Of a stretch of DNA of 64,000 nt, positions 1 to 64,000 are shown piece after piece. The position numbers and the translations under genes were made by a program. The notes beneath the pieces are model-generated. The model had not been told where the DNA came from. It saw only the letters and a program-made list of their open reading frames with translations, and ran no database searches. Positions within the stretch are counted from its first letter, which is position 1, and each line of letters begins with the position of its first letter. This stretch comes from Trichosphaerium sp. ATCC 40318. Lineage: Eukaryota > Protista > Tubulinea. The DNA is taken from the NCBI GenBank assembly GCA_038496445.1, contig JALMLS010000577.1, positions 682,001 to 746,000 on the forward strand, in the 5' to 3' direction.

Positions 1-295
1 AATCACGTATTCCGCTTGTGTATGGCTGCTTGAACTTTATTTTGTTGTACCCGAGATGATAGTGGATTATATCTGCAAAAAAGGTACATGATGCTGCTAC
101 AGCATGTCTTGGTTTGTCTGGAAGGTGTTCGAATATTAAATAAGCTACTTCTAACGGCATAGTCAAGAAATTTGTTTGTTCGTAATTAAACTCCTTAGAG
201 CTAGTGTACAGGTAAGTTACATTTAAAAATGATAACAAACGCAAAAAACGCGCTTGGCTACATAACTTGTTCGAAATAATGGATGCCAAGCGCAT
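1..295 (-). CDS. F-box protein, 5' part (runs off window edge)
   Basis: Minus-strand frame from ATG at 295 reads ...FLTMPLEVAYLIFEHLPDKPRHAVAASCTFFADII, matching the F-box pattern LPxExxxxIFxxL...vC. Confidence 0.65.
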   Translation of the reverse strand, partial: MRLASIISNKLCSQARFLRLLSFLNVTYLYTSSKEFNYEQTNFLTMPLEVAYLIFEHLPDKPRHAVAASCTFFADIIHYHLGYNKIKFKQPYTSGIRD

Positions 296-466
296 AGTGT
301 GTAGTGTGGGCGAATGAATAAACGTACGTAAGAAGATGTTTTGTCATAGCGTCCTCTGTGAATTGTTAGCAAGGTTTCTTTTTCAATGAAAAAGCTGCCT
401 TAAAATACAGGTAACTTATAAATGTTGTTTCTTCAAACGTCATTTACGTCATAAACGGATCAAAAC

Positions 467-2333
467 ATGTTCAACACATCAACTGTATTCCTGTTATGTA
501 TCTTACCTATTGTTTACGCGTGTTCCGTACTTGTACAACCCGTACGCCAACAAAGACTCTAACCATTACTAAACCACTAAGGGTATACACGTGAACTATT
601 ACAGCTGTTCGAATGATCCATACAAGTACGTCAAGTTTGTTTGGTGAGTTTAACGGCTTATAATTTCTTTTCTACAGGTACATCTTCTCTCTTGGCGAAT
701 GGAACTATTTAGGACCTGTTGGTATTAATTTTACTATGTTTTAGTCGTAGTGACCTCTTATTAGGTGAAACAGCACATGCGACCTTTGATACACGTGATG
801 GCGCTGTTGAGAAGTACCCAACTACTGATGCTGTTATTTTATGTGATGGTACGTTATTTTTCGAACACGTGATTCTCGCTGGCTTACCTATTGGAATTTA
901 AGAACTCATTGACCCCACCACACATGATTACAGTATCTCTGCAAATTGTACTCCAGACGGGCTTATGTGGATTGTAAACCAGAACGGTACAAAAATCGGG
1001 CAATTTAAATTCGAATTTCTCCATGAAGACAACTTTTTGTAAGTCATTAAAGGTTTGTAGTAAATATCTGACTTTTCATTACATAGCTATGAAGCCCTCC
1101 TATTCTTTTATGATCCTGACACTGATAACTTCGTTATCCAATTTGGTTCCTCTCATATGGATGCTATTAATGTTCTTGTATCACGTGATACTTTTGAAAT
1201 TGTGTCAAGAGTAACAGCTGATAAGGTGCGTAAAGATGTTGTTGTAATCAAAGTTATATTGACGTATTATGTAGATGCCATCAACTACGTGGTGTCGCTC
1301 GTATACAGTAAAGGACGGTGCATGCTTCGCGCAAAATGATTGTGAACAGTTCACCAATTTGACAACAGTCGAATACGTAAGTGTTCAAGAAAGCAACCAA
1401 ATCTCTATTTTATTTCTTGCCAAGAGCGTTGTATTCTTTTTTATCAATACTCACCATCTAACGAGAATATTAGTATTCAGATGCTAAGATACTTAACCTT
1501 GTAGACAGTTTCGCCTATCAGTGCAGTGTACCATACTTATCATATGTCTATAATCCATCGTAAGTAAACAAAGAATTAGAAAAAATATGCATAATGCTAA
1601 CTTGAGTACAATAGGACAGGACTTACAAGACCAATAGAGAGTACCTTTACGCATACTTCCTACAAAAAAATTGGTAATATGCATCAAGCTATAAGAAAAT
1701 TAGATGAAAATACGGTAGAAGTCTACACGTGGCCGCCATTCACTGGTACGCATTAAATTTGGACAAGAATCTAAACACTTTTTTTTTTCTTTCTCCTTGT
1801 TTTAGTCACCTAGCACTTTCTACGCCCTTTTAGTATCCTTGGGTATTTTAATCATATTTTTAATGCGTTCATACGTGGCGATATACCAGTCAAGGAAAAA
1901 CCAAGCACTGAAAAGTGCTTTGAAACAGTTGGCTTTTTTTCTTCTTTTTCTACGAATTTTGGTTTCGTCTTTTTACTGCGGCTTCTGGGTGTTATCTTGT
2001 TCTAATTCTATTTTCTAGTTCATACGTATACTATAAGTGATCAACAAACAAGAAAAGTTTTAGGTCTCGACAATAACAACAGCAACCATAAAACATCAAA
2101 CACTGGCGCAATTATTGGACTTGTTTTCTTTTTTTTAATTGTTTTTATAAGTGTTGCCCTCCTCGCCTATCACTTTAAATACAAAAAAGGGCGCGGCAAC
2201 CAAAAGAAGGCCCTCGAAAGCACGAGGTACGAAAAAAATAAGAAAAAAAATACTTTGAAAAATCAAGTTATTGTACAAGTTGCTTACAGCTTTACTTAGT
2301 GCTGATTATGACATTGATCTTGATTATGATTAA
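467..2333 (+). CDS. Multi-exon secreted/type I membrane protein of unknown function
   Basis: Signal-peptide-like MFNTSTVFLLCILPIVYACS; many GT-AG bounded exons; hydrophobic GAIIGLVFFFLIVFISVALLAY followed by basic HFKYKKGRG near 2105-2200. Could be two genes. Confidence 0.5.
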
Positions 2334-5149
2334 GTTCACGTACGTTCGCCCTAGGGGCTACACGATAACTGGAGAAATCCCCTTTTTTCTGGTCAAAAAC
2401 ATGTACACAAGTGATAATTAAATAAATATGTTGACACGCGACTATAGTCAATATAGTTCACCAGAAAATATAAAGGTCTTCAAACAAGCTGAAGTACGTT
2501 TAAAATAACACAAAGCATAGTAATTGTTTAGTTATGTAAAGGAGTACTATAGATGCATGGAAGAAGGATGACCATTTTTAGAAGTGCTCTTGACTAAACT
2601 CGGTTATTTCTTTAGCAACGAAGGCCATATTTCCAAAAAAGATTTCTCCAGGCGTAGGAGTAGTTGTAAGGTCATTTCAAGGTAGATAGATAAATAAATT
2701 TGCTTACCTTAAAGCTAGAGTACACAAAAACGTAAAGCACGTGTATGAAGCACCATAGTTAACAAAGTAGTACTTTTTGGTAGGTGCCATAGTATTTACC
2801 TATTTTATGCCAATGAACCAACGTTAAATAAATAAGGTGGAGACTTTTATTGTACTTCTGTCCATTAACGGCACGAAGCAGAGTAAATGATCTTTTTTTT
2901 TTTATTTTCAAACTTTTATTTGCTTGGTACAATGTTTATCGTGTATGCTAGGCCTTACAGAAGTAATTGGTAATCTCTGGTAACTACAGATATACACAGG
3001 TATGTATTATATACCGCGTATGGATAGTGTAGTTGACACTACGTTCAAGAAAGAGATAAAATCCTGTCTTTTATGATAAAATTGCTTAGCAAGTTTTTTA
3101 CTTTGTTTTGTTTGACGTATGTTTTATTGGTTTTCTGACTTCTACAAGCGCATCCAACAACCAGAGGTTAGTTCTCTTCCTGTACTTCACACAGATAGTG
3201 TCACCGCGGCTGAATTATGTAGCATACAAATTAGGCACGTCACGTGTTGTTATGTTGTCTCTGACTACTCCTGGTGTCTAAACAGCTCAAACAAATTGGC
3301 TACAGTAGCAAGTTAGTGCTAATTCTGCCTGGCGAATTTTGTGGCGTAGGGGATACATCATGTGTTGATCAACATCGATTATTTTCTCCAAGTACTTTGC
3401 TTTTGGTTTTCTTTTTTTTGAAGAAAGTGCGCGGTTTTAGTAGACATGATCACGGTTAGTGGTATTAAGAGCGTTATCACGTCATGAGATTCCCTCCTAT
3501 CGGTTGTACGTGTTTATTTCGCCAAAAGAAAAAAAAAGGTCCGAAATTCGGGATTTCTTTTTTGTAGTTTTTACTCTTTTTGTTCTCTGTAGTCTAGAGG
3601 TATACCCCAAAGCCTCTATCATAAACATGATCTACTGCTAACATTTAAAAGAAGGCTACGATGGCGTATTGATGAACAAATTGCTTTATGGAGTGTTGGA
3701 TACCACCAACACAACGCCAGCTGCCAAAGGGGAGCTATATCAAGAAAAAAAACTAGGTAGGTTCACACGAAACAATCATGGCCAGCTACAGCTTGAATGA
3801 ATGCTAAGGATATTATACAGTGTACTAGCGCATACAAGATCTCACCAGATATTCTTGTTCGATGACATAAATGCCATTTTGTCGCCACTGATTTTTTATT
3901 TAATAGGCAACAACGCACGTGTCATATCTCAAAGGAGTCCAATTTCAAGAAAAAGAGATATAACGGTTTAAATAATAAACTGAAGAATCATATCTTTGCA
4001 TTACTATAATCACGAGAACTCTGTAACTTTTTATTACACAACATTGCCGTTTGAACCAAAGGGATCCGCGAGAGTGATAAATTTTTGATATCATAAGGTA
4101 CATTAAATGGCTTTCTGCGTCTTTCGCACTTTCTGAAAATAAAAAATAGCTAATGAAACTTGTAGTCGCTTTTCTTTTAGGCTGACAGATATGCCATGTG
4201 TACCTGTTAGTTATTTCCGAGGCATCAAAGTTCGTCTGGAAAAATTCAAAAAAAAAAGTAAGCGAAGATTACGCGTGATTTTACTATGTGCAGACGCCGT
4301 TGTTACGTTGGTAGGCATATTGGGAGGGGTTCCTTGTACGTTTTCACCCCAAATAATAACTTAGCGTGCAGTATGAGAAGTTGTTTGATAATAAATATTT
4401 TTCACGTTGGTAATCACGTGCGTTAACGTTTTATTTATATTGAGTGGTTCAACTACCAAATAGTGCCAACAACAAAGAAGTGTTTACTTTATGGTTCACA
4501 CCCAACTGTTTAATGAACTGACTCAAAACGTACGTGCAGTTTGGATAAATAATACCCGACCAATGTCTTGCCTTGATTGAGAAGGAACTAAACAGGTCAT
4601 CAAAGTTATGAAGCGTGTTCCAAAAATCCGGAAAATAAAATAAACCGTACACCGCAAAAAAAAAAAAAAAAAAGGATTTAGTAAAGAAAGGAACAACGGT
4701 CCTTTTTTGAACCAGAAGTCTATATATTGTCTGTACCCTTTCAATTTAATGTATGAAGGTTTCTAGAAAGGAACTACACGAGTTACCAAAGGCCTACTGG
4801 GAACAGCAGTCAGACTTCGCTTTCCAACGCTATATTTGACATGCACGTCTGTATTCAACTAGTTTTGAAGCGAATGAGGCGCGTGGAGATAGAATTGGAA
4901 ACACATTCGGAGCTCACCCTCTTTTCTGACGATATGATATTTCGCATTTCATGTGTTGGAAAGAAGTATTGTGTAGAGAAAACCGGTTTTTTTGGTTCCT
5001 CGTAGTAATGCTTAGAGACCTATCTTCTATTTGTCTGTAGAGCATGTATCAGCTTCCCCTTAAGAGCGAAGGTTTAGTGTGATTTGGCTCACATACCGCG
5101 GACGGTATTATTTAAGTGAACCATTAGTATATTAGTTATTATTTTCAGG

Positions 5150-5974
5150 ACAGACTCTCACAATGTAAGCACCTCTTCCTCTTTGTTTGGTTGTATAACA
5201 TTGCTGTAGGGAGCAAAGACAATATACTTTTCATTCGACGCAGATAGGAGAGAAAGGGGTGACAAGAACAACTGCAGAAGAAAATCTAATATGGAGCGCA
5301 GTAAGTGTTCCTTTTTAAAAATACTAGAACAGTATTTGTTTGTTTTCTCATTGTTTTTGAAGGCTTACTGGAGATTATTTTCACTTTTATACTGTGATAT
5401 CCATAGCTATTGGTTCGGGAGGAACAGCAAACCTATACTAAAGGCTTTGGCTCTTGCTACAGTTATTGGCATAGGTGTACGACAAATTGACGATTTCTTG
5501 TACATTGTCGAGTACGGTCGTTATTTATCACGTGATTCGAATACCTTACAAATACGTAACAAACGTTTAGGCATCATAATTTATTCATGCTCGCCTTGAG
5601 CGTATTCACAACAGAGAAGCCGAAGAAGGCTAGGAGTGTTTATTCCGTCTACAAAGCCCTGAAGAGGTGGGTACCCCAAAGTTTTTTTTTATTCGGGTAA
5701 ATCTTTCTAAAACTAAACTCACATGAGGTGGGCTTCTGTTGGAGACAGGCGACGTGTTAAATGTAATTGGAAGTTTCAAATACACGAGGACGAGAGGCAA
5801 TTGTGGAGAGAGAGTGTAGCTGAAGCGCAACATTTCGTATCCACAATGCCTTCAGTAACTTGGATATGGAGCCATTACGACGAAGGTCACCCAGAGAAAA
5901 AGGAAACTATCCCTTTATTCTCTTACAATTTTATTCTACTTCTTGAATCCATTGTATACGCCACACACTTATGA
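5150..5974 (+). CDS. Multi-exon hypothetical protein (3' exons; 5' end probably near 4100-4800, unresolved)
   Basis: Spliceable exons (AYWRLFSLLYCDIHSYWFG..., WASVGDRRRVKCNWKFQIHEDERQLW...) ending at TGA 5974, followed by AATAAA. No family recognised. Confidence 0.4.
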
Positions 5975-7216
5975 AAGTAAACTAAATAAAACGTGTACTT
6001 TACTAAAAAATTGTTTTACACCCGTTTCATTGAAGTACCTTGCAGCAAATGACAGCAATGTTTTCTCGGTATTTATTGTACATTGAGGTTCAAAAAAAAA
6101 AAGTATTATTTTGTAGTTAGCTAGCACTCACTACCTAGTAAGGTAGCCTGGTCGACATTATTTACGAAGGCGCTTCACAATCGTGCTGAAACGACTTTTT
6201 TCCAAAAGAATTTTTTTCTTACTTTCAGTTCATTTAAACCACGTTTATCAGGTAATTTAGCGTACTAAAGACCATATTAGATGATTATATAGCTAGCTGA
6301 TAAATTTTGTAATGGTGTGAACAGCTTTTCAAGTTTTTCCTTGGTTTTTTTGAATGGCTTGAAAAACTGTCGGCGGCTAAATATACCTGGAACCGAGGTT
6401 TTCACGTTTTATTGTGAACCACCAACGTTGTTACTACATAGCAAATAGGACCAGAAATAAAGCAGCGTAGCTCCAGCATCAAACATGTTCCACCAGGATA
6501 TCTCGGTAACTCGAGGATTGTTAACTAAAATGTATGTTATTTCGTTTATAAACTGCAATGGTCCCACTGTTACCTTTGCCATTTGGCATACCGCTTCGCA
6601 ACGAGAAAGCCTGGAAAGTGTTAGGTTTTGAAACCATAGAAGCATACCAGAGACGTACCATAGCGAGCACCTATGTATACATGGTACCTCTAAAGCATAT
6701 TTATCAACTAAGTCCGCAGTTACAGTCTATGTTAAAGCGCTGTATTTATGACACCTGTCTCTTCTTTCCACTAAGCTTTATACCTATAGAAACGTTTGGA
6801 TCATAATGAGAGGAAAAGAATCAGATGTGTTTCTATTGGGAATAGTCGAGCCTCACAACAAGGACAACGATAAGTATCCTGCCTATTGGTTAATAAGACC
6901 AACCAATCGCATGTTTCAAACAATCAAAACTGATTACGTACTAGATAGCATATGGTACCGTATCATCTTGGCGCGTGTAGGAGTTAAATAAAGCACGACG
7001 CCCCAGGGAAAACGGGGTTAAAAAAAAATACACAGGAAAAAAAGGTAAAAGCCTTGTGATTTTTTTTTTGGCTTTCGCAGCTATTGATACATACGAACAT
7101 ACTTGAGAACTTTCATATAGAATCCCCGCTAACTCAAATTCCACGCCAGATCATTAGAATACTATACATAATATCTGTATCAAAGAGATTAAAACCTTTT
7201 TTTTTTTTGAAGAAAT

Positions 7217-8386
7217 TTATTTTGAAACTTTTATCAAAGACACTCTTACATTAACAATACACCGTATCTCTACATCCCATAGGGAACCATTTGTATTCCA
7301 ATAAACAGATTTACCTCTTTTCTTACCACTGAAATAGTTACACTGTTCAACAAGTACTCCGTTTGTATGATACCTCTCATACAAGCCATCGAGAAGACCG
7401 TTAGCATACGAACAATAAATAGCCATAATACCATTCTCATGCCACGTTTGATACGACCCATGTCTCTTACCATTAGAGTACTCACACTGCATCTTCTGTA
7501 CAGGTGTTCCTGATTGGTACGTTGATTTTGTGTACCACAATTTATGGCATCCTGTACGTATCCCATTTTTATAGAAGCAGTGTTCTTTTAATCTACCACT
7601 TTGCTCCCATCTATAGTACTCACCTTCCTTCTTACCATTTATATATGTACACCACTCTTTCTTAGTACCCATAGGAAACTGTTTAAACCAAATACAATAC
7701 TCACCGTCCAATTGTCCGTTTTTATATTGACACTCAACAAACAACGACCCATCTTCATAGTACTCCGTGTAAAACCCGTTTTTAATTCCGTTTTTATAAA
7801 CACATGACTTTTTTAAACTACCTGGTTCAATATAAGAAGGTACAACTAGTCCTTTTCTCCTCAAATGACGAGGTGTTTTCCTACTTTTTTCGTTTTCTCG
7901 TATTTTTCCTTCATACCATCTATCACATCTTCCTTCCTTCTTTCCGTTTTTATAGTTACAAAATACCTTCATATCACCTAGAGGATACCACTCAATATGC
8001 TCTCCATCAAGAAAACCATTCAAATAATGAGATAGAAGTCGAGGATTAGCATGCCTTTCTTTTTTGTTTTTCGTGGCAAAATGATTCCATATTTTGTACT
8101 CTCCGTGTTTCTTGCCATGCACAAACATGCATTTCGCTCGTAGGAGCGGATTAGAGTATCTAAAGTCATAATAAAGAAATAAACCGTTTCTTTCAAGACT
8201 TTTATCGAATCGCGTTGTAAATGCTGTGAATTTGCTTATCAGTGGCCAGATATGGTTTAAATACGCGTCAAGACTGCAAATAATACGTTGAAGCTCCACA
8301 GGAAGAGAAATCAAAATACAATCACAAAATCGCGAATCGTAGCTCTTATTACTATTTTCAAGCGTAACTGAGTCGTTGTACGCCAT
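7217..8386 (-). CDS. Intronless MORN-variant (YwqK-like) repeat protein with F-box-like N-terminus
   Basis: 389-aa ORF with about a dozen repeats of the type YKNGKKEGxYxxWYExG; N-terminal LISLPVELQRIICSL...WPLISK. Confidence 0.85.
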   Translation of the reverse strand: MAYNDSVTLENSNKSYDSRFCDCILISLPVELQRIICSLDAYLNHIWPLISKFTAFTTRFDKSLERNGLFLYYDFRYSNPLLRAKCMFVHGKKHGEYKIWNHFATKNKKERHANPRLLSHYLNGFLDGEHIEWYPLGDMKVFCNYKNGKKEGRCDRWYEGKIRENEKSRKTPRHLRRKGLVVPSYIEPGSLKKSCVYKNGIKNGFYTEYYEDGSLFVECQYKNGQLDGEYCIWFKQFPMGTKKEWCTYINGKKEGEYYRWEQSGRLKEHCFYKNGIRTGCHKLWYTKSTYQSGTPVQKMQCEYSNGKRHGSYQTWHENGIMAIYCSYANGLLDGLYERYHTNGVLVEQCNYFSGKKRGKSVYWNTNGSLWDVEIRCIVNVRVSLIKVSK

Positions 8387-8726
8387 TGGCGTATTAATTG
8401 TATTGAATTTCTATCATGCGGCACAATTACCCACAAAGACCGCTGCATTCTTTGAACTGCCTCGTCGCAAGTGCGCCTATTGTCAGTAACTGCTATGCGC
8501 GACAAGTACAGCGGAGGTACGCGTATATTCTATCGCATAAACAACAGCTTTATTTCCTTTCAAGCTACTCTAAAACAAATGCCGCGTTAGTGGCGCTGGG
8601 CGGTGTAGACTGTTTTTTTTGCTTTGAGCTAAGACAGACCTCCTAACTCTTGTTCCGCACAAGCTATAGTTATAGAAAGTACATGTTTAGCAGGTTTTGC
8701 TTATGACAATACACCACGTGTAGTTT

Positions 8727-10791
8727 TCAATTGTGCGGAGAAGAATGGGTAGCCAACTGAGATGCCATGCAGAAAATACGGACGCATACCTTTAATAAAG
8801 AGCTTAGCGTTGCTCCAGATGAATACCCTGTCCTCCTTACTGTTGATCGCTTGAGAATGGAACTAGCCAAGTTTTCTCCTTCAATGAAAATAAGGTCGTA
8901 GACGGAAAGACGGTATTCAGCATGTCCACATTTGTTTCTCGCCATATATTGATCTCCAAGGAACAATATAATGAGTGTGGCAAAGACATTGTTCACAGCA
9001 AATGAACCCACGCCAAATTCTAATGCTAAAGCACGTACTGAAAACGAATTGTAACTAAGAAAGTGGCGTGCTATTAGTATCCAAAGTACCTGTTAAAAAA
9101 TTCCCACTCTTTATTCTTATTCTTTTTGCACAATTGTGGTTCTACCATCAAGGTACTTGTACCATTTCTCATGTTTTAATAGTTGTTTGAATCACGTGGA
9201 AAACAATGGGGTACAAACTTGGTGTATTTCATGCAACGGTTGTAAGAAGGTATACATGTTTATCACTATTTGCAATGATCTGGATAGCTGAAATCTATTG
9301 CTGGATTAAGTGGTCCAACTGCTTTAACGCCTAAACCTCTTCTTGCGAATCCCTAGTTATGTTCTTACAAAATAAGCACACATGAATGAAGAAGTAGTCA
9401 AACAACAACAAAAGTATTCATACCTTCCACGCTGCGCATAAAAGCATCCCTTGATAGTTTATTTCATCCACATGGAGTATAGCATCACGTACTTGTATAC
9501 AGTAGGGGGCATATAGCTGAAATCTGGTTAGAATAGTGTTAACACAGCTATAACTGCAAAGACAACAACGCACTTCATTCCATCAACCACGTTTTGCCAC
9601 AATACATTGTTTCCAAGAGTACCATTTATCTTATCATGACTGTACCCAAACTCCATACGCACCTCCCAGTATATTAAGCAGGAATATTCTCCATATATGA
9701 GACTCCGTGAACACCGTGTATCATAATTTGAGAATCAAGGCACCCATCCTACTTGGACTTATTCCACAAGGTATTTTTCTTACATTTTTCTTAGTTCTAT
9801 TTTCTTTGTCTAAAGGGAGAAAAAAAAACCAAGTACCATCAGGTTGTGTTGCAAAGTATGCATTACTTTTGTAGCTTGCATCATGAGCCATAGCAACAAC
9901 TGCGTCAGTACCAAGTCCACCTTTCATAGTTATTTGTTTGAAAGTTGCTGGCTGGTTCTTCAAACCGCTTAATAAAACAAGCCATGAAGAATGTTGTTCC
10001 AATAGAATAAGTTTGTAATACCAGCGTTTTCGTAGCTAAAAGGATCGACCTTTAGATCAATAGGACAGTCAAATCTAAGGTTTCTTTCGTATCTACCATT
10101 AGGTTTATAGTTAAAAGTCCAATCTGTTTCATCTCCGTTTTGATTTTCTTAAGCACGTACATTATTACCAAATGTCACGACACAGTACCAGAACCCTATA
10201 ATAGTCATTAGTTTGTTTTCTTAATAAAGGCATTTAACTCATGTGTATGCGGTAGCTTCACGGACTGGGCGCATGAATATAATCGGCAAAGTCATCATGG
10301 TAACAAGCCAATATGATTGGGCAGCTTTTAGAGTCAAAACAAAAGGAAGTTGAGGTCGTACACCAACACACGTTCACCTTTAGCAGGATAAGTTTTTCGG
10401 ATACGTGTATAAATATACATTCTATTAGGTATCGTTGCCCCATGTCTAATCCAATTACAACAAGCATGAATTGTTCTTGATGTCACGTCTACATAAGTAT
10501 GAGATACCAGCGCTTCCAAGACGAATAACCATCTAAATAGGATACTTAGAATTTTCTCAAATAGTTTAGGCACGAGCATTGTAGATAACCAGAATTTAAA
10601 TGCGTGTTTAAGAGGAGCAGCTACGTGGTCGCAACCACAGCTGCAACATATATGACATAATTTTTAAGTTTTTGTTGGGTATCAAGAGAAACAAAAAGGG
10701 GCAACGGAGCGTATATTATTAGTAAGAGCAAGAGTTTTATCTTCAAGCTTAACATAGCCAAGACAAGTGTCTGGTACCTTTTCTTCAACAT
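8727..10791 (-). pseudogene. Fungalysin (peptidase M36) pseudogene
   Basis: M36 motifs AGITNLFYWNNILH, NFQTNNY/KGGLGTDAVVAMAHD..SNAYFATQPDG, DGCLDSQIMIH, VVDGMK, VRDAILHVDE, GFARRGLG. In-frame stop and frameshifts at about 9925-9972; the HExxH site reads HGVHG. Confidence 0.8.
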
Positions 10792-11350
10792 TATCAAGGC
10801 TATTCAAGTGATTTAATACGTTGTAAAAAGCCTTGAACACGTGTTAGCTACAGCGCTGCTAACTTATTTAAAAAACTAAGAAACGAGCAAACTTTCTTTT
10901 GCAGTTTTTGTACTTACAGGAATTCCATTTACTATTTGTCGAAGGTACATGTGTTCAACAGTTGTTACGTTTCGTAAAATAGTCATTTCTAACTTCCCAT
11001 AAAGTACCAGGATACATTTTAGACATGAGTAATAGTTAGATCCCAATCGTCCATTGGCTCCTACAAACAACACCTGATTGAAGAAATATCTTTGATTGAC
11101 CACTTTGTCACTAAACCTGATACCTTTGTTTTATTAAATGTCATAGACTAAAACAACCGAAAAGACAAACACTTTTACGAGTACATTGTAGTCATTGTGT
11201 AATTGCCTCTGACCGTTGTTACGCTCTAGGTTGTTGAATATTGCATTTTATGCACAACATAGCAACCCAAGTAAAGGAGGTAAATGAATTAAATATTTGG
11301 AATAAACGTGATGATGCTCGATAAAAAAGTACTCCTTTGTGGTTTATCCA

Positions 11351-12906
11351 TTACATTATGTTACATGTTTTTTCTTCTTCAGATTCTTTCATAGCACTCT
11401 TAGGTTTATTTATACCTCTTATATCTTCTATCATAGATCTCCAATCGCTTCCAAGGCATCCCATAGGGTCTAAAAAGCATAAACAAGATGATTGTACACA
11501 TCAAAAGAAAAGACGGTAACTACCTTCAACTGGTTTTTCTAGTAACCTCAATGGAATGTCAGTAGTTCCCTAAAAATCAAATAATTAATAACCTTTTAAC
11601 TTACACCAATACAAATACTTGTAATAGTCAAATATAAAGATGATGTACCTCTTTTAGAATCTTCCTGTCAACAGGTTCTCTCCAATTAAAAAGACAAGCT
11701 GATGTATCATTAAAAAAAGGATTTAACTCGATAATAAGAGCCCTATTATCATCTGTAATGACAACATCCATTATATAGTTATCTTGTTTAATCATATCCT
11801 TTACACTCTCCCAAAACGTTATGAGTTTCTTTCTTATTTTTTCTCTGTTTGATACAATATGAGGAAAATGTTGATAGTAACAATACTGAGAAATAGCATT
11901 CAACTTGTTACCAAAAACAAACGCTCGGAACTCATAATCAGGTCTCATAGGTATCTACCCGACCAAATAAGTACTGTTCAGGTGTATAGTTTTGTAACAA
12001 AGCTTACCCATTCTCTAACCAAAACTTGAAGATTGAAAGCATCTGGAAATTCTATTGCCATGTACAAATCACTCTTTATACGTTGACTGAGCAACAATAG
12101 ATTAAGTGCTTCTTCTCCACTCGAAACTGAACAGTCGTTAGATAATTAATAAGCAACTCTTCATGAAAAAGCTTTTCTGCCAATTTCACAAGTCAGAAAA
12201 AAATCACGTGCACAAAATGATAAAAATGTACCTTTAGCTGCTGTTCTTGTTGCTGTAACAAATGCAATAGTATCGCCATTAGGAGTCTCGTCACTTTCCT
12301 TCAGAGCCTAGCAGGAAGTCAACAACAAAAAAAGCGAAGACCAATAGTCTAATGAACCTCCATTAATGCATCTTTCATTCTGTTGTTAATCTTTCCGTGA
12401 AGAGAATCCTTAGGGCTAAACAACGGAGTCAGATAGATATTCATTTGACGAAATATACGCCGTACCTACGCGTACTGAGCTTCACAAAGGCGTTGCCTAA
12501 AATACTAATTAAATATTGATTTTCCATTCATACTTTCTATATTTACCTCCGAATGACTTGATCGCTTTATCAATGCGTGTAGCTACTTCGTTGGCTTTCT
12601 ATTAGGCCGTCAGATTTTTTTTGTACATTTTTCACAATGAAACATCAGTACCTCTTTGTCGCCTGTTTGAGAGTACGTCGTGCCTACTGCCGCATTTTTT
12701 TGAGTGTCTCTACACAAATTGTACAACGCTGTAATGTCTTCCATGGACAATGGCAAGAAGAACGTTTTAGGTGTCACACCCGCCTCAATTACATCATAAT
12801 ACCATGTTTCAAGGGCAAAATCGAATACATACTTGTTTCGTTGATAAAAAAACTTGTTATCCTTTATTTTAGCCTTTGTATCGTCTGGTAGCTCTTTTGG
12901 TTCCAT
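11351..12906 (-). CDS. Cdc123/D123-family (R2K clade) ATP-grasp protein
   Basis: Motifs FVKLSTRSPKD, LLLLSQRIKSDL, EFRAFVFGNKLNAISQY, IIELNPFFNDTSACLFNW; spliced C-terminus ends ...EEEKTCNIM*. Confidence 0.85.
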
Positions 12907-13071
12907 GTTATGTTATCAACGTGATACTTGTACGTTTATAAACTGTTGGACTCTCAATGAAGCTAATCTATTTTCTACGTTACATGAACGACGGAAATCA
13001 CAATGTAACAGCGCCAATAGCTCTAAACGAAAAGTAAACAGATTTCAACAACGTCAAATTTGAACTACAGC

Positions 13072-14425
13072 ATGCTGGTTACTAGAGTAAGGACAGTAGT
13101 GCGCCAAGGAGCGTCTAAAGAGCCTAAAATCACAAAACGAAGCTACTGTGCCGCTAAAGCCACCGAAACGGCATCTTTAGTGAGTACAGACTGGCTAAAG
13201 AGCAATGAAAAGACTGGAAACCTTAAAATTTTAGACGCAACATGGTAATAGCACTGAATCGTTTAATTTCTTATTCCCGCAAGGTTTATGCCAGGACCAT
13301 ACGCAAAAGACCCTACTGAAGAGTTTGAAAAGGACAAGATACCAGGTACGCTCAAAACGTCATACTTGCCTACTACTAGACGTGTACTCATAATACTTGC
13401 GTATAGGCGCTATTCAGTTCGATATTGATAAAATTTGCAAAGTTTACAAAACAGACTACCGTCCACTTCCCCATATGCTTCCACCTGTCGCTGAGTTCGT
13501 TAAAGCGATAAAACAAATGAAAATTGGAACAACTGATCACATTGGCACGTTCTCACCATGATTTCGTGTCAATACTAACTGTCTTCAAGTCGTTTACGAC
13601 AGATCAGATAAATATTTGGCATCTGCTCGTGTTTGGTGGATGTTTCGCGCTTTTGGCTTTGAACGTGTGTCAGTATTAAATGGAGGCTTGAAACACTTTA
13701 AAAAAGACATTGGCGACAAATGGAACCCTGTTGAATCGACTGTAAGTCACACAGTTCACCATAACACCACTTTTTTACAAAACTCTTCTAAATTGTTGTT
13801 ATTAGGCTACGCACTTGTATGATACGAACAAAAAACCATCAATAGTTGTTGATAAAGGCGCTATTCTAAAAAACCTTAAATCAAAAGAGCGTATAATTGT
13901 AGATGCTAGATCAAAAGATAGATTTGATGGTACTGGCGTAGAACCTAGATTAGGTTCTGCCAAGGGACATATACCAACGTCTAAAAACGTTCCTTTCACT
14001 GAACTTGTTGCAGAGTACGTACACAATAGCCTCGCTGCTCTACAAAAGGGATTTTAGTAAACCAATCTTTAACTGACACATTTCAAGTGATGGATTAATG
14101 AAAAATACGAACCAATTGAAGGATATTTTTGAAGAGCATGAAGTAGACACAGCAGCACCTATGATTGCAACATGCGGTTCAGGTACGCTCATCGCACCCG
14201 CCCACAGGTTTTGACCATACTTAGGTGTCTCAGCTTGCGTTCTCGCACTGGGATTACACCAACTTGGTAACCCAGATGTTTCTGTATATGACGCGTACTA
14301 ATAATAAAATGTGACACTATCACTTACTTACAATCCTTTTTAGCTCATGGGCTGAATGGGGCTTACCTTACAACAGACTCCCTATATGGACAACATACAC
14401 AAAGGGTGATCGCGAACCATTTTAA
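13072..14425 (+). CDS. Thiosulfate/3-mercaptopyruvate sulfurtransferase (tandem rhodanese), probably mitochondrial
   Basis: LVSTDWL, ILDATW, HMLP, SARVWWMFRAFG, VDARSKDRF, GHIP, active-site loop TCGSGVSAC, VYDASWAEW; Arg-rich N-terminal presequence. Confidence 0.92.
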
Positions 14426-14612
14426 GCGAAATAATGACAAAAAAAAACCTCAAGAGAGTGACAACCGGATTTCGTTTTTGGTATTCTGCAGTTCTATACC
14501 TCAATGACGCCTTGTTTTTTTTTGCAAAATGCAAAAAGCGATCCATGTAAAGAATAAATGACCAAACAATTTTATTACTAAAGTGCAAGATTACCTGCAC
14601 AGATATACATAC

Positions 14613-15428
14613 TTAGATGAGGTTACCACCGACTGGAGAACCGTGAATTACAGTCTCAATAAATTTGTTGTAGTTGATACGACCTTGAGAATCGGTATCA
14701 ATGTTTTGGAGTAAAACGTCGACCTAGTACTGCGTTAGTGCTCTATAAATACGGAATATTGTATCTACCTCTTTATGGGTCATGTATTCACCGAGGGTGA
14801 GGAGCATTTGCTTCAATTCAGACTCAAGGATTGTATTATCGTTGTTTGCGTCGAGTTCCTATAGAAATGGTTATTAATGCGCGCACAAGCGATAAAGCGC
14901 AACTTACTTTGAAGGTTTTGAGCATTTCGCTCTCTTGGCTCTCAGGAGCAGGGAATGGTTTGTTAACGGCATCGGTGAAGATTTTAAGGTTAATGAGTGT
15001 GTTTTTTCCTGCAAAGGTAAGTTAATACTTACTTCGGCCAAAAGTCGAAATAAGAGTCGTACCAATTTCCTTGTTCATCTTTTCAATCTGCACTTGGGTT
15101 GGGTTCTTTCCTGCGATTAGTTTAGCTCATCAGTTGCAAATCCGTTAAAATAAATACCTAGCGCTCTAATTCCGCAAGCAAGATCGGCCAATGTGATGAC
15201 ACCATCAGCGTCAGTATCGTAACTGTCGAAACCTGCGTGGAAATGAGTAATGAAAAAAGCGATTTAGGAACAGACAAAAATGCTCAAAAATAGGCGTGCA
15301 AGCCTATGGCATGCGAAATTTAGTGCAAACGAAGCTACGTACACATTTTAATATCTTTAGCGGTAAGTTTAGCCTAAGTAGTGTATTACGTTAGTTACCG
15401 GTAAGGTAAAGCAAAGACGAAGTACCAT
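14613..15428 (-). CDS. Calmodulin-like / myosin light chain EF-hand protein
   Basis: Spliced: FDSYDTDADGVIT..IRALGKNPTQVQIEKM..FKELDANNDNTILESELKQMLLTLGEYMTHKEVDVLLQNIDTDSQGRINYNKF. Confidence 0.85.
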
Positions 15429-15548
15429 TGTGGAAGAGTGGTTGAGTAGTCTTTTTTATATGGACTTAGAAGCCAAAGTCTAACTTAGTTGGGCGAAAAA
15501 CCTTTCCAAAAAAGCTTTGCGCGTGTCTCAGGCAGGCGTTAACCAATA

Positions 15549-18500
15549 ATGTCAATTGATACAGATGATGTAGAGGATTTAAACGCTAGTCCCGCATGGG
15601 AAAGCCAATCTGATAGAGAGTACGATAACGACTGGGGTACTGTCAAAATTGACGGCGAGATAGTGACATGGAACTCCTAGGCGACTTTAGGAGCGAGCAA
15701 ACGTTTAACCCGAAAGAAATGAACAAAGCGCCGCCAACGACGATAAAAGTAACCTCACGCAGAAAAGTGATACTTGGTGTCATCATAGGCGTAGTTGCTA
15801 CCATTATTTTGGTACAGCTCGCAAAATTTATCATTAATAATAACACGTATTGTAGGCGCTTATCATAGGCGAAATCGTAGTAGCATTAAGATCGAAAGCT
15901 TCAAAGAAAGCGGTTAACTGTGAACCACAAGCAAATGCGTCAACGAATGCCAATTGGGCGTCTGTACGCGTAATTATTTTAAATTACAGCTAATCGACTT
16001 GTTTCAGGCAAATACCGCCGTTCGTGCGTTCATGGATGATAAAGCTGATCCTTGCGGAGGTAATTTTTTCCTGCACAATTTGGCTACGGAAGTCTAATTT
16101 CTGTAGATTTTTACCAGTACGCTTGCGGAGGGTTCTTATCAACGCAGAAAATACCATCAGACTCAAATAGATGGGGAGTATTCTCAACAATCGAAAAGAG
16201 CAATGTTGAAATCAAAAAAAAAATCATGACCGCTGGATGGCCTGTACGTATAACTGAGTTAGTCCCTTATACTTGATACTCATATCTTACTAGTTAGTTG
16301 GCCCGCTTTATTCTGCTTGTATGAATGATGCTGGCACTGATAGGGGTGTAGCAGTATTACAACCATACTTGGATGTTATTGACGCTTTAGATTCATCGAA
16401 GGCGTAAGTACCTCTTTATTTGATGTGTTCAGGCTACTGTTTCTCTAATTTCCTTTTCTTTTCAGTGCTATAAAAACGAGCATTGCCCCAGTACTCGCAA
16501 CATTGCATAAGATGTCAGTTGGATCATTTTTCAGTTTCTCAGTTGACTCTTATTCGGTATGATCTTTGTCGGGAAGTATAGTGTTGTTAGGGTTAATGGT
16601 TGTATAGTTTGATCCAGCACATGTTATTGTTCATTTGGACCATGGTGGTATTACACTTTCAAGGACATATTACGTTGATGAGCGTCTTAAGGGGAAAGCA
16701 GAAACTGCAGTAAGTTCTAAGATGCATTTTTTTTTTACTTATTGTGGTAAGATTAAAAAACTGATTCATGATGCAATGGATAATTTAGGCATGACGCTCA
16801 CTGATGAGGTATGTTGTTAATATCATTGTTTTATTTTTACGCTAGCAACAAACCGTTAGAACAACGTACAATTGGTATTAGGTCTAATCTATCTGTTTCT
16901 AGCAAGTATCAGCTATCTACACATTGGAAGCTTTGTTGGCTGTTAATGAAATGCCTACTGCTCAAAGACGTAACCCTTATACTGTAAATAATATCAGAAC
17001 GATAGCTGAAGTTGTATCTATGACTGGAATCGACTTTTCAAAGTATTTTGCTGATATTGGCGTACAAACAAAATATTTGAATCAAATCAATGTTGTTGAT
17101 GTGCCTTTCATGGAAAAACTTGGAGATGTGATGGTTAATAATTCTGATACTGTCAAAAATTACCTAAAATGGCGCGTTGTAAACGCATACGGATCATATC
17201 TTGGCGATGCAATGAAGGTTTGTAATTCTCAAAGCCTTTCTTATGGTTTCGTATTTTGGATGTAACGTCTTTGTAGGACATCCGATTCGCCTTCAAAAAG
17301 ACTATGTATGGGGTTGAAGCACGCTCTGATAAATGGAAAGAGTGCATGTATGGCACAGCAAGTCTACTTGGTGAGCTTGTTGGTCATTATTTTGTGCAAG
17401 AGGCCTTTAGTGTACGCAGCTTTAATTTTTTTTTTTTTTTTTTTTTTGTGAAATCTATTGAAAATTTGGTTGAGTACGAGTTCATAATACTTTCTGTTTT
17501 GTGCGCTTTATCACTAACTGGCTAGAAACTATCAGCAAGTTCTCTTAGCTCAATCGGTCAGAGCATCTGTCTAATACACAGAAGGTTGTGAGTTCAAGTC
17601 TCATAGGGAACATTCAATTTTTTTTAATTTGCATACTTTTTTTTAGTTGGCTTAAAACTTGGAGACTCATAAGTCACTGTCGGGTGACCAATGTTAATTT
17701 TTAATAGGAAGAACAAAAAAACGAAGCTAAACATATCATTAAGAGTGTAGAAAATCAATTTGCTACAAATATAAGAGGCGCATCATGGTTAGATGCTACA
17801 ACAAAAACACGTGCTTTAGCAAAACTTAAAGCAATTACTGATGTTGTTGGATATCCTGATAAGTGGGATGAATACAACGCTATTGTTATGGATAAAGATA
17901 AGCTATTTGAGGCTGCTAAGGAAATGGTAGATCGCTCGTTTGAGCAAACGATTAAAAAACTTGACAAGCCACGTAAGAAAGAATATTTTTTCTCCTTATT
18001 TCTTCTGCAATCTCTGAGGCTCTTTTTCTTACTTCTTTGTAGTTGATAAATCAGAATGGTTTATGACTCCAGATGAAGTTAATGCTTATTATAACCCTGC
18101 TGTTAATGGTATTGTCATTCCAGCTGGTATTCTACGAGTAAGTGTTCTTCTATTTTATTTTTGTATTTTTAGAGTGCTTTGTTTCACTCGTTCTGGTCTG
18201 TTGTTAACAAGTTTGTTTAGGGTCATTTCTATAACCCAGAATTTCCTTTGGCTATGAAATATGGTGGTATTGGGTCTGTGGTTGGCCATGAACTAACACA
18301 TGGGTTTGATGATCAAGGAGCACAATTTGATTTGTATGTTTGTTTTGTACTGTTTACTAGTACCTGTACTAACTTATTTTATGCAGGAACGGTAATTTGT
18401 CGAACTGGTGGACAGCAGAAAGTTACAAACAGTTTAAAGAAAAAGCGAAATGTGTTGTTGATCTATATTCCTCTTACACAGTGTTGAATGGTTCGCGTCA

Positions 18501-19055
18501 CTTGAATGGTAGTCTAACAAACGGTACGTAACATTTGGCCGTTTGTTTTTTTTTTGTTCTTGTTTTTATCGATTGGAGTCTTTGTTTCGCGTAAAAAGGA
18601 GAGTTTGAGCGTCGTTGGTTGTTTTTACTAACGCGTTTTACAGGCGAAAATATAGCAGATATGGGTGGCGTTAAAACTTCATTTGGCGCGTTTAGAGAAG
18701 CTATGAGAACTTCAAGAGAGACAGAGGAAGCGATTAAAAAGTCATTTTCAATGACTGCCGATCAGTTGTACTTTGTCAGCTACGCGCAAAATTGGTGTAC
18801 TTTGTACAAGCCAGAACGTATCACATCGTACGTAGTAGTGTAAAACTGCGCACAACGACAATCGTTGTTTATCGTTTATATTTTCTTCTGTGGCATTAGT
18901 AACCTGTGTTTTATAGGCAAATTCTCACTGATCCGCACTCGCCTGGTAGATATCGCGTTGTTGGACCTCTTTCAAACTTTGACGAGTTTCATAAAGCTTT
19001 TAGTTGTAAGTCTGGTTCTTATATGAATCCCACAAAGCAATGCAGTGTATGGTGA
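15549..19055 (+). CDS. Peptidase M13 (neprilysin/endothelin-converting enzyme-like), type II membrane metalloprotease
   Basis: N-terminal TM segment; [13 protein letters not shown]; VNAYY; [12 protein letters not shown]; GENIADMGG; [10 protein letters not shown]; C-terminal CSVW. Confidence 0.95.
17539..17612 (+). tRNA. tRNA-Ile(AAU), inside an intron of the M13 peptidase gene
   Basis: Cloverleaf: acceptor GTTCTCT/AGGGAAC, D stem GCTC/GAGC, anticodon stem TCTGT/ACAGA with loop CT-AAT-AC, T arm GTGAG-TTCAAGT-CTCAT; oligo-T terminator downstream. Confidence 0.93.
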
Positions 19056-19212
19056 ATACGGTATTTGTGATGGTTTTTTCCCGTTTGTAAAAATTGTAGA
19101 TTGGCTCTTTCATGCTAATAAAGATGCCTTTAAGAATGATAGTTATAGATAGCTAGCGTTTCAACAAGCGACAGATTATGTATTGAATTTATTGTTTTAT
19201 GGAGATTCGCAG

Positions 19213-19383
19213 AGTGCTCACGTTAGCGTGTTCAGCGCATACTCTGGTTATTCTGTGTCTACACATTTTGGTTTGGCGCTATGGGATTAAAACCGTTGTA
19301 TTTTAGCGCCTGGGCGCGTTGGTACTGTGTAGCGTTACGTGATACACATTCCAGAGTATGGAGCACATTTGTAGTTGAGCACT
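19213..19383. other. Long nested intergenic hairpin (candidate structured ncRNA, pre-miRNA or MITE)
   Basis: Nested complementary pairs AGTGCTCA/TGAGCACT, CATACTCTGG/CCAGAGTATG, CTACACA/TGTGTAG, GGCGCTA/TAGCGCC. Confidence 0.55.
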
Positions 19384-19879
19384 AGGAACGTGTTTTCAAA
19401 AAACGAATAGACACACACTAGAAGCCACAAGGCATATCATTGAGTCTTTTCTACCTTATATTTACCTTGTACGCGTACGTAGAGGATTAGCGTAGACAAC
19501 TCTTCCACAACAGATATTTTTATTTTTTTTGTTTTTGGTACTTTCTTGGTTACCAAAACACTGATTATCTATCTTACAAAACATATTTAAAGTTCGTAGT
19601 GATTCTTACGAAACTCGTATTTGTCTTAGCTTCAGATATTTAATCGTACCACGTGTAGCGGATTGGATTCTGAAAAGATTATTTTTTTTTTTTTTTGTTT
19701 CTCCGATTCAGTAGTAAGATTCGTTTGCTTCGTGTTTTTAATGTTTAGTGGGTATTTACGAGCTCCAAAATATTGAATATCCTTTAGCTTGAAAAAATAC
19801 TCCCTCACGTCACGTGACGAGGCAAACTTCAAAACAGGATAAAAGAAACAACCCGAAAACAACGTAATACAGCGGCACC

Positions 19880-22800
19880 ATGATAAGTTGTCGGAAAAAT
19901 AGCGCACTGCAGCTACTGCTTGTACTGTCATTTTTTGCCACTTCAGTTGTGGCTTACAAAAACATAACTATACGCACGTGTTAAAGATAGTTTTGATTTT
20001 CTACACTAGCTATTTTCGGATTTTCTGATAGTTTGTAGTTTCTGTATTGAGTTGGGTACCTGGAGGCCAGAACTCAGAGTTTGTTGATCAAATATCGTAA
20101 GTATATACCACTTATCATTGTCCTGGTCGTCAATGATTCAAAATTACGGTATAAATTAACTGTCGTAGAATTCTTTACAACTATTTGGAAGATTGGATGG
20201 TTTCAAACGACGAGCTTATACAAATTGGAGACGAGAAAGTAGGCTTGCAATATCGGTACGATTTGACAAAATAATTGTTTCGTGATGACTTATGACATGT
20301 TATGAAGCATTGAGAATGGCATGGATAACCAAACGCTTATCAATCAGATCTATGAAGACGCTTTGAACGATCCTTCTATTTCTCTTTTCGTTGGTCCAAA
20401 ATCTGGACAATCAGATCCAATCATAGAAATGATGGAGAACGAGCGTCGATTGTTGAGTATGGTTCAAACAACAACACGATTAAAACCACTTACTCTCTTT
20501 TTAAGTGTCGGTTGGCAATTTGTTCAACACAAAACTGTCCAATTCGTCATATGCGTTATCTGTAGGATTGTCTACGGATACTTCTTTTTTTACGTCTCTA
20601 CCAGTGCTTCGTGTAGCTGGTGTTAAAACAATCACTTTAATTTATGGAGAGACAGACGACATTCTATCCGTTAGGTAATTGTTTGCTTTTTTATTTATTG
20701 GATTTTCTACGCATGTGATATGTCTAACGTACAAATGAACAGATGTAAAAGTGAAACCTTTAGATATGAACTCAGGGTGCAAGGATTTGAGATTGTTAGT
20801 GAACATGCATTGAAGGACCGTACGACTACGATCCGGCCTTTTTCGTAGTTTTTTAACTCTGTCTAGCTGATATTTTGTTCGCCTTCACGAGGAAAAATTA
20901 CACGGATTATCCCCTAGATGTACAGAAAAATATAACAGACACGGCATTGCTTGCTATGAAGTATGATGCAGACGCATGGTGAGTCTAAATTAGAGCTTTT
21001 TTTCCCGCATAATTTTACTTTTTTGGAAAAGGAACAAACGTGCTTTCAACTGTTTTTCTGGCTGACCTTTTAACAGGCTCTCGTGTGCTCTTTTAGTAGA
21101 TTCAACTGGTTTAATACTAGAGACTCTACGTGGAGAGGATTATACACCTCGGTATTTTGGATTGACAGAAGCAATTGATGAAATATTGACTTTCGACCAA
21201 GATAATTGGCAATACGTCAGTGCCGGAACTCAAGTAAGCTATTTATGAAACTCTTCAAAAGTGACAAGTGTTAATGCTTCAAAGTACAATCCAAACATGG
21301 AATTTGGAGCCGCAAGGACTCTTGGAATGTTTAACGACTTCAGAGATGATATTGAAGCCTTGAGTGGAGTACCACTCAAAGCTCAGGCTCCTGCTTATGC
21401 AGCAATGTTTGTGATGTTTAAAACGGCTATTGAGAATGTCATATCACAGCAACGTAATAGAGCACCAGTACTTGTAAGTCACATTTAGACTGCAGCCGAA
21501 AAAATTGACACGTGTTTAGTTGGACAGTAACTCAGCCCTAAAACTTGGTGGCAACAGTACCTGTCCTTGTGCTTCTAATAATGTACGTCAATTGATAAGT
21601 AAGATATAAGAGATTAACATGTAGCTTAGATCTATGATTTGCTCTACGATACTATTTTTCAATTCAAGATTGATACTATTTCGGGTCGGTATTCGTGGGA
21701 TTCCAACCGCTTACAACAAAGGTACAATTGAAAAGCAAGTTTCATATCATAGCACTAAAGTTGTGTAGGGAGTGGTTATACATGCAAATACAGCACGAAG
21801 GAAACTTCACACTCATAGGCAAGTAATGTTTTTGTTTGGATTGTAGATACTAACAGGGTTTTTCACTTTCAGGACCACCTGCAACGAAGAGAGCTGACTT
21901 GATTTATCCAATGCCAAAATGGCATGAACGTGTATTTGACCCTCACTATGGTCATTGGACTGAAATCTTGGTTTCATTAGTTGCTATTATACTGCTATGC
22001 GTAAGTATAGGATGGGCTGTATTCTTGGTTGTGAACTTAGCACAACCGAAAGTGAAGGTAACAGAAACTCAACAGTTGAGTCGGCCTACAAGTGTCATTT
22101 TTTTATTGTTTAGGCTTCCTCACCGCTATTCATGGGTTTGATGTTGATCGGTAGTGCATTAGTGTATTTGTCTGTATTTTCTTTACTTCCTAATGTTGTT
22201 TCAACGTTCACGTGTACATTTATGCCTTGGATCCTTGATCTCGGGTTCATTTTATTATTCGGGTATGACACCGACTTTCTTGGTTTTTCTGAACGTTGCT
22301 ACTAGAGTACGATTTTAATGTTTCTATTTAGGCCTTTGTTTGCAAAGACACTTCGTATTGATAGGTTGTACAGTAACAAATCAGCAGACATATTCATGAT
22401 CAGTGATAAAATGGTGTTGTTGTGGGTTGGCATTCTTGTCATTGGTCATATTATTCTGCTTACCATACTGGTATTGTGTTTTTTGTTTCCCAAAATAGCC
22501 ACAGCTTTCGAATACTTACTGTTCTTTAGACAGCCGTTGGAAGGTCTGAGAAACACTTAGTCGTTGTTGATCCTATTCTTGTGTATCAAAACTACTACAC
22601 GTGTACAGCGAGTGTTGCTTACAAAGCGATATTATACATAATCTGTGCATCCAATGTATGTCAACTTTGCCAATCGTTTTTTTTTAAGTGTTTGTATTTC
22701 TCTGTGTACTTATTGTCTTGCTTTATAGGGTATCTTATTATTGGTATGTAGTGTTGTTGCTTTCAGAGTTCGTGCGATACCTATCAAGAGATTCAATGAG

Positions 22801-23226
22801 TCAAAGATTATTTTCTTTGCTGTATACAATGTCACTTTCTTTGCATTCTTAAGCTTTGCCTTGGCAGCAGCAAATATAGACCGTTTCATAAAGTTTGCTC
22901 TAGTAGCAATTTTCATATTGTTTGGAGCAGGTACAATACACATTTCTTCATTTCTGAGAGTAACACGTGTCAATTTTTTACAGGGATCACTGTCAATTCG
23001 TTTTTCCTTCATAAAACACAGGCAGGAAAATTTATGGATTCTGTTGGATCAACCAAGATTTTCTCTGGTAGCATAAATACGTAAGTGTTTTATTATTATT
23101 TTTACACGTGTACAACAATACTTAAGAGAAACCTTTTTTTTTGCATCTTTTCTTTTTTTTTCTTCGTAGTGCCTTACCCTTTTTTGTAATAGTAATACTT
23201 CTTCAGTAAAAGCGCAAGTTGAATAA
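19880..23226 (+). CDS. Class C (GABA-B/Grl-like) G-protein-coupled receptor
   Basis: Signal peptide, large periplasmic-binding-like ectodomain, then 7TM with GFILLFGALFAKTLRI and PIKRFNESKIIFFAVYN, typical of family 3 GPCRs. Confidence 0.88.
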
Positions 23227-23751
23227 TAGTGTTAATAAAAAATCACAAGACCAAACCTTTAGTTGTAATGCCGTTCAACACACTTTCTAAGAGGAATATA
23301 GATCAACTACACATTTCGCTTTTTCTTTAAACTGTTTGGAACTTTCTGCTGTCCACCAGTTCGATAGTACTTCACACAAAGTTTAAGTTGTGCTTGTAAA
23401 AATGGAGTTTTCACACTTGTTCACCTGGTTTCTTTGTTGCACTGGTATACAACGTAGCTAAAACAGCTTTTTCTTCAAGTCTAATCAAACTTGCACTGTA
23501 AAATCATCACCTACAATGCAAATGACACGAGACTACAACAAAAAGTATTGGATAGCAGTTGTTTCAAACCAAACCCACTCCTATAACGCTCCAGCCTCTT
23601 ATTGTCCTTGACTTAAATACTTAATAAACATCTTTTCATTCTAACCTCTAAACACTATGGCCTTAATTCTTGGCGAAAAGGAACAGACAAAAAAAATTAA
23701 AAATGAAAGCAAGAGCTGTTTTAATCCATTGCAAAAACGGAAAAAATTACA

Positions 23752-26052
23752 CTACAAATACAACTTATGTTTTTTGACATACGCCAATACTTTTTTGTGA
23801 AGCATTGTACTGAGCTGTTTCTCATTCTCTTCAAAAGATTGAAAAAGTGACCGAATCGAGGTTGAACTCAGCGTACGCTAAAATATCAGGTGAGTTGAAG
23901 TGACTACACTCAGTTGTACCTCATTACAATCATTGATGATAAAAACACGTTCAGATTCTTTAAAACGTGACATCTTGTGTTCATATCCATTTCGTCTGAG
24001 TGCAGCAAGTTTGTACTTTGAGTCTATAAAGTTGAGTGCAGTTGAGACTGAGTCAGCGCCAACCAATGCAACTAGTGTAACCGGTATACCTATTTTATCA
24101 AGCGGTCAAACGACGTAACAGAGTATTTCGCACATTGTTTGGAGAATATCGCTTGTATGTTATCTAGATATTGTGAATTCCTTAGCTGTGACCTATTTTT
24201 AATGTAAACTTGAAGGTGTTTGAGGAGGAAACAAACCTATCCACCATTATATCTGTGTCTTCTACGGCCTTTTGGACCATTTCATATCGATGGAAGAAAG
24301 GTATATGAGTTCCCTAAAGGTTATTATAACTTATACGGATAGAGTTTTTGATTACTTACGCTTAGTTTTCTACTGACCCATGAATCCTTTGCAAGCGACA
24401 TATAAGTCGCAATAACATTGTATCCTTCTTTAGTAAAATGATTTGAAGCGTCATGAATCACTTTAACATGATTGGTATGAACAGGACAGAACGAACCACT
24501 AACAAAAGGGTAAGATCCAAAATAAGAAAAAACGGAGAACAACCTTAACACTAGCACTAGGTTTTTGGAAGGATCAGCTTCAAACTTCTAAGAAAGGTAT
24601 TAGTTTATATATTCTATCAATAGTATGTTTATACCTTAATCTTGTTGTATGGAGTGCTTGAATAGAAGGGGTACTTTGGAAGAACCTTACCAACAATATC
24701 ACTTAAAAGTTTTGAACATATTGTATCAATCTTTTTCAAAGCAGCTTGTGTACCTAAATAGAAACTAAATCAACGACTAAGTGTTTTTTTACCACGGAAA
24801 AATACAAGTTTTTACAGCTATTGTTATCGAAAAAAACCCCACAAAGTTAATATGAGCGAAATAGTGGTGGCTTGATTCTTGTTGACAACTTTTTTCGTTT
24901 GTGGTGGAACTTACCAATGTTATTGTAAAAATACATGTTAAAGTAAGCCAAGTACATTTGATGGCGTTCTTCAAATCGGTTTGTTTTAGGTATAATCTGG
25001 TGGTATGAGTCCATAAAAGCCTTTGGAGGCGGTTTCCACAGGCTCATAAAACTGAGTTCGAATTCACTAATTTTGTAGTAAGTATCGTGTTTTTAACGGT
25101 CGTTAGTTGTACTTGTGGGCGTAACAAGCTTGTGAATCAAACAATACTATTTCTCCCTTATCAGTGACTCCCCAGTTTTCAGAATGCATATCTCCATGCG
25201 TAAGAACCGGCTTAATTGTACTTTCTATGCCTGTATTGACAAGTTATCAAAGACCGTTCGATTTTGTCTTTATGATACCTTCAAAGAACCAAGGTAAGCA
25301 ATCCAATACTTGGTCAAGCATACAGCAGATAGGGTAAGCTTCTGGGTGTAAATTTGTTTTTAACTGAGTTACGCCTGGAGCAAATCTTTGTTCCTTAAAA
25401 AATGTGATCCAGTTTTCTTCCCAACCATTCTTTGTGGTCAAATTATCGGCAACAATATTGTGTTGGAACCCAAACTTGCCATCTACCGAACATTTTAATG
25501 TTAGGAATATATATGCTAGCAAATATTTGTTTGTAACGTACTATCGGAGATTCCCTGAGAATGCAATTGAGCTAGCTTTTTACCAAATTCAACATGATTC
25601 TTTGATGTCTTTTTCACGAAGTTAAAGTACTCTATTAAAATAAAGTATCCTTGAATAGATACTAAATCTCCATGGCAGAACACCTTGGGAGTACGAAAAA
25701 TGCCCGTATCAGCAATAGAATGCAAACTATTGATTTCCAATTCAAGCGCTTGTTTTCCTGTTTTATTCCTATTTATCTATGAATTCGTGAGACTAAAGAT
25801 CTTGTGTGAAGTACGGTATACCTTCAAAAAGTAGGAATCTCCATTCTTTGTTGTAATGAAGAAGCATATATTCATTTTTGCTTTCACAGGTCTTACGTCA
25901 ATATCTAGCCCAAGGTGTTTTTGTAGTAGTATATTCTCAGAAATCTCTTTTGTTAGTTGATTGACTGTCATTGCCATTCGCTTATAAAACTGTTTCTGAG
26001 GTGTTGCTACAGCAGATTTCTTTGCTTTTGGAATAGTCGGAGCACTATCCAT
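23752..26052 (-). CDS. Fructosamine-3-kinase-like domain fused to NMNAT/NadD-type nucleotidyltransferase
   Basis: Kinase motifs: YFLK, FGKKLAQLH, FGF..N...NGWEENWITFFKEQR, LTHGDMHSENWG, FDSQACYAH, EFEL. Transferase motifs: SGSFCPVHTNH, LVGADS, LSSTSIR, VLAYVKKHKLY*. Confidence 0.85.
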
Positions 26053-26851
26053 ATCGACACCCTCGGCTATAAGCAATTGTTGCTGTAACCTTCCACGCGA
26101 AGTTGCTGTAATAATACCAGTATTAGGCTTTTGATACCTCCGCTCACTTACATTTTCTTGTCTGCAGCGACGCTCCAATAGAACGTTTGCCAGCGTAAAT
26201 AACGCGCCACCATGGTATATCTCTACTTGAAGACGGGACACCTCAACAATATGTTGTTTAAAGTTTTTCATTGAAAAATGACATTAAGAGATTAATCAGT
26301 TATTTTCAAGGGCTTTTAAGAAACGCCGTACGATTTATAAAACCTGCTGTAGCTCTTGCGCCAAGCGGTACGCCAGCTGCACTCGCTAATTGTTGGAATG
26401 TAACTACAGTCCCCTTTTTGTTGGTTAAAACGACCACTGACGCTTAAATAAACGCACTTTAGGTACTTTAAGCAGTGCTGTGGTGTATTTATTAGTTGGT
26501 TTCTCTTTCAAACGTTTCAGCCTCTTTTTAGGCGGTTCTGACATACCACGAAGTTAGATTACCTTGCTAGGCGTTGAGTTTATGAAAAGTTGACAACTTG
26601 TAACCTTGTATGGCTACCTTAACAGACAGAACTTAAAAAGCACGTATCAGTTTCTTTACTCCTTTGGTAGTTTGAGAATCCTTTATCATTCCATTTTCCG
26701 AACAGTATAAAAGTGTCAAATGATTGTACACAACTTTGCTTAACAATTCAGAGAATGTTCGCTAATCAGGGACGCCCCTGAGCTCAATACTTTGATTTAA
26801 GTGGTGGACAAGGTCTATCGAGTGGTATATTTACCTCTATTGAATACCAAC

Positions 26852-29800
26852 ATGGAAAGAGAAGTGTCAACAACGACTATTGAACCAAATTCTATAGTAC
26901 CCGATGAACTGTGCTTAAAATGTTTTCCGTAAGTAAAAACGTACCCACTACGAGGCTAAGCGTTTTTGAGCAATTTCCTGATTTTCTTTCACCTAAAATC
27001 ACCACTAGGAGACTGACGTGTATTTACGCGTTGTAGCATGTGTTTGCGTACGTTAACTTTTTCTAAATGTTAAAAACTTAAAAATCGATAGCGCCGTTGG
27101 TACCATGTCAGTCGCGATTTTGAATGGTACAATGAACATTATAGCATTCTTTTTCCTTAGGAATTGACTCGGATTTACGGTAATGTCAATTTTCGTACCT
27201 TCTGCGATGGCATTGTCGTCAAGGAGAATATAATCGCTATGGGTACAATTAGGTGTCAACACGGCTCACACATTGTTATTTTATACGTTATGGGCTAAAA
27301 TAAAGATGGTACCACAATATGAACGTGTATGTACAATGTCGTTTTAAACGACGTTTATCGCTCGGAAAACGCTTAAAACGTTGGTTTGCTGTGTTAATAT
27401 TGTAGTCAGAGTTCCCCAATACCGATGTAGGGCAAGCGTGTACAAGCGTTTAAATGGTGTACATACATTTAATAGCTATTTGACATATGTTAATAAGGGT
27501 TTCAAGTCTGTACAGCCTTGGGTAATCTGTAAATTCCAATATTCCGTACTCCATTTACCCTAAGCAGTTTTACATTTTATGAAATACCATGAGTTATTGA
27601 AGGTCCTGTACTCTTTGAAAGTATAGTCCATACACTGTATATGATACAGCATAAATTTCAGCAATAGTTAAACAATTGTAGCAGCTATAGTTTCAAAGAA
27701 ACTGTTTTTGGTAAGTACTGAAGTATCTCCATGTAAAAAGTAAGTTCTGTCTCTAAAACTTCTGTAGTGGTAAAACATAACTACAGCAAGCTGTATGGAC
27801 CTCTGATTCAATAAAATACAAAGCAAGAGTGAGTATTTTGACATTTTCATTTAAATATTATGTTCATCAACTTCTATGAAAAAGTAACCTCCGTGTTTTG
27901 ATACCTAAATTATCAAATACTCTATAACTGCTAATAGGTAGACAATGGTTTATTGAGCACCTGCCGCCAAAAGGAAAGATTTGAAAAAGGTATCTGTGGG
28001 TTAGAATGATTGTTCAAAACAATGACCAATTTACAGCAATCAGGTATAGAGACGGGTGATGATAGCTTTATGTGGAACACTAAAAGTGATAAAAAATGCA
28101 AGAAACGACAGAATGTAATCCTTAATCACTATTGTGTTCAAGAATTACCTGCAAAACATGGTGGTGTTAGAGGAGAAGAATATGATCCCAGGCAGAAAAA
28201 ACTCGTTTTTGGATTCAATGAAATAGTTGATTGAAGTACACTATTAATTACCAGCAAGTTCTGGTGCAACCAAATTGTAGACACAAATGTGCTCTGAAGC
28301 ATACCCAAAATTTGGCCAAAAATAACGTTTTTGAGGTGTGCTAGACTTTTTTTGAAAGTGTGAACTGCTTACAAAAATCGTCCCTAGGAGGTTCCTGACG
28401 TGTATTTACGCGTTGTAGCATGTGTTTGCGTACGTTAACTTTATTCTAAATGTTAAAAACTTAAAAATCGATAGCGCCGTTGGTGTCAGTCGCGATTTTG
28501 AATGGTACAATGAACATTATAGCATTCTTTTTCCTTAGGAATTGACTCGGATTTACGGTAATGTCAATTTTCGTACCTTCTGCGATGGCATTGTCGTCAA
28601 GGACGCAATATAATCGCTATGGGTACAATTAGGTGTCAACACGGCTCACACATTGTTATTTTAATCTACAGTATTAATAGTGAACCACAACTTGCTAAGA
28701 TTGAGATTCGTCGTACATTATTGCCGCAATCTGGGTCAATTCGTTTTACGTTTTATTGATAACCAAATACCGTAGGATAGTTCTGATTACTGAAAACTTA
28801 GCTATTTATCTTGAGCAGTACTCAACAGAACGCTTGGCAGAAATTTTGACAACTAAAAACCCTTTTATTTTGGAAGGTAAACTCGAGAGACGTAACCTAA
28901 ATTACAAAATCAGAAATGACAAAGGGACACTAGTTAAAATAAAGCAGTATAGCAGCCTGTACAGAGTAGTTGGTGTAATGTGTGAACACCCAAACGTTCC
29001 AAGGCATTCTTTTAAACTGACTAAGGATGGAAAACTAGCCATTGTTTTTCATATTAACAGAAAGCAGTACGTGCTGCTGCAAGAAATCGTCCTTTTCTTT
29101 TCTTATTTTCCAAGTCAATTCATAGCACGTGCCGTTTTCTTACACTGAAAGTACATTCTTGTATCATTTTTCATTTGAACAAAGATCTTTTATTGTATAA
29201 AAAAGCCAATTTTCACGTGTATGAACTACCTTATTGCTAAGAGTTTATGTTTCACTTAGGTTGGAAACGATGATTTGTAACGGAGAATCAATACCGCTTT
29301 TACTTCATGAGTATTGTTTAACTGATTTGCAATATCTCTGTTGCCTTAAATTCGCATCGGTACAGCAAGATTTTAATGATATTTATTGTAACATGATTGA
29401 GCAAAGGTTGTTGATCTTAAATCTACTTATTGGTCAAAGACTCTCAGTCACCTAAGAAACAAACTCAGGAGTGACTACTATACACCTACGGTACATTTGT
29501 ATGACTACTATTAACTATATTTAACTGTGATTAGTCTGTTTCTTGTACATTAAAGCAGCCAGCTGCATTGAAAGTGAATATTCATGAGCACGACATCTCT
29601 TGGATGACATACATTGAAGATAACTTACACAGAGGTGAAGACAGCGCTTATTTTTTAGAAACAACTCTGGTCTCTTTATTAATTTTGCCTTGATGTAGCG
29701 TTTCAATACTCCACCCTAGCTTATTGGCCTAAGATTCAGTTGAATGCTTTCTATGACTTAGAAAGAAAACAGTTTGTTTCTGAAATACCCCAAGAAAAGA

Positions 29801-31178
29801 TATTTAAAGTCTCTTTTGATGGTGCACGATCAATCACAAACTTGTTCTAACAGATCCTTGTTTTAGGTGGTGTTATTGAAGCTGAAGATATTCTTGAAAA
29901 AAGAATCAAAGGTATTCAGCGCTATTCTTTCCAAGCCCCTAACGTTGGTCTTTTGTAGTACTGGCTTTGGTACTAGCCAAACCTGCACTTATAAGTGAAA
30001 ATACTGGCTGCAAGCTAAACAATGAACAGTTAGAGCCTCTTTGGAGAACTAAAGCAACTCTCATAGTAACGTGCAGTCGCGTATCAAGTTGCTGGTGCAA
30101 CGCGCTGAGTAGTAATATAAAGGATGGTTATGCATTAAAGATTGTACTTGTAACAACAGCAAAACAGTACAATAGTTACAAACAACAAGATATTTTAGAA
30201 GCAGGTAAGAATGTCTGGTGTTGTTGTTTCTCACTTTATAATAGATGTTGTTATTGTTTCATATCCTTTTTTGTGTAACCCTAGTTACATACATGTTGGC
30301 ATGAAAAGTGTTGCAAATTGTATTGCAACTAAGAAACCGTTTGTAAGAAAGAGAGCCAAGATGCTCACTAATCATCAGCGTTCAATTAGACCAAGAAAAC
30401 TAAGTGAAATGAGAAAGGTACTGATTAAATTTAAAGTCTAAGAAAAACGAAATTACTAATTATCACGTGATTTTAAAGGAAGCAAATAAATACAAGGATG
30501 GAGGAGCTACCTTCCCTTTTGTACTGAATAATTTTTACTGGCATCGTATCATCCTTGATGAAGTAAATCAAGTCTTTGATAAAAAGGAACATTTTTATGT
30601 TGAAGAATTATCTTCATTCGAAGGAAGATCTAGGTGGGTTGTAAATACAACGCCTTTTCCAAACTGGTACAATACATCTTACTTTTTCTTATTGATCTTG
30701 ATGTTCACAGTTCTTTTTTATCCTTCTTAACTTTACTGAAGCCTTGATCTTGATATCAAGATTTTCTTTTGTTTGGATATAGTTTCTTAAGTTAGGCGTG
30801 ACCGTCACTGTACTTACTCTTTATTTTTAGGTTTACAATAAGAAATATAATGAAGTTCCTAAGGCTAAGATCTAGTGACCCACAATTTGAAAAAAACACA
30901 TTAGAATACACTAAGTACGTCTTTTTTATTCTTTACTTTTCGAGATTATTTATTAACTTATTTGTAGCTCGGTCATTGCTGATATACTTTTCTCCAATCT
31001 TTATTGGTAAGAAATAAGCAGTTTTCTTTCAAATTGTATTTACTAAGTGTTTGTAGGAGGTGTAGCACAACAACTAAAGAAGAAATTTGAAAATGTTTAT
31101 CATTTAAAAAAGTGCAAGATCAATAATAAACCAAAACTCTTTTCACTGTCACGTGTCAAAAGTGTTTTAGAACTATAA
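26852..31178 (+). pseudogene. Disrupted F-box / SNF2-like (Rad5/16-type) gene region with internal duplication
   Basis: F-box-like PDELCLKCF...ACVCRRWYHVSRDFEW; SNF2-like remnants GGVIEAEDILEKR, TKATLIVT, WHRIILDEVN, RWVVNTTPFPN; in-frame TAG at about 27158 and further stops; Walker A not recognisable. Confidence 0.6.
27005..28663 (+). repeat. Direct repeat of about 280 bp (27005-27283 and 28385-28663) flanking about 1.1 kb
   Basis: Near-identical sequence from CTGACGTGTATTTACGCG to CACATTGTTATTTTA; the second copy has small indels. Confidence 0.95.
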
Positions 31179-31304
31179 AAGAGCGTGCTGCGTTTTATGA
31201 ATTATTATTTACTTGAACCGATGTACCTGTATTGTATGCGTATCGATTACTTTAAAGGCAATGAGTAATGAACATTGTTTATTTTTAGTGTACATTAAAA
31301 GGTA

Positions 31305-32402
31305 CTACAGACAAAGAGACACAAGTGTTACAATAGAAAAAATGTACATCATACAAGTAATAGGTTTCAACTTTGTTGATAGAGACCTTATTGTTGTTGT
31401 TGGTTGAGGTGTTGGTGTTGAATTAGTTGGAGATAGTGCGATACTTGAAGTTGGGGCTGATGTAGTAGGCGTTGCAGTTGTTGGCGCCACAGATGGCATT
31501 GGGGCTGTTGGAGGCTGTGTAGTTGGAGGAGCTGTAGGTGCTTCTGTTGTTGGAGGTGCAGTTGGAGGAAACGTTGTTGGTGGTGTAGTTGGTGATGAAG
31601 TTGTAGGAGGGAGTGTTGTTGGAGGCAATGTAGTTGGAGGTAATGTTGTTGGAGGTGGTGTTGTAGGAGGTAATGTAGTTGGAGGTAGTGTTGTAGGAGG
31701 TAATGTTGTAGGAGGTAGTGTTGGAGCTATCGTTGTAGGTGGTTGTGTGTAATTAAATACTGCAGTGGTTATTCCACTATCTACTAGTTGTCTTGGGAGA
31801 GAAAATCTACAGATATGAGGTTATAAAAAGAGCGAGGATCATTGGCACTTACGTGAGATATGTTGTATTGAAATCAACATCCCTGAGTAAGCGGTAAGTT
31901 GTTGCTGTAAGGTAAAAACCTAACAAAGGCATTTAGTAAAAAGTAACCTTAACAAGCACAAGCACAAAAAAGGCTGAGTTTAAACTGTTCTGTTTTAATG
32001 TACCAGTTACAACGGGTTGATCAAAAGTGCACTCGAATTTTACAGTAGAACCTACATTCATGGTTGTGGTTCTGTGTTCTGAGAAGGTTAATGAGTCAGA
32101 GCCAAAATTAGCGCTATAATCAGCTAATAAGGTGAACGAGTATTCTGTTGTTGCGTCTACTGTAAACGACGAAACAGTTGATGGCGGTATATTTCCGCCA
32201 AAGGAGAGTGAGCATGTTCCTGTGTCTCCGTCACCTAACTACGTTAGCTTCTTCCGCAATTAAGTGAGTAGACCACAGAGCGTTTTTTGTATTTTCGCTT
32301 GTGGATAGAGCTGATTTTGCGTGTTTTCGTGTTTAATGTTGACGTACTTATTGATAAGACTATTGTGAAAAGGGTACATAAAACTAGAAATGCTTTAATC
32401 AT
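31305..32402 (-). CDS. Mucin-like Pro/Thr-repeat surface protein, probably GPI-anchored (copy A)
   Basis: Signal peptide MIKAFLVLCTLFTIVLSI, small globular domain, (T/L)PPTT repeats, hydrophobic C-terminus MMYIFSIVTLVSLCL*. Confidence 0.85.
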
Positions 32403-33090
32403 GGTGATAGTCTTTAGAAATTAAAAACTCCGAAGGTCTAGTTTCCGAAAATTTCGCACTATTGCCAGAAAACACAAATCTATTTCTGAAATTGTATCCA
32501 ATATCTAAAGGGAGGTTTGATAGTGTGGTTTGAGGCAAGCTCAGAGCTAGTGCGTTGTTGTTTTTTTTGTAACTTGAAAAGTAATTGTACACGATTTTCG
32601 GCTGCAGCCAAAAAACAACCTCGGTCTTTTGTTTTTTTCGCCGCTAACACAAATTAAAGAAAAAACATGGTACAACACATGGTTGTAAAGTGTTACGTGA
32701 ATGATATTAACCAACCGGCAAAATATGGTCATCAACCAATTCGTGACACAAAAAATGCAAGTTGAGAATAGTATTGGAAGTAAAAGGCACAAAACAAAAT
32801 AAATATTGTATTTTCGCTTGTTCATAGGTATCTGACTGCTAATTTTTTTGTGGTATTCACTGAAAAGATTTCACACTTGACACTTCTTTAGGAAGCAGCG
32901 AATTCTTGAAGAATGGTTATGCGTATTCGATTGAGTATGAACAAGAACTATGACCAATCAGTGACATTTCAGGTGCCATCAAGCACCTCTAACCTCAAAC
33001 ATTAGGTTGTAAAAGGACATCCAAAACGTGTTTGAGAAATAATGCTCACAAAACAAGCGTAAAGTCAGTAGTAGAAGTGCTGTGTATTAC

Positions 33091-34082
33091 TCAGATTCCA
33101 TGCGACAAGACCATTTCAGATGCTAAGTGAACAAAGGCTTCGTTAACTAAATTAAGGTTAAGGTACTAAGGTGACGAGACAAACAAGTTTTTTACCATTT
33201 TTAGAATCTTTAGATGATATTTCAAAGTATGTAAGAGCAAATTCTTCAGCAAAATCCTAAAGATAGTTAGAAAATAACCTAGTGTCAGTAGCACTAATGC
33301 CTTTGCAACTTCATAGTCTACGATACGCTCACTGCTGAGGTCGCTTTTGGATCCAACAAGTATTTTCTGAACATCGTCACTTGCATACCTGTCACAGAGC
33401 TGAAGATACCTTATGATGTGGTCATAACTTTCTTTGTTAGTAACATCATACACAACAATGATACCATGAGCTCCTCTATATGTACTAGAAGAAGGGTTTT
33501 GTCTTTCTCTACCTATAGACAAAGGTTTAGTTAGGGACCAAATCTGATAATAATATCAAACCAAATAATTATAAACCCACGTTGACATACGGTAACTTTG
33601 ATATATTTGTAACTTCACTCTTTTTCCATTGATATTTACAGTTTTAGTAATCTATATGTAAAAAACTCACGTGATAAGAATATAAAACAAGGCTCAACAA
33701 AAAGTGTGAATACTCTGTTTTTCTTTGACACGAAAACCAAAAAGTGGAAAACAAAAGTTGAACTTACAAAGTCTTTTGTTTCCTGAATGTGCGTTTCGGA
33801 AAAAGTATCATCAACAAATCTTTGCGCCATATTACTCTTTCCTACGTCATTATCTCCTAGCATAACGATTTTGAATAAATAATCACTAACAATGGAGTCA
33901 GGAAAGTATTAAACAACAAATTCTACTGTACTATGCGGTTTTAGACTCTCTGGTTGCCGTTGAAGGCTTTGGAACGCCTATCTCATGTATTAGCTTTCAA
34001 ACATTGTCATTCAAGAGTAAGCAGAGCAATATCCTTTCTCAATACCTTTTTGTGGTTTTTTTGTGCTGCTCTTACTACCCAT
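33091..34082 (-). CDS. Atypical Rab1/Rab8-like small GTPase (N-myristoylation motif, no DxxG, no C-terminal Cys)
   Basis: Spliced: MGSKSSTKK..YDYLFKIVMLGDNDVGKS..KRVKLQIYQSYRRERQNPSSSTYRGAHGIIVVYDVT..LVGSKSDL..FEISSK..EMVLSHGI*. Confidence 0.85.
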
Positions 34083-34283
34083 ATGGAGTTTTGTTGCTTG
34101 TTTGCTCTTTCAAAGAAAACGTAACTACTTATTGGGTTTAGTTGGTTACAAATGTAACCTACCACGTGTACTCCATCTGTGAGTATGGTGCATGCTTTAA
34201 TTGGTTGCAAGAGTAACGTGAGAAGGTAAGCAAGACATTCTCTCTTTTACAATTGATTTATTTGTGTGCGTGTGTAGAATATT

Positions 34284-35961
34284 TTACAGAGTAACAGACT
34301 TTATAACACCAATCATAGATACAGTCTACAAAAATCAATTTAACTCTAAGTTTCAATAATTTAATGCCGTACTGTTACTCCTTCACGAATAATGATAGTA
34401 CCTAGCTTCGATATATTGCAGTAAGCAGTACAGAAAAGTGGCTTTGAAGGTGTAAATCTTACAAGAGCAACATCACCTTTCAAAAGATACTTTGGGTTTT
34501 TAGCAGCACGTTTTTTGGGGTGACTGATTTCTAAAATTTCATCCATCCTACAACTCATAGTGGCCGTGTGAACACCTAAAATGATTACTAAAGTTAGTAA
34601 AGATCAACCTCAACTTCAAACAACGTAACTGCAGAAAGGAGAGAACCCAGCATGTATTTCATTAGGAAGATAAATAACTTTGACTTGAGCTATAAATTCT
34701 GACACATAACAGACGCTTGTGGGTTCCTCCAACGTTTGCTCTATAAGTACACAACCCCTAGAAACCCCATCGTATTCAATATCTATATGTATACCTACAG
34801 ATTCACCAGCAAAAGCCTAAACCAAAAAGAGTAAGATATTGTCAAAACACATCATAAATACAGTACCTTGTCTAAAGGTTTGTTGAACATTTCAATCATT
34901 TGTACCGTTACTTTACGTCCTGTAGGAGCCACAATAAGTGTTTGACCTACTTTAATGCTACCTCTTGCTATGTATCCAGTAACTACAGTACCAATACCAC
35001 TAATCTTATGCACTTGGTGTACCGGCATACAAAATGGCGAATTAATGTCCAATACCGCTGGAGGTAAATTATCTATAATCTCAGTTAAACAATCTCCTTT
35101 CCACCAAGAAAAACGTCTTGACGTTCTAAATACGTTTTCATCTGTTAACGGAGCAACGGGGCAAAACCTAATATTGGTACGTTTGTACCCAGCCCTAAGA
35201 GCTTCTTAGCATACATCACTTTTGTAAGCATCACAATTTCCTTTAAAAAAACATTTCGCGTACTTTTTAAGTCCACGTGACACTATTTCTACTGCTTTAT
35301 CAAATATATTTGAATCAGGATTTGAACGAATAAAATTGATTGCAATGATAATGAACTTAAGACCTTGTGCATAGGCTATTGATGCAAGTTTGGTTAAAAC
35401 CTCAGGATTTGGATAATTAGCCGAGATTACAACCAAACCAATATTAGCTTGTGTGTATCCAATAATAGCATTCTTAATACAAGCCACACTCCCTGGAGTA
35501 TCTATCAAGGTAACCTAGTAAATGATAAACAAGAGGTCAAAAGAAAAGCCAAAAAAACTCACATGTCTGTTTTGTATTTCGAAATGTGTTGTGAATGTAG
35601 TTCTTCTCATAGGGACTTCTCTTTCACATAACGGATATGGATTTACAAAACTTGCATAACTGAAAGAACGTCTATCTACTAAACCTTGTCTAATACGTTC
35701 ATGACTAGCTTTACGCCTTCGAAAAAAGAAAAAAGTAAGAAAACATATTTGTTTGCAGAAAAAAACAACTCTCCAACTATGGACACGTAACACGTAGTCG
35801 CTTGCAAGGATTGTATACAATAATGATGGATATAATTCGTACTCTTCTGACATATCACCACAATTGTAGTATAAACTTCCTGCAAGGGTAGATTTACCAG
35901 TCTCTGTTGGACCAAAAACTGCAATGCTTAAGTTTGGTTTCGATCTTCTATTGTAGTCCAT
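34284..35961 (-). CDS. Divergent eEF1A-like translational GTPase paralogue
   Basis: GPTETGKSTLAGSLYYNCG, LIDTPGS, PVHQVHKISGIGTVVTG, domain III KGDVALVRFTPSKPL; all three EF1A domains are colinear; ends IGVIKSVTL*. Confidence 0.88.
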
Positions 35962-36374
35962 TTTTGGTAATTGGAGTTGTCTAAAATACAAAGTAAGTCA
36001 GGTGTAAGGCGTGTTTGAATAAGTACAAACACTAAATGTTTTGTTCAAAAAAACAATACAGGGTGGAAAAGGACTTAAATTGTCGTGTTTCGATAAATTC
36101 CAGCGTAATCGCGTTGATTTCGAGAGTTTGAACGGGTTTTCGTTACGAACGTAATGATAAATTTAGTATAAGGCTCTTTTGACCTACAACGCAATAATAT
36201 AGCGTATTTTCATTAATTTAAGAGTATTATGTACTTTAACTGGTATTCAACACGCAAGTGTGGTATTAATGGTACGCAATTCTGTTGATTTAGCGAACAG
36301 CCAGTGTGTTTAATTAAACGAAGTGCATTTAAGGGCCCTTAAGTCATCGTAGTACTTTTGGCCCGTTATAATGT

Positions 36375-36632
36375 TGTAGTCCAATTGTTTGACCACCATT
36401 CGAATAAAGCAATCTCTTGTAAACTAAGTAACAACACTGTCTATTTCCATATCGGCGAAGAGAAAAAAGCGAGATAACCTTTAATGCCAATCTAAAAAAC
36501 ACATTCGCAGTTCAAAGAGGAACCACTACCAGCGTTTTGTAACATACAGCTATTAGCCAGACCTTGATAACATGTTGCTTAGATCCCATATCCTTTTACT
36601 CTCAGGTTGAGGTATGTTGGTTCCTGTTCATG
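36375..36632 (-). pseudogene. Deleted fragment copy of the 3' exons of the neighbouring FAD-oxidase gene
   Basis: Same-strand matches to 39205-39560, e.g. GTAACAACACTGTCTATTTCCATATCGGCGAAGAGAAAAAAGCGAGATA and GAGGTATGTT(G/A)GTTCCTGTTCAT, with internal deletions. Confidence 0.8.
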
Positions 36633-37172
36633 ACCGTCCGGTCCACTCTATGAGGTTTTCACATTTTACAACAACATCATTGGCACTCACGGCTACAGTT
36701 CTATACTAAGCCCCAAACTAGCTGTAGATACAATGCACATAATGCATACCAATTACTGCTTCGCGAAAAATACTTCCAATACTATTCTCAAGGTGTTTTT
36801 TTTGTGTCACGTTTTTGTTGAATCATATTCTACATGCTACGGGTTAATATTATTCACGTAACACTTTACAACAATCAATTATTTGTGTACTGTGTTGGTA
36901 ATATTTCGTGTCTTCCTTCTCATCTCTTAATTTTTGTTCGGGTTTCAACAGCGAAAAAGGCAAACCAAAAGATGTTTGACCTGTATGTCAGACTTTCGGT
37001 CTATAACTACCTTTCGAGCAATACAGCAACAACTATGCACGAGAGTTATCAACTTGCCTCAGACCACACTATCAGCCACAATTCAATATTTTCCAATTCA
37101 AAGAATTTGAGTTTTGTGCAAATTGTTCGGAAACTAGACCTTCGGAGTTTTTAATTTCTAAAGACCATCACC

Positions 37173-38456
37173 ATGATTAAAGCATTTCTAGTTTTATGTA
37201 CCCTTTTCACAATAGTCTTATCAATAAGTACGTCAACATTAAAGACGAAAACACGCGAAATCAGCTCTATCCACAAGCGAAAATACAAAAAACGCTCTGT
37301 GGTCTACTCACTTAATTGCGGAAGAAGCTAACGTAGTTAGGTGACGGAGACACAGGAACGTGCTCACTCTCCTTTGGCGGAAATATACCGCCATCAACTG
37401 TTTCGTCGTTTACAGTAGACGCAACAACAGAATACTCGTTCACCTTATTAGCTGATTATAGCGCTAATTTTGGCTCTGACTCATTAACCTTCTCAGAACA
37501 CAGAACCACAACCATGAATGTAGGTTCTACTGTAAAATTCGAGTGCACTTTTGATCAACCCGTTGTAACAGGTACAACTAAAAAAACCAGTTTTACGTTG
37601 GGATGTTATGGCAAAACAATATTGTTGAAAAAATCACGTGTTTGCACTACTACAACTTTCTTTTTTTTTTGCCAGGATTTTGTATACAAAATAAAGTAGT
37701 TTTAAACAGGTGGAGTTCACAGTGAACCAAACGCTGCTGAAAATTGAGAATAGCTAACAAAAAATACAATCTGGCTCATTGTGCTATTTATTACTGATTT
37801 TACACGGCTTCAAGTTCACTACATTACTATTTTTCAACATGCTATAAATCTGGCATACAAAAACTAAAGGCCTTTTTGAGCATATCTTTCTGTATTTCTA
37901 ATGCATTAGTTAGGTTTTTATCTTACATCAACAACTTACCGCTTACTCAGGGATGTTGATTTCAATACAACATATCTCACGTAAGTACCAATGATCCTCG
38001 CTCTTTTTATAACCTCATATCTGTAGATTTTCTCTCCCAAGACAACTAGTAGATAGTGGAATAACCACTGCAGTATTTAATTACACACAACCACCTACAA
38101 CGATAGCTCCAACAACATTACCTCCAACAACGCTCCCTCCTACAACTCCACCACCAACTACACCACCAACAACGTTTCCTCCAACTGCGCCACCAACAAC
38201 AGAAGCACCTACAGTTCCTCCAACTACACAGCCTCCAACAGCCCCAATGCCACCTGTGGCGCCAACAACTGCAACACCTACTACATCAGCCCCAACTTCA
38301 AGTATCACACTATCTCCAACTAATTCAACACCAACACCTCAACCAACAACAACAATAAGGTCTCTATCAACAAAGTTGAAACCTATTACTTGTATGATGT
38401 ACATTTTTTCTATTGTGTGTTTCTTTGTGTCTGTAGTATCTTTTAATGTACACTAA
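37173..38456 (+). CDS. Mucin-like Pro/Thr-repeat surface protein, probably GPI-anchored (copy B)
   Basis: Same exons as copy A, with fewer PPTT repeats, a longer second intron and a different final peptide (..SIVCFFVSVVSFNVH*). Confidence 0.85.
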
Positions 38457-38888
38457 AAATAAACAATGTTTATGATACATTGCCTTTAGCTTGTGCCGTA
38501 TACTCAAGCAAATGGTAATTAATGAATAGAAAGTAAAATACAGCAATCTCTTGTATCTTTCTAAAACTTGGTGACAAGTGACAGTAAACTCGCGCTTTCT
38601 TAAAATGATAAACACTTTCAAATTTCTTCTTTTGTACTCATGGTAAGTAATGGTTATTGTTTCGTAGAATGACAATAACCAATGCTTGAAAATCATGTGT
38701 CAAGCAAAATAGAAACACTTATTTGTTGAACTTCCCGTCTTGGTTGCTTTTGAACACCTTAGCGGCAGTTTTTATTTGTCTATCTTGCTATTTATTTATT
38801 TCGTTTAACAAATACAATCTTTCTAGTTAGCATAAAGTACAAGTACATCATGATGACAGTGAGTACTCTGAGAATGATATGATATATG

Positions 38889-41742
38889 TTACAAATGAGC
38901 AGACATATAAAATGAACTGCTGAATGACGGTCTTGAGAAGGTAGCTTGTAAGCATTCCTTTGTACCAATTTCAACACGCATGTACAAAGGAAAGTGTATA
39001 GGAAGGTGTGGGATTGTAAACTGGTTTTTGAACAATCTGAATGATAATTTTGCTTCACCACGATCTAGTCTGCTTACTACCAAACTTGATAGACCATCTC
39101 TGTATTTCCATTTCTAGAAAAAAGTCAAACAGTTTCCGACTTAGCGATTCTCAAAAACAGAAAAAGGTTTTACCTTCAAAACTCCTTGGTGAGTAGTTTT
39201 TGGAGTCCAATTGTTCGACCACCATTCGAAATCGAATAAAGCAATCTCTTGTAGATCGTCATTGTATAATGCAAGCGAAACATAGCTGTCTGTAGTCAAA
39301 TCTCCAAAAGTAACAACACTGTCTATTTCCATATCGGCGAAGAGAAAAAAGCGAGATACTCTTATATCAGCATCTTCAGCATCAACACAACGTGCTATTC
39401 AAGAAAAAGTTAGTCGTATTTCGAAGAGTTAAATACTCGTTGCATTTTGTCCAACGTACAGCCAACACCAGGAGCAATAGCCCAAGATCTAGAGAACATG
39501 TTGGTTGGATCCCATACACCTTTTACTCTCTCAAGTCGAGGTATGTTAGTTCCTGTTCATTGTCAGAGATATGTAACAAAGTATGGATACAAACAGAACA
39601 GGAATGTTTACGAAAAGAACCAACATGTGAACGTTTGTTTCAGTTTCACGTACCGAGTGCGTCGAATTCTCTTCCTGTTCTAATACTATTGTAGTTTCCA
39701 TAGAATCCTCTGTTCTGTGCAATGGTTGTCATGCGGAGTAGGAAAGGATCGTAGTAAACTCTAGCAGCTGCGACCTCTTCAGCAGTTCGGTAACTTAAAG
39801 AGTAACTCCAGAGAAATCCGAAATCTCTCGAATAGAATGCGTTCTCGCTTCTTGGTATCTCAGCAACACGCTTCCCAGCGAGTGATATTTCACCAAGTTG
39901 CCCTCTACTTGAAGGTTCACTCACATTAAATCCTCTCATGAACTCATTAAGAATAGCATCAAATATACCAGGTTGTCTAATTCTCTCCTCCGAAATCATT
40001 CCTAGTATTATTAAGTCACGTGACAGAAAAATAGACTTCTACTGTTTTCAAAAACGCACCGTGTTTCCTGTATTGTTGGAAGTTGGTGACGATGGTACTG
40101 AATAGCCTAAGACAGAGTAAGAAAGAAAAGATAAGGACCCAAAAACAAAATCAATCGGAAAAGATAAAACACTTACTGGATGTTGCTATCAAAATTAAAG
40201 TTGTTGTAGAAGAAATATGATACAGGTAATCTATCTTCAATATCTGGGTTTATCCATTCAGGAAAAAAGTCAACGTTATCAACATCAACCAAAGGTCTGA
40301 GTTTCGCTTTTTTTGTTTCTACAGAATCAGGTCCCAAAAATATTATTTCGATGAGAACTCTGAAGAAATCCAATCCAGTTACTCTGTCTGTACGAAGACT
40401 TGGTGTAATCCTCGTTTGAAAGAACTTATTATCGATGAGGTCAGGCATACTGAAGATACGTGTATACCACTCCCTGATTATTTGTTTTCCTTGGTCAGTC
40501 GTATCAGTCCTGTAGTTCAAGTATCCTCCGAAGAAGTTTGATGTATCGAACGTCATTAACGTTATCTTGGTCGCAATACCGTAAGCAGGAAGTGCTCCTC
40601 TAAGCGCAAAGAAAAGTTCTGGGTTAGAATCTTTGTTGACAATGACGATATCTCCTGCTGCTGTAACTAGTTCGTATTCGACTATAACATCAACTCCCAT
40701 GCCGTGTAGTCTTGTCCAAAAACCAAAACCGCCAACAGAAAGATAGCCAGCTAGTAAAAAATGGTCAGAACTAAAGAGGAGAAATAGGTAAAAAATCTCC
40801 ACTATATCACGTGATATTTGTATTGTTTAAAAAAAGTTCGAGTTGGTGATTTGTTTTTTTCCCATTGAACGTACTTGCGCCAATGCTGTTACAATTACCA
40901 ACTGGATGGCCTCTGTTCAAAGGCGCCAAAGCTGCTGTTACATTACCAGCCAACACTCCTAAAAAAAAGAATTGGTAAGAAAAAAGACGTAAATACTGCA
41001 CAGGTGTGAGTTTGTGTGAACAGTTGGGTTTCAGAGTTCAGAATATTATAAAATTGTTAGGTATTTACCTGGTTCTATGGTAGTGTAGTTATTCGCTGGA
41101 TTAATTGTAATATCAGTCATGAGACTAAACTGAAGTTGAATGCCATTGAGTGGTAAATTAAAACCGTCTCCATTATGACCACCTTGGAATAAAATTAAAC
41201 AAACACCTAAATAGCTATTCCCTCTAAAGGCAAAGTAATTTTCTACACGTCCCCAAAAACCGTTAACGAAACGTGTTCTTTTTTTTCAAAGGATAAATTT
41301 ATTTAGTATCCAAAATAGCTAACAGATACGTACCAGCTAAAGCTGTAACTTGGGGTATGTCGTTATTTTTGGCGAACAGAATTGTAGCTCTAACGTCTTG
41401 TGGATTTGATGGTTGTACAATAGCAAGAGGTTGGTCATCTGGTACATCATCATTCAAAGTTACAATAGAATCCCTGAAAACAAAAGTTAAAAAATTTTCG
41501 CTAGCACAATTTGTTTTCGTTAACACTTTGTAATCGTACCTGATATTATGATACCTTGGATCTCCTGGTAGAAGTACGTTGCCACCAATCGAAGCCTCCA
41601 GTGTTGCCCACGGAAAAGTATTTGCTGAACAGCCTACGCACAGGAGAAGCAGAAGAAGCTACATAGGAGGTAAATAGAAGGGCTTTTTCTGATTTTTTTG
41701 TTAAAAGATACAACGTACCGCTATATGCTTGGAAGTATTCAT
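38889..41742 (-). CDS. Secreted berberine-bridge-enzyme-like FAD oxidase with extra C-terminal domain
   Basis: PLAIVQPSNPQDV, AGGHNG, GNCNSIG, GYLSVGGFGFWTRLHGMGVD, PELFFALRG, YGNY, RLERVKGVWDPTNMF; about 130 further residues follow. Confidence 0.9.
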
Positions 41743-42359
41743 AGACGCTTACTAGTTGAATATATGTTCGTGTTTTCCTGTATAGGAGAGCTATTGCGCT
41801 TGTTGTGGATTATTTAAATTTAAAAAAGCTTGCGCGACGGTTCACACTGTGTGACACGTTTAAATAATATGCACTTCGCAGTTTTCTGTCGTCACGTTAT
41901 GTAATAAATCTTAGGCTTCCGCTGTTAAACAATACGTGGATCACATACTCGACGCTGCTTGTAATTTTCAGATATACGATGGTAAAGCGAAGATTTATGT
42001 TTTATTTACACGTGAACACGCACCTAATTTGTTGGTTTGTTTATCTTTTGATGTCACATTGTTTGAAAAATATTTTCAGAACATTTTTGAAGTCAATTGC
42101 GCCTTAGTTTTGCTTTAAAAAGAATGATTGTCTATTGTTACACAAATTTTATAAATATGTTTCTGTATATTTTCAAAATAGTAGTATGGTACTACAATCA
42201 GTGAGGGTCAGCGATACCTTGAGTTAAGAATTGCTTATTCACGTATTGCGGTCCCAATGTTTGTTCTTGAAAACGTGGCACGTGATCCAACAAAGGAGAA
42301 GAAAACAGTAGCTAGTGCCACTTTTAACCATTTTATTTCACGTGGTGAAGACAATTTTG

Positions 42360-43872
42360 TCAGTTTGCGCTTTGACAGTCTGTCAACCGTCTTCCACATC
42401 CAGGTACTTGTGTTGGACATGCTATAAAGTCACATTCACTTAGACGAAGGCTGTTTTGATTTACACGGCTGCAGCAGCTATTAAAACAAGTAATGAGTAT
42501 GATAAAGTTCACTGAGGACGCCTTTAACGTACAAATCAGCATCACCAGTTTCTCCGAACATAGAAGGGCTTTGCACCATGGCAGTTGGTATTATATCGCC
42601 GGTGGCTATCATTAGATCATCTCCAGAACCTCCGTTTAAAATAGTAGGAGAGGCAGCAGTTGGCTCTGAGTAAACAACATAGGTAAAGACAATGCTTAAA
42701 GAAAAAGAAGGTATGCTGTCTCACGTATTGTTATAGATGACCCATAAAGAATGTCATTCCCTGATCCCCCAGATATTGTTTCAATGAGTGAGCATCGAAC
42801 ATCAAGAAAGTCGTCCCCATCGAATCCTTTAAAACAAAGTTAACACGGTCGGTTTCGGAAAAACCTGCCTGTAACTCGATTTGTTTGGCTATTTGCCACT
42901 TCCACACAATCATTATTTACCCCGCCGGATACGTCACCTACTATGGAAGGTCCATTTTCATTATCCAATATTTGGATACAGTCATTTCCTGTTATCCCTG
43001 AAATGAGTTGGTCCCTAGCTGGTGTAAACTACAAACTACAATACTAATCAAACCAACTCTTACGTATCAGTTATATCAGCAATTCTGCTTCCTCGGAATA
43101 TTATAGTGTCGTCACCGTTTACACCTACAGTTCTTTGAACAGTTGACGAAGTCACTATGATACAGTCATCGTCATTGTCTAAAAGAAGAATTATTGTTTT
43201 AAAAATTGTGATGAAAACTTCCAAAAGACTTTGAGGAAGGAAATTCTACCTCCAGATATAGTGTCTGTAATTGTGGAATCTTCGATCATGATGCAGTCTT
43301 CTCCAGCAAGAGAGGATATTCTCCCAACTGTACTTCCCATCACCTTTATGCAATCATCACCACCCGTTCCTCTTATAGAATCAGCATCTGCTGTAACTAC
43401 AATACAATTCATTCCCGTTACTAAAAAGAATAAGTTGGTAAAAAGAGTAAAACACGTGTCAACGGACGCTTTGAATTCACTTTTTTTGGTGTTTAACACT
43501 CAAGAGGAATTTATTGTTTAGGGGTTTTGTGGTTATACGCGCTTGTTGTAAAGGAAAATATACCCACGTGCCAATACTATCTATTTAGAAAGAGCACGTG
43601 GAAAAGGAACAAAAAAATGATCGAATTTGTAACAGAAAACGTACTAGCGCCTCCAGAGGCTACTGTGGTACATGTGGGACCAAAATCGCAGGCATCGCAA
43701 ATTGAAATATCACAGTCACAACCACGAGTGGTAGGAATAGGAGGAGGTAGCTGGGAGTGACATTTGCTTATATCTAGAGAATTAACAAATTAAAAACCCA
43801 AACTGATGGTAGCTACTACGAACAAATAACCAAAAACAGCGTTATCAATTTAAATATCTCCAATATTGCCAT
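42360..43872 (-). CDS. Secreted protein with RTX/hemolysin-type Ca-binding beta-roll repeats and Cys-rich ends
   Basis: Signal peptide MAILEIFKLITLFLVICS; repeats IRGTGGDDCI, ISSLAGEDCI, GVNGDDTI, ISGITGNDCI, ISGGSGNDIL, LNGGSGDDLM, split by spliceosomal introns. Confidence 0.8.
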
Positions 43873-43924
43873 AGTTATCTTTGACGTGTAACTTTAAACT
43901 TCCATCTTAGCAAGATTGTGCACT

Positions 43925-45124
43925 AAACATAAATCTTCATCTCAATCTGTTTTTTGAGGTAGATTGTGGAGACGCTACGTTCAACTGATCTCCGCGTAAG
44001 GAAGTGGTCTTGACTATTTAGCGTAGTTGTAAGCTCTAGAATTCCCTATGAACTTGTAACCTTCTAGAGTTCATTGAAACCGGCTTTGAATAACCTGTTT
44101 TGCTTTTGGTAACATTTTGTGATTGATGGTATCCACCATTGCTCATTGAGATTGACCATCCTTGGCTAGCAGCTACTTTTATAAATCCAAACTACTTTGA
44201 TATTAAAATACAAACTTCTACACAAGTATGGAGAGGTTGAATGGTGATCCGAAAATTATCTTGTTTCTGCATAATCGTTTAGCTTGTATGTTACATAAAA
44301 CCAAATTGATCGTTTCTATCCCAATTAAACAACAACCTAACATCGTAAGAATTTTAGAATAGTAACTCCCGCATACACACCTTTCTTTCCAGAACTTTGT
44401 CCTAAGATCCCACCAAGTAATTTTTTTGAAAATGCAAGGGTTACATCTGATTCAACAAAAAATTGGTAAACTAGTTTGTGGAAAAAAATCAAACTCCGTA
44501 CATGGTTAATCCTTTTCCATCTTCAGATGTGACTATGCCATATTCGTTTGAATAATACGAACTTCCTTTGAGATTCACTCTAACTACAAAAACCTCTGTG
44601 CACAACGAGTTTAACTTACAGGAATAAAATAGGAATGAAGCCACAGTCTTTTCTTTCGGCGTATGTAAATAGATTATTTACGCACGTGTTGGGCTGAAAA
44701 GTGACTTCCTACGTTCAATAGACCATGTCCCAGCTACAAAAACCCATTGTTGAGAATTTGGTAGAAGTAGAAACCTTCTAAGAGCAGAATCTGATAAAAG
44801 ACATCTTGTCAGGTGGTATGAACCGTCTTCGCGAAGTTCAACAAAATTAATCTCTGATTGATTGTCATACCACATTTGTTGGTAGTAATAGTACCTTGAA
44901 GAGCGTTTTAATAAATTCTGTAACGTTTTAGTTTAGTTACCCGCTAACTTGTTTTTTAAGGTCCCCATTGGTTTTTACAAGTGATATAATAACGTCTCGT
45001 ACTGTTTTAGAAGCTAAAGCGTATTGTAGAATCGTATCAAAAGCGCAAAAGCTAAAAACAATTATAAACCACCCAAAAACACTCTATACGCACACTCACG
45101 TAGCAATATGATATAACATCTCAT
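43925..45124 (-). pseudogene. Multi-exon hypothetical gene, 3' part apparently disrupted
   Basis: ATG with a hydrophobic start and several GT-AG exons (e.g. QMWYDNQSEINFVELREDGSYHL); I could not find a clean frame downstream of about 44300. Confidence 0.3.
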
Positions 45125-45569
45125 TAGGTAGGATTACGGTACTTTGAGCACCTTCAATCAGTTCCATCCTATCAAGAATAGGTGCGTATGGTACTAGAAC
45201 CTTCTATCTTTTCGCGTATTGGACTTTACTAAAAACGACTGTGACATAACACGTGATGAACTATGAGCCAAGATTATATCAACAAGCTATGAAGAGCTAA
45301 CATTTTAAAGCAATGCGCAAGAGTTTTGTTGACACGCGTCCTAGCATTCTTGTTTTATTCTGAAAGTCACCGGGGTATTGGCAACTTTCGTTTTACTGCA
45401 ACTTCAACACAACTGCATTTACGTAAGTCTCATACTCTTTTTAAACCAATAACGTTTGTAGTTTTACACTTGTGTCTGTATATTCTCACGAATTCCAGGA
45501 GGAACTTTGCTGTCACAATCCTTAGGATACTGGTAACTGATGTCACCCCTGAATGCCTTGGTATGATCC

Positions 45570-45945
45570 ACCAAATTCAATCAAACTCGAACGTTACTAA
45601 ACCGCCAAACCTCTGCCATTGTGTCTAACAGCAACTACTGTGTAATCACAGGGACGCATTCACACCAATCAATGTATTACGGCAACCAAGTGATCGAATC
45701 ATGGGACGACCAAATTCAATCAAACTCAAACATGACCAAACCTTGCTACCAGAGCAAGGCCAGTGTAGTCATAGGGACACTCAAGCATCAATCAAAGTAT
45801 TGCGGCAAGTGCCAAGTGATTGAAAACCATGGTGGTAGAAAACCCTCTAGTACTCCTCCATAATTGAAAACTAAGTAGAAAACCCGCTAATACCCCTTAC
45901 CAAATTCAATCAAACTCAAACATGACTAAACCGCCAAACCCTTGA
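45570..45945. repeat. Degenerate tandem repeat (units about 140-190 bp)
   Basis: CCAAATTCAATCAAACTC at about 45571, 45710 and 45900; a second shared block GT(A)..CA.AGGGAC...CAATCAA.GTATT.CGGCAA..CCAAGTGAT occurs twice. Confidence 0.8.
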
Positions 45946-46199
45946 AAAAGGACAAACTTTTTCTGATCCTAAAAACTGAATTTATTGAGAAAACTGAATT
46001 TGAGGATCCATTTTTCCTGCATAAATACCACTTGTAAATGTATGTTCTAAGATATAAACACTTACTCGTGTGTTGCGTTAGAGCCACCGAGACGTTAGTC
46101 TTCCTCCAAACCAGTCTTGCTTACTCATACAGTTGCTCATAAAAGTGTTCATCTAACTCAACAAGGAGTGGTACCTGGTGGTATCGTACCGTGTTTATG

Positions 46200-46322
46200 T
46201 CCACACCGCCTTCTCCAACTACTTTACCGCCAACCACACTACCTCCAATGACATCACCTCTACCAACGTAGCGGCCAACTACGCTCCTTCCAACTACGTC
46301 GCCTCATACAACATCAAAACAA
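46200..46322 (+). pseudogene. Remnant of a PPTT mucin-like repeat exon
   Basis: Translates TPPSPTTLPPTTLPPMTSPLPT*RPTTLLPTTSPHTTSK; same repeat style as the 31-38 kb genes, with an internal stop. Confidence 0.55.
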
Positions 46323-46551
46323 ATCAATGTTTCTTATTGAGCTTTGAATGGTCTCTTGTTGGCGGTCAGCTAAGCCGTGTTTTTTGATAAGTCAGGTTCT
46401 GAACGAATAGCGTTAAAAAAGCACGCCAGGCGCGCATCATCCATTTGCGGATACGTAAAAAATACGAGCTTGTCATACACGCAGTTTTTAGCATTTTACA
46501 ACCAAATTAACCCCACAACCTACCAATACGCCGTAAAATACGTTTATTATC

Positions 46552-47295
46552 ATGTCTTTGGAGTATTTACCACCTGAAATACAACAGTACACAAGCTCTC
46601 TTGAAAAACACGCTTATATTGTTTGGCCTTTACTATCAAAACAAACAGCACAAATGACACGATTCAATCTAAACTTTGAACCAGAAGGTACATGGAAGAA
46701 ATGGTCAAAACTCGGAAAAGTCAAGGCACTTGTAGCTAAGAAGAATGGAAAGGCATATGGTACTTATTCAGAGTGGCATGATAACTCACAGTTGGCCAAA
46801 GAAGCTCATTTTGTTAATGGAACATGTCATGGAGAGTATAAAACTTGGCATAAAAATGGTCAGATTTGTTGTATTCAACACTTTGTTGATGGTAGACAAC
46901 ATGGAGAGTTTAAGTTATGGCATGATAATGGTAAGCTTTATCAACATCATCATTATGTCAAAGGGAGAAAACAAGGAGAAGCGAAGGTATGGAGAAAAGA
47001 TGGTACAATAACATCACATGGATATTACATAAAAGGAATGATTGAAAAAACTCTTAAGACCTTCAACAGTCGAGGAAAACCTTTAATGACTTGTGAGTAC
47101 AAGAACGGTATGAAGCATGGTAAGTGTGTTATGTACAGCAATCGTGATACATCAATTGTATACTGCAATTACGTATTTGATACACTACACGGAGAGAAAA
47201 AAACTGTTCGAACAACAAGCGGAGGTACAATATCAACATCTAACTGGTACAACAATGGAGCATTAGTGAATAGCAAGACATCAACAAAAAAGTAA
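46552..47295 (+). CDS. Intronless MORN-variant repeat protein with F-box-like N-terminus
   Basis: 247-aa ORF; repeats such as FVDGRQHGEFKLWHDNGKL; N-terminal LEYLPPEIQQYTSSL...WPLLSK; paralogous to 7217-8386. Confidence 0.85.
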   Translation: MSLEYLPPEIQQYTSSLEKHAYIVWPLLSKQTAQMTRFNLNFEPEGTWKKWSKLGKVKALVAKKNGKAYGTYSEWHDNSQLAKEAHFVNGTCHGEYKTWHKNGQICCIQHFVDGRQHGEFKLWHDNGKLYQHHHYVKGRKQGEAKVWRKDGTITSHGYYIKGMIEKTLKTFNSRGKPLMTCEYKNGMKHGKCVMYSNRDTSIVYCNYVFDTLHGEKKTVRTTSGGTISTSNWYNNGALVNSKTSTKK

Positions 47296-47575
47296 AACAG
47301 ACAACAAACATGGTATTCACATACTCATAAACACAACAAAAGGTTTATCAGTACCTGCATAATGACTTGCAAAAAACATTAGTTGATAACTCTGTCACGT
47401 GTTCCTTCTCGATTAAACACCTCACTTTCTACCTAATTACATTAATATACATATCTAAAATAGCATAAACTAAACCAACAACACTGAGAGCGTTGTTTAT
47501 TACTACACCGCAACAAGACTTTGTTGGACTTTTTTTCTTTTGACGTACTGCATTCCTGTTATTCGACTGTACAAA

Positions 47576-49162
47576 ATGGACTTGCTCTCAAGCCTTCCCG
47601 CAGAGCTAGTCATTATAATACTAGAGAAAACAGATACTTCTGACTGTTTTGTAGCATTAACGGTTTGAAACATTAGCGTTTAGTTGTTAATTAACGCCAT
47701 TAAAACAGGTGAGCAGGTTGCTAAACGAATTACTCATGCATGAGTCAATTTGGAGAAAAACTACTTGCAGGTACATCAATACATCTCGTAGCGCGTTTTA
47801 ACATTAAACCAGAACCTACGGTTTAACTACAAAACCACCAGAGTTTTCTTGGCTTAAATACGCCTCTTTGCTTCGTAAGTCGCGTAAACACTACCTAACA
47901 CTCATGGAAACCTCATAGAGAACAAAACATTCCGTATTAATCAAGAACGTTACGCATCAAAGCACATACAAGTTGCACAATCAACAGAAAAAGGACCCTT
48001 CGATGAAGCCATATTAGTTAAATCTTGCCCAGGAGGAGAGCCTGGTGTTACCGGTAATATAATGTATCCAGGCTCGGTGTACATGTTTGGACTACGACTA
48101 GTTGGTAGCGATGGGATAATGTTTGGTGGTACGGCCAAGAAAAAATATGAGAAAAAAAAAATTGTTCTTCTGGACCTTCTGAGATTGTTTTGACATTTTT
48201 TTTTGGATAGTTTCTGGTCCTGAATGTAAACTTATTCCTCAACTTGGTGGGAGTAAGGATGGGTGGGGATATTGTAAAGACGTACGCCAAAAAACCCTCC
48301 AAGAAAAAAAAGGGAAAAAAGAAAACAAAAAGTAACGTTTTTTGTTACTAGTGTACATGGAAGTTCCACAATCAACAATGGAAAAGTAATGGTTCTTTGA
48401 AGGGAGGCAAGTTTAACAGCTATTTAATAGCTACTTGGGTAGCATATTAATTAACAATACAAAAAAAAACTTCTTCGAAAGCAAATTTTTATTTACATTC
48501 CTCACCATGATATTTATTAGACGGTGTGTATCATCATACGTCGGAATACAAAATATGTATATCACATACAACTATTTTTTATATATTTTGCTTCTTACAT
48601 CACACGTGATTTTTGAGTAATTTCACACGTGTGAAAAAAAACCACAAAAAAAAACTTTTACTTTGTATTTTTGGTAGCAGTTGTTATTAATCTTCTTTTA
48701 GATGTTATGAATGTTGTGTATGATAGTGTAAAAGGACGTATAATTGTCTTCAATACAACACAAGAGAAAAGAGTATGGAGCGGCGTTAATACAACAGGGA
48801 AGGTAGCTATACATGTTTCTTTATGGAAACCACAAGACTACGTAAAGGTATGCACTTTTGTAAGATTCTTATTTCTTTCTTTTTCTTTCTTTCAACATTT
48901 TTTTTATACCCTCAAATACTCGGACATTCGTTTCTTACAGTGAACTGTATGTACAATGCTATGACTCTGTTTTGGTTACTTTTTTATTGGACATCTTTTT
49001 TTTGTTGATTGTGATTTTTTTTGTGTTTAGGGACTATATTGCTTTGCTCTAACAAAGGATGAACAAGATCTTTTAGAAGATAATGATTTTTGCGATAATA
49101 TACTTAAAAAGCATAGTATTACACTATCTCTATCATCTACTCTGTGCAAAGAAGACAACTAA
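47576..49162 (+). CDS. F-box protein with SPRY/B30.2-like beta domain
   Basis: MDLLSSLPAELVIIILEKT...VSRLLNELLMHESIWRKLL (F-box); later LKGDVMNVVYDSVKGRIIVFNT, SPRY-like (weaker call). Confidence 0.7.
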
Positions 49163-49405
49163 CAGTAGAAAAAAACAAATAAACATTGTTGTATTATTTT
49201 TTATTCATCGGCAACCCGAAAGAGAGCCAATGAACTGGTCCGCTAATGTAGCTCTAAAACGTATTTTACTTAAGACTAGTTAAAAGTCAAAATTATATGA
49301 GCCAGGCACTATACATAGGGTGTCAATGGCAATTCTGTTTAATTTACATTACATTTGCTACAACTACAGTTTTTTTCCTCTTCTTTGAAAGTATGACACA
49401 ACATT

Positions 49406-51048
49406 TTATTCATACGAGTTTAGCCAATTCTCTATTATAGTTGTACGATAAGTCTCCCATATTGTAGCCATAAGTTTTGAATCTAAAAGAAACCAAAATG
49501 AGGATCTTTAGTTGAGGAAGAAAAAACTCAAATTGACATTTGAATTGAACTTACCCAGCGCACATGTGAAATGAACAAAAACGTTGTGTTGTGATGTATT
49601 CATAGAAAGAAACTTGCTTTTGAAAAAATTACAAACATCTTGATAGTTATCACTTCCGTTATAGTCAGTAAAGAACTTTTTAACATGACTACCACCAAAT
49701 TTTTCTATCTTAGTTTTTAAAATATCTGTCTTATTCAGAAGTAGGACTATAGATATTCTGTCAAATGCTGGGTGATTTGTTACTTCTTCAAAAAGAGATA
49801 TAGCAATTTGAAAACAATTAGAGCCCTACAATAACACATAAACAACTGAATTTTTACAACCAACAGTACAAACATATTTTAAAAAGCTGTCTTTACTCAA
49901 AAAGTCAGCAGAGCGATGACTGATTTACGTAATTTTAACGTATTCTGCAGCTATTAAAATTGCACAAACTGTACACCAAAAAAAAGGGTAAAATCCTTAT
50001 CCAGATTCAAGTAACAAACACTTATAGTATCGGAATTAAAGAAAAAAGACAGTTTAGAATTTTTGTTTGTACCTCGTTTTTATCATCTTCATCGAAAGCA
50101 CCAATATTAGCAACAAACATAACAGACGTCACAATATCGAAAAAAGGAAGCCACTTCCTTCTCTCGCTTTTCTGTCCTCCAGTATCAACTATCTTAAAAA
50201 CGCGATCATTGAACTAAGACAAAAAAAACGTTAACACATTTTTGAAGGAAACGCAAACTACTAAATGACGGAGAATTATCTGTATAACAGCTACCATTTT
50301 ACACATACCCGTATACGTGTCTCTGTTATACCCGTTGTGCGCATACGCGCACGTAAAACATCCATCATAGTCGGCACATACGAGCTTTCAAAGACATCAT
50401 CAATACGCTTCATCCAATACTCCAATGAGTAAAACTGACCGTGATCACCTCCTTCATCACTATTCCAGAAATTACATACACCTAACGCAATGAGTTATAC
50501 GAATACATCTCCATAACACGCTTGAAGTAGAGTATCTTCGAAGCGATTTTGAGAAGGGTACCTGGGTCTTCCCATAATAATTTAGCGCTTTTAACAAACT
50601 CTTGATCCAAATGAGACACTTCGTAAGGGTTTAACTGCTTCAAAAATTTTCGAAAAAACTGTCTGTTATTGTATCTCTTTATTCTCTGTCTGGCTATTAA
50701 AAAATCGTTAGTTAGTACGATTATACTCATGTACTAGCGCAAGGAGTGCTAGTTAAATCTACCATTTATAAAATCATCACAAAACGTGCCTGAGGTTCCC
50801 AGATTCTGTAGTCCTGCTACTATATTATGTTTTGCTATATTTATATACACTTGACGTTGTTCATCAGTTTTGTACTCTCCTCCATACAGGTTTTGTAATT
50901 GTTTTCGTATTGTTGTCTTCCCTGTACCAGCTGGTCCTAGTATGAGTACAGAGATCTCATTTTGTTGCCTGTCGTTTTCTTCACGAAGCTGTTTTTCTAT
51001 TGTACCGCTAGACGAACGTCTAATACGACTACCACATAAGCACATCAT
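49406..51048 (-). CDS. Heterotrimeric G-protein alpha subunit
   Basis: VLILGPAGTGKTTIRKQL, DVLRARMRTTGI, DTGGQKSERRKW, LLLNKTD, HFTCALD. Confidence 0.95.
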
Positions 51049-51393
51049 CTTTAGGATGCTAACAATGATGTGTAAGTTCCACAAAAGGAACTAAGGCGTA
51101 CGATTTCGTTTGTTGTTTGCTTTTTATTCAAACATTTTAAAATTAATAAAAATTTCTCGATTACGAATACCGTAAAAAAGCTATCCATGGCGGGTACGCA
51201 AAATAAGATAGCCAAGAATTGCACTTTGCAATTTACCGATAGCATGTTTATTTCGATGAACAGTAATTGTAGATTTTGAAGTTTATTATTGAGTTCTCAG
51301 ACGCTTGTTACCTCAAAAGGGTGGGCAGCAAATATCAAAGATGGCGTAGGTATGGTTTTTTTTTTGAAATGACTGATTTGTTTCATCGTTTTT

Positions 51394-64000: not shown

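Follow-up and report, generated by a model that had tools for sequence, protein, structure and literature searches.

Kinases and nucleotidyltransferases are paired in several known systems, including NadR, RibF, and HldE. NadR, found in enterobacteria and Haemophilus, joins a helix-turn-helix (HTH) DNA-binding domain, an NMNAT, and a ribosylnicotinamide kinase, and it offers the closest known logic for NAD synthesis by a kinase followed by an adenylyltransferase. Archaeal fusions of ATL or AGT domains to EndoV follow the same principle as the gene described here, namely a lesion sensor fused to a catalytic domain; the known ATL/AGT fusion partners are EndoV and a histone-like domain (PMC10779285). 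Alkyltransferase-like (ATL) proteins are recognized by replacement of the acceptor Cys of the PCHRV motif, usually by Trp, and PARP1 has been linked to AGT (PMC10779285). Members of the FN3K/FN3K-RP family, such as human FN3K (9CX8), the Arabidopsis ribulosamine 3-kinase (6OID), and YniA, have the HGD motif, an Asn, and a metal-binding Asp in common with the kinase described below. FN3K is an established protein-repair kinase; the roles of D217 and D234 have been described, and His288 of the human enzyme reads the substrate amine nitrogen (PMC11754801). Human FN3K also binds NAD compounds (PMC11148063).

Within the window, which is the whole 64,000-nt stretch of DNA analyzed here, one gene on the minus strand runs from 26544 to 23752 and comprises, according to the gene model, 15 exons and 658 codons in a single frame. 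From the N to the C terminus, the predicted domain order is an NLS-like tail, an ATL domain, an FN3K-type kinase, and a NadD/NMNAT-type adenylyltransferase. All introns are GT-AG and 42-59 nt long, except for one of 90 nt and one of 161 nt. The ATG lies at 26544, with an in-frame TAA four codons 5' of it. A first-pass annotation had described a kinase-nucleotidyltransferase fusion at 23752-26052. Its 23752 end stands, while its 5' end falls short of the ATG at 26544, and it had overlooked the N-terminal ATL domain and NLS-like tail. The motifs that it quoted all lie on the minus strand where it had placed them; its last-exon boundary has been corrected, exon X15 starting at 23877.

As in NadR, HTH DNA-binding, kinase, and NMN-adenylyltransferase-type domains are united in one polypeptide, here on the basis of the gene model. 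The differences are nonetheless extensive: the order is DNA-binding, kinase, and NMNAT; the kinase is a PF03881 protein of the FN3K/APH fold rather than a P-loop riboside kinase; and the DNA-binding part is a PF01035 lesion-flipping ATL domain rather than an Xre-type or repressor HTH. The adenylyltransferase best matches NadD/TIGR00482, with the NadR family models giving weak matches to exon X11, and the host is a eukaryote. Judged by its predicted domains, the ATL-kinase-NMNAT protein is an analogue of NadR and not a member of the NadR family.

Exon X1 (26467-26544) carries the start codon and a basic run, PPKKRLKRLKEK (aa 4-15), which we infer to be NLS-like; its splice to exon X2 across a 53-nt GT-AG intron is predicted. 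Exon X2 (26332-26413) encodes the ATL/MGMT HTH with the arginine finger GARATAG, an assignment supported by both profile and PDB matches. All six of its PDB matches were MGMT/Ada proteins, and alignment to human AGT 109-133 shows that the arginine finger R128 is kept (GARA versus AARA) and that Y114 is replaced by Phe. The exon also matched TIGR00589 ogt (E 0.023) and positions 16-39 of the 81 in PF01035 (E 0.027), and exon X3 (26152-26241), bounded by predicted GT-AG introns of 90 and 46 nt, matched positions 48-65 of the same profile (E 0.13). These colinear PF01035 matches scored 14.8 and 12.6 bits (cut-off 27), and exon X3 had no match in a single-exon phmmer search of the PDB. The exon X3 active-site loop, IPWWRV, has Trp in place of the acceptor Cys and is matched by LPWHRV in the alignment with E. 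coli YbaZ. Smith-Waterman alignment of the domain to YbaZ residues 21-112 gave z=12.7, a score reached by none of 300 shuffles. We conclude that the N-terminal region is a predicted ATL DNA base-flipping domain devoid of the acceptor cysteine. With ATL proteins such as S. pombe Atl1 and YbaZ, it shares the MGMT-type HTH with its arginine finger and the Trp-for-Cys replacement, but it differs in that the flipping Tyr is Phe and the His of PWHRV is Trp. Its fusion partners, a kinase and an adenylyltransferase, are likewise absent from the ATL fusions listed in PMC10779285.

The passage from sensor to kinase falls within exon X4 (25822-26105), an uninterrupted stretch of 94 open codons in which the ATL domain ends, a Lys/Pro-rich linker follows, and the kinase N-lobe (FLK) begins. 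The YbaZ alignment stops at LLIAEGV and the alignment to E. coli YniA begins at LLQKHLG, both in this exon. In the kinase, four exons passed the gathering score of PF03881 (Fructosamin_kin; 22.4 bits), at colinear profile positions 50-268 of 288. Exon X5 (25542-25776), which covers the N-lobe with the alpha-C Glu and the hinge, scored 36.2 bits (positions 50-117); exon X6 (25279-25482), the start of the C-lobe, 26.0 bits (122-160); and exon X7 (25113-25230), with the catalytic loop HGDMHSEN (aa 336-343) and the metal-binding FD of LFDSQ (aa 354-358), 26.4 bits (184-219). The fourth, exon X8, encodes the kinase C-terminal helices and spans 24915-25066 in its in-frame form; exon X9 (24635-24753) completes the kinase and provides the linker to the NMNAT-type domain. 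The best PDB matches of exon X5 were 6OID and 9CX8; phmmer also found FN3K for exon X7, which aligned to 6OID 212-245. Across ~250 colinear residues, the Smith-Waterman alignment of the kinase domain to YniA reached z=19.1, a score matched in 0 of 300 shuffles.

Comparison of HGDMHSEN/LFDSQ with HGDLWSGN/ILDPA of 6OID indicates that the catalytic Asp (human D217) and the metal-binding Asp (D234) are kept, and the kinase as a whole retains the catalytic Lys (of FLK), Glu, Asp, Asn, and Asp. The earlier description of an intact APH-fold kinase is thus upheld by the catalytic residues and by the PF03881 score on four exons, which together identify a predicted, divergent member of the FN3K family. 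Its divergence from that family lies in fusion on both sides, loss of the glycine-rich loop, a change at the position of human W219, and an apparent change at that of His288. The position of W219 is His (HGDMH); in the human enzyme W219H is hyperactive and W219F dead (PMC11754801). The helix taken to correspond to the His288 site reads YFYNNIG and contains no His; His288 is apparently replaced. The apparent absence of His288 and the change of Trp219 to His point to an altered kinase substrate.

The C-terminal domain begins in exon X10 (24544-24587), whose NLVLVL would form the first beta-strand and which aligns to the N terminus of E. coli NadD. Exon X11 (24360-24498) carries GSFCPVHTNH (aa 470-479; 24497-24468), the (H/T)xxH motif, aligned to GGTFDPVHYGH of NadD. 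Exon X12 (24237-24313) falls inside the colinear NadD alignment and is followed by exon X13 (24134-24192). The LVGADSV motif of exon X14 (23920-24089), with GADS at aa 571-574, aligns to IIGQDSL of NadD, and exon X15 (23752-23877) holds SSTSIR (aa 621-626; 23868-23851), with LSSTSIR aligned to ISATIIR, and ends in KHKLYL and the stop (23772-23752). TIGR00482 (NaMN/NMN adenylyltransferase) was matched at its N-terminal end by exon X11 (positions 4-41 of 194, E 2.3e-4) and at its C-terminal end by exon X15 (positions 161-194, E 3.5e-3), which bears out the NMNAT/NadD-type identity first proposed; the single-exon scores were 21.3 and 17.4 bits against a curated cut-off of 112, the exons having been submitted singly. 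Exon X11 also matched PF01467 (E 0.1), exon X14 alone had no family match, and single-exon phmmer searches of the PDB with exons X11, X14, and X15 retrieved no NMNAT. Over its whole length, the domain aligns with residues 1-212 of the 213 in NadD (Smith-Waterman score 96.5, z=10.7), and none of 300 shuffles reached this score. Both His residues of HxxH and the Ser, Thr, and Arg of SSTSIR are kept. From these features we assign the region as a predicted, complete NadD/NMNAT-family adenylyltransferase domain with both signature motifs. It shares the HxxH, SxTxxR, and GxDS motifs and end-to-end colinearity with NadD and eukaryotic NMNATs, but it forms the C-terminal part of a larger protein and reads HTNH rather than HxGH. 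Because candidate mononucleotide-binding positions differ from those of NadD/NMNAT, its substrate is not certain.

Transcript data address whether these domains belong together. Nine exon junctions, the kinase-to-NMNAT junction among them, are seen in spliced contigs of the public run X2. A 779-nt spliced cDNA contig (run X2 record 4) links exons X7-X15, all NMNAT exons included; it covers exons X9 and X14 and displays both junctions of exon X10 and those of exon X12. Intron 9 (24588-24634), the 47-nt GT-AG intron joining the kinase and NMNAT halves, is removed precisely as the gene model predicts; the contig extends over 115 + 115 nt in kinase exons on one flank and over 500 nt in NMNAT exons on the other. 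Because this contig removes the linking intron, the kinase and the NMNAT-type domain share one spliced transcription unit. A stand-alone NMNAT would find no ATG in its frame upstream of the HxxH motif, and exon X9 is open solely in the model frame, in which it has no ATG. The expectation that both domains reside in a single spliced transcription unit has accordingly held. Further junctions (X6-X7 and X7-X8) are confirmed by run X2 contigs, as is the 42-nt intron preceding exon X15; X11-X12 appears in runs X2 and X1, and X5-X6 is represented by an 8-nt loose end of run X2 record 5, which covers exon X6. No RNA contig in the runs examined supports the splices of exons X1-X4; a run-X1 contig covers 26321-26400, reading 11 nt into the intron after exon X2.

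The claim of a fusion gene thus stands as regards the transcription unit, but in the only cDNA across exon X8 the reading frame is lost ahead of the NMNAT exons. This run X2 contig uses a donor at 24955, 41 nt upstream of the in-frame donor at 24914, which shortens exon X8 to 24956-25066 and gives an intron 8 of 202 nt (24754-24955) rather than the 161 nt (24754-24914) of the in-frame form. Use of donor 24955 would shift the frame, place a stop in exon X9, and leave a 409-aa truncated product with the NMNAT exons untranslated. Since the observed contig takes the frame-shifting donor, we infer the in-frame 658-aa isoform from the gene model. The fusion might instead be unproductive or decaying, its main mRNA frame-shifted and yielding a ~409-aa ATL-kinase or, through mRNA decay, nothing, with the NMNAT exons a relic or dependent on rare regulated splicing. 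The stop in exon X9 would fit such an account, as would the lack of run X2 contigs covering the in-frame extension (24915-24955) and a donor score at least as good for 24955 (6.6 versus 4.6, from a small matrix of the gene's own donors). However, exons X9-X15 hold ~244 open codons after cDNA-confirmed splicing, and the NMNAT exons retain both catalytic motifs, in an alignment that spans NadD from one end to the other. Exon X8 loses 14 codons in the cDNA isoform; these match the FN3K profile and are coding, because they add 9.4 bits to that match (28.8 bits for full exon X8 versus 19.4 bits minus its last 14 codons); truncation would also delete conserved kinase C-lobe helices. In addition, run X2 is tiny (18 Mb), and contigs drop rare variants. 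We consider an unproductive fusion unlikely, and the isoform from donor 24914 is probably translated into the 658-aa protein. Should the frame-shifting splice be the main form, the locus would exemplify a fusion gene controlled or silenced by alternative donor choice.

The ATL domain and NLS-like tail argue for a DNA- or chromatin-associated role and against a free cytosolic enzyme acting on a metabolite or antibiotic. We lean toward a model in which this one gene encodes the NLS-like tail, ATL domain, FN3K-type kinase, and NadD/NMNAT domain as a nuclear, DNA-tethered enzyme pair. In the mechanism that we envisage by analogy, the ATL domain and NLS would hold the enzyme on nuclear DNA, probably where O6-alkylguanine-type lesions occur, and the two catalytic domains would modify a nitrogen-linked sugar one after the other. 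From a substrate such as a riboside, the kinase could generate a phospho-sugar (for instance, an NMN-type mononucleotide), which the adenylyltransferase could convert to an NAD-type dinucleotide. Such logic would be that of bacterial NadR, assembled from non-homologous parts, and would bring NAD synthesis to the sites at which PARP-type enzymes use up NAD as a result of alkylation damage. This route from riboside kinase to adenylyltransferase, with NAD made at alkylation damage, is put forward tentatively, as a possible rather than a probable mechanism. We are more doubtful still of a kinase and adenylyltransferase parked at the lesion that use a riboside for local NAD production or, alternatively, phosphorylate and then adenylylate a sugar-bearing adduct.

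The same domains could also be read in terms of chromatin or DNA deglycation. Here, the ATL domain would bring the FN3K-type kinase to DNA or histones, and Amadori-type adducts (e.g., ADP-ribose ribulosamines) would fall off once phosphorylated, with the NMNAT-type domain serving as an NAD supplier or chaperone and not as a second pathway step. Membership of the FN3K family with intact catalytic residues is in keeping with this role, as are the protein-ribulosamine 3-kinase 6OID as nearest solved structure, the established repair function of FN3K (PMC11754801), and the ATL domain with its NLS-like tail. Against this, the kinase apparently lacks His288 and carries His in place of the FN3K-specific Trp219, and deglycation offers no reason for a covalent link to an adenylyltransferase. 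Like the unproductive fusion, it seems unlikely. In a pseudoenzyme scaffold, by comparison, one or both catalytic domains would be inactive and would act as ligand sensors (e.g., of NAD/ATP level) coupled to DNA binding, resembling the regulatory side of NadR. The lost glycine-rich loop and HTNH in place of HxGH would be compatible with such a protein, as would the great divergence of all three domains, in which single exons find no PDB NMNAT and exon X5 has one match among 1.8 billion proteins. Yet all mappable essential residues are kept (the D217/D234 equivalents, the FLK Lys, the HxxH His pair, and the Ser/Thr/Arg of SSTSIR), and the W219H substitution activates human FN3K (PMC11754801). 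A scaffold of this kind is improbable. The first-pass suggestion of a soluble enzyme with two activities, phosphorylation followed by nucleotidylation of a small metabolite or xenobiotic (NDP-sugar, amine, or antibiotic), unrelated to DNA, is very improbable: an APH-like-fold kinase does adjoin a nucleotidyltransferase in one frame, with precedent in the NadR, RibF, and HldE pairs, but the gene also encodes the DNA-binding ATL domain at the N terminus, along with the basic NLS-like tail, and the best family matches of the C-terminal domain are NaMN/NMN adenylyltransferases rather than sugar or choline cytidylyltransferases.

Searches for relatives returned little. A full-library HMMER search of 1.8 billion proteins with exon X5 gave a single match, a 137-aa JGI fragment (P0001) that is 33% identical to the exon and lies on a 977-nt contig (L001), a length insufficient to reveal its architecture. 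Word-index protein searches with the ORF around exon X11, P0001, and the 164-aa ORF around exon X4 returned the query itself and nothing else. Metagenome scans with the X5-P0001 alignment and exon X14, as well as a viral scan, yielded no confirmed relative, and the ESM Atlas offered generic FN3K/APH clusters alone, with no architecture information. Across the protein, metagenome, and viral searches, no homologous fusion or orthologue was found, and a literature search for FN3K with NMNAT or ATL with fructosamine found no paper on such a fusion. The initial impression that the architecture had not been characterized before agrees with the absence of a description or homologue in these literature and sequence searches. 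If the reading of an enzyme parked at lesions is true, this would be the first natural "Rosetta stone" fusion to connect FN3K-family kinases with NAD metabolism and alkylation-damage sensing, and would hint that some protists couple alkylation-damage sensing with local nucleotide-cofactor synthesis. Among ATL/AGT fusions, its partners would represent a third kind, after EndoV and the histone-like domain. The fusion also provides a concrete hypothesis for roles of the FN3K family beyond protein deglycation and for the binding of NAD compounds by human FN3K (PMC11148063).

Some observations concern the window and the details of the gene model. Neighboring genes, for a family C GPCR and an M13 peptidase, offer no clue to function; a second copy of the gene was sought within the window and not found, and Rfam retrieved two tRNAs and nothing else over its whole length. 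A start at 26271 (MKNFKQ) was rejected, since the corresponding ORF combines exon X4 with intronic and out-of-frame sequence. Introns of 30 nt at two sites were rejected in favor of introns of 42-44 nt, and for exon X13 an acceptor at 24180 was set aside for 24192, which the run X2 cDNA joints favor. The X13-X14 joint in run X2 lies one base off the gene model, with the intron 44 nt either way and the frame the same; this offset fits a base difference at the last position of exon X13 in run X2. Downstream of exon X15, run X2 record 3 extends to 23713 as 3' UTR.

The window is eukaryotic DNA (37% G+C, short GT-AG introns), and every motif quoted in the first-pass annotation, which had read a kinase–nucleotidyltransferase fusion at 23752-26052, was located on its minus strand. 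When the model was assembled exon by exon, the 12 exons within that region joined into a single frame; the region stood, but three more exons lie upstream of it. The complete fusion gene comprises 15 exons (X1-X15, 5′ to 3′) and 658 codons, running from an ATG at 26544, itself preceded by an in-frame stop, to 23752. An earlier candidate start, MKNFKQ, was superseded by this ATG. All introns are GT-AG and measure 42-59 nt, with two exceptions that are 90 and 161 nt long. The original observation is borne out and its interpretation supported in part, and the gene is extended upstream by exons encoding an ATL domain.

For domain assignment, exons were submitted singly to family and PDB searches. 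Exons X5-X8 each exceeded the Pfam gathering score for fructosamine kinase (PF03881), covering colinear profile positions 50-268 of 288, and the closest solved structures to the kinase were Arabidopsis ribulosamine 3-kinase (6OID) and human FN3K (9CX8). Two exons matched NCBIfam TIGR00482 (NaMN/NMN adenylyltransferase): X11, bearing GSFCPVHTNH, at positions 4-41 of 194 (E = 2.3e-4) and X15, bearing SSTSIR, at 161-194 of 194 (E = 3.5e-3). The MGMT DNA-binding domain (PF01035) was matched by exons X2 (16-39 of 81) and X3 (48-65 of 81), and all six PDB matches to X2 were MGMT or Ada. Whole domains were examined by aligning the proteins of three annotated E. coli K-12 genes to the 658-codon model, with 300 shuffles each. 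The ATL YbaZ aligned over residues 21-112 of 129 (score 108.5, z = 12.7), the FN3K-family YniA over 7-259 of 286 (164.5, z = 19.1), and the NaMN adenylyltransferase NadD over 1-212 of 213 (96.5, z = 10.7); in no case did any of the 300 shuffles equal the observed score. Given the near full-length NadD alignment, the C-terminal part is a complete NadD/NMNAT-type domain, more than a pair of motifs.

The active-site loop of the ATL domain reads IPWWRV, compared with LPWHRV in YbaZ, with Trp where the acceptor Cys would be, a substitution that is the hallmark of ATLs (PMC10779285). The arginine finger is retained, and the flipping tyrosine is replaced by phenylalanine. In the adenylyltransferase domain the two histidines of HxxH are conserved, as are Ser, Thr, and Arg within SSTSIR. 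The kinase retains the FLK lysine, the catalytic Asp and Asn in HGDMHSEN, and the Asp in LFDSQ that binds metal; the glycine-rich loop is gone, and the counterpart of His288, which in human FN3K reads the substrate amine (PMC11754801), is seemingly missing. The FN3K-specific Trp219 position is occupied by His, and W219H renders human FN3K hyperactive (PMC11754801). The kinase may therefore act on a substrate other than a classical fructosamine.

That both domains belong to one spliced gene, as the first-pass annotation held, was confirmed by mapping two public runs (runs X1 and X2, distinct from the exons so numbered) to the locus. Run X2 contains spliced contigs here, among them the 779-nt record 4, which spans exons X7 to X15 with introns 25067-25112, 24588-24634, 24499-24543, 24314-24359, 24193-24236, about 24090-24133, and 23878-23919 removed. 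The 47-nt intron 24588-24634 joins the kinase half to the NMNAT half, and its removal in record 4 brings together >200 nt of kinase exons and >500 nt of NMNAT exons; the two halves therefore share one spliced RNA. Record 5 verifies X6-X7 and, through a loose end, X5-X6; record 3 places a 3′ end near 23713, and the X11-X12 junction is also visible in run X1. The ATL-to-kinase junction requires no splice, since exon X4 by itself spans the ATL end, linker, and kinase start. Neither run gave spliced support for exons X1-X4; a run X1 contig at 26321-26400 covers ATL exon X2 and continues 11 nt into the next intron, and could be unspliced RNA or DNA. At 24134, the last base of exon X13 on the minus strand, the run X2 joint lies one base off the GT-AG position, which fits a T-to-G difference in that run (Cys to Gly codon, frame unaffected). 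The NMNAT frame lacks an ATG from its last upstream stop down to the HxxH motif, so a stand-alone NMNAT would not be translatable.

While the single spliced RNA is observed, its translation as one fusion protein is something we infer, and the competing donors of intron 8 bear on it. The in-frame model uses donor 24914 (G|GTAAGT; 161-nt intron). Record 4, the only cDNA contig across this intron, uses 24955 (AT|GTACTT), 41 nt upstream, giving a 202-nt intron and a frameshift that would stop the protein after 409 residues within exon X9, leaving the NMNAT exons untranslated. No run X2 contig covers 24915-24955; the productive form is at best minor in this small run, and a small matrix built from the gene's other donors scores 24955 at 6.6 and 24914 at 4.6. 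A mostly unproductive fusion is the rival explanation here. Three points favor coding by the in-frame form: with the 14 skipped codons included, exon X8 scores 28.8 bits against PF03881 instead of 19.4 and its match reaches profile position 268; truncation would delete conserved kinase helices; and ~244 codons of X9-X15 stay open and retain their catalytic motifs. On balance, the 658-aa protein is probably made, and the two donors may represent regulated unproductive splicing.

The kinase family is almost unsampled in the databases searched. HMMER with exon X5 against the full library returned one match, a 137-aa fragment (33% identity) on a 977-nt JGI metagenome contig (L001:1-977, sample 3300051389, 38% G+C), probably from a related protist. 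This relative is intron-interrupted, and its catalytic loop (LLHGDLSCNW) likewise lacks the FN3K Trp; the contig is shorter than needed to reveal a fused or unfused state. Word-index protein, metagenome, viral, and Atlas searches yielded no further relatives. Our literature search found no paper joining fructosamine kinase with NMNAT or ATL, and a 2023 review of the alkyltransferase family names no fusion partners other than EndoV and a histone-like domain (PMC10779285). The families are known individually; their combination in this architecture is new.

The basic NLS-like tail and ATL domain suggest action at nuclear DNA, with O6-alkylguanine-type lesions the simplest target. Bacterial NadR combines a kinase, an NMN-adenylyltransferase-type domain, and a DNA-binding domain; the fusion gene encodes the same combination, built from parts non-homologous to those of NadR. 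By this analogy we tentatively prefer a local NAD supply, a reading we still consider doubtful: the kinase would phosphorylate a sugar linked through nitrogen, for instance a compound resembling nicotinamide riboside, the adenylyltransferase would then form the dinucleotide, and NAD would thus be provided where alkylation damage drives ADP-ribosylation. Binding of NAD compounds by human FN3K (PMC11148063) and the link between PARP1 and AGT (PMC10779285) give context for NAD supply. Rivals are a chromatin or DNA deglycation enzyme, a pseudoenzyme sensor, and the soluble two-step enzyme of the first-pass annotation; the last, acting on a free metabolite or antibiotic, does not fit the tail and ATL domain, which point to nuclear DNA instead.

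Neither neighboring gene hints at function. Plus-strand family C GPCR exons (22318-23076; Pfam 7tm_3, E = 2e-6 and 1.5e-4) lie beyond the fusion gene's 3′ end in convergent orientation, and a plus-strand M13-family metallopeptidase exon (16924-17262; Peptidase_M13_N, E = 7e-15) adjoins a tRNA-Ile gene at 17539-17612.

Follow-up and report, generated by a model that had tools for sequence, protein, structure and literature searches.

The window analysed here, a stretch of 64,000 nt from contig JALMLS010000577.1 of the marine amoeba Trichosphaerium sp. ATCC 40318 (all coordinates below are window positions), carries on its minus strand two co-oriented, intron-rich genes, one eEF1A-like and one Rab-like, which are best explained as lineage-specific, fast-evolving pseudoGTPase paralogues of two genes of the amoeba itself, eEF1A and an N-myristoylated, tail-less Rab1-like gene (probability of about 0.55). 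Both have long been kept as protein-coding genes, and comparison of their motifs shows that the predicted proteins have each lost parts of the GTPase switch.

The pair extends from 35961, the A of the eEF1A-like ATG, to 33091, the final base of the Rab-like stop codon. The eEF1A-like gene consists of seven exons and six introns of 47–126 nt and encodes 427 amino acids, and the Rab-like gene consists of seven exons and six introns of 38–116 nt and encodes 198 amino acids; over these 625 codons and 12 introns the window alleles show no defect, with GT–AG boundaries at all 12 introns. Single exons served as queries for database searches, family scans and structure prediction, whereas the joined proteins were used to check the frames and to build a single pairwise alignment and a tree. 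The clean reading frames described in the original prediction are obtained after splicing and not from the unspliced DNA, and its estimate that the genes lie about 200 bp apart agrees with a spacer of 201 nt (34083–34283) once the first Rab-like exon, with its ATG at 34082, is recognized. This spacer contains, at 34262, the sole AATAAA of the region. The pair sits between two diverging mucin-like genes, and the inverted repeat that was thought to enclose it was confirmed and extends further than is apparent at first sight: its left arm (approximately 31073–32782, minus strand) is the 5' part of a gene that reads leftwards and encodes a Thr/Pro-rich (mucin-like) protein with a signal peptide, its right arm (approximately 36771–38635, plus strand) is the 5' part of a paralogous mucin-like gene reading rightwards, and the arms share 82–97% identity. 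The neighbours are a SNF2-type helicase, a FAD-linked oxidase and an NAD-enzyme fusion gene, and no recognizable defence or guard-type gene was found adjoining the pair.

Scanned exon by exon against Pfam, the eEF1A-like protein shows the three domains of eEF1A: GTP_EFTU (exons 1 and 3), GTP_EFTU_D2 (exon 4) and GTP-eEF1A_C (exon 6). Exon 1 (35843–35961), which begins with the ATG at 35961, matches GTP_EFTU positions 2–31 and contains the G1 motif or P-loop as GPTETGKS (35913–35890), which reads GPIATGKS in the other haplotype, the GxxxxGKS pattern being retained. Exon 2 (35563–35716) covers the switch I region and preserves Ser53 together with the SF-YA core of the peptide that Lgt targets; exon 3 (35264–35514; GTP_EFTU, 29.6 bits) carries DTPGS (35502–35488) and NFIR (35337–35326). 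In alignment with the amoeba's own eEF1A, the G3 motif DAPGH has become DTPGS in both haplotypes, with Ser in place of the catalytic His, while the G4 motif NKMD has become NFIR and the G5 motif SGF has become APL. The G5 region is located in exon 4 (34867–35194) together with the start of domain II (GTP_EFTU_D2, 37 bits), and this exon is 41% identical to the genome's own eEF1A copies. Exon 5 (34630–34816) encodes the remainder of domain II, exon 6 (34373–34575; GTP-eEF1A_C, 42.9 bits) encodes domain III and exon 7 (34284–34325) ends with a TAA stop codon (34286–34284).

The best relatives of the eEF1A-like protein are the canonical eEF1A copies of the same genome (C86, C388, C58, C419 and C134), which at 37–41% have the highest identity of any relative and share with it the three-domain layout, the skeleton of the P-loop and the C-terminus VIKSVT; unlike these copies, it has a rewritten switch I and two extra introns. 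Hbs1/eRF3-type copies reach only 28–32%, and an origin from Hbs1/eRF3 or EFL was ruled out by identity, the main copies of the amoeba grouping with standard eEF1A. Four of the six intron positions match those of the eEF1A gene on C86, and canonical eEF1A has the same phase-0 intron before the last exon, its stop codon lying five codons later. The eEF1A-like gene and its parental copy are 41% identical in protein and 51% identical in DNA, and their identity at the first, second and third codon positions is 0.57, 0.65 and 0.31, respectively, the third position being saturated and the second the best kept. Neutral simulation to this distance gave a mean of 17.6 stop codons, and none of 300 runs was free of stops. 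The eEF1A-like branch has a length of 1.93 changes per site versus 0.01–0.2 in canonical copies, and its placement in the protein tree is unsettled; the AU test does not reject grouping it with the eEF1A of the amoeba itself (p 0.23), and no affinity to other degenerate paralogues was seen in the tree. Such degenerate eEF1A paralogues are expressed in other protists (P0271, P0149, P0208 and P0245), and in our survey broken-motif eEF1A paralogues recurred in uncultured protists, a recurrence for which no published description was found. No Rab gene adjoins P0271 or P0149.

The Rab-like gene begins with exon 1 (34046–34082), which encodes a Met-Gly start, Ser at position 6 and then a Lys-rich stretch and includes a split Gly codon, followed by exon 2 (33932–33977), which encodes an N-terminal extension and ends in a split Tyr codon. 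Exon 3 (33768–33885), with Pfam matches to Ras and Roc, contains the P-loop GDNDVGKS (33857–33834) and switch I; in exon 4 (33591–33651) KLQIYQSY replaces KLQIWDTAG; exon 5 (33295–33512; Ras, 57.6 bits) contains a degenerate switch II, YRGAHG, VVYDVT and SKSD (33351–33340); in exon 6 (33196–33256) EISSK replaces ETSAK; and exon 7 (33091–33146) ends with a TGA stop codon (33093–33091), without a Cys tail. At G3 and switch II the protein reads YQSYRRER-QNPSSS where Rab1/Ypt1 has WDTAGQERFRTITSS, the WDTAGQ motif having been replaced by YQSYRR across exons 4 and 5 (33603–33591 and 33512–33508), and NKxD is replaced by SKSD. The GxxxxGKS pattern of the P-loop is retained, switch I and switch II are each one residue short, and the RabF2, RabF4 and RabF5 motifs are kept (KLQIY, TYRGAHG and IIVVYDVT). 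The top database matches are Rab1/Ypt1 proteins, with 62–65% identity over exon 5. All four motif changes of the original prediction (DTPGS, NFIR, YQSYRR and SKSD) were thereby located, and the Pfam domains and alignments confirm its description of degenerate eEF1A and Rab1 paralogues which keep the architecture and have lost catalytic or switch motifs. The APL and EISSK replacements, the shortened switches and the missing C-terminal Cys come in addition to the changes named in that prediction.

The Rab-like gene shares five of its six introns with an expressed Rab1-like gene on C81 (protein P0272); the length of exon 1 and its split Gly codon equal those of exon 1 of the C81 gene, as does the split Tyr codon in exon 2. 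Mapping P0272 onto its gene showed that what had been taken as spacer holds the counterparts of its Met-Gly exon 1 and of its exon 2, and earlier models with 5' mini-exons starting at ATG 34176 or 34010 were dropped. The identity to the P0272-type parental gene is 46–56%, and is 0.69, 0.76 and 0.40 at the first, second and third codon positions, respectively. P0272 and the Rab-like protein have in common the Met-Gly start, an extension before the DYLFK strand and a short C-terminus without Cys; however, P0272 has all G motifs intact and a Cys at position 3, whereas the Rab-like protein is without DTAGQ, a normal switch II and Cys3. With its Met-Gly start, small residue at position 6, N-terminal extension and matching exon phases, the Rab-like protein has the traits of the P0272 type and is predicted to be N-myristoylated, and by these traits the gene is a descendant of an N-myristoylated, tail-less Rab1-like subfamily. 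The protein ends in SHGI, and no Cys-ending exon was found downstream of its stop codon; since a missing C-terminal Cys is a trait of the N-myristoylated parental subfamily, also found in P0272, it is not a sign of degeneration. An N-terminally myristoylated Rab without a C-terminal prenylation motif is known in Plasmodium falciparum Rab5B, which likewise has a Met-Gly start (PMC3912013).

The only other copy of the pair, on C541, is 98% identical and colinear with window positions 24422–37128, ending at the repeat arm; from this colinearity and end point it was identified as the other haplotype, and a second locus was ruled out. Substitutions between the haplotypes amount to 1.76% in the exons versus 1.46% in non-coding DNA. 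Both haplotypes carry an undamaged eEF1A-like gene, and the two alleles show five synonymous and four non-synonymous differences (pN/pS 0.23, p 0.03); five of the six differences in exon 2 are synonymous, and both non-synonymous changes in exon 1 fall at x positions of the P-loop. The Rab-like alleles differ by two synonymous and five non-synonymous changes, and the C541 allele carries three exon indels with a net change of −7: a 1-nt deletion at 33955 in exon 2, and deletions of 5 nt (33798–33794) and 1 nt (33770) in exon 3. The two exon 3 deletions were at one point read as frame-restoring selection, a reading that was withdrawn on account of the additional deletion in exon 2, with which the C541 allele is out of frame; its first stop lies at codon 37, and switch I differs between the haplotypes by a frame-shifted stretch. 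The indels between haplotypes mostly spare the long exon of a neighbouring conserved gene, and those in the Rab-like gene are therefore probably real and not assembly noise.

The alternative of young pseudogenes, which the original prediction had itself named, does not fit these data: the parental introns are shared, the divergence is deep, third codon positions are saturated and second positions are best kept, and neutral simulations of the eEF1A-like gene were never free of stops, so the pair, judged from these comparisons, is not a pair of young pseudogenes. A related explanation, that long-functional paralogues were recently inactivated and are now drifting and unexpressed, the window alleles simply not yet having been hit, is possible but doubtful, the Rab-like gene being the likelier of the two to have gone this way. 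It would account for the equal substitution rates of exons and non-coding DNA, for the frame-shifted Rab-like allele on C541 and for the non-synonymous changes within the eEF1A-like P-loop; it sits less well with the defect-free window alleles and with the synonymous excess in an eEF1A-like gene that is intact in both haplotypes, and the C541 indels could still be assembly errors. It would also explain why no transcript of either gene was found in the Trichosphaerium transcriptome (MMETSP0405/EukProt), in which the control Rab1-like gene was found at 100%, although absence from a single dataset, obtained under one culture condition, weighs little. Expression and repeated linkage, both of which the original prediction had proposed as checks, were not seen: the eEF1A-like and Rab-like genes are linked at one locus only, and no orthologue of either gene was found among 1.84 billion representative proteins. 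A viral or foreign origin was ruled out by the introns shared with host genes and a G+C content equal to that of the surroundings. That the two genes instead encode one fused eEF1A–Rab protein is extremely improbable. A GTAAAA donor overlapping the eEF1A-like stop codon (34288) could be spliced in phase to the Rab-like exon 3 acceptor, but this intron would measure 402 nt versus 38–126 nt for all others, an AATAAA lies beyond the eEF1A-like stop codon, canonical eEF1A stops at the same place, five codons later, and the sequence to be removed holds proper Rab-like exons 1 and 2 with parental lengths and phases, bounded by introns of 68 and 46 nt; no such fusion protein occurs among the representative proteins.

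The original prediction went further and regarded the pair as decoys or sensors which mimic the targets of effectors from intracellular bacteria, set within a defence island. This is pure speculation and very unlikely, and the more specific version, in which a switch-dead pair is co-regulated, made only on infection and soaks up or reports effectors directed at eEF1A and Rab1, is highly improbable. Effectors are known to target both parental proteins (PMC8961657, PMC4322725). Ser53 and the SF-YA core of the decapeptide targeted by Lgt are still present in the eEF1A-like protein, as is the equivalent of Ser76 in the Rab-like protein, the very long branches would fit an arms race, and condition-specific expression would account for the absence of both genes from a standard transcriptome. 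However, Lgt acts best when eEF1A is loaded with GTP in the ternary complex, and DrrA, AnkX, LepB and SetA contact or modify the switch I and switch II surfaces of Rab1 (PMC8961657 / PMC4322725). The GTP-loaded state is probably beyond an eEF1A-like protein without NKxD, and it is in its switch regions that the Rab-like protein has changed most: Tyr77 is replaced by Thr, the threonine modified by SetA is replaced by Asn, DTAGQ is lost entirely and switch I is frame-shifted between haplotypes. The broken Rab-like allele, the lack of transcripts, the single locus without a found orthologue and neighbours that are not defence genes likewise argue against a decoy role. In plant immunity, pseudokinase or target-mimic decoys are guarded by NLR receptors. 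Such decoys and the decoy reading of the present locus share the concept of an effector target copied in catalytically dead form, but unlike in plants no guard gene was found here, the effector-contact surfaces appear not to be conserved, no transcript was found, and no paper on target-mimic decoys in amoebae was found in the literature. If the idea were true, the pair would be the first locus of target-mimic decoys to be described from an amoeba.

In the preferred reading, as pseudoGTPase paralogues of host genes, the tandem placement of the pair between mucin-like genes would be due to chance. The eEF1A-like protein retains the phosphate-binding half (P-loop and DxxG) and domains II and III, and with the catalytic His, NKxD and G5 lost it would be unable to act as a ribosome-triggered GTPase. 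The Rab-like protein retains the P-loop, together with most of the side that binds the base (SKSD and SSK) and the Met-Gly acylation-type start, and without DxxGQ and a normal switch II it would neither hydrolyse GTP nor couple the γ-phosphate to conformational change. Both would most likely act as nucleotide-independent or permanently locked binders of eEF1A and Rab1 partners, with low or condition-specific expression. The evidence on whether the pair functions today points both ways; present constraint seems weaker on the Rab-like gene, which may be in the process of being lost. For now the locus is a minor curiosity, present in one species, with no transcript found and one allele of one gene broken; if the proteins are made, they would be natural probes for eEF1A and Rab1 partners that bind without a nucleotide cycle.

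Both proteins have what defines a pseudoGTPase, a GTPase fold with at least one G motif missing, and are comparable to the pG1 and pG2 domains of p190RhoGAP and to AAGAB, which combine such a fold with missing G motifs and act via protein–protein contacts; in those proteins nucleotide binding was tested biochemically (PMC5593906, PMC12490416), whereas the window pair, in which both members have a P-loop, is classed by sequence. No literature joining the terms pseudoGTPase and eEF1A was found, and if made the pair would add to the short list of pseudoGTPases one derived from eEF1A and one derived from a Rab with an N-terminal rather than a C-terminal lipid anchor. A translational parallel is Ski7, which is derived from Hbs1, has impaired GTPase motifs and serves as an adaptor. 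Like proteins of this Ski7/Hbs1 type, the eEF1A-like protein is a paralogue of a translational GTPase that has kept the fold and lost the catalytic machinery; it differs from them in that it derives from eEF1A itself and is without an N-terminal adaptor extension.

On the minus strand at 33091-35961 of the window (G000:C1:682001-746000), in a eukaryotic assembly of 70 Mb (642 contigs, ~36% G+C), lie two co-oriented genes with short introns, all 12 of which have GT-AG ends. The first is an eEF1A-like gene of seven exons (35961-35843, 35716-35563, 35514-35264, 35194-34867, 34816-34630, 34575-34373 and 34325-34284) encoding 427 amino acids, in which the Pfam families GTP_EFTU, GTP_EFTU_D2 and GTP-eEF1A_C were recognized exon by exon. 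The second is a Rab-like gene (Pfam Ras/Roc, scanned likewise), also of seven exons (34082-34046, 33977-33932, 33885-33768, 33651-33591, 33512-33295, 33256-33196 and 33146-33091) and encoding 198 amino acids. The 201 nt spacer between them contains an AATAAA at 34262, the only one in the region. Database searches, family scans and structure prediction were run per exon, and the joined spliced models served, in local scripts alone, to check frames, to make one alignment and to build the tree. In the eEF1A-like gene, intron 1 (35717-35842; 126 nt) is in frame and stop-free, which accounts for a 158-residue open reading frame at 35515..35991; its retention would add 42 residues with the frame unbroken.

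Exon translation and alignment bore out the tandem pair and all four motif changes named in the original prediction. In the eEF1A-like protein the skeleton of G1 (P-loop) is kept as GPTETGKS, switch I is rewritten, G3 reads DTPGS, which retains the Asp and Gly and lacks the catalytic His, G4 reads NFIR, with the Lys and the guanine-specifying Asp lost, and G5 has APL in place of SGF. In the Rab-like protein G1 is kept (GDNDVGKS), switch I is shorter by one residue, WDTAGQ of G3 has become YQSYRR, and switch II, scored for this protein only, is one residue shorter and rewritten as far as YRGAHG; G4 reads SKSD and G5 EISSK. Aligned with the parental copy over 357 codons, the eEF1A-like gene shows 41% protein and 51% DNA identity, with values of 0.57, 0.65 and 0.31 at codon positions 1, 2 and 3, a pattern that reads as the signature of coding-constrained divergence. 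When the parental eEF1A was substituted at random to an equal distance (indels being ignored), a mean of 17.6 stops arose and the frame stayed open in 0 of 300 runs. The corresponding identities for the Rab-like gene are 0.69, 0.76 and 0.40. The two genes are not young pseudogenes.

The closest relative of eEF1A-like exon 4 is the amoeba's own multi-copy eEF1A (41%; Hbs1/eRF3-type copies, 28-32%), and four of six intron positions are in common with the eEF1A gene on contig C86, including the phase-0 intron preceding the last exon. In the tree the protein is unplaced, on a branch of 1.93, and the AU test does not reject its grouping with the eEF1A of the amoeba itself (p 0.23). Near-identical eEF1A genes occur at at least six loci (C86 in two places, C388, C58, C419 and C134), some probably haplotigs, and these copies are without the ~12-residue insertion after the WFKG motif that the eEF1A reference used carries. 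The best database matches of Rab-like exon 5 are ordinary Rab1/Ypt1 proteins (62-65%); the real parent type in the assembly is the C81 gene (L022, G000:C81:174911-178105; exons 630-668, 817-894, 939-1058, 1262-1324, 1480-1755 and 1859-1909). This gene is expressed, and its transcript product P0272 (MMETSP0405) has all G motifs intact, a 39-residue N-terminal extension, no C-terminal Cys and the start MGCGNSK, predicted to be of the myristoylation plus palmitoylation type; a similar protein, P0018, comes from another sample. At 100% identity to an exon of the assembly, a transcript-derived MMETSP0405 protein (Trichosphaerium sp. ATCC 40318, taxid 498012) identifies the source as that amoeba or one very closely related to it. 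The C81 gene and the Rab-like gene of the pair have five of six introns in common. Exon 1 is the same in both (13 codons, with a Met-Gly start and a split Gly codon), exon 2 is of one kind, closing on a split Tyr codon ahead of DYLFK, and the C-terminal end is short and Cys-less. Since the parent type is also Cys-less with a matching gene structure, the absence of a prenylation motif is inherited rather than degenerate. As in PfRab5B, which attaches to membranes through an N-terminal acyl group (PMC3912013), the Rab-like protein probably gains membrane access via such a group, myristoylation itself being something we infer. Diverged Rab1-like paralogues also lie on C9 (L024, G000:C9:485487-488675; YDICGQ, TKCD, ETSSK) and C101 (L023, G000:C101:35158-38352; VQVWN...EDRF). 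These two copies suggest that this Rab subfamily has gone through a birth-and-decay series.

The only other genomic copy of the locus, at 98% identity, is on the 16-kb contig C541, which runs colinear with window 24422-37128 as far as the repeat arm, where it ends, and is therefore the second haplotype. The linkage is thus not repeated in the assembly, where no further eEF1A-like copy of the window type was found and the C9 and C101 paralogues have no eEF1A-like neighbour. About 4.7 kb of C541 (L019, 2949-7620) is absent from the window haplotype at about 28726/28727, and window 27283-28374 is unmatched in C541. A 1208-nt tract of exons and introns (34270-35477) shows zero differences between haplotypes and is uninformative on constraint, its flanks differing by 1.5-3%; gene conversion, loss of heterozygosity or an assembly effect could explain it. 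Outside the tract, exons (1.76%) and non-coding sequence (1.46%) are equally divergent.

The evidence for present-day constraint on the two genes is mixed. The eEF1A-like frame is intact in both haplotypes, with five synonymous and four non-synonymous differences (pN/pS 0.23, p 0.03), two of the four replacements falling in the P-loop. The Rab-like gene has two synonymous and five non-synonymous differences, and its C541 allele as assembled carries three exon indels, at 33955 (-1), 33798-33794 (-5) and 33770 (-1), with a stop at codon 37. Haplotype indels are mostly absent from the long exon of a neighbouring conserved gene, so these are more likely real than assembly noise. Expression did not emerge: both genes are missing from the single available transcriptome, in which the C81 control was recovered at 100% (MMETSP/EukProt) by the same search design. 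Searched without a length limit against 1.84 billion representatives, eEF1A-like exon 4 gave no protein at ≥50% identity and none with an E-value <1e-30, and a word search using exon 5 of the Rab-like gene (lengths up to 225 residues) returned canonical Rab1 proteins alone; these searches put no orthologue of either gene on record. The main rival, that both genes are already silent and drifting, would be favoured by the missing transcripts and the broken Rab-like allele and disfavoured by the eEF1A-like pN/pS, and we consider it the less likely reading. We favour, at a probability of roughly 0.55, a tandem pair of pseudoGTPase paralogues specific to the lineage, the Rab-like member perhaps decaying.

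The pair had also been proposed to act as decoys or sensors for pathogen effectors in a defence island inside an inverted repeat. The repeat is real (arms ~31073-32782 and 36771-38635, 82-97% identical) and is made up of the 5' parts of two paralogous genes arranged head to head, each with Thr/Pro-rich repeats and a first exon resembling a signal peptide; the break in the C541 assembly coincides exactly with the right arm. Its unique 4-kb centre holds the two GTPase-like genes and nothing else, an SNF2-type and an FAD-oxidase-type exon lie farther out, and no defence domain is recognisable among the neighbouring genes. The description as paralogues with altered motifs stands, and the functional half of the proposal is unsupported. 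Lgt1-3 modify Ser53 of eEF1A within GKGSFKYAWV, best on the GTP-loaded ternary complex, and SetA modifies a switch II threonine of Rab1 (PMC8961657); Rab1 Tyr77 is AMPylated by DrrA/SidM and Ser76 phosphocholinated by AnkX (PMC4322725). In the eEF1A-like protein the Ser is still present, as is the SF-YA core. In the Rab-like protein the Ser76 equivalent is kept, Tyr77 is Thr, the SetA threonine is Asn, the entire DTAGQ region is lost, and switch I differs between haplotypes by a frame-shifted stretch. A decoy would be expected to keep effector-recognized surfaces, which are the least conserved in the pair. We found no paper on target-mimic decoys in amoebae, nor one joining pseudoGTPases with eEF1A or treating eEF1A-derived pseudoGTPases.

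Broken-motif eEF1A paralogues were found by representative search in uncultured protists, full-length and on transcript-like contigs (P0271/P0132, P0149, P0208, P0245 and P0154; loci L036-L038). P0271, P0149, P0208 and P0245 were placed in the tree, where none of the four groups with the window protein. Their lesions affect the P-loop, DxPGH or NKxD: in P0271 the P-loop GK is GR and DAPGH is EPPNS, and the His is replaced by Asn in P0208 and by Arg in P0245.
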